Of a DNA stretch of 64,000 nucleotides, positions 1-64,000 are shown in pieces. The DNA is taken from the NCBI GenBank assembly GCA_000165345.1, contig CM000429.1, positions 288,001 through 352,000 on the forward strand, given 5' to 3'. Made by a program: the position numbers and the translations under genes. Each line of letters opens with the position of its first letter. Positions within the stretch are counted from its first letter, which is position 1. Under the pieces are notes generated by a model that did not search any database, was not told where the DNA came from, and saw only the letters and a list, made by a program, of their open reading frames with translations.

Positions 1-21310: not shown

Positions 21311-21814
21311 ATGTAACCTATAATACTCATCATCTGATGCCTCCAAATTTCCTTAATTTTTGAAATAGAAGAAAATTAATTCTTTCCTATAACTTTGATT
21401 TGATTGAGCAACTTACCTTTCCCCCATAATGTTTTAACTCCAAAATGTATTGGAATTCGAAGACCAGAACAATAGAGTTCTTCGCAGATCCAATCAGAAA
21501 GAGCAGGCCAAGATCTTTGAATCTGCCTTAATGAGCTTTCCTCTGTATCAGTACTTTGACGAAAACACTTTGTGGAATCATGGAATCAGTTACTTCTATA
21601 AGGTGGTTGCATGCATGTAGAACTTACCTCAATTTGAAAAACAAGTAATTGAATAAGTAAAAGAGCAAAGTACATTTTTTCTTAAGAAGTTTTAAAATCA
21701 ACCAACTTTAAATCGAACTCATGGTGAGAATCCTAAAAAAAATGAACATTGGCCCAGTCCTTCTTTGGCTGAAAAAGCATTTCGAGACTAAAAAAATAGT
21801 CAACCAAAAACGAA

Positions 21815-21824
21815 ATGGCGCCAA
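21815..21824. promoter_or_regulatory. E2F-type palindrome ATGGCGCCAA in the divergent spacer between the SEKK gene and the PPPDE gene
   Basis: Seen directly in the sequence. Confidence 0.55.
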
Positions 21825-21997
21825 TGTGTGTGGGGAAGATAAATTTTAGGTAAAGTCAGATAGAGGGAGATTTGAATTTACTAGTTGATAAAAATATAAG
21901 GATTAAAAGGTTAATTGTAGTTTAGTTGTTAGTTTTTACTGGAGTATTTAATTTATATATTTAGGATAATATTTTAAATTTCACTGTTGAATTACAA

Positions 21998-23179
21998 ATG
22001 AGTGATATAGGGGAAAAAGTGGAGCTTCATATTTACGACTTAAGTAATGGAATGGCATCTCAACTATCCCCAATGCTTTTGGGAAGAACGATTGAAGCTA
22101 TTTATCATACAGGAGTATTTGTTTATGGGTATGAATACTTTTATGGAGGTGGGATAGTTTGTGTTAGACCAGAAGAGATTACCAGATTGTATGGACTAAA
22201 ACCTATTCGAACATTGACATTGGGAACCACGAAAAAGTCTCAGAAAGAACTAAATAGCCACTTGGAATCAATTTCTAATGAATTTAACAGCGATAACTAC
22301 GACCTTTTAAATCATAACTGTAATCACTTTTCAGATAATATAGTCAAGTTTTTGATAGGAGAAGGTATTCCATCTTATATTTTAGATCTGCCAAATGAGG
22401 TGATGAGAACTCCTTTTGGTTCAATGATTCTTCCAATGCTACAAAAAGCGCAGAAGAGTCAGGCAATTCGCTCAGTTGCAAATGTTTGGAACACGAATGG
22501 AATCAACCCCTCAAATGTGATCAATAAAACTGCAGAGGAGTTCAGTTATTTGAGTTCTGGGTCAAGCTCTACAGGGAGTAGTAGAACAAGCCATCACTCT
22601 AGATCTTCTGGATCTTCAGATAGTATTTCTGAGTTTTCTAAGAAGCTGAGCACTGTTTCCAACAAGTATGGATGGCAGTGCCAAAGAGTATTAGAAACTC
22701 TCGAAACTATACTTTTCAATATTATAAGTAATCCCGGTGACTTAAGATACAGAAGCATTAAATCAACAAGTAATACACTAAAGAGTGTATTAATGAGTAT
22801 AGATGAAGGCCTTGAATTACTATTCTTAGTTGGTTTCCGTGAGAAGCAAGCGGAGGATCAACTTAGATACGAAATACAACTAAGCCAACCACTGAGCAGA
22901 GAGGAAAGAGAGCAATTAGAAACTCAAATTAACTTGGTCAGGCGTACCTTAAGCTCCCTGGGGATGGCAAGTGAGCAAGAAACGCAAGAGTCAGCATGCC
23001 CAGAATCCAAAGCAAGCAATGGATCAAAGTCAGAAAGTACAATTGACTATGTAAAACTATTAGCAGAAGTGAAAGGAATGGGATTTGAGGACAATAAGAA
23101 AATACTACAAGCCCTTCACAAGACTAATGGAGACATCTCCCGCACCGTGTCAATTCTGCTGGATGAACAGAGCCAATAG
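21998..23179 (+). CDS. PPPDE/DeSI-family cysteine isopeptidase with C-terminal PUB-like and UBA domains
   Basis: N-terminus HIYDLSNG…HTGVFVYGYEYFYGGGIV…YDLLNHNCNHFSDNIVKFL matches the PPPDE/DUF862 catalytic His…Cys dyad region. The middle …ILFNIISNPGDLRYRSIKSTSNTLKSVLMS…LELLFLVGF resembles a PUB/PUL p97-binding module. The C-terminus DYVKLLAEVKGMGFEDNKKILQALHKTNGDISRTVSILL is a UBA domain. Confidence 0.65.
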   Translation: MSDIGEKVELHIYDLSNGMASQLSPMLLGRTIEAIYHTGVFVYGYEYFYGGGIVCVRPEEITRLYGLKPIRTLTLGTTKKSQKELNSHLESISNEFNSDNYDLLNHNCNHFSDNIVKFLIGEGIPSYILDLPNEVMRTPFGSMILPMLQKAQKSQAIRSVANVWNTNGINPSNVINKTAEEFSYLSSGSSSTGSSRTSHHSRSSGSSDSISEFSKKLSTVSNKYGWQCQRVLETLETILFNIISNPGDLRYRSIKSTSNTLKSVLMSIDEGLELLFLVGFREKQAEDQLRYEIQLSQPLSREEREQLETQINLVRRTLSSLGMASEQETQESACPESKASNGSKSESTIDYVKLLAEVKGMGFEDNKKILQALHKTNGDISRTVSILLDEQSQ

Positions 23180-23376
23180 TGGTGGAAAGTCGTGGCTAAG
23201 AATATGTAGGAATGAGAATAATTTTTCGATTAGGCTCTAATAATAAGTAGAAGCTCCTGATCTATAAATTAAGAGCATTGCAGTCATATCAAATTTAGTC
23301 AAAATAAAGCCACTTTCTTAAATTCTGTGTTCTTTGTAATTCCGCGTTATGTTTGCATTTTTCTTTAAAATTGGCA

Positions 23377-23437
23377 ATGGCGCCAAACCTACTTCGTAGT
23401 GTTACCAGGAATGGGGGGCCGTTTGGCTTGGCGCCAA
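23377..23437. promoter_or_regulatory. pair of E2F-type palindromes (ATGGCGCCAAA at 23377-23387; TTGGCGCCAA at 23428-23437) upstream of the KH-protein gene
   Basis: Two copies 40 nt apart within a locally GC-rich patch. Confidence 0.6.
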
Positions 23438-23536
23438 GTAGACATGCCCGAGGGATAAAGCAAAAAAAAAACAGGAAACAGGTGAAAGAACCAAGTTGTA
23501 ATTAAATTAGCTAGGAAATAGGAGTCACTAGAAAAC

Positions 23537-24919
23537 ATGTTGAATATTCTGAAAGTTGGAGATAACCAGACAATTGCGCAGATAGAATCTGCGGACGCGT
23601 CGTTCATTGTTGGAACAGGAGGAAGAACAAGAAGAAAACTCGCGGCCGTTTCTGGAACCTCCATTACAATTATTCAGGATGATAGCAAGACAGCCAGGGT
23701 TGAAATAAATGGAGATGCAGCATGTCGTGAAAAGGCTTACTTATATCTTAAATATTTAGTTCAGCAAAAGCATGGCCCAGTAACCATCGATGTTACCCCA
23801 GATTCAAGAGATGACCTTACAATAGTTAATGTTCCAGCTCTTTGTGTTGGATATATTACAGGAAAGAAAGGCCAAGGATTGAGAGCAATAGAAGAAGATT
23901 CTGGAACCTTAATGTTCTTTAGCAGACCAGAGGAAGAGTGTCCAACTGACAGTACCCCTCCAAGCAACGGTGTCCCTATGAACAATGGTAATTCCCAATC
24001 ACAATACATCTTGGCTATATTTGGAGTTGCTAGAAATAGAAGAGCTGCTGAGTTGAGAGTAATGTGTTACATTGAACAAAAGATTAATGGGCACTTTACA
24101 AAAGATTTGAAAGCAGAATCGCATGACCACATTGAGGATCTAGCAACAGATATTGTTCATATTGAAACAGAGGACCTTAGTTATGCTGTAGGAAAAGAGG
24201 GAAATACAAGAAGGAGACTTTGTGCATCTAGTGGAGCGATTATTGAATACGTGGGAAATTTTGCATTTATTCATGGTGACTTGAGTGAGAGAAAGCGCGC
24301 CAAAGAATATTTGGCATGGCTAATTGCCCAAAGAACATCGACAGTCTCTGTTGACACCAGAGCTAGAGAAGATGTAACAGTTGTTTCAATTCCACAAAAT
24401 GTGATAGGGTATGTAACTGGTGCAAAAGGAAGCTTTTTAAGACGTGTTGAAGATGAAACCGGTACCTTTATATTTATTGATGAAAATAAAGGAAACGTTC
24501 TTGAGAGAGTCCTAATATTCTCTAGATCAGCCTTTGGACGCCAAAAAGCTAGAGATTTTATTGAACGCAGAATGTATGAAAAATTGTGTGGCTATGCAGA
24601 TAATAAGAACTATCCACAAAATGGAAATGGATTCAATGGTAGGAACATGAATGGCATCCGCAAAACCAATGGAATTACTTTGAATAATTCGCACTTTGAT
24701 CACCCAATGAAGGGTAACTTTGCTGCAATCCCAAATGCATTCCTCTCACAACCTGGAATCAGTGGACTTGGAGCCCCTAATATGGGAATAGGAAGAAGAT
24801 CAAGAACTAGAGGTGGAGCACCAGAACACCATATTTCTGATAAATCTAGCGGTAAGCCCGCTGGACTTTATGGCGGTAATTTGGTTCCTTTCGGTCTGAG
24901 TGGTGGCGCCTTGTTTTAA
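23537..24919 (+). CDS. multi-KH-domain RNA-binding protein
   Basis: Four repeats of the KH GXXG pattern: FIVGTGGRTRRKLAAVSGTSITI, VGYITGKKGQGLRAIEEDSGTLMFF, AVGKEGNTRRRLCASSGAIIEY, IGYVTGAKGSFLRRVEDETGTFIFI. Gly/Asn-rich tail. Confidence 0.65.
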   Translation: MLNILKVGDNQTIAQIESADASFIVGTGGRTRRKLAAVSGTSITIIQDDSKTARVEINGDAACREKAYLYLKYLVQQKHGPVTIDVTPDSRDDLTIVNVPALCVGYITGKKGQGLRAIEEDSGTLMFFSRPEEECPTDSTPPSNGVPMNNGNSQSQYILAIFGVARNRRAAELRVMCYIEQKINGHFTKDLKAESHDHIEDLATDIVHIETEDLSYAVGKEGNTRRRLCASSGAIIEYVGNFAFIHGDLSERKRAKEYLAWLIAQRTSTVSVDTRAREDVTVVSIPQNVIGYVTGAKGSFLRRVEDETGTFIFIDENKGNVLERVLIFSRSAFGRQKARDFIERRMYEKLCGYADNKNYPQNGNGFNGRNMNGIRKTNGITLNNSHFDHPMKGNFAAIPNAFLSQPGISGLGAPNMGIGRRSRTRGGAPEHHISDKSSGKPAGLYGGNLVPFGLSGGALF

Positions 24920-25070
24920 GGCTAATGCGACGTGGGGGATATTAACCGATACTTAGACTCGAAAGTAATCATAAGTTTGTTCCAGAAAGGAGTTTCTGTC
25001 TATAAAGGCACTAGTAGGATTTAGAGGTTGATTTAAGACAACTTGTAAGTGAGGGGGACCTTTAGAAAAG

Positions 25071-25871
25071 ATGGGTTCTTCCAAAATCAGGACGGCAGCA
25101 GCAGTAGCAGGAGGTGTGGCAGTGGTTGGTGCCCTTTTGTACTATTTATTCCGAAGTGACTCTTCAGAAAATAAGGACGAGTCCAATACTTTAGTTGAAG
25201 CCTCGGCAACCAAAGATGTACCGGAGAACACGGTAAAGGGGTCGCTGGATACTTTTACTAAAGAAGACATGTTATTATTGCTTGATGAGATCCTAGAGAG
25301 TCAAAACTCTCTAAAGAAAATAATGCGCTCCCTAACTAATGACTTTGTTGCCGACCCCCCAAAGTCTCTCCAGGATTGCTATAATAAGGTTAAAGATGCG
25401 TCTCCCCAGGATCCATTAGATAAGAGGAAAATTTCTCTAGTTGACTTTGATCGCTTGGTAGAACGCTTTTATAATGACGAGGGTATAAGTAGCGCAATAG
25501 AAAAGATCATGGGAATCCATGGACCAAGTTCTATAACAGAGCGAGCGGGCAGTATTAGTAGTGATCAGCTTGTCAAGGTTAATGAGTTTATGTTGAAAGA
25601 ACTGAGAGAGTTCGTGGACCAATACATTTTTATAGCTAATAAAGATCAATTTGATGTTAAGACACTAACTATTGCCGCACAGGTTTGGGTAGGCTCTAAA
25701 GTTGAGAAGCAGTTTAACTTGAGTTCTGATGATATTGAAACCGCAATGCTGCTTCATTCCCAGACTCTTCGTAATGATCCAGATTTTGGACGAATTAGTT
25801 TCCAGATGCAGGCTACTATGGAACAGTTGCTTGGTTCTCCTGCGCCAACCAATCTTCCCTTTTCAATATAA
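25071..25871 (+). CDS. N-terminally membrane-anchored hypothetical protein (266 aa)
   Basis: MGSSKIRTAAAVAGGVAVVGALLYYLFRSD is a single N-terminal signal-anchor/TM helix followed by a charged region; the remainder is predicted soluble. Confidence 0.5.
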   Translation: MGSSKIRTAAAVAGGVAVVGALLYYLFRSDSSENKDESNTLVEASATKDVPENTVKGSLDTFTKEDMLLLLDEILESQNSLKKIMRSLTNDFVADPPKSLQDCYNKVKDASPQDPLDKRKISLVDFDRLVERFYNDEGISSAIEKIMGIHGPSSITERAGSISSDQLVKVNEFMLKELREFVDQYIFIANKDQFDVKTLTIAAQVWVGSKVEKQFNLSSDDIETAMLLHSQTLRNDPDFGRISFQMQATMEQLLGSPAPTNLPFSI

Positions 25872-26389
25872 TTTTATTATATATTAGAAATCCAGTTTCC
25901 AAGATTGTCGCATTGCTCGGGAATGTAATTGATTACCATTATATTTCCTCGATATATCTCTTTCATTTCGTTTACCAGCCTGGTATTTATTATCTAAAGT
26001 TTGATTTGTTCGATTTGGATGTAATTATATTATTCGGAAGAGACCAAATTTCTTATTTTTAAAGGAAAAATCAAATTGATCCTCCAATATCCTATAAATA
26101 TTTATTAGTCATAACTAGGTTTATATTTTATTTTGGTAGAGCATTCACTTGGACGCTGAGTTCACTAAGCCCAATTGGATCGTATACTTATAAAGTTAGA
26201 AAATTCTAATTGTGTCATTTTATCTTACTTTCCTTTCAATTTTGATAAATTATACTTCATTGTAGAAAGAGTCGTGGAAACTTAACATAGACTTATTAAC
26301 AAACAGGGTAATCATCTTTTTATTTGTGAAAAAATAGCGCGCAAATAATTTCAATTATTTATGACACGTCAATTGTTTGATTAAAAAAA

Positions 26390-29300
26390 TTATTTGCATG
26401 CAGATAAATTTTTATTGTGGCATGCAATTGTATGCAAAATCAATTCAAAGAAATCGCGAGAGAATTTTTCTCCATCGCAAAGTTTGGATTCAGTGAGTAT
26501 TCTACGAAGATTTGAGCGATAATAAATTAGTCTTTCAGTATCATTTGCAAGGCTTAAAGCGGCTTTAATAAATTCTTTCTTATTACTTGCAATGAGTTCA
26601 TTCAAGTTTAAATTAGTGAGAATGGACCTTCCAACATTTTGAGAATGAAATGACGAAATTTCAGTATAAATGTCTGAAGAATCTATTTGGGAATTTTCTG
26701 ATTGGTCAATACTTAAAGTAATTAATGGAACTCCCATAAAAATACATTCAAATGTCGTGGTTGTTCCAGCATATGGGAAAGTATCTAAAGAAATGTCAAT
26801 ATCATTATAAAGCTCCAGATGAGAGTAATAAGAGTTGCTTAAGGGGATTAAAGAAATTCTATGTGGTTGAATATTGTATTTTGATTTGAAAATTTCAAGA
26901 TAAAAATTGCAACAAGACTGTGAGCTGAATGCTTTGGATTTAAGCAACAAATGGCTTTCAGGAACACTTTTTAGGACTTCACCCCAAAGTTCTATTGTTA
27001 AGGGATGTAATTTAGTAACTCTGTTGAAAGATCCAAAAGTTATAAATCCATTTTTTTTCATAGGAGGTTCGGAAATTGGTGGATGTTGAATTTTTGGTAA
27101 AGTATAACAAAGAAAGCAATTTGGGAGATAAAGTAATTTTTCAGAGTATTTTTGTTTTGTATGAAGAGGATCAACTATCTTATCAGTAATACGATAATCA
27201 ATGTACTTTAATCCAGTAGTGTTTGGATACCCAATCCAAGAGATTTGTATTGGAGAGTTTTTTAAAGCAAATAAAGCCAAGCAATTATTGACTGTATGAC
27301 CACTTAAGTCAAAGAGAATATGGATATTATCACTCCGGATAAGCTTTGAAGAAAATTCAATATCTTTCCCATGTATATATCTCCAATTTTCACTAGGAAT
27401 AAGATCCTTGAAAAAACATGAATAATAGTCATGGTGAGGGGAATTGTCATATATGAAGATATTCAGTTTGACTTGTGAATTGCCTTCTATATTACAATCT
27501 CTAGTTGAGTTCTTTGAGAAATTCTTAATTAAAAATTTTATGGGAGCTAAAATGAAGAATGCAACTGCATGATGGAAGTATTCTGCACCAACAAACCCTA
27601 TATTAATCAATTGTTTGTCTGAAGTTGACTCAATATCTGGAATTTCAGCAATAGGAATTAAATCATCAAGACGGTTCTTGATTTCTCTATGAATCTCGAT
27701 GAATTTATCCCCCCATTCCAAAGATAGGTCATACATATCTTGGTAATTTATATAATAATCGGAGTTATTTATCCAGATTTGAGACTCGCATACATAAGAT
27801 TCTGGAGTAGAGCTGATATCTAAGCAAAGACTCTTTTCAGAATCCTTTAAGTTATTAATAATTGACTCAATTGAATTGTTTCTAATATTACCAATTAACT
27901 TTGGGTTATCTAATGGAATAAAGTAATTCAAAATATACAATAGGTTCTGAAACGCCAAAGTATGGTTAGGATCTAGCTCAAGAGCTACTAGAAAACAGTT
28001 TTTTGCCATCAAAAAGTTCCCACAGTCTCTATAAAGCACTCCAAGATTATTATATACATCGGGAACGCCTTGATTAACTTCGATACACCTTTTAAAATAC
28101 TCGTATGACTCGTCAATCTTACCAATATTACCGTATAAAGCTGCAATAACATTCAATGTAGTAATACAATTTTGATTAATTCTGGAAATCCTTTCATAAC
28201 ATAAAATTGCTTGATCAATAAATCCAAGCTTTCTAAGAATTATCCCAAAGTTATCATAGGCATTAACATTCATAGGATTAAAGTGGATTGAAAGTTTGAA
28301 GCACCAAATGGCCTTTTCTTCCTTACCTAATTCATAATATATTATTCCCAAGTCAGTGTATGCTTCTGAAGATTGTGGAATATATAATATCACTTTTTTC
28401 AAAATGGACTTAACTAGGCTAAATCCAGCATTTTTTTTTCTGGCTTCAACTGCTTTATTATAAAGTAATTTACCAAAATAAGATCTGAAATCATCATTAA
28501 ATGGATTTTTCTTGATTAATCTCTCCATAATACCAATGCTCTTATCAATATTGCCATCGATCTCGAAACAAAGTCTGGATAATGAATACCCAATTTCACA
28601 ATTAATACAGTTTTTGTTTGATTCAAAGCATTCCTGTAGCAAATTCTTGCATCTAGAATAAACTTCAAGATTTTTAGAATCATTTATTCTAATATTCGCT
28701 AAAGGTGGTTGACTAAGTTCTATTCCATTCAAAGATAATATTATCCTAACCATACAATGAATAATATTTGGATAAAATAAAAAACAACTCAAGAAATATT
28801 GATGTGAATTATTTTCCAGAAATTCCAGTTTATTTGATTTGAATAGTATTAAAATTGTCTCCTTGAGACAATTTACTAGTCTATCAATATCCTGATACTT
28901 ATTTGCAATATAATTTAATGCAAGACAAGCATCATCATAATTTTTAAGAGAAATTTGAATAATTCCAAATGACAAAACTTGCATAATTAGTTCATGAATT
29001 CTATCAGTATTCTTTATTGAGTTTTCATTATCGTTAATTGATTCGATATTTGTCATTTTGTAACGAATACAATTCTGGATCAGATCAATTATTAAAGAAA
29101 TAACTCTATCAAAATTTACCAATTTAATATTAAAAATTTGAAGCAGAATCTTGGAGAAAATCATTCCTATAAAGTAAGCCAAGTCCTCCATATCAGACTC
29201 TTCAAACTTTTGTATGTCCGAAAGTTTACTTAAGCATTTATTGCAAGAGTAACTCCTTAAATTAATACATATTTGTTGAAATGACTCAATATTATTTAAA

Positions 29301-29488
29301 AGTTCAATTAAAATTGTGCCCACAATACTAATATGATCATTATTCAATAAATGTTCATCAGCTCCATTCACTACCCATTCTTTGAAATTAATGTTACCAT
29401 CAAATTCGGAATTATTACAAAAGCAAAAAATAGTCATTTCTTGGCAAGTTTCTGGGATTTTATTCGTAACTCCACCATCTTTCAGCAT
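26390..29488 (-). CDS. TPR-repeat glycosyltransferase of the GT41 (OGT/SPINDLY) family
   Basis: Central block of TPRs (…AYTDLGIIYYELGKEEKAIWCFKLSIHFNPMNVNAYDNFGIIL…PDVYNNLGVLYRDCGNFLMAKNCFLVALELDPNHTLAFQNL). The C-terminal catalytic region has GT41 hallmarks: IHILFDLSGHTVNNCLALFALKNSPIQISWIGYPNTTGLKYIDYRITDKIVDP…FGSFNRVTKLHP. Confidence 0.7.
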   Translation of the reverse strand: MLKDGGVTNKIPETCQEMTIFCFCNNSEFDGNINFKEWVVNGADEHLLNNDHISIVGTILIELLNNIESFQQICINLRSYSCNKCLSKLSDIQKFEESDMEDLAYFIGMIFSKILLQIFNIKLVNFDRVISLIIDLIQNCIRYKMTNIESINDNENSIKNTDRIHELIMQVLSFGIIQISLKNYDDACLALNYIANKYQDIDRLVNCLKETILILFKSNKLEFLENNSHQYFLSCFLFYPNIIHCMVRIILSLNGIELSQPPLANIRINDSKNLEVYSRCKNLLQECFESNKNCINCEIGYSLSRLCFEIDGNIDKSIGIMERLIKKNPFNDDFRSYFGKLLYNKAVEARKKNAGFSLVKSILKKVILYIPQSSEAYTDLGIIYYELGKEEKAIWCFKLSIHFNPMNVNAYDNFGIILRKLGFIDQAILCYERISRINQNCITTLNVIAALYGNIGKIDESYEYFKRCIEVNQGVPDVYNNLGVLYRDCGNFLMAKNCFLVALELDPNHTLAFQNLLYILNYFIPLDNPKLIGNIRNNSIESIINNLKDSEKSLCLDISSTPESYVCESQIWINNSDYYINYQDMYDLSLEWGDKFIEIHREIKNRLDDLIPIAEIPDIESTSDKQLINIGFVGAEYFHHAVAFFILAPIKFLIKNFSKNSTRDCNIEGNSQVKLNIFIYDNSPHHDYYSCFFKDLIPSENWRYIHGKDIEFSSKLIRSDNIHILFDLSGHTVNNCLALFALKNSPIQISWIGYPNTTGLKYIDYRITDKIVDPLHTKQKYSEKLLYLPNCFLCYTLPKIQHPPISEPPMKKNGFITFGSFNRVTKLHPLTIELWGEVLKSVPESHLLLKSKAFSSQSCCNFYLEIFKSKYNIQPHRISLIPLSNSYYSHLELYNDIDISLDTFPYAGTTTTFECIFMGVPLITLSIDQSENSQIDSSDIYTEISSFHSQNVGRSILTNLNLNELIASNKKEFIKAALSLANDTERLIYYRSNLRRILTESKLCDGEKFSRDFFELILHTIACHNKNLSACK

Positions 29489-29556
29489 AATGAAGTCCTA
29501 ATACCGTATTTTTTCCACTAACATTATACAATTTAAGCTTTCAGATTACTTTAATT

Positions 29557-29572
29557 AAAAAAAAAAAAAAAA
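29557..29572. repeat. poly(A) tract, 16 nt
   Basis: Homopolymer immediately 5' of the OGT-like gene start, in its promoter region. Confidence 0.8.
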
Positions 29573-29958
29573 GTAGTTATTATGTCATTTAGTATGTTAT
29601 GAAAAAACCGCATAAACTTCTGGACTAGACCTTAAAAGCTATAAATCTAGAAATTGATTTCAAAGGTATAAAGTCAATATTGAGTTTGTGTCCTAAAAAC
29701 CCTGGAAATATATTAATGATTACTATTTTTCAATTTTTTATCCAACTCGAATCTATTTTCAACATCATTCAAAAAGCTTTTGCAAATATGAACGCGTATA
29801 AAAGACACTAGTAAAAAATAATAATAAATGGATACCAATAGATATTTTTGAACTAGTAAAAAAGTAATATCACACAAGGAACAGTCTAACTTTAATTATA
29901 TCTAATAATTACTTTGACTTGAAGGCAAATATAAAAAAATTAAATATAGAATAATTCA

Positions 29959-29970
29959 TTGGCGCCAAAA
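29959..29970. promoter_or_regulatory. E2F-type motif TTGGCGCCAAAA, about 140 nt upstream of the CstF-64 start
   Basis: Seen directly in the sequence. Confidence 0.55.
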
Positions 29971-30106
29971 CGAGAATTGTTTTTTTTAATTTATAATACA
30001 ATTAGAGGCGAAGTGAAAAACAGAAAAAAATCCTAAAATATTATTTATAAATAAATATATATATTAACTTATAGAAGGACTTAAACAAGTGGGATAGTTT
30101 TCTGTG

Positions 30107-31095
30107 ATGCATTCTTCAGGAGGAAGTCAGGTCTGGGGTAAGTTTTAAAAGAGTTAAACTTGACAAAAGTGATCATTTAAAATAACTTATCTTTAGTTGG
30201 AAATGTACCATTTGACGCTACAGAAGACGAACTAAGGGAGGTTATGAATTCAGCTGGTCCTGTTCTGTCAATGAGAATTGTGCATGATAAGGACACTGGA
30301 TTGAGTCGTGGGTTCTCTTTTTGCGAATATCGTGATATAGAGACTTGTATTATGGCAATAAAGAGTTTAAATGGATACGAATTAAGAGGGAGATCTATTA
30401 GGGTTGACTGGGCAAGCCAGGATATGAGAAGTAGATATAATCATTTAGTTGTAAATAATACATCTGGTACAGCTCCTGTAACAGCAACAACTCAAGGTGG
30501 GATTGGAATGGGACAACAAGGAACTGAAGGCTTACATCATCCAATATCTTTAACAGCGCCATCTCACGTTCAACAAATTCAGGAGGATGGGACATCTATG
30601 CCTTCAATCCCAAATAACAATGCAAATTTTGATAATATTTCGTCAGAAATTATCCAACTTGTACAAGGAATGACAGTTTCTCAGTTATATTATTTGATAG
30701 GCCATATGCAAAAACTTGTTGTCCAGAATCCTGAAACTGCAAGAAGCATTTTACTTGATAATCCTCAATTTTGTTATGCTCTTCTTCACTCTCAATTCAT
30801 TTTAGGTATGGTTAATGAACCATTTGTTCCACTTAATCAAGAGCAACTTAACAAAGCGAATGAAATCAGAACTAAAGTATTGACTTTAAGAAACGAAAAT
30901 TCTAATATTAATATTAAAAATTTGGGAGAAGATGTTTCTGTTCTTATTGAGGAAATTGCAAACAACCCAAACCCTGCATTACTTCAAGCATTGGCTTCAA
31001 TCCAGCCAAATTCCGTTGCCCAGTGGACTGAAGAAGAAAAATCTAAGATCCTTGCAATCCAACAAGCACTAAAAAATAGGGGGCTAATTAACTAA
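30107..31095 (+). CDS. cleavage stimulation factor 64-kDa subunit (CstF-64/Rna15-like), two exons
   Basis: Exon 1 is 30107-30137 (ATGCATTCTTCAGGAGGAAGTCAGGTCTGGG). The intron is 30138-30196 (GTAAGT…TTTAG, 59 nt). Exon 2 is 30197-31095. Splicing gives MHSSGGSQVWVGNVPFDATEDELREVMNSAGPVLSMRIVHDKDTGLSRGFSFCEYRDIETCIMAIKSLNGYELRGRSIRVDWAS, a complete RRM (RNP2 VGNVPF, RNP1 RGFSFCEY) that aligns to CstF-64. The hinge and C-terminal regions follow. Track ORF 30244 begins inside the RRM. Confidence 0.75.
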
Positions 31096-31252
31096 AGAGC
31101 TCGTTCATATACTACTAAATCATTGTTATAGAAATTAGTATGCTTAATTTATTATATTATATGTTTCTTTCATTATTTTTTAATATTCTTTTATTTGTGT
31201 GTTTTTATGTGCAAATTTCCAAGGTAAAAAAAATAATAAATTTGTACTTTTT

Positions 31253-31265
31253 ATGGCGCCAAAAA
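31253..31265. promoter_or_regulatory. E2F-type motif ATGGCGCCAAAAA, ending about 20 nt upstream of the CHMP1 ATG
   Basis: Seen directly in the sequence. Confidence 0.55.
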
Positions 31266-31283
31266 TTAAATTTTTACTTCAAA

Positions 31284-31923
31284 ATGGGAAATAGGATTTC
31301 TATTGATGATTCAATATTTGAACTCAAGCTACAGAAAAAGGAGCTAGAGAGACAATACAATAAGAGAGATAGAGATTCAAAGAGCGAAAGGAAGAAAGCT
31401 AAGGATGCTATAATTTCCGGCAAGGCAGACCTCTCTAAGTAAGTTTAAAATAACTACAATTTTTAACCATTGCCTCTTGTTTATAACGTCTCCAAATTAT
31501 TATTCTGATAGGATTTATGCAGAGAACTCACTAAGAATGCAGGAAGAATGTAAAGAACTTCTTATCATGATCTCCAAACTAGATCGACTCTGCGCCAGAC
31601 TAGAAAAAGCATCATCAAAGGAAAAAATTTCAACACAGCTTTTAGATATTATGCCAAAATTGAAAAAGCAACTTTCCGAAGAAGGAGTTATGGGATACTC
31701 AAATATGGGCAAGATCAAAGAAATCGGCCAGCTACTTAATACTATTGAAGATTCCCAGCCCGAAACAGTTGGGGAGAATGTGGGTAAAGAAAAATGCATG
31801 CATGCAGAAGACTCTGTTGAAAGACTGCTAGATGAGCTTTTAAATGAACATGCTATGGAAATTGATCTGGCAATATCCTCAAAAACTGAAATTAATGAGT
31901 TACTGGAAGAAAAGTTAGAGTAA
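31284..31923 (+). CDS. CHMP1: ESCRT-III subunit CHMP1/Did2 (Snf7 family), two exons
   Basis: Exon 1 is 31284-31438 (MGNRISIDDSIFELKLQKKELERQYNKRDRDSKSERKKAKDAIISGKADLS). The intron is 31439-31511 (GTAAGT…GATAG, 73 nt). Exon 2 is 31512-31923 (…KIYAENSLRMQEECKELLIMISKLDRLCARLEKASS…). The join matches CHMP1 residue-for-residue in register (…ARVYAENAIRKKNE…LRMASRVDAV…). Track ORFs 31140..31442 and 31477..31923 are the two halves. Confidence 0.75.
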
Positions 31924-32555
31924 AGCTATTGAATGAGTTTTAAAGCAACTTTAAAGCTTTAAATATATATATTAATTATTGGCGAGTGTTTTTTAAAAAA
32001 AAAATTGTTTAGCTTTTAAACTTCATTCTCAAACTTATCGTTTATCCTCCTCGGATTATTGTCGAAATTGTATCAATATTTTTTTAAAAAGTGTCCACAT
32101 GAAATTTTTTAAAAAATTAAATTTTAAAAATCTGGTCTATTTAGATAGCTATATGGTAATTGAGAGAAGAATGCCTTTCAGTTTAGAATTAGAATAGCTA
32201 AGAAAATTCAACATTATTTATTTTTGGTTAGAAGGGATTTAATTGAAAGCTACATACTTCAGGCTAATTTTGTGTGCATAATTGTATTTTTTTTTTGTTA
32301 CTGAATTGGTGCCGGCAATATTAAGAGGGGAAATCAAACGACATTGTTTAATTAAAAAATCCAATTTTCTTGAAAAAGAAAATTGGGAATATTAATTAAT
32401 TAGTTAGTAAGTATAAATATTAATAAGTAATTATTCATATTCATATTTGTCTATTTTATCGAGTTATTACTTTAGTAAACTTAATATTAAAGGATAGTCG
32501 AAAATAGAAAGGAGGAATCTGGTACTAGTAGCTCTGGTAGGTGTAATATGATAAT

Positions 32556-34979
32556 ATGAAACAAGATTTAACAGTTGTTAAAAGGATAAAGATTGAAGAG
32601 AAATGTAAAAAAGTGGGTAATCTAGATATTAAATACGAACCAGAGACGGATATCGAAAACAAAGCCGGTTATATGAACTCAGAAAAATATACATCATTGT
32701 TCGATGGCTCTGATAGAGATGATGAGGATCTTAATAGAGGATTTAAGCGCTTGGTTCGAAGAAAGAGAAGTGCTAGAAATCTCTCTGATTCATCCAGTGT
32801 ATCCTCTTCATCTATTGAATCTATTGGAAAAAGCGATTTTACAGATTTAGAAAACAGCTCTCAAGATGATCAAACTTTTGAAGAAAAAGAAGCAAAGAGG
32901 TTAAGGGAATTAATGCAGAGAGAAGAAGATGCTCTATCTTTCTGCTTGGATATTTCTTCGAAGATGAAAGAGGGGATTGTCGACTTTTTTGTAGGAAATA
33001 ATGCAGACAATGAAACTAAAAAGCAGATTACCGACAATATTAAGAATGGGCATTGTAATATTAGTAAACTTACAGAGGAATTGAAAAAAAGTGAAATATT
33101 TGAGTATATCAACTCTTTTGGTGATACTAGATTGAAGGAATACCAAATAGTTGGAGTCTCATGGCTTTTGGCTTTGCATCAGAATTCATATAATGGCATT
33201 CTTGCCGATGAAATGGGGTTAGGTAAGACTGCTCAAACTTGTGTTTGGTTGCAATATCTATTTGATTCTGGAAAGTTGGTAAAACCCGTAATAATTAGTT
33301 GTCCTGCTTCCTTATTAGATAATTGGACAAAGGAAGTATCTATTTGGGCCCCAAGAATTAGAGCTGTAAAGTACCATGGATCTCAAAAGGAAAGACGCCA
33401 AATCGCCGACCAACTTTTTGAGGAATATGAGGAATCTAGAGTGGATGTAATTATCACCACTTTCCAAATGCTCAGCAATAAGATGGACATTAATATGGCT
33501 TTCAAACACTTTGAATTTTCATATATGATAGTAGATGAGGCTCATAACATCAAAAATTCGGCTTCTCAAAGGTATAAATCCATGAGTAGGAAGATCCAAT
33601 CTGAGAGAAAGCTGTTATTGACTGGAACTCCAATATCCAACTCTATTTCAGAGCTTAGTAATATGCTTATCTTCTTGATGCCAGAGGTATTCAATTCTGA
33701 TCTGCTAGAGGATGCGTATAATAGTTATAAGCGCAAGATTTCAAATAGAGAAAAGCTTGATGAAGCTAACTCTGAGGTATTGTTCCTCCAACAGATTATT
33801 GCTCCCTTTGTACTCAGGAGGTCTAAGCAGGACGTACTATCCTGCTTGCCTAAGAAGCACACCTTTATCGAATTCTGTGAGCTAACTAAAATACAAAAGA
33901 AACAGTATGATAATGAAATTGGACGTATATATATGGAAAAAGACTCAGTAAATGATTCAAAAGATTCAAATATGCTTGATAAGGACTCCAACCAAGAATC
34001 TTCAGATGAGAAGAAGCTAATTAACTTAATTGAAAGAAAGATCCAAGATAAGGTAAACAGCCACTTTGGAGATTCAGCTTCTGCTGAGAATGAAAAGGAA
34101 TCTGAAGACGATAATCTTAACTCAAATGATCTAAAAACAGGTTTACAAGACTACGATCAAGATCAGGAACAAGCTGAACAAGTAAAATCTCGTGAAGGAG
34201 GAAAACATCACTACGACCCAAAATACGTAAATTCGATTATATTCAGGATGAGAAGGATTTGTAACCATACCCTTTTACACCAGGGCCACTATACTAGCAA
34301 GCAAATAGAAGAGCTTGTGGACTACTTGTCAGATAATGTGGATGAATTCAAAGGGTACTCTAGGATTAAAGTAGAACAATATATTACTCAGCTCTGTGAC
34401 TATGAGATTCATCAGCTTGTTTCTAGACTTTTAATAGTGAAGAACTCCCCATTACTTGAGAGATTTAGGATTGATGATGAACTAATTATTAATGGGAGCT
34501 GTAAGCTAAAGAAAATGAACGAAATTATCCAAAGCACAGTAATCGAGAACAAGGAAAAGTGCCTTATTTTTTGCCATCACACAATGCTACTCGATATTAT
34601 CGAAGAGTATATAAAGATTAAGTATAACATTCCTGACTTCTACTTGAGATTGGACGGGACAACTCCCATACTTGAAAGACAAAATATGATAGAGAAATTT
34701 CAGACTACTCAGGTTCCGTTGTTTCTTTTGTCAACAAAGGCAGCCGGGCAAGGCCTGAATCTTACAGTTGCATCATCTGTTATTATGATGGACCTTGACT
34801 ACAACCCCCAAATAGAAAAACAAGCAGAGGATAGAGTTCACAGAATAGGCCAAAGCAAACAAGTGAAAATCTTTAAGTTGGTTTGCAAGGATACTATAGA
34901 AGAAAATATCTTTAATTGCTGCCAATCCAAGCTAACTTTAGACAACGCCTTTGGGGGGAGGAATCAAAGACAGTTCTAA
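32556..34979 (+). CDS. SNF2-family chromatin-remodelling ATPase (Fun30/SMARCAD1-like), acidic N-terminus and long insert between the RecA lobes
   Basis: LKEYQIVGVSWLLALHQNSYNGILADEMGLGKTAQT (motif I), MIVDEAHNIKN (DEAH box), then a low-complexity insert, then helicase-C LSTKAAGQGLNLTVASSVIMMDLDYNPQIEKQAEDRVHRIGQSKQVKIF. Confidence 0.75.
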   Translation: MKQDLTVVKRIKIEEKCKKVGNLDIKYEPETDIENKAGYMNSEKYTSLFDGSDRDDEDLNRGFKRLVRRKRSARNLSDSSSVSSSSIESIGKSDFTDLENSSQDDQTFEEKEAKRLRELMQREEDALSFCLDISSKMKEGIVDFFVGNNADNETKKQITDNIKNGHCNISKLTEELKKSEIFEYINSFGDTRLKEYQIVGVSWLLALHQNSYNGILADEMGLGKTAQTCVWLQYLFDSGKLVKPVIISCPASLLDNWTKEVSIWAPRIRAVKYHGSQKERRQIADQLFEEYEESRVDVIITTFQMLSNKMDINMAFKHFEFSYMIVDEAHNIKNSASQRYKSMSRKIQSERKLLLTGTPISNSISELSNMLIFLMPEVFNSDLLEDAYNSYKRKISNREKLDEANSEVLFLQQIIAPFVLRRSKQDVLSCLPKKHTFIEFCELTKIQKKQYDNEIGRIYMEKDSVNDSKDSNMLDKDSNQESSDEKKLINLIERKIQDKVNSHFGDSASAENEKESEDDNLNSNDLKTGLQDYDQDQEQAEQVKSREGGKHHYDPKYVNSIIFRMRRICNHTLLHQGHYTSKQIEELVDYLSDNVDEFKGYSRIKVEQYITQLCDYEIHQLVSRLLIVKNSPLLERFRIDDELIINGSCKLKKMNEIIQSTVIENKEKCLIFCHHTMLLDIIEEYIKIKYNIPDFYLRLDGTTPILERQNMIEKFQTTQVPLFLLSTKAAGQGLNLTVASSVIMMDLDYNPQIEKQAEDRVHRIGQSKQVKIFKLVCKDTIEENIFNCCQSKLTLDNAFGGRNQRQF

Positions 34980-37900
34980 CTCCTTTCTACCTCACTAGGC
35001 AATAGCTTATCTTCTGTATTATCGTCAAACATAATAGTAGTGCTATTTTCAACATTTTGCTGATCTCTTTCTTCCAATAGTATTTCTCCTGAATCTGTTA
35101 AATATTCATATTCGAAGTTTTGGATATCCTCATCGAGCAAAATAGAGGAAATTTCTGATTTGACCTGGTTAGACAGCATTAAGTGGTTTTCTATGAATTC
35201 CTTAATATTTGGGAATCTTCTGTATAAGATTCCCACCATTTCTAGAAGAGCAAAATAATCAGAAGTATCAACCGGCTTGTCAATAGCTACATCTTTTCTC
35301 TCAGAACAACCCTTATTTTGCTCAGATTCATCTTTATTAGTTGAAACATTTCTCAAAGCTTCCTGGGATTCCATATAAGCCTTAACTAAGACATTTATCT
35401 CTTCCTGCTTCTTTTTTATAATCTTGATTAAATTCTTTCGATCATTCAACATTTTCTCAGTTAAGTAGATACAGTTGACACACTCATCTTCGCTCTTCAT
35501 CAATATTTCCTGCTCTTTTGAAACAAAAATCTCATGATCAATTTTGTCTTTAAAGCTAAGGTCCTCTTTTGAGTAAATACCTCTATTTCCCGCGCAATTC
35601 AGAATTGCATGTAATATGCATGCATGAGTTTGTTTATTGAGTACAAAGCTACTATAATAATGAGTTTTGAACCTTTTATTAATTTGATTGAGGATATTGG
35701 TATTTTTTAAAGCTCCAAATCTGAACAATAGGACGGAAATAACATCAGAGATAAGTGAGCAAGAGTCCTTGTTAAGTTGAGTTTTAAGTTTTTCATCAAG
35801 AAGCTTTATGCTTTGAATAAAAGAATTTGAGATCTCAAAATCTGGGTTTTTAATGTTAAATGCAATAAGGGAGATTATCACTTGAGTTAAAGTAGTCATA
35901 GTATTGAAAACATGAGAGTTTTTATTCATCTGTATGTTTTCATCTTCGTTCTTAGTTCCATAAGCTTTAATTAAGTTCAGAAGCAAAGTATTATATTCAG
36001 TTTCCAGTGCTTCTAATATATCCGTAATCATCGGTCTCCCAAGGTCTATAAGCTTTCCAAAAACCTCTTTTTGGGAAGAATTTGATGAATTTTGTACCTT
36101 AACATTATCAGATTGTTCATTTTCCCATATTTTATTAACCACTGAAGTAATATCATTAATTTTGAAATCTTTCTTAATTGAAAAGTGCAAACCATTCAAA
36201 ATGAGAATTTGTAATATCTGAATACATCTGAATAGTCTATAATGGAATATCTGTGTTAAATTAAGATTTGCTTCATCTTCTTGAGAGCTTTGAGAGCCAT
36301 CTTCAATTGCTAATTGAGTTTCCAATCTCAAGAAAACTGATTTATTATATAAACGCTGGAACTCTGTAATAGGGAACCAAAAACAAAATGAAATAAAATC
36401 TTTAAAAATCTTATCTTGAGAAGAGCCTATTTTGTCTAAAGAAAACGAGCCAAGATTTTGATCATTTATCAAAGATTTAAATACAGAATCATCTCTTGAA
36501 ATAAGTAGGCTCAAAGAAAAGGTTTTAGGTATAATAATAACTCCAAACCATTCTAGAAGACTATTTTCCATTTGGTTCATATACTTTTCTTTTAGCTCCT
36601 GTATTTGTTTTGCATGCTGTTCAATTTCAGATGACTTATTCTCAGTAATATAATCTATTGTAGGCTTGTAATCAGAAATAATCTTGCTAAATCCAAACCA
36701 AAGAGCAGGAGTTATACCAGAAGACAAGACCATAGAGCACCATTCTGGGTTATTAACTGGACTTTGATCTTGGAAAGTCAGTAAAAATTGTATCACTTTT
36801 TCTAAAAGTCCAAATTTTATTAAAACTGGACTAGCAATCATAGTGCATAAGATTTCTCTCATTTTCTCAGCCATATTTAGTGAGCTTCCTATGTTCATCG
36901 ATTGAATGTAAGAATTCGAGATTTCAACTACTCTTAATATAATAGATGCAAGGATCATATTTTGTTCATTTCCTATTAAGCTCTCATTACCTTGTACCAC
37001 ATCAACATTATACATTTCGCTGTTATAAAAACTATATTCAAGAAACAAGAAGCAAAACCCAATTAGATCAGTTATAATATCCAGAAATACTTGTTTTTCA
37101 TTACTCGCCTCCACGATAAACTTTAAGCAATTTTGGGACTTTGATATATGAAATATAATCTCAATGGAGATTTGTAGAATCTCAAGATTTGAGTACATTG
37201 GTGAACCAAAATCAGTAATTAACAAAAAGTCATCAATAATGTTATCAGATTGAATAAACCCTTTGTGGGGTCCGTCCTTTTTGATAAATTGTTGAGTTTC
37301 TTCTTGAATAATATTCAAAATCTTTGAAACTGAACCATTATAGGTGATCATTTTTTGTACCTCCGAATTCGACTTAGTTAAGAGCATTAATAGTTCAAGA
37401 GAGTTCTGTAAATAAGAACTACGATTATCTAAACCATCCATAATAAGCTCTAAAAGTATTCCCATGCAATCTCCTTGAGAAAGAATTATTTGATCCAGTT
37501 TAAAGTTTCCTAATCCGCTCTTTTGGATTATACTAAGAATCTTTACAACGTCATACTTAATATAAATGTCAGTTTCCTCATAATTTATATGTCTCAAAGT
37601 TTCAAGTAATTGGGTACCTCCTTTACTTACGTTTGCAACTTCCTCAATAATTTTTGCATTTTCGACCTCTATGGAACTTTCCTTATTTGGAAAGGGACTT
37701 GGAAAATCACAGCAACTTATAAACTTAGAATTACTTTTGTTATCATCAATCATCTTTATTATTAACTGAAGTATATTTGAAAGGATATTTTTGTTAATAT
37801 CATTCCCCATCCAGCTTATTACCCAAAATACTAATTGTACCCACTCTCTCTGTAAAATTAAGGCATTTCTATTTTTTTCTCCAAATTCCACTAGAGAATT

Positions 37901-38047
37901 AATCCCTGCCTCGACTTTTTCAGTATTTTTTGAAGTAATTGAATTCCTTACATCAGCTATAATATAGTCAACATCCAGTGAGGCATCCAGTAGAGAAACT
38001 GAATTCAACACTTTTTCATTGACTTTTCTCAATAGAGAAAATGCCAT
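34976..38047 (-). CDS. large conserved hypothetical protein (1023 aa), probably alpha-helical repeat
   Basis: Uninterrupted 1023-codon ORF with ATG at 38047. Its stop codon overlaps the stop codon of the convergent SNF2 gene (…CTAA… at 34976-34979). No confident family assignment. Confidence 0.55.
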   Translation of the reverse strand: MAFSLLRKVNEKVLNSVSLLDASLDVDYIIADVRNSITSKNTEKVEAGINSLVEFGEKNRNALILQREWVQLVFWVISWMGNDINKNILSNILQLIIKMIDDNKSNSKFISCCDFPSPFPNKESSIEVENAKIIEEVANVSKGGTQLLETLRHINYEETDIYIKYDVVKILSIIQKSGLGNFKLDQIILSQGDCMGILLELIMDGLDNRSSYLQNSLELLMLLTKSNSEVQKMITYNGSVSKILNIIQEETQQFIKKDGPHKGFIQSDNIIDDFLLITDFGSPMYSNLEILQISIEIIFHISKSQNCLKFIVEASNEKQVFLDIITDLIGFCFLFLEYSFYNSEMYNVDVVQGNESLIGNEQNMILASIILRVVEISNSYIQSMNIGSSLNMAEKMREILCTMIASPVLIKFGLLEKVIQFLLTFQDQSPVNNPEWCSMVLSSGITPALWFGFSKIISDYKPTIDYITENKSSEIEQHAKQIQELKEKYMNQMENSLLEWFGVIIIPKTFSLSLLISRDDSVFKSLINDQNLGSFSLDKIGSSQDKIFKDFISFCFWFPITEFQRLYNKSVFLRLETQLAIEDGSQSSQEDEANLNLTQIFHYRLFRCIQILQILILNGLHFSIKKDFKINDITSVVNKIWENEQSDNVKVQNSSNSSQKEVFGKLIDLGRPMITDILEALETEYNTLLLNLIKAYGTKNEDENIQMNKNSHVFNTMTTLTQVIISLIAFNIKNPDFEISNSFIQSIKLLDEKLKTQLNKDSCSLISDVISVLLFRFGALKNTNILNQINKRFKTHYYSSFVLNKQTHACILHAILNCAGNRGIYSKEDLSFKDKIDHEIFVSKEQEILMKSEDECVNCIYLTEKMLNDRKNLIKIIKKKQEEINVLVKAYMESQEALRNVSTNKDESEQNKGCSERKDVAIDKPVDTSDYFALLEMVGILYRRFPNIKEFIENHLMLSNQVKSEISSILLDEDIQNFEYEYLTDSGEILLEERDQQNVENSTTIMFDDNTEDKLLPSEVERS

Positions 38048-38147
38048 CTTTGTTACAATCAGTGATTAAAGCTGCAGAATCCTATTCGACTTCTTTCTCA
38101 TTTCAACCTTGTATTTATTTATCTTGAAAAAAAAAAACTCCACGTAA

Positions 38148-38159
38148 GTGGCGCGCAAA
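38148..38159. promoter_or_regulatory. E2F-like GTGGCGCGCAAA in the divergent spacer before the ABC transporter gene
   Basis: Variant of the motif with a GCGCGC core. Confidence 0.4.
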
Positions 38160-38310
38160 CCAATGAAATAAATACTAGAAAATAATATTGTTTGGAATTA
38201 AGATAAATAAGTCTGGTTATAATATTTATCAAATGGAAATAAATAATGCGGAGATTTGTCATCGGAACTAAAAGCTTTTGAAATTCTGAATTCATAATTT
38301 GGTCATTGTG

Positions 38311-40623
38311 ATGTGGGCTTTTACTCAGAAAGCTTCCAACTTAAAAATCTTGAAACCCCATCCTTTTGTTTTGAATAGGTCAACTAAATATGGAATTCTT
38401 TATTTGGGAGTGTTTGCAACCTCAATTAGAGGAAAGAGGGCTTTTTTTTCTTCAGAGTCTAATTTTGCACAAGGCAATTGCATGCATGCAATGACAACTT
38501 CAACCTTTAAAAATAAGGACCTTGCGAAAGAAAACAAGCTTGTGAATATACTAAAGAAAAGTAGATTTATTCAAGAAAAGGATTCAAAAAATATTGAAAT
38601 CCTGACTAAATATTTATGGCCAAAAAATAGGGAATATAGAAAAAGAATCATCTTTTCTTTATTAAGCTTAGGTGTTGCTAAGCTTGCCACAATTCAAGTT
38701 CCATTATTGCTTTCAAGACTTATTGACAATGTAGGAGCTATTAGCTCTTCAAATCTTTCTTTATCTCTTACTAACAAACTCAATGTTCTCTTCTTAATTA
38801 GCTCTTATGGTATCGCAAGAATCTCTTCTTCTGGGTTTAATGAGCTTAGAAACGCCCTTTTTTCTGAAGTTAGTCAATATGCATGCAAGGATTTATCGCT
38901 AAAGGCCTTCCACCATTTTCACAATGTTAGTAATTTGAGTTTTATTCAAAGTCATAGATCTGGGGAACTCCTAACTATAATTACAAGAGGATTTAAGTCC
39001 GTATCTAAATTGCTTAATATAATGATATTTCAGATCATTCCCACTACTGCAGAATTCCTAATGGTTTTAGGGATTCTTCTTCACAAAGTTGGTTCTGAAG
39101 TAGCACTGATTACACTAGCAACAATGGTAGCTTATATGGACTTTACTAGAAGAATTACCCATAAAAGAACTATTTACAGAAAAAACATGAACACCTCCGA
39201 ACAAAAATCGAATGGTCTCTTAAGCGATTCTCTAATCAATGCAGAAACTCTTAAATATCTGAATGGTGAGAAATATATCTATGATCTCTATTCAAAATAC
39301 CAGGAAATATATAAGAATTCGAATGTTAAGGTACAAACATCCCTGGCATTTTTAAATTTTGGCCAGAATTTCATATTTACAGGAGGACTTTTATCAGCAA
39401 TGTTGATAACCACAAACAAAGTTTTAGCAGGAACGTTACCTATTGGTTCCATTGTACTTGTAACTTCTCTTTTATTCCAACTTGCTATTCCTTTAAACTT
39501 TATTGGTATGATTTACAGAGAGTCAAAATTAACTTTGATTGACTTAAGCAAGTTAAATGAGTATCTAACCATAAAGCCAAAAAATTCTTCAAATTCTCAA
39601 TGTAGAACTATACAACTGAATCCAAAAACTAAAGTTTTAGACTTTTACAAAGAAATGAACCTCAATGGAACCGGCTCAAGTTCTAAAAAGAATTCAATTA
39701 AATTGGAAAACGTTTCTTTCGGTTTTCCATCGACTTTTGGAAATGAACATACATATATTGAAACCTCGAACTCTTCTGATGATTTAGTTGTGAATGATCT
39801 TTCTCTTGAAATTCCATTAGGAAAAAGAATGGGATTTGTTGGATCTTCTGGCAGTGGAAAAACAACTTTAGCAAAGCTGATATATAGAATATTCGAGCCA
39901 AACTCAGGAAAGATTCGAATCTTTGGAAAAGAAATTGAAGATTATGAAATAAATGAATATAGAAATTGCTTTGCAGTACTCCCTCAAGAAGTTCTACTAC
40001 TTAATATGAGTATTATCGACAATTTAAAAATTGCAAATAACAACGCAACTCTGGATGAGATTAAGTCAGCATGTAAACTTGCTGGAGTTCATGAGAACAT
40101 TTTGAAGATGAAGAATGGATATGAAACCATTGTAGGTGAAAGAGGATGTAGCTTATCAGGAGGTGAAAAGCAAAGATTAGGTTTTGCTAGGATGTTAATT
40201 AAAAAATCGCCCATTTGGATTCTAGATGAACCTACCAGTGCTTTGGATTTAATAAACCACAATTTCATGGTAAAAATGCTTTCATTTCTCCATGAATACT
40301 CTCTATCAACCTCAAATTCTGTAAATTTAAATGATAAATATGATTTAGGATCTAAATATAAGGATATATTTAGCCTAATACCTTACGTTAAAGATAAGAA
40401 AGAAATTCAAAGCATTAAGAAGCTTATAGATGATATTGTAAAGCTGCCATTAACTATCATTGTAATAGCTCACAGACTCTCCAGTGTCCGTAACTTTGAT
40501 TTAATAGCATATTTGGAAGAAGGAAATGTCAAAGAGGTTGGAAATCACGACCAACTTATTGAAAATAAAATGCAATACTACCAGCTTTGGAACAAACAAC
40601 ATATCGACAGCATACTAAAGTAG
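38311..40623 (+). CDS. ABCB half-transporter, ATM1/ABCB7-like (TMD-NBD)
   Basis: …TKYLWPKNREYRKRIIFSLLSLGVAKLATIQVPLLLSRLID (ATM1-type LWP start of TMD), Walker A GSSGSGKTT, signature LSGGEKQR, Walker B ILDEPTSALD, with a low-complexity insert in the NBD before the H-loop. The track start 38299 is TTG; the first ATG is 38311. Later ATGs at 38488/38497 are alternative starts; the N-terminal segment is basic and non-acidic, as in organellar presequences. Confidence 0.7.
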   Translation: MWAFTQKASNLKILKPHPFVLNRSTKYGILYLGVFATSIRGKRAFFSSESNFAQGNCMHAMTTSTFKNKDLAKENKLVNILKKSRFIQEKDSKNIEILTKYLWPKNREYRKRIIFSLLSLGVAKLATIQVPLLLSRLIDNVGAISSSNLSLSLTNKLNVLFLISSYGIARISSSGFNELRNALFSEVSQYACKDLSLKAFHHFHNVSNLSFIQSHRSGELLTIITRGFKSVSKLLNIMIFQIIPTTAEFLMVLGILLHKVGSEVALITLATMVAYMDFTRRITHKRTIYRKNMNTSEQKSNGLLSDSLINAETLKYLNGEKYIYDLYSKYQEIYKNSNVKVQTSLAFLNFGQNFIFTGGLLSAMLITTNKVLAGTLPIGSIVLVTSLLFQLAIPLNFIGMIYRESKLTLIDLSKLNEYLTIKPKNSSNSQCRTIQLNPKTKVLDFYKEMNLNGTGSSSKKNSIKLENVSFGFPSTFGNEHTYIETSNSSDDLVVNDLSLEIPLGKRMGFVGSSGSGKTTLAKLIYRIFEPNSGKIRIFGKEIEDYEINEYRNCFAVLPQEVLLLNMSIIDNLKIANNNATLDEIKSACKLAGVHENILKMKNGYETIVGERGCSLSGGEKQRLGFARMLIKKSPIWILDEPTSALDLINHNFMVKMLSFLHEYSLSTSNSVNLNDKYDLGSKYKDIFSLIPYVKDKKEIQSIKKLIDDIVKLPLTIIVIAHRLSSVRNFDLIAYLEEGNVKEVGNHDQLIENKMQYYQLWNKQHIDSILK

Positions 40624-40651
40624 TATATAAATAGTTTAATCTCTAACCTAA

Positions 40652-41197
40652 TTAATTATTAAGTGTGTATATTCTTTCTAGAGTTTTTATAAAACCTTGT
40701 TTACTTGATATTTTACTCAGTGGGATATTCTTACTGATCTTTTTCGGAACCTTAATCTGTGCTGATTTACAAATATCCATATTTACTTTTACTAAAGGAG
40801 CCTTAAATGGTCTTATAAGGTTTTTCTTAACAAGAGAATTTTTGTTATCATCATTGTTTTCCGGTGATTTTGGAGGAGTCTTATTAGGAATACCTTTTGA
40901 AACAGACGATGTATTTGCATCCAAATCTTCATCTACTACTAGTTCAACCTCTTCAATTGCTTCTTCATTTACAAGCTCTATTAAATGTCCTGGAAAGCTA
41001 ATTTTTGAAATGTTTATTTTCTGAACATGAGAAGAAAAAGATTCTACAATATCACCTTTATATCCATTTTCGTCAGTCTTATACAAAGAAATTCGGTTAA
41101 TCCCTTTGATATTATCTATTACTACCACTCCATCATGCCATGTTTTTGTCTTCTGAGTTTTTTGTCGTGTATAAAGTACCTCAAATTGCTTCTTCAT
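40652..41197 (-). CDS. DUF2439-domain protein (ZGRF1/Mte1 N-terminal-domain family)
   Basis: From the internal ATG at 41197: MKKQFEVLYTRQKTQKTKTWHDGVVVIDNIKGINRISLYKTDENGYKGDIV… matches the ZGRF1/Mte1 N-terminal DUF2439 signature (…VLYTHQK.KKSK.WQDGILKI…). The track start at 41224 is GTG. Confidence 0.55.
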   Translation of the reverse strand: MKKQFEVLYTRQKTQKTKTWHDGVVVIDNIKGINRISLYKTDENGYKGDIVESFSSHVQKINISKISFPGHLIELVNEEAIEEVELVVDEDLDANTSSVSKGIPNKTPPKSPENNDDNKNSLVKKNLIRPFKAPLVKVNMDICKSAQIKVPKKISKNIPLSKISSKQGFIKTLERIYTLNN

Positions 41198-41541
41198 AGT
41201 TAATTTACAATATTTTATCACCAAAACATATAACTTAAATTTATTATTGAAATCGATAAATTATATATAAGCCAATATTAATCTGAACTGTCCTAGACAA
41301 CAGTATAAATGCCGATGAGAAATAACCATAAAATTGTCTGTATTCCTTATTCAAGCCATATACTTTGTAAATAAATGTTATTAATATTCTATAATTATCA
41401 AATAGTCTTAAAAAAAGAAAGGTTAAACAACCTAAGGCTTCTCTAAAGTTAAATTTTTCGAAATATTGATGTTTGTGGATCCCCAAGATTTTTATTTATA
41501 ATTTTTTTTTAATAAAAAAAATCAATAAATTGTGTGGGGAG

Positions 41542-41573
41542 TTGGCACTTGCATGCATGCAAAACTTTGGCAC
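41542..41573. promoter_or_regulatory. composite element TTGGCAC-tt-GCATGCATGCA-aaac-TTTGGCAC, upstream of the DUF2439 gene
   Basis: A double TGCATGCA (AP2-type) box flanked by two direct TTGGCAC half-sites. Confidence 0.45.
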
Positions 41574-41807
41574 TAAATATTTGAATATTCATTTTCTATT
41601 TAACAAAATCTCAAAACAAGAAGTAAGCATAAAGCCATTTATTATATATTGATGAACCCGAACTTCAATTGCTCGATTAATTATTTATTCATACTTTAAT
41701 ATGGCTTGAAATCCAATATATATCAATAGAAATAATTCATGCACACAGTGAATTAGTAAAAGTAGAAAACTATGTTTAGCTTAGCTGAAAAAAAAAATGA
41801 AAAAAAC

Positions 41808-42490
41808 CTAAAACTGAAATTGCAAATTGAGTTTGGTATTAATATCAAGATGGGCAACCATTTCACAAAATTCTTCATAAGAAATGAGCCCATCTCCGTC
41901 TTTATCTGCTTGAATTATGCACCTATCAACCAATTGTTGAAGCTAAAATAAAAATTAGATTAATTTGTTTCAGTGAAATTTAAGTTAAAATACTCTGAGA
42001 GTAATAATGGCATTATTCCAAAACTTACTTGTAAATCCTCCAAATTATCTCCAACCATTATTTTCATAACCTTAAAAAGCTCCCCATTTGAAATCCAGCC
42101 ATCACTATTCACATCATAGATATCAAAAGCAAACTTCATCTTCTCTTCCGGATTACTCCCAACAGCTAACCTTGCAAGACCTATAATGAATTCAACAAAT
42201 GATACTTTACCGTCCTTATTAGTGTCAAAAATAGAAATCACACGCTTGACTAATGGATTATCTGCAATTTCTGGCATTTCGAAAAGCTCGTGTGGGTCAA
42301 GCTCCCCATTTTGATTAGTATCTAGTGCCTTGAATCTAGAGTATATACGAATAATATCTCTTCTGGTAAAGCTCGCAGCGTGTACTAGCTCAAGCTTTTC
42401 CTGCTCTGAAATACCACTTGATTCATTTCTAAGCATTAGTTTGGCGATTAATTTCGTGCAAAAAGACTAATAGAAGAGAGCTTACCCCAT
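41808..42490 (-). CDS. CNB: calcineurin B (EF-hand regulatory subunit), three exons including a 5-nt first exon
   Basis: Exon 1 is 42486-42490 (ATGGG). Intron 1 is 42429-42485 (GTAAGC…GCTTAG, 57 nt). Exon 2 is 42029-42428. Intron 2 is 41943-42028 (GTAAGT…TTTTAG, 86 nt). Exon 3 is 41808-41942. The product is MGNESSGISEQEK…NPLVKRVISIFDTNKDGKVSFVEFIIGLARL…KFAFDIYDVNSDGWISNGELFKVMKIMVGDNLEDLQ|LQQLVDRCIIQADKDGDGLISYEEFCEMVAHLDINTKL. It aligns along its full length to calcineurin B, including the MGNE myristoylation-type start and four EF hands. The unspliced track ORF (42436..41960) lacks the last EF hand. Confidence 0.7.
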
Positions 42491-42734
42491 TTCTTTTTTT
42501 AATGGTTTCCTCCTTAAAGCTTCACCTGGGAAGATCTTTGATCTCTATTTGATTGGATCCAATATTTAATTTATTTTCATGATTATATATTCAACTAGTC
42601 GGAAAAGCGCTCTAAACGTACGGCATGTCTATAGTGCAAATACAAAAAATTGCAGATAAGTTAAATGATAGAAAAAAACTGCAATATTTTTTTTTTGATA
42701 AGATTAGAACTACCTAATATAATAATATAACAGA

Positions 42735-43775
42735 CTAAAGAGAGTCGTCTCTAATTTTACCAGACTCCTGCTTTGAACTTAATAATAAACTACTTTCTTC
42801 TGTTGTTTTTGGTTGGCAATCCACGACCACATCGGTGTTCGTATTAGATACATTATTTGATCTATTTGTGTGCTCATTATTTTGAATGCCTCTATCAGGT
42901 TTCTGAGAATGTTCGAAGTTTATTCCATCACCTATCTGGTTTCCAACAGGAAAAATCCACAAAAATGGGTTCGACCCAAATACTTGTTTAAACGAATGCA
43001 TATAACCCTTAAACCACATGTTAGTATAGGAAGTGCTTCTAGACTTCTCACAGAATTCAATAGTTGTCATAGAATTAAAAACTAACCATAAATGAAAGAA
43101 AAAGAAGGAAAATAATACAACTACCAAAAATGCTGATAAAATTTCGGCCAACAAAAGCGCGACAATATCTCCAAATTGAATAGTTGTCATATTTAGGCTC
43201 TTATTTAGGGTAGGACCCAATGTAATGGTAATAAAAGCACATGAAATTGCAGAGTATAATATTAAAAGTAGGAGGTGTTTATGGTTTCCCCAACCAACAC
43301 AGTTGCTGATCCAGGGACAGTGGTGATCCATTTTAAGAACACAAGTTCTGCATACTCTACAATGGTGAGTTCTATCAGGCTTGTATTTTGCACACCACTT
43401 ACAATATCTTCTTTCTCCATTACTTTTCAGCTCTTTTGATTTTAAATCGCTTTGTAAGCCTCCCGTAGTTTTAATGCTCCATTCGGGAGTATCCGGAATC
43501 TCCCCAGGCTTTGTCAAGATACTAAGAACAAAGCAAACGAGCGTCATGAGTACAAATATATTGAAAATGACCACTTGAGAAATGCCAGCTTCGCTATTTT
43601 CCTTAATTAAAGGAATAATATGGTAAAACGTATAAATCAAATATAAACACATTATAATCACCACTACAAAGATGACAGGGAGCGCAGTGAGCACTTTCCT
43701 CCTAAATTTATCGTATCCATTTGAATGGTCTAGCAGAATATCATCTGTGCCAGCCATATTTGTTGATTTGGTCAT
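42735..43775 (-). CDS. DHHC-type protein S-palmitoyltransferase
   Basis: CKWCAKYKPDRTHHCRVCRTCVLKMDHHCPWISNCVGWGNHKH is the zf-DHHC cysteine-rich domain, flanked by four hydrophobic helices. Confidence 0.8.
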   Translation of the reverse strand: MTKSTNMAGTDDILLDHSNGYDKFRRKVLTALPVIFVVVIIMCLYLIYTFYHIIPLIKENSEAGISQVVIFNIFVLMTLVCFVLSILTKPGEIPDTPEWSIKTTGGLQSDLKSKELKSNGERRYCKWCAKYKPDRTHHCRVCRTCVLKMDHHCPWISNCVGWGNHKHLLLLILYSAISCAFITITLGPTLNKSLNMTTIQFGDIVALLLAEILSAFLVVVLFSFFFFHLWLVFNSMTTIEFCEKSRSTSYTNMWFKGYMHSFKQVFGSNPFLWIFPVGNQIGDGINFEHSQKPDRGIQNNEHTNRSNNVSNTNTDVVVDCQPKTTEESSLLLSSKQESGKIRDDSL

Positions 43776-44004
43776 CTATATTTTTAGATCCTTTTCTTTA
43801 ACCTTTTTTCCTTAAAGTATAAATGGCTACTCTTCTAAAACACAATCCATATATACAAATTATCTTATTAGAAATTTTCCCGATTTACTCTTTTTTCCAA
43901 CTTCCATTCACTTACATGTAATATTTCTTAGATGGTAGACATATTCCCGCATATTTAAAGGCTCCCTAAACTATTATTTCTGCACCCCTAAATACCGCCA
44001 CATA

Positions 44005-44015
44005 TTCGGCGGGAA
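44005..44015. promoter_or_regulatory. classical E2F site TTCGGCGGGAA in the divergent spacer between the DHHC gene and the 44277 gene
   Basis: GCGGGAA core of the canonical E2F consensus. Confidence 0.45.
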
Positions 44016-44276
44016 CATGAAGTCACTAAAAGTGGCAAGTATTAATCAAAGGAAAACTTGATCATTGAATTAACAAAGAAGACGAATGTTGTACAATTGA
44101 GATAAAATAACGGATGGGATTTTGGGGGTTTCCTGTACCCTTTTGGATTCTGTTCACTGCACGGCGATACATGTGTGTATTTCAAATTTTGAGTTTACGA
44201 GCAAAATATAGCTGGCTAGATCATTGATTAAGTATCACTAAAACTGAGTGAGGTCCATAAAAGTGTCCATATTACA

Positions 44277-45668
44277 ATGTTAAATAAAGATACATCTAAC
44301 TCTCTCAAAATACCGGAATACTGCTTTAGGCGTCGCAACTTTAAAGGAGAGGGGGAGCTTGAAAATTCAAAATTACATGCATTCACTGATGAATGTTGGG
44401 ACTCGCCGAGAATAACTCCAAACTTTGGTGATGAAAATGATAGCCTATTACCAAATCGGACACTGAGTAGGGTACCTAGAATTTATTCTTTGGCTGAAGG
44501 TGATTTTGAGGATTTTGAGAATAAACCTGAAGCTCACAAACCTCTTTTTGACGCCGCCAGAGAGTCATCAAGCATTGATTCAGAGATCACCATTCATGCA
44601 GAAGAGTACACTAAACCCGCTAATGATGGCTATGATTATGATGATGATTATTATGATGATGACGATGAAGCGCTAACTCCGCTGGCATCTTCTGCTGCTA
44701 GATATAGACTTTATGATATTGATTGGGATGAAAAGTCAAGGCTGAAAAAAGACGAGCAAATCAGTAATATCCATGAAATTCAAGATGATATAAAACTTAA
44801 AGACTCTGATTTTTGCCTTCTAGATTCCACAGGAATAAAAGGTCCTAAGGAATTCGAAACTAAGCAAGGTAAAGTTATTATTTCGGAAGATGGAGACTTC
44901 AGCTTTGAGTTTTCTGACAGAAGGAAACTTTTCACAGTCAAAGGAGGAGGATGTTTCGTTTTAGTCAGTGATGTTATTGATAAGAAAAGAAGGGTTTCTG
45001 ATGATTCATCATTTGAGTCTGCTGATGTAACTAACCAAGAATACAATGAAAGTAAATACCACGTTAGTGAGCTTCCGCAACAACATTTAAAGAGATATAT
45101 CTATGGAACTCATCTTTGTGAAACTATCAAATCGTTCATTCCAAAGGTAAAGCTTAAAGTTCCCCAAGAAGGGACTTATTTTTTGATGTCTAATCATTTA
45201 ACTTTTGCTGATTTTCGAGCTGAATTTATCTCAAACCTATCAGGCCAGGTTCTCTCTGCTCATCTTACTAATTATCAATCAACCGTTATATTTACCTCAA
45301 AAAGTGGTAAGAGAGTAGAATTTGATAAACTAATTCTTGACAAAATGGGAGTTTTTGAAGAGGTTGACCAGGCCTTTGAAGAAATTAAGTACAATGATTA
45401 CTTAATTAAGAAATCTCATGAAGTTTCAGAATGCGGAATTGAATGGTCTACAATTATCAAAATCTGGAGGTTGATACTCGATAGGCTTGTTGATTGCAAA
45501 AATTTGGAGCTAAAGGGGCTTAAAGCCTACTCTGAATCTCTTATTAGTTCTGATGTAGATTTAACCCTTAGTGAGAGCTTTTCCATTGGAGGAAATTGTA
45601 TGATGGACTGGCACATTAAAAAAAGTGTCTTTGAGAATATATTCCCAATTCAAGTTGAGAAGTTCTGA
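44277..45668 (+). CDS. hypothetical acidic protein (463 aa)
   Basis: ATG ORF with an acidic D/Y stretch (DGYDYDDDYYDDDDE). No recognisable domain. Confidence 0.5.
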   Translation: MLNKDTSNSLKIPEYCFRRRNFKGEGELENSKLHAFTDECWDSPRITPNFGDENDSLLPNRTLSRVPRIYSLAEGDFEDFENKPEAHKPLFDAARESSSIDSEITIHAEEYTKPANDGYDYDDDYYDDDDEALTPLASSAARYRLYDIDWDEKSRLKKDEQISNIHEIQDDIKLKDSDFCLLDSTGIKGPKEFETKQGKVIISEDGDFSFEFSDRRKLFTVKGGGCFVLVSDVIDKKRRVSDDSSFESADVTNQEYNESKYHVSELPQQHLKRYIYGTHLCETIKSFIPKVKLKVPQEGTYFLMSNHLTFADFRAEFISNLSGQVLSAHLTNYQSTVIFTSKSGKRVEFDKLILDKMGVFEEVDQAFEEIKYNDYLIKKSHEVSECGIEWSTIIKIWRLILDRLVDCKNLELKGLKAYSESLISSDVDLTLSESFSIGGNCMMDWHIKKSVFENIFPIQVEKF

Positions 45669-45699
45669 CTTAAAATTTTTAATCAAATTTAGATAGTAA

Positions 45700-48588
45700 T
45701 TACTTAGAAGTAAATCCCTTTAACGATTTTAATGAGCTCGCAATATCATTGTATTTGAATGAATGTTTGTTTAGACCATTATTAACCATTCCAAAGCGAA
45801 TAAGTGCCAATATATCGTGGTACGGGATATTTTTACAACGTTCGCTTGCGACATTGTGAGAGTTATCATTTAAATTAATATTCTTGTAAAAATTTGTCAA
45901 GTTACTTTGGTTAAATGACTTGAGATGTTTTTGAACTTTCTTCTCGGAAAAGTTTAACTTTGATTCAATCGATGCCATGTATTCCAAAATTATAATAAAC
46001 ATTGAAAATGATTCTTTGTATTGAGAATTATATATTTCTTTTTTCTCATAAAACTCTAATACTTTGTTAAAGTATGTATCTGCCTTTTCAATTTCTTTGG
46101 AAAAAAGCTTAAACGCGAAACAGCTTGTGTTCCCTGATTCATTTTCCTCACCTTCCTCCTCTTCTTCAGAATCTAGCTGATTTTCAACTTGAACAATGTT
46201 GTAATGGAAGATACTTTTGATAGTTAATATGAAGTACAGGGCTGAAACGGAATTATAAAGAAAAATTTCTAAGTCAATGCAAGGAATCGTTGGAATTGAC
46301 TCCTTGCTCCCAAGCTCAAAGTTAGATATTAACAATGATACATTCTTGAATATTAAATCAATACTTTTTTTCATTTTGGTCAAAAATTTATATGGGAGAA
46401 ACATAAAGATATTCTTAATGTGGCTGAAGTTTACGAAATGGCTACATCTTATTTTCTTATTCTCTGAAAACTCTTCAACAATATTTGATAAAACCTGGTT
46501 AAACTCCTTGATTTTGCTTTGAAAATAACTATGTACAAGATCCTCTTGGATTTCGCTTAAAGCATTAATAATATTTGATGTACAAATAAAGCAATATATC
46601 TGCTTGTTACTCAAAACTGATCCTCTAAGAAAGTTGATAAGCAACTCACTTCTTTCATCTGAAGAAGCCTCCCCATTATCATTACTCTTCAAATAACCTG
46701 CTTCCGTATTATTGCTAATACTCAAACAATACTGAGTCATAATGAAAAATAGGTATTTAACAGCGTCAGCAATCCAACCATCGTTTTTAAATAGTCCCTC
46801 CTCTATTATTCCCTTAATATTACTTGTTATACAATAAGCAGTATAATATAAAATATAATTTTCTTCATATTTTGAACACCAAATGAGAAATGACGAAAGG
46901 AACTTTCCCGCCTTACATGCATTTACATGTAAATTGCCTTTGGAATTGTCAGATTTTACAGATTCTTGATTAGCAAGAAAGTGTATATCTAATAGCAATA
47001 AGTAAGTAAAACTGGTAATGTGAATAATTGACACAAGCTCCATGTTTTGACTTAAATATGTAGAAAGATGTTCCTCCGATTGTTTAAATGATCTGTCCAT
47101 TATATTTGCCGTAGTCTGAAAAAGTTCAAGAATTTCACTAATTAATATGAGCTGCATATTTCTATCTGCATGCATTGTACAACATGTTTCGCATAAAACT
47201 GGGAAAAGAAGAGAGAAATATGAAAAATCGTAAACTTCACTTTGAAGATGTAGAATTTTGTGAATATGGTTAATAATCTTGAATGTACTTTCCTTTGAAG
47301 TTGAAAATAAAAGTGGAAAGGTGACGAATAGTTTCTGAAGAATCTCAACAGAATACCCTTCATTGGAGATCATCAATTTTGTGTAGCAACAATCTTTGTC
47401 TTTGAAGATATTGTTTTCTCTATTTTTAATATATTCTGATGTAATTTTATTGTTATTCAATTTACTTCCAAAAGCTCGTTTGCTAGATGACTCAACCCCT
47501 AGAATTCGAATTAAAATCACGTATTCAATTATATCAGTGAGAACTTCCTTTTCAATTAACTTTTCCAATATCCTCTTTGAGCTTAATATTAATTTTAAAG
47601 TCAAATGCAAAAACTTGATAGTCAATCCTATACGTATATACTGCTCCTCTTTAATCACTATTTGATCATTACCTGAGTTATTATCTAAATAAAAGTTATA
47701 AAGTAAATTTTCTATTAAAAATAGTTGTTTTGCAACCAAGATTTCTGTTAATACTATTGAATAATCATTTTCTTGCAGAATAAACTCTTCAACAATAGGA
47801 AGTACTAAATTAATATTTAAGTTTAAGTTCTCAATGCAATATACCTTTGCTGATTTAGAATATATCTCAATACTAGATTCAACAAGTTCTTTATTTATCT
47901 CTTCTTGAGTGTTCTTGTCTAGTCTATCTACCAACAATTTAGTTGATTTAAAGAATTCTAAAGTCATTTTAACCATTTCATCCGTACTTTCCTGCAAACT
48001 CAAAAATATGGATGTGGTGAGCTCAATTGATCTTGAAATTACAGCACTGAATTCTTGAATATATTTGCCTTCGTGCATTACTTCTTTATCTTGTTCAGTA
48101 TTGTGAATAGTTTTCTTAACGTTCAATAATGCATCAATAAAAGAATACATTTGCCTAATATAATCCCCAAAATCTTCTTCAAATGGATGTGACAGCTTTA
48201 CTACATCAGAGATCAAAAGTATTAGCAATCTTAGAAGCAGATATAAGCAATTTAAATTACTTAGAACAAATTTTATTACACCATTATCTTTTATTGAAAA
48301 TAATCTGGAAATTTCTTTTATAGAAATTTCCTGGTATTTATCCACTATTCTCTTTTTGTTATTGGTCCTCAAAATATCAAATCCATCCTCATGTTCATAT
48401 CTCGTATCATTATTTTCATCATGCTGAGAATTAATGCTAATAAATATCTCATAATCTATAAGTAATTTTTTCTCCAATAGCTTAATGTTATGTTTATTCA
48501 CATTCAAGTACCTATTCACATATGACAAGAGTTCAGGTAACTCGTAGTCATAATTATTTGCAAATATTAAATCTACGATTTCTTCCAT
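45700..48588 (-). CDS. large hypothetical protein (962 aa), helical-repeat-like
   Basis: Uninterrupted 962-codon ORF with ATG at 48588. Composition is consistent with an all-alpha protein; family not identified. Confidence 0.55.
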   Translation of the reverse strand: MEEIVDLIFANNYDYELPELLSYVNRYLNVNKHNIKLLEKKLLIDYEIFISINSQHDENNDTRYEHEDGFDILRTNNKKRIVDKYQEISIKEISRLFSIKDNGVIKFVLSNLNCLYLLLRLLILLISDVVKLSHPFEEDFGDYIRQMYSFIDALLNVKKTIHNTEQDKEVMHEGKYIQEFSAVISRSIELTTSIFLSLQESTDEMVKMTLEFFKSTKLLVDRLDKNTQEEINKELVESSIEIYSKSAKVYCIENLNLNINLVLPIVEEFILQENDYSIVLTEILVAKQLFLIENLLYNFYLDNNSGNDQIVIKEEQYIRIGLTIKFLHLTLKLILSSKRILEKLIEKEVLTDIIEYVILIRILGVESSSKRAFGSKLNNNKITSEYIKNRENNIFKDKDCCYTKLMISNEGYSVEILQKLFVTFPLLFSTSKESTFKIINHIHKILHLQSEVYDFSYFSLLFPVLCETCCTMHADRNMQLILISEILELFQTTANIMDRSFKQSEEHLSTYLSQNMELVSIIHITSFTYLLLLDIHFLANQESVKSDNSKGNLHVNACKAGKFLSSFLIWCSKYEENYILYYTAYCITSNIKGIIEEGLFKNDGWIADAVKYLFFIMTQYCLSISNNTEAGYLKSNDNGEASSDERSELLINFLRGSVLSNKQIYCFICTSNIINALSEIQEDLVHSYFQSKIKEFNQVLSNIVEEFSENKKIRCSHFVNFSHIKNIFMFLPYKFLTKMKKSIDLIFKNVSLLISNFELGSKESIPTIPCIDLEIFLYNSVSALYFILTIKSIFHYNIVQVENQLDSEEEEEGEENESGNTSCFAFKLFSKEIEKADTYFNKVLEFYEKKEIYNSQYKESFSMFIIILEYMASIESKLNFSEKKVQKHLKSFNQSNLTNFYKNINLNDNSHNVASERCKNIPYHDILALIRFGMVNNGLNKHSFKYNDIASSLKSLKGFTSK

Positions 48589-48988
48589 TTTGTGTGAATA
48601 TACAAAAAATCATTTTCAAACCTGCCACGATATACCCGATTACGAACATGCTATAAATTGGTATATCCCCCCCGCATGAAATTTGCTGGAAAGAATAACT
48701 CAAAATGTGTTGCTAATTTATTTCAAAACCTAAATAAAGGTAAATCTTATCTTGATATAGCCCTTAGTTTCATTAAGTATTTCTTTTGGCAGAATTAACA
48801 TCAGTATTTCTAAAAAAAAATGCTCTAAATTCATTAGAATCATGTTGGCGGCAACTGCCAGAATTTACAAATTTCAATTATTACACTTTAGGAAATTAAA
48901 GCAGAAATTAAACTAAGCCCTGAAAAAAAAACTGAGACCATAGTTCATAATACTTCATTTATGAGCCTTTATTCTGAATTTTTTCGGA

Positions 48989-49732
48989 ATGCCAGCTAAA
49001 GAAGATTTTAAACCATTCGAAATCAACAACTTTTTGGCTGAGTTCAGGTCTCAAGTATCTAAAAGAAAGAAGCGATTTCAAGAACAACCAAGCTCAAAGC
49101 ATTTAGATATTTTTGCAGATGGAAGAGCTAAGCTAATGGTCAAAAAAACTAATGATAATAATTATCAATCAGATATTAAAAGGCTCATTGAATTTGCCAT
49201 TGATAGGCCATCAGTACAAGGTGAGAACTCTCCTTTAAGTCCATTCAATACTGATTTGCTTTTCTTCAATGAAGATACAACCTCTTCTTCAGTTTATTTT
49301 GAGTGGTCATGCACGGATTGTCCATTATATATGCCAAAGATGTGTAATTGTGGAACAAAAGGTGGTGAAAATCTATATTCTATGGTCTGTAGTAATGAGA
49401 GCTGTGAAGGCCTGCTAAAATTACCTTATAGTCTTATACATATACCCTTGAATCGTAAAATTAATTCAGTCCAATCATTCGTTTCTGAAAATATGGGAAT
49501 CCCAAGCTCTATACTTATTTATTATGGGAAACTAAAAAATTCACTGCTTTTAGTGTTATTTGACAAAGAACAAGAACGAAGCCTTGTAAGAGCTCTTTAT
49601 AATGCATCTGAATCTATTGGTTGTATTGCTTTATATGATATTTTTCCAGATAATAACAAAAGTAGAAGTTCAAGAAGGCCTTATACGACTAAGCTTAAAT
49701 ATACTGGTCAAATCCGTAATTTATACAAGTAA
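48989..49732 (+). CDS. hypothetical Cys-containing protein (247 aa)
   Basis: ATG ORF with a Cys cluster (CTDCPLYMPKMCNCGTKGGENLYSMVCSNESCEG). It is divergent from the 962-aa gene and its 3' end lies next to the 3' end of Mre11. Confidence 0.45.
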   Translation: MPAKEDFKPFEINNFLAEFRSQVSKRKKRFQEQPSSKHLDIFADGRAKLMVKKTNDNNYQSDIKRLIEFAIDRPSVQGENSPLSPFNTDLLFFNEDTTSSSVYFEWSCTDCPLYMPKMCNCGTKGGENLYSMVCSNESCEGLLKLPYSLIHIPLNRKINSVQSFVSENMGIPSSILIYYGKLKNSLLLVLFDKEQERSLVRALYNASESIGCIALYDIFPDNNKSRSSRRPYTTKLKYTGQIRNLYK

Positions 49733-50228
49733 TCATTCACTTCAAGAACTAATAATATAAAATTAACGAGCCCTAATTTTAAACCATGTCAATATTCAAA
49801 TTTTAAATCATAACTCAATTATTCTTAAATAACATGGATATAATGATTTGAATCAATTTTGAAGTTTGAAACCGAATCTGCGAGAGAAAAAAAAAATCAC
49901 TTCATATCAAGTTAATAATTGTGTCGCATATTCCTAATAACAAATTCTTTGTTCACTATTTATACTTTGAAAGCTATATTTTTATTTAATTAAGTTTCCT
50001 TATTGATAAGTCATTTACTCATCTTATTAAAATTATATCAATTTTTTTTCATAAAATAATTCTTCAAAGAAAAATATTTATCTATTCGTTAATTTTGACT
50101 TTTATTTTTGTTTTTGTATTAGATTAATAATGCGCTGATATTGTGCAGAAATTTCATGTGTTCAAAATATTCATTATATCAACTAGTTGAAAGGAACAAA
50201 CTAAAGAATTAAATACATTATTCTCAGA

Positions 50229-52032
50229 TTAATTCCACTCGCTATCTGAGATTTCTCCCATTTTCTTATTCTTCACAGACTTCCTCTGGTTCGTAATATT
50301 TTTATTCTCGCGTGATCTCTTGCTTTGTTTAATATGATCAGAAGAATCGGAAATCTCCCCCTCACTGAATGAGTCAGAGAAACCTTCAGACATTATTGAG
50401 TCAATTTGACTAATGCCAAACTCATCTTTGCAAATTCTATTATTTTCCTTAATTTTTTGCAGAACATCGCTTATTTCCAGATTTTTATTGTTTTTGTAAA
50501 ATGAATTCGATTTTGAGATAGCATTGAGAATGCAATTTTCAATGGAGTGGTTATCAAACTTGTTGACAAACAAGTCTATTGCCTTATTCAAATCATTGAT
50601 ATTAATCACTTCTAATCCGTTTAATTTTTCGGTATAATGAATTGTTAAGCTTTCAATCATGTTGCTATCATCAGAACTAAATGAAATTGGGTTAATTCTC
50701 GAATTAAGACCAATTGGATCTTCTTGATCATTGTATTTATTTACATTGTTTCTACTACGTCTACTAAACATCAAAATCTCATGTGGATTTGCTGTTTTAC
50801 TAACAAACTGAAACCCAAACCTTTTCGAATTGATCAGCTGTGAGTCACATTCATATTCAACTCTAAGCCTAATAATTGGTAGATCCATTGACTTATTCTT
50901 TAGAATTTCTTGTATTTCAGGATTCTGAGGCAAATTTAACTTATTTTTTTCCAACTGTACAATTTTTGCCTGTTCAATTAGTTGATGAACTTTTTCAATT
51001 AAATGTTGTTCAACCTGAGCTAAATCTTTGTCTAAAACAATATTATCATGGATAAAAACCCTTGGTGAGAGTAAAGGTATGGGAGTTGTTTTAAATGTAT
51101 TATTTTTTATTTCCAATAGTGTAACATGCTTTTGTAAACTTTCAGATGCAATAAGAGATGTAGCAATTGAAGATCCTGGCTGAAGTACAAAGAAGTTTTT
51201 ATTTGCAACCTCTACAGGGTTAACAATGCATTCATGTTCGTGACCCCAAATTATTAAATCAAGAAAATCTGGTAAAAATGATTCTGGAATAGAATCTTTT
51301 GATAGGGTTCCCCCAAAATTGCCTTTTTTTCTATTTTGATGGAAAAGCAAAATAGAAAACCATTCAGAGTCACCATTAGTATTTTCAGGAATCAAAAATT
51401 TAACTTTATTCTTTTCAAATGACCTATGAAGTCTTTCATCTCTAATATTTCCAATTCCATATATTGCCAACCTTGTACTTCCTTTCTCAAGCAAAACTGG
51501 AAAAACTTCTATGTTATCTACATTGTTATTCTTTCCTATATAGTTGATAAACCTCGCTGACTCAAGTATATCTAGCGGAGAAAGAAGCCCTTCTTCTCCA
51601 GGATCGTCATGATTTCCATGTATTCCGAAGAATGGAATGGATACGTTAGCATCACCAACTTCCCAATTGTACCCATTAACATTTGATGAATCTTGTCGAT
51701 TTAGAGCTCTGAATTTAATTTGTTTATTCCCCATACAGTACTCACGAATAATGTTCATTACCTTATACATTATATATTTAGAAGGTTTAGCAACGTCAAA
51801 TAAGTCCCCACTATGTAGAATAAGGTCTACATCAAGTTTTTTACCAATAATAAAAATTTCCTCCAACGTAATTAATGAGTCATTACTCCTTATTCTATTA
51901 AATTAATTTACTAAACTATCGAATTGATCACAAGTCAGTTCAAACATACCTATCTCTTTCTTTATATCCCGTATGTGTGTCTGTACATACAAGAATTTTA
52001 AATGTATTATCATCGTCCCCAGTTACTTCCAT
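50229..52032 (-). CDS. MRE11: Mre11 double-strand-break-repair nuclease, two exons
   Basis: Exon 1 is 51950-52032 (MEVTGDDDNTFKILVCTDTHTGYKERD, phosphoesterase motif I). The intron is 51895-51949 (GTATGT…TTAATAG, 55 nt). Exon 2 is 50229-51894. The junction …KERDR|IRSNDSLITLEEIFIIGKKLDVDLILHSGDLFDVAKPS matches Mre11 (…[43 protein letters not shown]) in register. Downstream motifs GIHGNHDDP (III) and GHEHE (IV) are present. The track ORF begins at a TTG (51866) inside exon 2. Confidence 0.8.
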
Positions 52033-52100
52033 TGTTATTCATTCATTTATTGTATTAAAACGCTTCAAGTCAATATGCAGTTAAAAATAGCCCCCAGCAT

Positions 52101-52112
52101 TTTGGGCGCCAA
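52101..52112. promoter_or_regulatory. E2F-type motif TTTGGGCGCCAA, about 70 nt upstream of Mre11 exon 1 and shared with the divergent 52292 gene
   Basis: Seen directly in the sequence. Confidence 0.55.
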
Positions 52113-52291
52113 CTTACTTGTTAATGACCTTTGCATATGTTTTTTCACAAGGCAAAAAATATTATCAATATCTAAAAATAAATAAAACTTGTTACAGCAA
52201 CTGTAATGTTTCTTCCTGTAACATCAAGACAGTTGTTTTTAAGAAGTTATTTGTTTTGGTAGGATAAGAATATAGGTTGAGAATTTCGAAG

Positions 52292-53640
52292 ATGTTAATT
52301 AATAGATGGGTAATATTTGCTTACTTATTTCAATTACTTTGGAGGTATATTATAAGTGAAGGAACTCAAATCAATGCAGCAACCGAAGAGAATGATGCTT
52401 ATAGGTATAATATCATAGCTGATGATCTTTTGAATATGGATTTTCCGGCGTATAAATTTAGAGATCTAAAAAGAAAGTCTAGAGTAATAATAGAGGCAAA
52501 TAATAGAATGTTGCATGTATTAGAGGATTTGTTAATAATTTCTGACGAAATCTTAGAAGGTTTTTCTGATCCTTCAAAAGAGCCATATTTTTTGGAGGAA
52601 TATAAATCTATCTCACTGGTAAGTCTTATTTTGAATGTAATTTAGTAATAGTAAATCAAAACCCTTAGGTTCCAAGTTCTTTGCTTAAGTTTTTAGTAGA
52701 TCACGTTGAAAAAATGTTAGAAAGCTTGCCTTCCTCAAAGCCAATAAGTTATTTTCTGTACAATGATGCAACTGAAGTTTATAGAAAGGCGCATATTGAA
52801 TTGCTAAAGGATTACAGAGTAGTAACAATAAGAGTTGCATGCAGGCTTTTAATCATCTCCGTATTGCTTTCCTCATTGGAGAACCTAGTTAATAAAGAGC
52901 ATTCAAAGAGTCTTAGCATTTCCTATCCATTTTTGGATGATATTATTATTCGCCCCAAATCCACAGCAAGGTCAAACGTTACAAAAGTTTTAAACAGAAT
53001 TTTGAACTCCATAAGAAATTATGGAAGGAGAATCAAAATAGGAATAAAGAAAAAGGTGGGTATGAGTGATGAATTTGAAATAATCGGTGCGGATTCTCCA
53101 GAAATAAATGAAAAGGAATTTCTTTCCGCTATTTATAATCACAGGCAAGGTTCGGTTAGATCTATATTTGGAAAAGATGAAGCAATCTTTGAAAACAAGC
53201 AAGAAGTTTTTCAGGTAATAAACAATTTTATAGGAAAACAAGAAAGAGACTCAGGAATATTACTACAAATCCTTGAAACAGTGATTAGAAAGGAGCTTGG
53301 AATCGAGAGTTCTCAAGAACTCCAATGGAACTCCGAAGCCAAAAGGAAACTTACAAATGTCTGTAGAGACAGCCATGTCCTGGAAATTTTACCAAATAGA
53401 ATAAAATTTAAAACATGTAGGCAGTTATTTAACAAGGCTGGTGAGATTTTGACGGGGTCTCACTTTAAGAATAGTGAAAAAGAAAGTCGTATGGCTGGAA
53501 GAGCAAATGTATTAAAAAAAATCAGAAGAATTTCTTCGATTAAGTTTATTCAGGTAAGTATCAAATTAAGCCAAACTGATATAAACAGATCTAATTCAGC
53601 TAAAATATATTCTCTTTTAGTCAATATTAATATACTATAA
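52292..53640 (+). CDS. hypothetical protein, at least two exons (possibly a third ending at 53746)
   Basis: Track ORFs 52277..52645 and 52681..53640 join in frame across a 50-nt GTAAGT…CCCTTAG intron (52619-52668): …EEYKSISL|VPSSLLKFLVDHVEKMLESL…. The first ATG is 52292 (MLINRWVIFAYLFQLLW…, hydrophobic N-terminus). A further GTAAGT donor at 53554 with acceptor TTTTAG at 53620 would replace the last 29 codons with a 41-codon exon ending at 53746. That third intron is speculative. Confidence 0.5.
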
Positions 53641-53766
53641 TGTGAATGACAAATTATTGAAAGATCAATTGGCCAAAGTAAGTAAGGGGACATTGAATAG
53701 AAGTCATAGAGCGAGATATTCAGAAATATTAAATGCTGAAGACTGAGAGTATGAGTACATATTAAG

Positions 53767-56124
53767 CTAACCCAAAATCATTCTTGTGCTGCTATCTAAC
53801 TTATTCATGGTGGAAAGCTGATCATTGCAAAGCTTTGGAATATCTCTAACCCAATTTAAATGACGATTCCATTCTTTAACCAGTGCATCCAATTTGGCAT
53901 TTGACTTATTAAAAATCTTTTCTTGGCTAAGAACTACCTCATTATTCTCTTTTATCAATGAGTGGACACGCTTTAATAAATAAGGTGCTTGAGAAATTAC
54001 CTCCTTACAACTTTCAAATTGCTCAGAAGTTTCTTTAACTACTGAACATTTCATGATAAGATTTAGAGGTTTAATAAACTTTTCTAATTTGGCAGTAGTT
54101 TTAGAAGAATTCACTTGAGGAGCGCTATTCTTCTTTATTAGCTCTATTTGTTTTTCTATATTAATCATCTTATTATTTGCATGCACGCTGGATTGTTTGA
54201 GGTTATTTAAATGGTCTTCAATATTTATAAGAGGGGATAAAACTTCTTTACGAAGTTTCCTCTTTGTAGTTGGAAGTCTTGCCTTAATATTCTTTAACCC
54301 ACTTCCCTGTGTTCTTTCATCGACAGTCTGTCTAAGAGAAGCTATAATACTTATGACCTTGTTAATTGCTTCTTCGCTTGACTCTACCAGTTCATTCCTA
54401 AGGTCTGGACTTACGTCAATAGACTTGAAAATATTGTTTGTCTGATTTCCTTTGTCAGAGCCTTCCTTTTTCAATCTAGATAAGTTCTTCTTAAGTGACA
54501 TTGTTATGTCCAAAGAAAGTAAATAAGAATAGGAGTATAATGAGCTTGGCACAGATTCATTCTTGGCTGAGGACAAAATGATTTCGGAGTAGACTTTATT
54601 GGTGAATTGAAGTTTTTCTAGAGAGTTTAGCATAATACTCGTGGAATTATTAATATACATATATACATGATCAAGTTCATTAGCTAATAAATTAATGTGT
54701 TGAATAAGCTTTTGAATCTCTTTGGAAGAAAGCTTATCTGAAAATTTTTCCTGTAAAATATCAATTTTTTTAAAATCTGGAAAAAAAGGAAGACCCTTTG
54801 CGTTTCTATTTTCTAATAAAACCCCTTGACTAGATTTCGTTTTAGAAAACTGGTAAGGTAATATTTTGGTTGGATTAAGTTTTGTCTTACTTAAAGAGCT
54901 TTTATCAAAATCTCTGTCATTTAAAATATTATCTAATTGAGATAAACTTTCCAGTTCTTTCTTATTCTTCTCAAAGTTATAAGAACATAAATCCACCAAA
55001 TTCTTGTCATATGTTATATTTATATATGAGACATGTGCTAAAGTCTCTCTTAATATTTCAAAACTTTGTTCATATAAAACAAGTACATTAGAAACCGACT
55101 TCATCATATAAATAAGTTTCTTTTCCAGAGGGACCAAAATGTGTTTATACTTTAAACAGTTTTTTAGCTGCTTCAATTGTTTGTTTGCTCTATTTAACTC
55201 CATGAGAACTATTTTCGAAAGAGGGGATGAAACAAAAATTGTGTTTTCAGGTAAATATTCTTGTAGTTCAATAATGCTACCGATAATATTTTGTTCAATA
55301 CTTTTCATTGTATCTTGATCAATAAATCCGCTTAAAGTAAGATAAGGTTCTAGTTCTTTACTTCTAGACAGATTTTTCTTATGTTCATCCAAAAGTAGAA
55401 TAAGATTGAAGACTTTACTACATTTATTCACTCGGTTAATTGCTTGGCTAAGGTCGTTATGAATAGATTTTGCAGCTACTTGAAAAATATCGCCAATGTC
55501 TTTATTATGCTGTTTTAAAACTCCTAATAAATGGCTAGAAAGTTTTGTTGAAATGAAATGTTCGATATCCTGTTGTAAGCCAACACATAAGTCTTTTTTT
55601 CGTATAAATGAATCTTTGTTGTCAAACATATTCTCTTGTTGGTTTTGAAAGTTTTCAAGTAACCGAATACAAAAATCGATCTCAAACTTCTTCGTATTGA
55701 TATAATCCAAAAAATAAATAAACTCCTTCAAGGTGCGTACTTGATCTGACTCTTGAAGAATATTAAAGTTTTTGGTCCAAAGATGAATTGAGTCTCTAAA
55801 AACTGACATTTCACTGCTAAAAGTCTTAGAATCAACAATATTTTCCTTTAGAAGTCTCAACAATGAACTCTCGCAGACTAATTTAACACTTTCCTCCTTA
55901 GACAAAATTCTCTTTTGTGTAGCAACTGTGTTCTCTAATTTGCTATTCAAATTAATTAATTCAACGTTACTTGTAAACTTTGACTTTTCCACAAAAAAAT
56001 CAAGTAACTGTTGATACCTGTCATTGTTTTTAGTTTTCTTTGAGTTCCAAAGCTTGATTTGAGCCTCGGAAGCAATAATAATTGACAGAAGCAAAAATAT
56101 AAATAGAATAACCCATGAATTCAT
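53767..56124 (-). CDS. secreted coiled-coil hypothetical protein (785 aa) with signal peptide
   Basis: ATG at 56124. MNSWVILFIFLLLSIIIASEAQIKL is a signal peptide. The remainder is K/E/L/N-rich and helical or coiled-coil in character. No homolog recognised. Confidence 0.65.
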   Translation of the reverse strand: MNSWVILFIFLLLSIIIASEAQIKLWNSKKTKNNDRYQQLLDFFVEKSKFTSNVELINLNSKLENTVATQKRILSKEESVKLVCESSLLRLLKENIVDSKTFSSEMSVFRDSIHLWTKNFNILQESDQVRTLKEFIYFLDYINTKKFEIDFCIRLLENFQNQQENMFDNKDSFIRKKDLCVGLQQDIEHFISTKLSSHLLGVLKQHNKDIGDIFQVAAKSIHNDLSQAINRVNKCSKVFNLILLLDEHKKNLSRSKELEPYLTLSGFIDQDTMKSIEQNIIGSIIELQEYLPENTIFVSSPLSKIVLMELNRANKQLKQLKNCLKYKHILVPLEKKLIYMMKSVSNVLVLYEQSFEILRETLAHVSYINITYDKNLVDLCSYNFEKNKKELESLSQLDNILNDRDFDKSSLSKTKLNPTKILPYQFSKTKSSQGVLLENRNAKGLPFFPDFKKIDILQEKFSDKLSSKEIQKLIQHINLLANELDHVYMYINNSTSIMLNSLEKLQFTNKVYSEIILSSAKNESVPSSLYSYSYLLSLDITMSLKKNLSRLKKEGSDKGNQTNNIFKSIDVSPDLRNELVESSEEAINKVISIIASLRQTVDERTQGSGLKNIKARLPTTKRKLRKEVLSPLINIEDHLNNLKQSSVHANNKMINIEKQIELIKKNSAPQVNSSKTTAKLEKFIKPLNLIMKCSVVKETSEQFESCKEVISQAPYLLKRVHSLIKENNEVVLSQEKIFNKSNAKLDALVKEWNRHLNWVRDIPKLCNDQLSTMNKLDSSTRMILG

Positions 56125-56323
56125 TTTGACTTGATAAAATCGATGCTTGAAATTATAGTTTTAAAAAGAGCAATTCTTGCAAAAAAAAAATTATACCAAC
56201 CTGAAACTATATTCTCCTTATTACCATAATATTGTCGTAGCTAACGCTGCAACTCTTTATTATAATTTACCTTTATCTTTTATAAAGAATCAACAAACTC
56301 CTATTCTACCTAAAGGGATATAA

Positions 56324-56347
56324 GGGCGCGCCTTTGGCGGGCAAAAA
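56324..56347. promoter_or_regulatory. tandem E2F-like sites GGGCGCGCC and TTTGGCGGGCAAAAA in the divergent spacer between the 785-aa secreted-protein gene and the 56678 gene
   Basis: Two adjacent GC-rich E2F-like cores. Confidence 0.5.
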
Positions 56348-56677
56348 TCGTTTTTTTTGCATTGCAAGAAAAAAAATGAAGAAATGCAACCTATGGAAAA
56401 AATAAGGATGAAACATTGAATAAGCTTAGAAACAAGCTATTTTCTCAACAAATAATTACAGACCTCTGAGTTATTTGTATGAGTTTTCTTCTCATTTTAT
56501 TCTTCAAAAGCAAATCTCAATTTATTTAAAAATATGCAAATGGCGGAATTTGTATATCCCCACAATCACATGTGTAGTAATTTATAATACTAAAAATTAA
56601 TAAAAATATTACTCTAGTGGGGAGAAAATAGTATATGATAAACATGATATTCTGATTTCAATTTATATTGATGTATC

Positions 56678-59600
56678 ATGTATGATAGACCACATCTAAA
56701 TGGGGCATTCAGAAGAGGCTCCAGCCTTGACTCCTTAATGGACTCGAACAAAAGAAATCAAGTTAGGAGGTTTAGTCAAAGTGGCATGGCCTCAACTACT
56801 CGAGAAGAACGGCCCATAATCAGCTCTATAGAACGTGAAGCAAAAACTCAAGAGAGATTGAGAAGATTGTCAATGAGCATTAAGTCAGGAGGTAAGAGTA
56901 TTAAGTGTAACAATGAATTTCCTCAAAATAAGATTCAAATAGAACAAATACTTCTATATATAAATACAGGTGCAAAATATAACAGCGACATTTACGAAAA
57001 GAAAGAAGATTATGAACGAATGGTATATGAAATATTTTCTGTAGGAGGGTATTGTTGTGATTTAATGGTGAGTTCGTTTAAGAATATTGTGAGTAATCCC
57101 AAAGTCAATGGTGTGAATATGACCAGAATGGACCGTCTATTGAATTTCCTGTCATTTGTTCAGGATTTATTCAAGAACTACTGCAGTCCAGAAATTGTTA
57201 GCATGGCCCCAAAACAAAGAGTTCAAAGTTGGAAAGTCTTAAATCCATCCCAGGATTATCGTTCTAGAAGTTTATCAAACATATATAATACAGATAGTAA
57301 TAACCTAAACGAAAGTGAGAGATTTCGTAAAATTGAAAGGAAGCTTTTAGAATCTGTTTCTAAGAAAGCTGTTCAAAATAATAATTTGAAAAAAGACCTT
57401 TTAGAAAAATATAAAATCGAAAAGGATAACAAAAATTTGATTAGTACAAAAAACTCCCAAAGCCCTTATGATCTTATTAGACGACGGTATCTTGGAGAAT
57501 TGAAGAAAACTCTTGTTAATGATAGCCAAATACTAAATCGAGAATTGTCCAGACCAAAGTCAAGCGAAGGAGGCGTTAAGAAGATTTTCGAGTCCTTGCG
57601 TTATTCTAGAAAAAAAATTGGCGAAGATGAAAATAGGGCAAGATCATTATCAAATATACCAATCTCTAGAGACTTTGCTTCTGAGATCAAAATAGTCAGA
57701 AGTAGATCTGAGAATTCTTTGAAATTGGAAGAGGCTAAGTTAAATATCAAGAAATTAGAAGACCAACGAATTCAAGGACTACAGAGACTAATAGACAAAC
57801 TTAAAGAAGTTAAGCTGGGTTCAAGTAGTCGCGAATCTAAAGCCATAGAAAGTCCAGAAAACAACTCAATATCCTTGCATGATAGTAAGAAATTAACTAG
57901 AAAAATAAGTGAAGTTAGTTCCACGCCTATCTCTAGCTCTTTGATTTACGAGAAATTAATTCAGGCTCAAATAGAGCATTCAAATACTTTGAATAAGAAT
58001 ATTGGGCCAGAAGAGTGTTTATCTGAGGAAGCCAGTGATGAAAATAACTCAAAGGAAAGTACTCACAAAATTAAACGACATTGGGAATTGGACACACCAT
58101 TTATTCACTATAGAAATATTGGATTCAATAAGGATTTGAAGCAAGATCATATAAAGGAAATTTACGACAAACCTGTTGTTGGTTATCAGAGCAATGAAGT
58201 TGAACAGGCATTCATACCATGTATACCCCCAGTAAGATACGAATATTCTGAAATTAAAGAACCGAATAGTGGTGAAAATCAACATACCACTACCAAGTCT
58301 ATTTTGGAACTAAATTCTCAAATTGATCAGGAGCCTATTGAAAAACAAATAAAGTTAGAAGGCTCAGTTGATGAAATAGTTCAATTTGACCATTTAGTAC
58401 CACCAGAAGCTGTTGCTTCAGATTCAAAAGAAGTTATAGAGCCAGAAATTGTTTCCGAAAGTGATTTGAATAATTTAGATTTGCAAATTAAAATAATGGA
58501 TCCGATGCTCGTTCATGAATTAGAGAACGATTACATTGATGAGGCTCAAAAAACGCCTTCAAACAAAGATGTGCGTAATTCTCCAAGTGAAGATGCTACT
58601 GAATGTTTATCTGTTGTAATTACAGATCCTCAGAAGGCTCTTGATGACAAAATTACTTTAAATGTAGTTTCTATCGAAGATGAGCAGACTTCCAAACGAA
58701 AGCATGGACTGGAGGATTCTCCTCTGGAACCTATTAAAATCCTTAAGGACGGTGAGGTTACAGTCGAAGAGATCAGCAAAATAACTGACAAGCTGGAAGA
58801 TATAACTATGGTGAATGAAAGTTTGATTAAGAGAATCGAAAACTTGCCGATTGAAAACATTGATCTTTCAAATGAAAATGGACTATCGATTTTGAACTCT
58901 TGTGCTAGCAACTCAGAAAGGAACTCTCCCGAAAATAAGAAGGATATCAATATGGATAGACTACAAAATATTGAATATTTCACCTCGGGAGATGAAGAAC
59001 TTAGAAGTAAAATTGAAGAGTACAATTATTGGTTTGAAAATGCAAGCTCTGGGAATTATTATGAGTTGAATTTGGACGGATTGAATTTAGAGGAGTTTTA
59101 CTACAAAAATATCGAGTCAATTCCCAGGTGTTATGATGAGTTAATTGACATGTCAGAAAGCTCCATAATTAATTTATGCAATATTATCTTTAATAGGTTG
59201 CCCGAGCTCATTTTAGAGCAAATGGAGAGAAGTACCGAAAATAATATGGGGGAAAGCAAAGCTAGCATAGGTATTGAAGCTTTAGCTTATTACGAGCTAA
59301 GCGAAGAGGACCTTCTTTTCTTTATTCACGAAAAGGTGATGAAAGATCCAAGCTATCTAGGGTTCAAGTCATCTATTCGAGGGGAAATCTATCCTCCCGA
59401 TGATAACTTTATCCTGCTAATTATTGACCTTATAAGAGAGTTGGTACAAGAATGGAGAGATGATACATCTAATTCCTGGAGAACGCCAATCACAGATGAA
59501 TTGATTTCCAGGAAAGTGACAGATATTATATGTAATTCATATGAGCCTTATTTGTCAGAAGTAGGTTCTGAAGAATGGGTATTAAAAAAGGTGTTTCATG

Positions 59601-59830
59601 CACCTCATTACCCCAATATTCTTGAGTCTGAAAAAGAGTTTCTCAACATTGAACATTTGTTCAAGTACCATTCGTGTGAGGATTCAATCACAAATGAGTA
59701 TATTAATATGGACCGTCAAAAGTGGCTTCAGACAAGTGGTCTCTATATACCACTATTAAATGAGGTTATCGAACAAATTCTTCATGAATCAATTGATCGT
59801 GCAATTCTAGAATTAAAGCCTCGCAATTAA
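56678..59830 (+). CDS. hypothetical low-complexity protein (1050 aa)
   Basis: ATG ORF with an S/K/E/N-rich N-terminal two-thirds and a more ordered C-terminal roughly 300 aa. No family recognised. Confidence 0.55.
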   Translation: MYDRPHLNGAFRRGSSLDSLMDSNKRNQVRRFSQSGMASTTREERPIISSIEREAKTQERLRRLSMSIKSGGKSIKCNNEFPQNKIQIEQILLYINTGAKYNSDIYEKKEDYERMVYEIFSVGGYCCDLMVSSFKNIVSNPKVNGVNMTRMDRLLNFLSFVQDLFKNYCSPEIVSMAPKQRVQSWKVLNPSQDYRSRSLSNIYNTDSNNLNESERFRKIERKLLESVSKKAVQNNNLKKDLLEKYKIEKDNKNLISTKNSQSPYDLIRRRYLGELKKTLVNDSQILNRELSRPKSSEGGVKKIFESLRYSRKKIGEDENRARSLSNIPISRDFASEIKIVRSRSENSLKLEEAKLNIKKLEDQRIQGLQRLIDKLKEVKLGSSSRESKAIESPENNSISLHDSKKLTRKISEVSSTPISSSLIYEKLIQAQIEHSNTLNKNIGPEECLSEEASDENNSKESTHKIKRHWELDTPFIHYRNIGFNKDLKQDHIKEIYDKPVVGYQSNEVEQAFIPCIPPVRYEYSEIKEPNSGENQHTTTKSILELNSQIDQEPIEKQIKLEGSVDEIVQFDHLVPPEAVASDSKEVIEPEIVSESDLNNLDLQIKIMDPMLVHELENDYIDEAQKTPSNKDVRNSPSEDATECLSVVITDPQKALDDKITLNVVSIEDEQTSKRKHGLEDSPLEPIKILKDGEVTVEEISKITDKLEDITMVNESLIKRIENLPIENIDLSNENGLSILNSCASNSERNSPENKKDINMDRLQNIEYFTSGDEELRSKIEEYNYWFENASSGNYYELNLDGLNLEEFYYKNIESIPRCYDELIDMSESSIINLCNIIFNRLPELILEQMERSTENNMGESKASIGIEALAYYELSEEDLLFFIHEKVMKDPSYLGFKSSIRGEIYPPDDNFILLIIDLIRELVQEWRDDTSNSWRTPITDELISRKVTDIICNSYEPYLSEVGSEEWVLKKVFHAPHYPNILESEKEFLNIEHLFKYHSCEDSITNEYINMDRQKWLQTSGLYIPLLNEVIEQILHESIDRAILELKPRN

Positions 59831-59870
59831 TTTGTTTTAGATTTAAATAGGTACTCTATAATTAACATAA

Positions 59871-59879
59871 TTTGGCGCC
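59871..59879. promoter_or_regulatory. E2F-type motif TTTGGCGCC, about 90 nt upstream of the 59962 gene
   Basis: Seen directly in the sequence. Confidence 0.55.
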
Positions 59880-59961
59880 TTTGCACAATTTTTTTTAGTA
59901 TGTAAACTTTAAATATTTTTAAAAACCGAATTAATTGATATAAGGACGCATGTAGGTCAAA

Positions 59962-61959
59962 ATGGAGTTTTCTTCAAGCGAGTTCTTGGAAAAAATTATT
60001 CCATGTAGCGAAAAACTGGAAGCTTTACTCGGAGAATATGTCTCAGAGTGTATATTATGGAATGAGGTAAAACAGGTTTTTGAGTTAAATGGACAAAAGA
60101 TTAAGAAGTTTTCCGAAGAGATATCAAAAATTGAAATCTCTAAGACTGATATTATCCACTCAATTATGCTGGTATTAATAAAAAGGGAAGAACCTAATGA
60201 TGATAGCAAAATTGTCATGATGAAGGATAGACAAATTTTAATTTTATCTACAAGTACTTTATTCTTAGTTAATAGTGGATATTTCGATATCGTATTTTGG
60301 CTTGATATAATTTTAGATATCTCCAACCTTTTTAAAGTCCACGGATTGGTGGCATTTACCAAGTGGATTTGCGGATGTTTTGAAGAGTTTAACTGGGCAA
60401 TTTCTAATCCCAGTATTCCGTTTAATAAAAGAGGTTTGGCTGAGGAAGGTGTTGAGCAATCAACTTCTGGATGTGACCTTTCTCCTTCTGTAGCTGCTCA
60501 ACGACAACTTGCTCAGGCAAAATTTGTAGGTTTGTTAAAAGTAATCAGCAGAAGGCTCATTGGATATCGTTGCTTTATAGAGGCTGGCATGCTTAGAAGC
60601 TTTGTATTTTCAATACTTCCAAGCAACCAGGCAGGAATATGTAGGAAGGCTTTCACTCCTAGACCTTACTCTTCAGTAAATGTAGATGAACAAATGGAAA
60701 GTATTACTGAAGCTGTCACTTTAATAGATGACTTTGAAGCTCTCTCGGACAATGATACAGATAAGGAAGAGGGAGAAATGTCAAAAGAAAAAGAAGACTA
60801 TAATTCTGGTATTATTAAAAGCGACTTTCAGCATATTCTAGATCCCTCTAAATCTGTTAAAAGCGTATTTGAAGCTTATAAAAGAGTAGACAACTTTTTT
60901 CAAACATCAACTGATTTTCTGAATTCAATGATTGATAATTCAGAAACTTTGTCCTCTAGCAAAAAAAAACAAATTGATGATATATGTAAAGACGTTGAAA
61001 TGATTGTCTCATACTTTGAGGATTATAACTATATGGATATCCAGGACCCAGTGACTCATTTCCAAGGATTGGTCTCAACTTTAGAAGGAATTCCCTCAAG
61101 CTTAGAATCGCTTTATTTCAGAATTAATTTTGCATACAGATTTTCTTTTATAGTATGTTGCCAACTGAATCAAGTAATTGATGGTTGCAAGCATGCATGC
61201 GAATATATGCATAATAAAATGGTTCCTCTTTTAAAAAGATGCCTAGGATCAGTTGATAAATTTAAAAATAAAAATATTTCTTCTGCAACACTTTTTATTA
61301 ATCTTATGATTAAATATGAATTTCTTTGGCAAAGCTGGAAAAATAACAATTGTGTTGATATTTCTATTCCTCCAGAAAAACTTAAACCATTACTTGAAAT
61401 GACAAAATCTCCTACTGAGGAAAGAAATGACTCCAAGAAAAGAAGAATTGAAGAAAGTAAATGCGTTACGAAGTTCATTGATGATGAGACATTTAATAAA
61501 TATATGTCTTTCATTCAAAACTTTTCCAACTCTGATAGTAATAAAGATTCTGATTCTATTAAAATAAGAAATATAAATCTTCCAAACTTCACAACTGAAA
61601 GAGAATTGTTATATTTGGATCCCATTAATCTTGACTCATACTCTTCAAAGAGCGTAAATTCTAAGATTATTAGTAAATTTAATGACTATAAGGAAAAAAT
61701 TCTTATTGATTTAGACCCAGATAATGGAATTGATGAATCTGAAAAAAGTATCAAAGATCCTATAATTAGATGGAGATGCGACAGACTTTACAAGAGAATA
61801 CATTTAGATCGCTTAAACGAGCTCTCAGATATCCAACTATCAATCAGCAATGTTGAACATCTCATTCAAAATTGTGACACAGAAAAAAACAACAATTTAC
61901 CCAACACAGACAAATTTGAGTTTTTAAATATTTACTCTCCACTTGAGGATAACCAATAG
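59962..61959 (+). CDS. hypothetical protein (665 aa)
   Basis: ATG ORF, mixed composition, about 90 nt downstream of an E2F-type motif. Family unknown. Confidence 0.55.
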   Translation: MEFSSSEFLEKIIPCSEKLEALLGEYVSECILWNEVKQVFELNGQKIKKFSEEISKIEISKTDIIHSIMLVLIKREEPNDDSKIVMMKDRQILILSTSTLFLVNSGYFDIVFWLDIILDISNLFKVHGLVAFTKWICGCFEEFNWAISNPSIPFNKRGLAEEGVEQSTSGCDLSPSVAAQRQLAQAKFVGLLKVISRRLIGYRCFIEAGMLRSFVFSILPSNQAGICRKAFTPRPYSSVNVDEQMESITEAVTLIDDFEALSDNDTDKEEGEMSKEKEDYNSGIIKSDFQHILDPSKSVKSVFEAYKRVDNFFQTSTDFLNSMIDNSETLSSSKKKQIDDICKDVEMIVSYFEDYNYMDIQDPVTHFQGLVSTLEGIPSSLESLYFRINFAYRFSFIVCCQLNQVIDGCKHACEYMHNKMVPLLKRCLGSVDKFKNKNISSATLFINLMIKYEFLWQSWKNNNCVDISIPPEKLKPLLEMTKSPTEERNDSKKRRIEESKCVTKFIDDETFNKYMSFIQNFSNSDSNKDSDSIKIRNINLPNFTTERELLYLDPINLDSYSSKSVNSKIISKFNDYKEKILIDLDPDNGIDESEKSIKDPIIRWRCDRLYKRIHLDRLNELSDIQLSISNVEHLIQNCDTEKNNNLPNTDKFEFLNIYSPLEDNQ

Positions 61960-62111
61960 CGTGCTACTTATATATTCTATATATAAATCTCTATATTGTA
62001 ATTTCCCAGAACTTAAGAAAAGTAAACAATTAGCCATAAATTTAGAAGAGAATTTAAATAAATAATTCTTAAGTTAATGAATCCTAAGGTTGTCTAAAAT
62101 ATGGAACCAAT

Positions 62112-62795
62112 TTAGGTTCCCTTATATATTGGATAATTGCCAGCTTGTCCAGCCGCAGAATTAGACGATGATGAAATGTCACTAAGCTTATATGATTTTC
62201 CTGTGAATGGAGTATACATTACAGGTGAAGGTGCACTGGTATTGCTTATATTAATGTTTGCTGTACTAGGATTTCCTGCTTCATTAGCCCCACTTGCTGT
62301 ATTTTCATTGGCTAAAGCCCCTGTGTTTGCTCCATTCCAGGGATTTATAAATTGATTCAATAGTTCATCGGTCTCCTCGACAAAATGAATATTCTTAAAT
62401 ATATTGTAGCTAATAATACATGCGAGGACTGAAAGTATTGGTGTAGCTATAGTAATTGCAAATTTTAACTTATCAACTAATTTTATTTCTGAAAATAAGA
62501 GTGTATTTCTCTTTATCCATTCAAATGCTATTAGTGACAATAAAATTCCTCTTACAAATGATATAGTAATAAATAAAAAAAATGCGCATGGAGACTTTTC
62601 AGTATATACCACATAACCCAAGTAAATCATCCATCCTTCAAAAAAGGTGCTTATGACATCAGTAAGCGTCACAATTCTCATCAAAAGCACAATGAACTGT
62701 AAAAATAAGATAAAAGCGAACGCATACTTTAGTTTCTTAGTAAATGGTGTCTCCTCTGCTCTGTAGCTAAAGCCTAAGACCGAGTAAGTAAACAT
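62112..62795 (-). CDS. four-pass integral membrane protein with N/G/A-rich C-terminal tail
   Basis: Four hydrophobic helices: YAFAFILFLQFIVLLMRIV, FFEGWMIYLGYVVY, AFFLFITISFVRGILLSLIAFEW, FAITIATPILSVLACIISYNIF. Confidence 0.5.
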   Translation of the reverse strand: MFTYSVLGFSYRAEETPFTKKLKYAFAFILFLQFIVLLMRIVTLTDVISTFFEGWMIYLGYVVYTEKSPCAFFLFITISFVRGILLSLIAFEWIKRNTLLFSEIKLVDKLKFAITIATPILSVLACIISYNIFKNIHFVEETDELLNQFINPWNGANTGALANENTASGANEAGNPSTANINISNTSAPSPVMYTPFTGKSYKLSDISSSSNSAAGQAGNYPIYKGT

Positions 62796-63286
62796 CTTCT
62801 ACATAAACAAATTATATTTAGCTTATTTCTCTCAGCCAGTTATCCAATTTATTTGAATTTTTGAACAAATTACACAATTATAACCAACTAATAAGCTTTC
62901 AAAACACATCCAAAGTTCCAAACACGAATCGATCAAATTGTATGCTTGAATTCAAACTTCTGGCCCTTGAGTAGCAATATTGTGTATAGCTACTAATAAC
63001 TTGTTTTACTTGAGTTCTGAACTCTCAATTTTTAAACCCCCTGTTGTCGTTTACCTTAAGTTAGTAATTGGCACGAGGAGAATTCCCGCCTAAATTTAGA
63101 TCTTAATTGGGTGCAGAAAAGGTCAATTTATTTTAAATAATATTAATTGATCTTTCCCAATTTGTGTTTTCTATTTTAAAAGATCAATGTTTTAATAATA
63201 AAATTTACAATTGTTCGTTAGAACTTGAGCTACTTTCCCAATTCTTACAGTTAAACTAAAATTGAGGTTTGAAGCCAAAATTAACA

Positions 63287-64000
63287 TTAGATAGAACTTT
63301 TGTTTCTTGAGTGAAATCTTTGTATCCAACGTGAAAGCCTTTGCTCAGATTCGAAAATGATATCATCCCCTTTTCTGAAGGTTGTTGTACTTTTTATATT
63401 ACTTTCATTTATGCTGGAGTTCGATGAATTGCTCGAAATTCCTGAATAAACTGGTGTCCGGATGCTTTCTTCAACATTGGCTTCGTTTCCTATGATTAAT
63501 TGCCTTCTTACGTAACAAAGGCTTTGATCCTTAAAATCGGGGATGGGCTGTTTTTTTGGATAACATTTGTCTTTATGACCGTTTAATCTAGTCGGTGCAG
63601 TAACGGGTGAATACGCACATACCTTCGAATTTGATTTACAAAATACATCTGCAGATCCAGGAACGTTATCCTGGGACCCAAAATTGTATACAGGAGTTTT
63701 TCTCTTTGGAGTAATGTAAGATATCTTTTCATTTTCTTTCCCGGTAGAAATCCCTGTGTATTCTATTTTTTGTGAGACACCTTGATTTGAAACTCTTTTA
63801 TATTCTTGGTTAACTGAATTAACAGTATTTTGACTAATATTTTCATTATTTGAACATGCTATTCCAGTGCTAGCAGATGAATCGATAGATTCGTCTAGAG
63901 TAGATTCCTCTGGAATTATTTTCTTCCCAGATATTTGATCGCCTTTTAATAACGATTCTAGATAACGGTTATAACTAAGAATTTTTTGGTATTCATACAT
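63287..64000 (-). CDS. hypothetical Ser/Asn-rich protein; the 5' end may lie beyond the window
   Basis: Open minus-strand frame to the last base of the window (ATG at 63998-64000). Confidence 0.4.
   Translation of the reverse strand: MYEYQKILSYNRYLESLLKGDQISGKKIIPEESTLDESIDSSASTGIACSNNENISQNTVNSVNQEYKRVSNQGVSQKIEYTGISTGKENEKISYITPKRKTPVYNFGSQDNVPGSADVFCKSNSKVCAYSPVTAPTRLNGHKDKCYPKKQPIPDFKDQSLCYVRRQLIIGNEANVEESIRTPVYSGISSNSSNSSINESNIKSTTTFRKGDDIIFESEQRLSRWIQRFHSRNKSSI

What the first reader, a model, noticed from the sequence alone, without database searches (positions are those of the whole stretch)
30107..30196. Intron restoring the full RRM of CstF-64, missed by the ORF track
ORF 30244.. 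begins in the middle of an RRM (RNP1 RGFSFCEY is present, RNP2 is absent). 100 nt upstream, an ATG-led 31-nt exon ends at a perfect GTAAGT donor. A TTTAG acceptor 59 nt further on joins it in phase to VGNVPFDATEDELREV, giving the RNP2 hexamer and a contiguous alignment to CstF-64/Rna15.
Basis: partly seen in the sequence, partly recalled or inferred. Interest (0 to 1): 0.5.

Follow-up and report, generated by a model that had tools for sequence, protein, structure and literature searches.

The report
Known short intron in Cryptosporidium CstF-64

Summary
An ATG-led 31-nt exon (30107-30137) ends at GTAAGT. A 59-nt, 22% GC intron (30138-30196) ends in TTTAG. Exon 2 (30197-31095) continues in phase. 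The spliced 309-aa product has a complete RRM (Pfam RRM_1 positions 1-70 of 70, against 21-70 for the ORF alone), plus the CstF-64 hinge and a C-terminal CstF domain.

Eight Cryptosporidium species share the same 31-nt exon, an invariant GTAAGTT donor and a TAG acceptor. Exon 1 varies almost only at third codon positions. The intron diverges freely, is 54-146 nt long, and carries in-frame stops in every species.

The finding is not new. The exact 309-aa protein is already deposited for C. parvum under four NCBI accessions. Public record CP029780.1, identical to the window across this stretch, places the gene at exactly 30107-31095. Only the 2004 models lacked the intron: C. parvum EAK88575.1 (a partial model) and C. 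hominis TU502 XP_668427.1 (283 aa). The public C. muris RN66 model still appears to miss the same intron.

Verdict: real, correctly interpreted, already known, low interest.

The parts
29960..29967 (.). TGGCGCCA palindrome 147 nt upstream of the start codon, a possible upstream (E2F-like) promoter motif
   Evidence: 8 copies in the window against 0.1 expected. The functional assignment rests on my own knowledge of Cryptosporidium upstream motifs and was not tested here.
30107..30137 (+). Exon 1 of the CstF-64 (CSTF2/Rna15) orthologue: ATG plus 10 codons and 1 nt, encoding MHSSGGSQVW and the first base of Val11
   Evidence: The exon is conserved in 8 Cryptosporidium species, with 8 of 9 variable columns at codon position 3. 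The gene start in public record CP029780.1 maps to 30107.
30138..30196 (+). 59-nt phase-1 GT-AG spliceosomal intron (GTAAGTTT...TCTTTAG, 22% GC). It contains the TAA (30178-30180) that closes the downstream ORF frame. A possible branch site TAAC lies at 30183-30186 (inferred only).
   Evidence: The GTAAGTT donor and TAG acceptor are invariant in 8 species. Length ranges from 54 to 146 nt (mod 3 = 0, 1 or 2). Identity to C. parvum is 25-36% in the five distant species (68% in C. ubiquitum, 93% in C. meleagridis). A retained intron gives in-frame stops in all 8 species. The gene span of 989 nt for a 309-aa product in CP029780.1 requires a 59-nt intron.
30197..31095 (+). Exon 2: the rest of the RRM (RNP2 VGNVPF, RNP1 RGFSFCEY), the CstF-64 hinge domain, the C-terminal 'partial_CstF' domain, and stop TAA at 31093-31095
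   Evidence: Pfam on the 309-aa product: RRM_1 residues 9-79, CSTF2_hinge 159-221, partial_CstF 247-307. PDB hits to the CstF-64 RRM 1p1t and 6q2i and to Rna15 2x1a.
30244..31095 (+). The mechanical ORF (283 aa), which starts at internal Met27 and lacks RNP2. It is not the true start.
   Evidence: It is identical in form to the obsolete C. hominis TU502 model XP_668427.1.

Best explanation
The window is Cryptosporidium parvum chromosomal DNA. Positions 30107-31095 (+) hold the two-exon gene for the CstF-64 / CSTF2 / Rna15 orthologue, the RNA-binding subunit of the mRNA 3'-end cleavage stimulation factor.

A canonical GT-AG intron of 59 nt (30138-30196, phase 1) interrupts codon 11, the Val that opens the RNP2 motif (VGNVPF) on the first beta-strand of the RRM. 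Splicing joins a 31-nt ATG exon to the long ORF and yields a 309-aa protein with a complete RRM, a hinge domain and a C-terminal domain.

Unspliced RNA would encode only MHSSGGSQVWGKF followed by a stop. Initiation at ATG 30244 would give a protein without beta-strand 1 and RNP2, which by established RRM structure should not bind RNA normally.

Shown here: the sequence anatomy, the domain completion, conservation across the genus, and identity with deposited gene models. Inferred: the splicing event itself, since I examined no reads, and the branch site.
For: The RRM_1 match becomes full length (1-70 of 70, 68.8 bits against 41.6) and the CstF-64-specific hinge and C-terminal domains are present. 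The alignment to the human CstF-64 RRM structure runs unbroken across the junction.

Eight species (C. parvum, meleagridis, ubiquitum, canis, felis, xiaoi, ryanae, muris) share a 31-nt exon 1 encoding MHSSGG[S/N/T]QVW, an invariant GTAAGTT donor and a TAG acceptor in front of TTGG.AATGT. Eight of nine variable exon-1 columns are third codon positions. Intron length varies from 54 to 146 nt and intron sequence is largely unalignable between distant species. A retained intron has stops in all eight.

Only one alternative in-phase ATG/GT combination exists.

The exact 309-aa product is deposited as C. parvum cleavage stimulation factor subunit 2 (KAL5370371.1, QOY43496.1, WKS76031.1, WRK30524.1). 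CP029780.1 is 100% identical to window 29807-31395 and places the gene at exactly window 30107-31095.

The intron's 22% GC equals the genome-wide intron mean reported by Isaza et al. 2015 (PMC4637869). Baptista et al. 2022 report RNA-seq support for all introns of their C. parvum annotation (PMC8744675).
Against: A degenerate search for the spliced junction in JGI metagenome contigs found nothing, which is expected for this organism. No Logan assembly carries the 309-aa product. The GTAAGT hexamer alone is not enriched in the window. The intron position is not shared with the Schistosoma CSTF2 gene, so conservation beyond the genus gives no support.
Confidence: 0.97

Rival explanations
1. There is no intron. 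The gene is the single ORF 30244-31095, translated from ATG 30244 into a 283-aa protein with an N-terminally truncated RRM, as in the 2004 C. hominis TU502 model.
For: The ORF exists and starts with ATG. An identical-style model was once deposited (XP_668427.1, 283 aa).
Against: Sixteen in-frame codons upstream of this ATG (VGNVPFDATEDELREV) match RRM profile positions 3-20 and are conserved in all species. The RRM would lack RNP2 and beta-strand 1. Exon 1 shows codon-type conservation in 8 species. Current annotations have replaced this model.
Confidence: 0.01
2. The same acceptor is used with an alternative upstream donor, GTCAGG at 30126. Exon 1 would then be 19 nt and the intron 71 nt, giving MHSSGGIGNVPF...
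For: This is the only other ATG-led, stop-free, in-phase combination within 600 nt.
Against: The donor is weak. The GT at that position is absent in C. xiaoi, C. ryanae (AACCAAG) and C. muris (ACTCAAG), while the codons for [S/N/T]QVW are kept with synonymous changes. The deposited proteins contain SQVW. This splice would also remove the first RRM profile positions.
Confidence: 0.01
3. Intron retention is a regulated minor outcome. A fraction of transcripts would keep the intron and yield only a 13-aa peptide, or an RNP2-less protein by downstream initiation, and this would tune CstF-64 dosage.
For: The only support is indirect. The intron and its exact position and donor heptamer are kept across the whole genus despite massive intron loss in Cryptosporidium (intron loss and shortening in the genus are described in PMC8744675, and Isaza et al., PMC4637869, find that about 90% of C. 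parvum genes lack introns).
Against: There are no data for it. Conservation of the splice signals is what any constitutive intron would show. The intron interior is not conserved between distant species, which argues against embedded regulatory elements.
Confidence: 0.03

Closest known systems
C. parvum 'cleavage stimulation factor subunit 2' gene model in current public annotations (proteins KAL5370371.1, QOY43496.1, WKS76031.1, WRK30524.1; gene on CP029780.1)
   Same: The 309-aa product is identical. The gene span is identical (window 30107-31095), which implies the same 59-nt intron.
   Different: Nothing. This is the same feature.
Human CstF-64 (CSTF2) and yeast Rna15
   Same: All have an N-terminal RRM with RNP2 and RNP1. 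The best solved-structure matches over a single RRM are 1p1t and 6q2i (CstF-64) at E about 1e-23, with 2x1a (Rna15) at 3e-17. The multi-RRM poly(A)-binding protein 6r5k tops the table marginally. All also have a hinge domain (PF14327).
   Different: The Cryptosporidium protein is much shorter, at 309 aa. The alignment shows no long Pro/Gly-rich region like the one in the Schistosoma homologue. Its C-terminus matches PF15861 'partial_CstF' rather than PF14304 CSTF_C. The intron position is not shared with the Schistosoma CSTF2 gene, whose first exon covers RNP2.
Original 2004 gene models: C. parvum EAK88575.1/XP_627975.1 (304 aa, partial) and C. hominis TU502 XP_668427.1 (283 aa)
   Same: Same locus and same exon 2.
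   Different: Both lack exon 1 and the intron. The C. parvum model starts without a Met at NNLSLVGNVPFD, which reads the 3' end of the intron as coding. The C. hominis model starts at internal Met27.

Membership tests
CstF-64 / CSTF2 / Rna15 family | N-terminal canonical RRM with both RNP2 and RNP1 | tested here: met
   The spliced product matches RRM_1 at positions 1-70 of 70, 68.8 bits (cutoff 20.7). RNP2 is VGNVPF and RNP1 is RGFSFCEY. It aligns to the CstF-64 RRM 1p1t at E = 7e-24.
CstF-64 / CSTF2 / Rna15 family | Hinge domain following the RRM (in the characterised proteins this binds CstF-77/Rna14 and symplekin) | tested here: met
   PF14327 CSTF2_hinge, 47.2 bits (cutoff 27), residues 159-221. 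The binding partners were not tested.
CstF-64 / CSTF2 / Rna15 family | Conserved C-terminal helical domain | tested here: inconclusive
   PF15861 partial_CstF scores 61.2 bits (cutoff 27) at residues 247-307. PF14304 CSTF_C, found in the Schistosoma homologue, did not match.
Canonical U2-type GT-AG spliceosomal intron | GT donor and AG acceptor in positions that restore a continuous reading frame | tested here: met
   GTAAGT at 30138 and TAG ending at 30196. The spliced frame is open for 309 codons.
Canonical U2-type GT-AG spliceosomal intron | Comparative signature: splice sites conserved, interior free to diverge in sequence and length, flanking exons under coding constraint | tested here: met
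   Eight species. Donor GTAAGTT and acceptor TAG are invariant. Length is 54-146 nt. Intron identity is 25-36% in the five distant species, against 74-90% for exon 1 in the same species. Eight of 9 variable exon-1 columns are at codon position 3.
Canonical U2-type GT-AG spliceosomal intron | Spliced junction observed in RNA | not testable with these tools
   No RNA-seq access. The junction pattern search in JGI metagenome contigs returned 0 hits. The literature states RNA-seq support for all introns in the CpIA annotation (PMC8744675), but I could not inspect this gene's reads.

The most novel reading that the evidence does not exclude
The phase-1 intron inside RNP2 has been kept at the identical position, with an invariant GTAAGTT donor, from C. 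muris to C. parvum in a genus that has shed most of its introns. One possible reason is that regulated retention of the intron controls the dosage of the 3'-end processing factor CstF-64, since retention truncates the product to 13 aa. A separate, minor and practical point is that the public C. muris RN66 model (MYIFIVGNV...) is mis-started inside the intron and should read MHSSGGTQVWVGNVAFD...
Probability: 0.04. Interest if true: 0.3.

Novelty: already known. Interest (0 to 1): 0.08.

Why it matters
The finding matters only for annotation quality. It shows that a sequence-only reader can recover a short 5' intron correctly. The truncated models of 283, 296 and 304 aa that still sit in databases should not be used for domain or orthology analyses of the Cryptosporidium 3'-end processing machinery. 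No new biology follows, because the correct model is already public.

Tried and rejected
1. GTAAGT enrichment as evidence. The hexamer is not over-represented in the window (30 against 23.5 expected), so it carries no weight on its own.

2. The alternative donor GTCAGG at 30126. It is not conserved across species and conflicts with the deposited proteins.

3. Direct transcript evidence. A degenerate exon-exon junction pattern searched in JGI metagenome contigs gave 0 hits. No Logan assembly carries the 309-aa product.

4. Supplementary tables of the two re-annotation papers. None is held as text for PMC8744675, and the gene is not mentioned in the one file held for PMC4637869. I therefore could not obtain the CryptoDB gene ID or the date the intron was first annotated.

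5. Deep conservation of the intron position. The Schistosoma spindalis CSTF2 first exon covers about residues 1-40, including RNP2, so there is no intron at the homologous site. The JGI homologue P0010 sits on contigs of about 1.3 kb with an uninterrupted ORF and is uninformative.

6. Structure prediction and fold search were not run, because the sequence-level evidence was already decisive.

Full report
**Observation.**
I read window 29700-31800 directly and rebuilt the proposed splice in a script. The ATG is at 30107-30109. The first exon is 30107-30137, 31 nt, with sequence ATGCATTCTTCAGGAGGAAGTCAGGTCTGGG. GTAAGT follows at 30138-30143. The intron, 30138-30196, is 59 nt at 22% GC and ends in ...TCTTTAG. 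Exon 2 begins at 30197 with TT GGA AAT GTA CCA TTT. The split codon G|TT is Val11, so the intron is phase 1.

The spliced CDS is 930 nt and encodes 309 aa, beginning MHSSGGSQVWVGNVPFDATEDELREVMNSAGPV and ending at TAA 31093-31095. The mechanical ORF 30244-31095 starts at what is Met27 of this product. Its frame is closed upstream by TAA 30178-30180, which lies inside the intron, and no in-frame ATG lies between that stop and 30244. Translation without splicing from 30107 gives MHSSGGSQVWGKF and then a stop. Every number in the finding is correct.

**Is it more than chance?**
The donor hexamer is not evidence on its own. GTAAGT occurs 30 times in the window on both strands, against 23.5 ± 4.9 in shuffles. 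The configuration as a whole is very constrained. Between the stop at 30178 and the RNP2 codons there is a single AG, at 30195-30196. Within 600 nt upstream there are only two ATG-led, stop-free exon/donor combinations that join in phase at 30197: the proposed one, and one using a weak GTCAGG at 30126.

**Domain evidence.**
Pfam gives RRM_1 profile positions 1-70 of 70 (68.8 bits) for the spliced product. For the ORF alone it gives positions 21-70 (41.6 bits). Both versions carry CSTF2_hinge (47 bits) and partial_CstF (61 bits), which identify the protein as the CstF-64/Rna15 orthologue and not just any RRM protein.

Against solved structures, the best matches over a single RRM are the human CstF-64 RRM (1p1t and 6q2i, E about 1e-23). 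The multi-RRM poly(A)-binding protein 6r5k tops the table by a small margin. The CstF-64 alignment starts at query residue 8 (QVWVGNVPFDATEDEL against SVFVGNIPYEATEEQL) and crosses the exon junction without a gap. Yeast Rna15 RRMs also match.

**Comparative evidence.**
A protein search found orthologues only in Cryptosporidium at high identity, and their N-termini align. I fetched the genomic loci of seven further species:
- C. ubiquitum, L001
- C. muris, L002
- C. felis, L003
- C. canis, L004
- C. xiaoi, L005
- C. ryanae, L006
- C. meleagridis, L007

All eight species share these features:
- A 31-nt ATG exon encoding MHSSGG[S/N/T]QVW plus one G.
- An invariant GTAAGTT donor.
- A TAG acceptor directly in front of TTGG.AATGT.

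The intron is 54, 58, 59, 59, 62, 100, 142 and 146 nt long in the different species, with lengths that are 0, 1 or 2 modulo 3. Its identity to C. parvum falls to 25-36% in the five distant species, while exon 1 stays at 74-90% in those species. Eight of the nine variable exon-1 columns are third codon positions. Retaining the intron introduces in-frame stops in all eight species. This is the classical signature of a real spliceosomal intron flanked by coding sequence. The alternative GTCAGG donor is not conserved: the GT is missing in C. xiaoi, C. ryanae and C. muris.

**Already known.**
An exact-sequence look-up shows that the 309-aa spliced product is already deposited as C. parvum 'cleavage stimulation factor subunit 2 / Cleavage stimulation factor with RNA recognition motif domain' under KAL5370371.1, QOY43496.1, WKS76031.1 and WRK30524.1. 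Equivalent 309-aa models exist for C. hominis, C. meleagridis, C. tyzzeri and C. ubiquitum.

Public record CP029780.1 (GCA_031892065.1) is 100% identical to window 29807-31395. It places the gene at exactly window 30107-31095, a span of 989 nt for a 930-nt CDS, which means the same 59-nt intron.

Only the first-generation annotations lacked it. C. parvum EAK88575.1/XP_627975.1 is a 304-aa 'partial' model that starts without a Met at NNLSLVGNVPFD and so reads the intron's 3' end as coding. C. hominis TU502 XP_668427.1 is the 283-aa ORF-only model.

The literature explains this history. Isaza et al. 2015 added 451 introns to the C. parvum Iowa annotation using cDNA and RNA-seq, and report a mean intron GC of 22%, the same as this intron (PMC4637869). 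Baptista et al. 2022 made 1926 annotation updates and state that the introns of the new annotation are 100% supported by RNA-seq (PMC8744675). I could not confirm from supplementary tables which re-annotation first introduced this particular intron.

**Mechanism.**
This is canonical GT-AG splicing of a short, AT-rich phase-1 intron that interrupts the first beta-strand (RNP2) of the RRM. It is shown that the spliced product is a complete CstF-64-type protein and that the exon/intron architecture is under selection across the genus. It is inferred that splicing is constitutive. It is also inferred that the TAAC at 30183-30186, about 11 nt before the acceptor, is the branch site. C. xiaoi and C. 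ryanae have a perfect TACTAAC in the corresponding region.

By established knowledge of RRM structure (RNP2 on beta-strand 1, RNP1 on beta-strand 3, as in the CstF-64 RRM structure 1p1t), a protein started at Met27 would lack part of the RNA-binding sheet.

**What I could not show.**
I had no direct junction reads. A degenerate junction pattern found nothing in JGI metagenome contigs. The intron position is not ancient across eukaryotes as far as I could test: the Schistosoma spindalis CSTF2 first exon covers RNP2.

**Verdict.**
Interest is low. The one small residual item is that the public C. muris RN66 model (P0009, MYIFIVGNV...) starts at an ATG inside the 3' end of the homologous intron. 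The conserved exon 1 lies 115 nt upstream of that ATG (L002 1386-1416, followed by a 100-nt intron at 1417-1516) and gives MHSSGGTQVWVGNVAFD....

Noticed in passing
L002 1386-1516 (C. muris RN66, DS989733.1): The public C. muris model (P0009, 313 aa, MYIFIVGNV...) starts at an ATG inside the 3' end of the homologous intron. The conserved exon 1 (ATGCATTCTTCAGGTGGGACTCAAGTTTGGG) lies at 1386-1416, followed by GTAAGT and a 100-nt intron. This gives a 318-aa product starting MHSSGGTQVWVGNVAFD. The deposited model appears to need correction.
   Followed up: yes
window 31284-31923 (+): The next gene downstream also has a short 5' intron. Exon 1 is 31284-31438, a 73-nt GTAAGT...GATAG intron is 31439-31511, and exon 2 is 31512-31923. 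The 188-aa product has an N-terminal MG and reads as charged and heptad-like (by eye, not computed). It has no Pfam match. The public record starts this gene at the same ATG and gives the same length.
   Followed up: partly
protein P0020 (KAH8584939.1 / XP_067202649.1, a Cryptosporidium species): This 549-aa deposited model fuses the CstF-64 orthologue to the downstream 188-aa gene through translated intergenic sequence. It is probably a false gene fusion of the kind described for compact Cryptosporidium genomes.
   Followed up: no
window 1198, 2893, 12795, 21816, 23378, 23429, 29960, 31254: The palindrome TGGCGCCA occurs 8 times against 0.1 expected by shuffling. Two copies sit 147 nt and 30 nt upstream of the start codons of the CstF-64 gene and the next gene. 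This is consistent with the E2F-like upstream motif known in Cryptosporidium (my own knowledge, not tested here).
   Followed up: partly
window 26390-29488 (-) and 32556-34979 (+): The flanking genes are a 1032-aa TPR plus Glyco_transf_41 (O-GlcNAc-transferase-like) protein and an 807-aa SNF2-family helicase. The upstream TPR/Glyco_transf_41 gene is syntenic in six of the seven other species (not within the C. muris locus fetched). The SNF2 helicase is seen downstream in four of them (C. ubiquitum, felis, canis, meleagridis).
   Followed up: partly
proteins P0002, P0003, P0005, P0022 (Logan assemblies): These 296-aa 'MPFDAT...' products are prokaryote-style gene calls. In C. meleagridis and C. 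ubiquitum the Val codon of VGNVPF is GTG, so I infer these calls start there. They are a further set of truncated models of this gene in public protein collections.
   Followed up: no

Follow-up and report, generated by a model that had tools for sequence, protein, structure and literature searches.

The window, a 64,000-nucleotide stretch of Cryptosporidium parvum chromosome 1, contains the Mre11 locus on its minus strand, and the gene very probably consists of two exons separated by a 55-nt intron, with a 582-aa product. The locus encodes Mre11, which acts as the nuclease in the Mre11-Rad50 complex for repair of double-strand breaks. The spliceosome would remove a canonical U2-type GT-AG intron (51949-51895), short and AT-rich, from the pre-mRNA, and the 83-nt exon 1 would be joined in phase 2 to the long open reading frame (ORF) across a split Arg codon (AG/A). 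Exon 1 would supply the N-terminal beta-strand and motif I, and with them a complete phosphoesterase active site. Actual splicing at the TAG at 51895 is what we infer from the sequence. The exact two-exon model is already annotated, and the finding is a correct rediscovery. In window coordinates, the features of the locus are:

52039..52041, minus strand: in-frame TGA, three codons 5' of the Mre11 ATG at 52032.
51950..52032, minus strand: Mre11 exon 1, which opens with the ATG and has 83 nt (27 full codons and 2 further bases); it encodes MEVTGDDDNTFKILVCTDTHTGYKERD.
51973..51981, minus strand: codons of phosphoesterase motif I, D18-T19-H20 (the metal-binding D-x-H), aligned to human MRE11 D20-I21-H22.
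51895..51949, minus strand: Mre11 intron, 55 nt, GT-AG, phase 2, GTATGT … TTAATAG, 25% GC.
51889..51891, minus strand: alternative in-frame acceptor AAG, 6 nt 3' of the TAG, giving a 61-nt intron and 580 aa with the junction KERD-R-SNDS.
50229..51894, minus strand: Mre11 exon 2, 1666 nt with the stop, encoding motifs II-V, the DNA-binding/capping domain and the C-terminal tail.

The Mre11 reading frame is closed to further 5' extension by the in-frame TGA at 52041-52039. An earlier note on this DNA had described an 83-nt exon at 52032-51950 that encodes MEVTGDDDNTFKILVCTDTHTGYKERD, a GTATGT donor and a 55-nt intron ending in TTAATAG, and all of these were read in the window on the minus strand as described; the exon opens with an ATG, and the donor starts at 51949. 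The last two bases of exon 1, after MEVTGDDDNTFKILVCTDTHTGYKERD, are 'ag', and ATGGAAGTAACTGGGGACGATG is a stretch inside this exon. Left unspliced, the frame of exon 1 meets a stop three codons further on (after …DRYV); the GT donor and the AG acceptor restore the frame and remove this in-frame stop. The spliced CDS (1749 nt) was open throughout and encoded 582 aa, its junction with the TAG acceptor reading KERD-R-IRSNDSL across the split Arg codon, and the product aligned to human MRE11 across the junction with no gap. The start of exon 2 quoted there, RSNDSLITLEEIF, did align with human MRE11, but its start point was slightly imprecise, since the quoted stretch opens two residues past the split codon. 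The observation of the exon and intron was confirmed, and the interpretation of the locus as Mre11 was supported.

YTNAY-like strings preceded the Mre11 acceptors (TTAAT about 10-15 nt 5' of the TAG), but they are not specific at 25% GC; likewise, the Mre11 intron of C. serpentis holds a branch-like TACTAAA string that is unspecific in such AT-rich sequence. A second GTATGT occurs within exon 1 (51985-51990, minus strand; codons Val15-Cys16), 36 nt 5' of the real donor, and is a potential decoy donor. As the donor of the Mre11 intron this exon-internal GTATGT (51990-51985) was rejected, because its use would delete motif I.

The spliced product matched the Pfam Metallophos profile (PF00149) over profile positions 1-191 with 64.3 bits (cut-off 21.5). 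The mechanical ORF at the locus (50229-51866, 545 aa, beginning at TTG) had been said to lack motif I, and on its own it indeed matched this profile only from position 25 (25-191, 45.6 bits). Mre11_DNA_bind (PF04152) was matched over profile positions 1-178 with 104.9 bits in both products (cut-off 25). Against solved structures, the spliced protein gave E values of about 1e-98 with human MRE11 and with Mre11 of Chaetomium, and no gap interrupted the stretch that starts at residue 6 and takes in motif I, the exon junction and motif II. Human D20 and H22 were matched by D18 and H20, in agreement with the proposal that exon 1 encodes the Mre11 N-terminus with its D-x-H, and D58, N122/H123, H213 and H246/H248 of motifs II-V aligned with human D60, N128/H129, H217 and H245/H247.

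From established knowledge of the human structure, we take the aligned human MRE11 residues to be metal ligands, and the seven Mn2+ ligands would presumably be D18 and H20, encoded by exon 1, and D58, N122, H213, H246 and H248, encoded by exon 2. With two of the seven putative ligands coming from exon 1 and five from exon 2, only splicing can yield an active nuclease; we infer from the aligned residues that the 582-aa protein would be catalytically active. Cryptosporidium Mre11 shares all five phosphoesterase motifs and the capping domain with human MRE11 (PDB 3T1I, 8BAH, 9ULO) and with that of Chaetomium thermophilum (4YKE, 7ZR1). Cryptosporidium Mre11 differs in its total length (582 aa vs 708 in human), in a loop after residue 96 that is 4 residues shorter than in the human and Chaetomium structures, and in a C-terminal tail that is divergent and rich in Ser, Asp and Lys. 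With regard to C-terminal Rad50-binding helices, the alignment with human MRE11 reached query residue 504 (human 495), and similarity was low past about residue 410.

An N-terminal profile was made from 102 non-Cryptosporidium Mre11 homologues taken from the homology search, in which Cryptosporidium Mre11 proteins appeared at 98-52% identity. The 582-aa model with the 55-nt intron scored 195.4 bits against this profile, the 580-aa model with the 61-nt intron 184.6 bits, the 579-aa model with the 64-nt intron 181.2 bits, the 545-aa ORF alone 142.5 bits and the legacy 513-aa model 99.4 bits; the contribution of exon 1 was about 53 bits. Other intron lengths were rejected: the 64-nt intron is in frame (KERD-S-NDS) and had the lowest score of the intron models, the 34-nt intron keeps the frame but runs into a stop, and the 39-nt intron is out of frame.

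Motif I was also sought with a sub-profile in 137 six-frame pieces of 51800-53800. The match was minus-strand 51943-52038 (44.7 bits, E 3.8e-14), far beyond chance, and no other motif-I piece was present among the 137 (next best 1.6 bits). A different upstream exon with motif I, which the earlier note had named as the competitor of its model, was accordingly absent across 51800-53800, where exon 1 was the sole profile match. The upstream neighbour has its CDS start at 52292, on the opposite strand, and there is therefore no space for another Mre11 exon. The D and the H of motif I were invariant (102/102 homologues), and the junction columns at I29 and R30 held I/V/L in 102/102 and R in 101/102 homologues. 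The spacing between motifs I and II was 39 residues in 96/96 homologues with a match to both motifs; it was the same in the 582-aa model, according to the gapless human/Chaetomium alignment.

The orthologous Mre11 loci of seven other Cryptosporidium species were compared with that of C. parvum. A phase-2 intron was present at one shared site in all 8 species, with a length of 48 nt in C. felis, 49 nt in C. meleagridis, 50 nt in C. canis, 53 nt in C. ubiquitum, 55 nt in C. parvum, 78 nt in both C. bovis and C. ryanae, and 97 nt in C. serpentis. For the annotated two-exon orthologues, one single GT-AG solution reproduced each deposited protein, in phase 2 directly after the KERD codons. Donors were GTATGT (GTACGT in C. 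felis), and acceptors were TAG in every species. The lengths of the orthologous introns covered all three classes modulo 3, and read-through met a stop in every species. Intron GC was 18-29% across species, vs 31-41% in exon 1. The last 65 nt of exon 1 were 72-95% identical to C. parvum in the 7 orthologues, and 47 of the 71 exon 1 substitutions fell at codon position 3; the identity of the intron to C. parvum was 47-80% and was below that of both flanking exons in each pair. Judged from these alignments, the pattern of substitution and conservation is the one expected where a genuine intron follows a coding exon.

No intron was present at the position of the Cryptosporidium Mre11 intron in Vitrella, Klebsormidium or Nematostella (three loci examined), where motif I through the E-K-D-x-I/V-R stretch lies within one exon. 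By comparison with these three, the intron does not appear to be obviously an ancient shared one.

Deposited models differed in their acceptor. The TAG was used, giving 582 aa, in the IOWA-ATCC, C. tyzzeri and C. hominis 30976 models, and in the equivalent 583-aa C. meleagridis models; the AAG was used, giving 580 aa, in KAL5370382.1 (C. parvum), WKS76042.1 (Cryptosporidium sp. 43IA8), and CUV04085.1 and KAL3129844.1 (C. hominis). The 580-aa models, among them CUV04085.1 of C. hominis UdeA01 and KAL5370382.1 of C. parvum, shared exon 1 and the donor with the 582-aa model, but their acceptor was 6 nt further 3' and Ile29-Arg30 were missing. An in-frame AG occurred at +6 in 8/8 Cryptosporidium species (in C. 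parvum, TAG and AAG within 51889-51897), since an AGR codon specifies the Arg in the I/V-R pair; the conservation of the +6 AG therefore does not separate the 582-aa from the 580-aa model.

Use of both acceptors in tandem, with a major 582-aa and a minor 580-aa isoform, is improbable. The two AGs share the reading frame at a distance of 6 nt and are kept across the genus, and independent annotation efforts differ on the acceptor; against this, only three putative alternatively spliced C. parvum genes were given by Baptista et al. (PMC8744675), with identifiers all far from CPATCC_000276, and a 580-aa isoform without the near-invariant residues is more likely to be splicing noise than a functional isoform.

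Somewhat less probable again is a gene with the same exon 1 and donor and the AAG as its acceptor (61-nt intron, 51949-51889; 580 aa, KERD-R-SNDS). This is the junction of four deposited models, it is in frame, and its AG at +6 is found in all eight species; the junction of CUV04085.1 may reflect transcript evidence, C. hominis being the species annotated in PMC4637869, which re-annotated C. parvum with RNA-seq. The AAG acceptor, however, deletes two residues from a segment that had no length variation among the homologues examined, with loss of the I/V/L (102/102) and Arg (101/102) columns, and lowers the profile score by 10.8 bits (184.6 vs 195.4); the curated models of IOWA-ATCC, C. tyzzeri and C. 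hominis 30976 choose the TAG instead. AAG is a weak 3' splice acceptor, and the upstream TAG, which follows a T-rich tract, is presumably the first AG past the likely branch region. On the homologue residues and the profile score, the TAG at 51895 was concluded to be the probable functional acceptor, and an error of 2 residues at the junction is probable in the 580-aa variants. Among JGI metagenome contigs there were 0 matches to the joined exons of either isoform, an uninformative result.

A stronger form of dual acceptor use was rated very unlikely. In it, both conserved acceptors (51895 and 51889) would be used to produce a second Mre11 isoform without the Ile-Arg pair after motif I, with altered or no nuclease activity and a regulatory role. 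If this were true, the isoform without Ile-Arg could act regulatorily, for example in one life-cycle stage or in meiosis.

The reading with no intron, that is, a single ORF with an internal start (the 545-aa mechanical ORF, or the 513 aa of XP_001388154.1 and XP_667579.1), is still the one annotated in legacy RefSeq and UniProt records, but it can be dismissed as already contradicted by the comparative sequence data: its products lack motif I (and, at 513 aa, motif II as well) and would thus have no way of binding the catalytic metals, the reading frame of exon 1 is kept over eight species with a substitution bias to codon position 3, the profile score falls from 195.4 bits to 142.5 for the 545-aa and to 99.4 for the 513-aa product, and the TTG that opens the 545-aa ORF does not serve as a start codon in eukaryotes.

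The two-exon, 582-aa model was found by exact-sequence look-up to be identical in its product to C. parvum QOY43485.1 (CPATCC_000276) and WRK30535.1. Window positions 44229-58032 (13.8 kb) were 100% identical to CP044422.1 (IOWA-ATCC chromosome 1), and QOY43485.1 (CP044422.1, 536578-538381) had the same protein and the same 1804-nt span as window 52032-50229, with no difference. Novelty is nil because the exact gene model is already annotated, and there is no new biology because the correct 582-aa model is already in the IOWA-ATCC annotation. According to its authors, the introns of that annotation are 100% supported by RNA-seq, and the N-termini of >500 genes were repaired in it (PMC8744675). 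An earlier re-annotation had put introns in 10.8% of the genes, up from 4.3% (PMC4637869); Mre11 or its locus tag had 0 occurrences in the supplements of that paper.

The legacy records XP_001388154.1 (UniProt A3FQD2, C. parvum Iowa II) and XP_667579.1 (C. hominis TU502) correspond to the same locus and have the same sequence from residue 70 on. Both are of 513 aa, start at M70 (MYKVMNII…; window 50229-51824), and are without exon 1, the intron and motifs I and II. Users of these RefSeq and UniProt records for C. parvum and C. hominis work with an Mre11 that lacks two catalytic motifs, and the remaining value of the finding is an annotation caveat on the legacy 513-aa and the 580-aa records.

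The same truncation problem affects the Mre11 models of C. ryanae and of the chipmunk genotype. The deposited C. ryanae protein (553 aa, 'hypothetical protein FG386_001226', VHLK02000066.1) starts at an intronic ATG at position 1501 of the fetched locus. In the coordinates of that locus, VHLK02000066.1 contains an unannotated exon 1, MENDEGNTFRILVCTDTHAGYKERD (1354-1430), and a 78-nt intron, GTATGT…TATAG (1431-1508). The Mre11 model of Cryptosporidium sp. chipmunk genotype I (507 aa) was also truncated at its N-terminus.

No tRNA genes (ARAGORN) and no Rfam families at gathering score were present in the whole 64-kb window, and an RNA gene within the Mre11 intron or its flanks was rejected on this basis. 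The divergent upstream neighbour of Mre11 (window 52292-53746, plus strand) is a 445-aa protein in CP044422.1, with no Pfam match on record, and it appeared in the mechanical ORF list as separate ORFs of 122 aa and 319 aa. The best GT-AG solution for 445 aa had introns at 52619-52668 (50 nt) and 53554-53620 (67 nt), both GTAAGT…TAG. The ATG of this neighbour is only 259 nt from the ATG of Mre11, a distance that suggests a bidirectional promoter region shared by the two genes.
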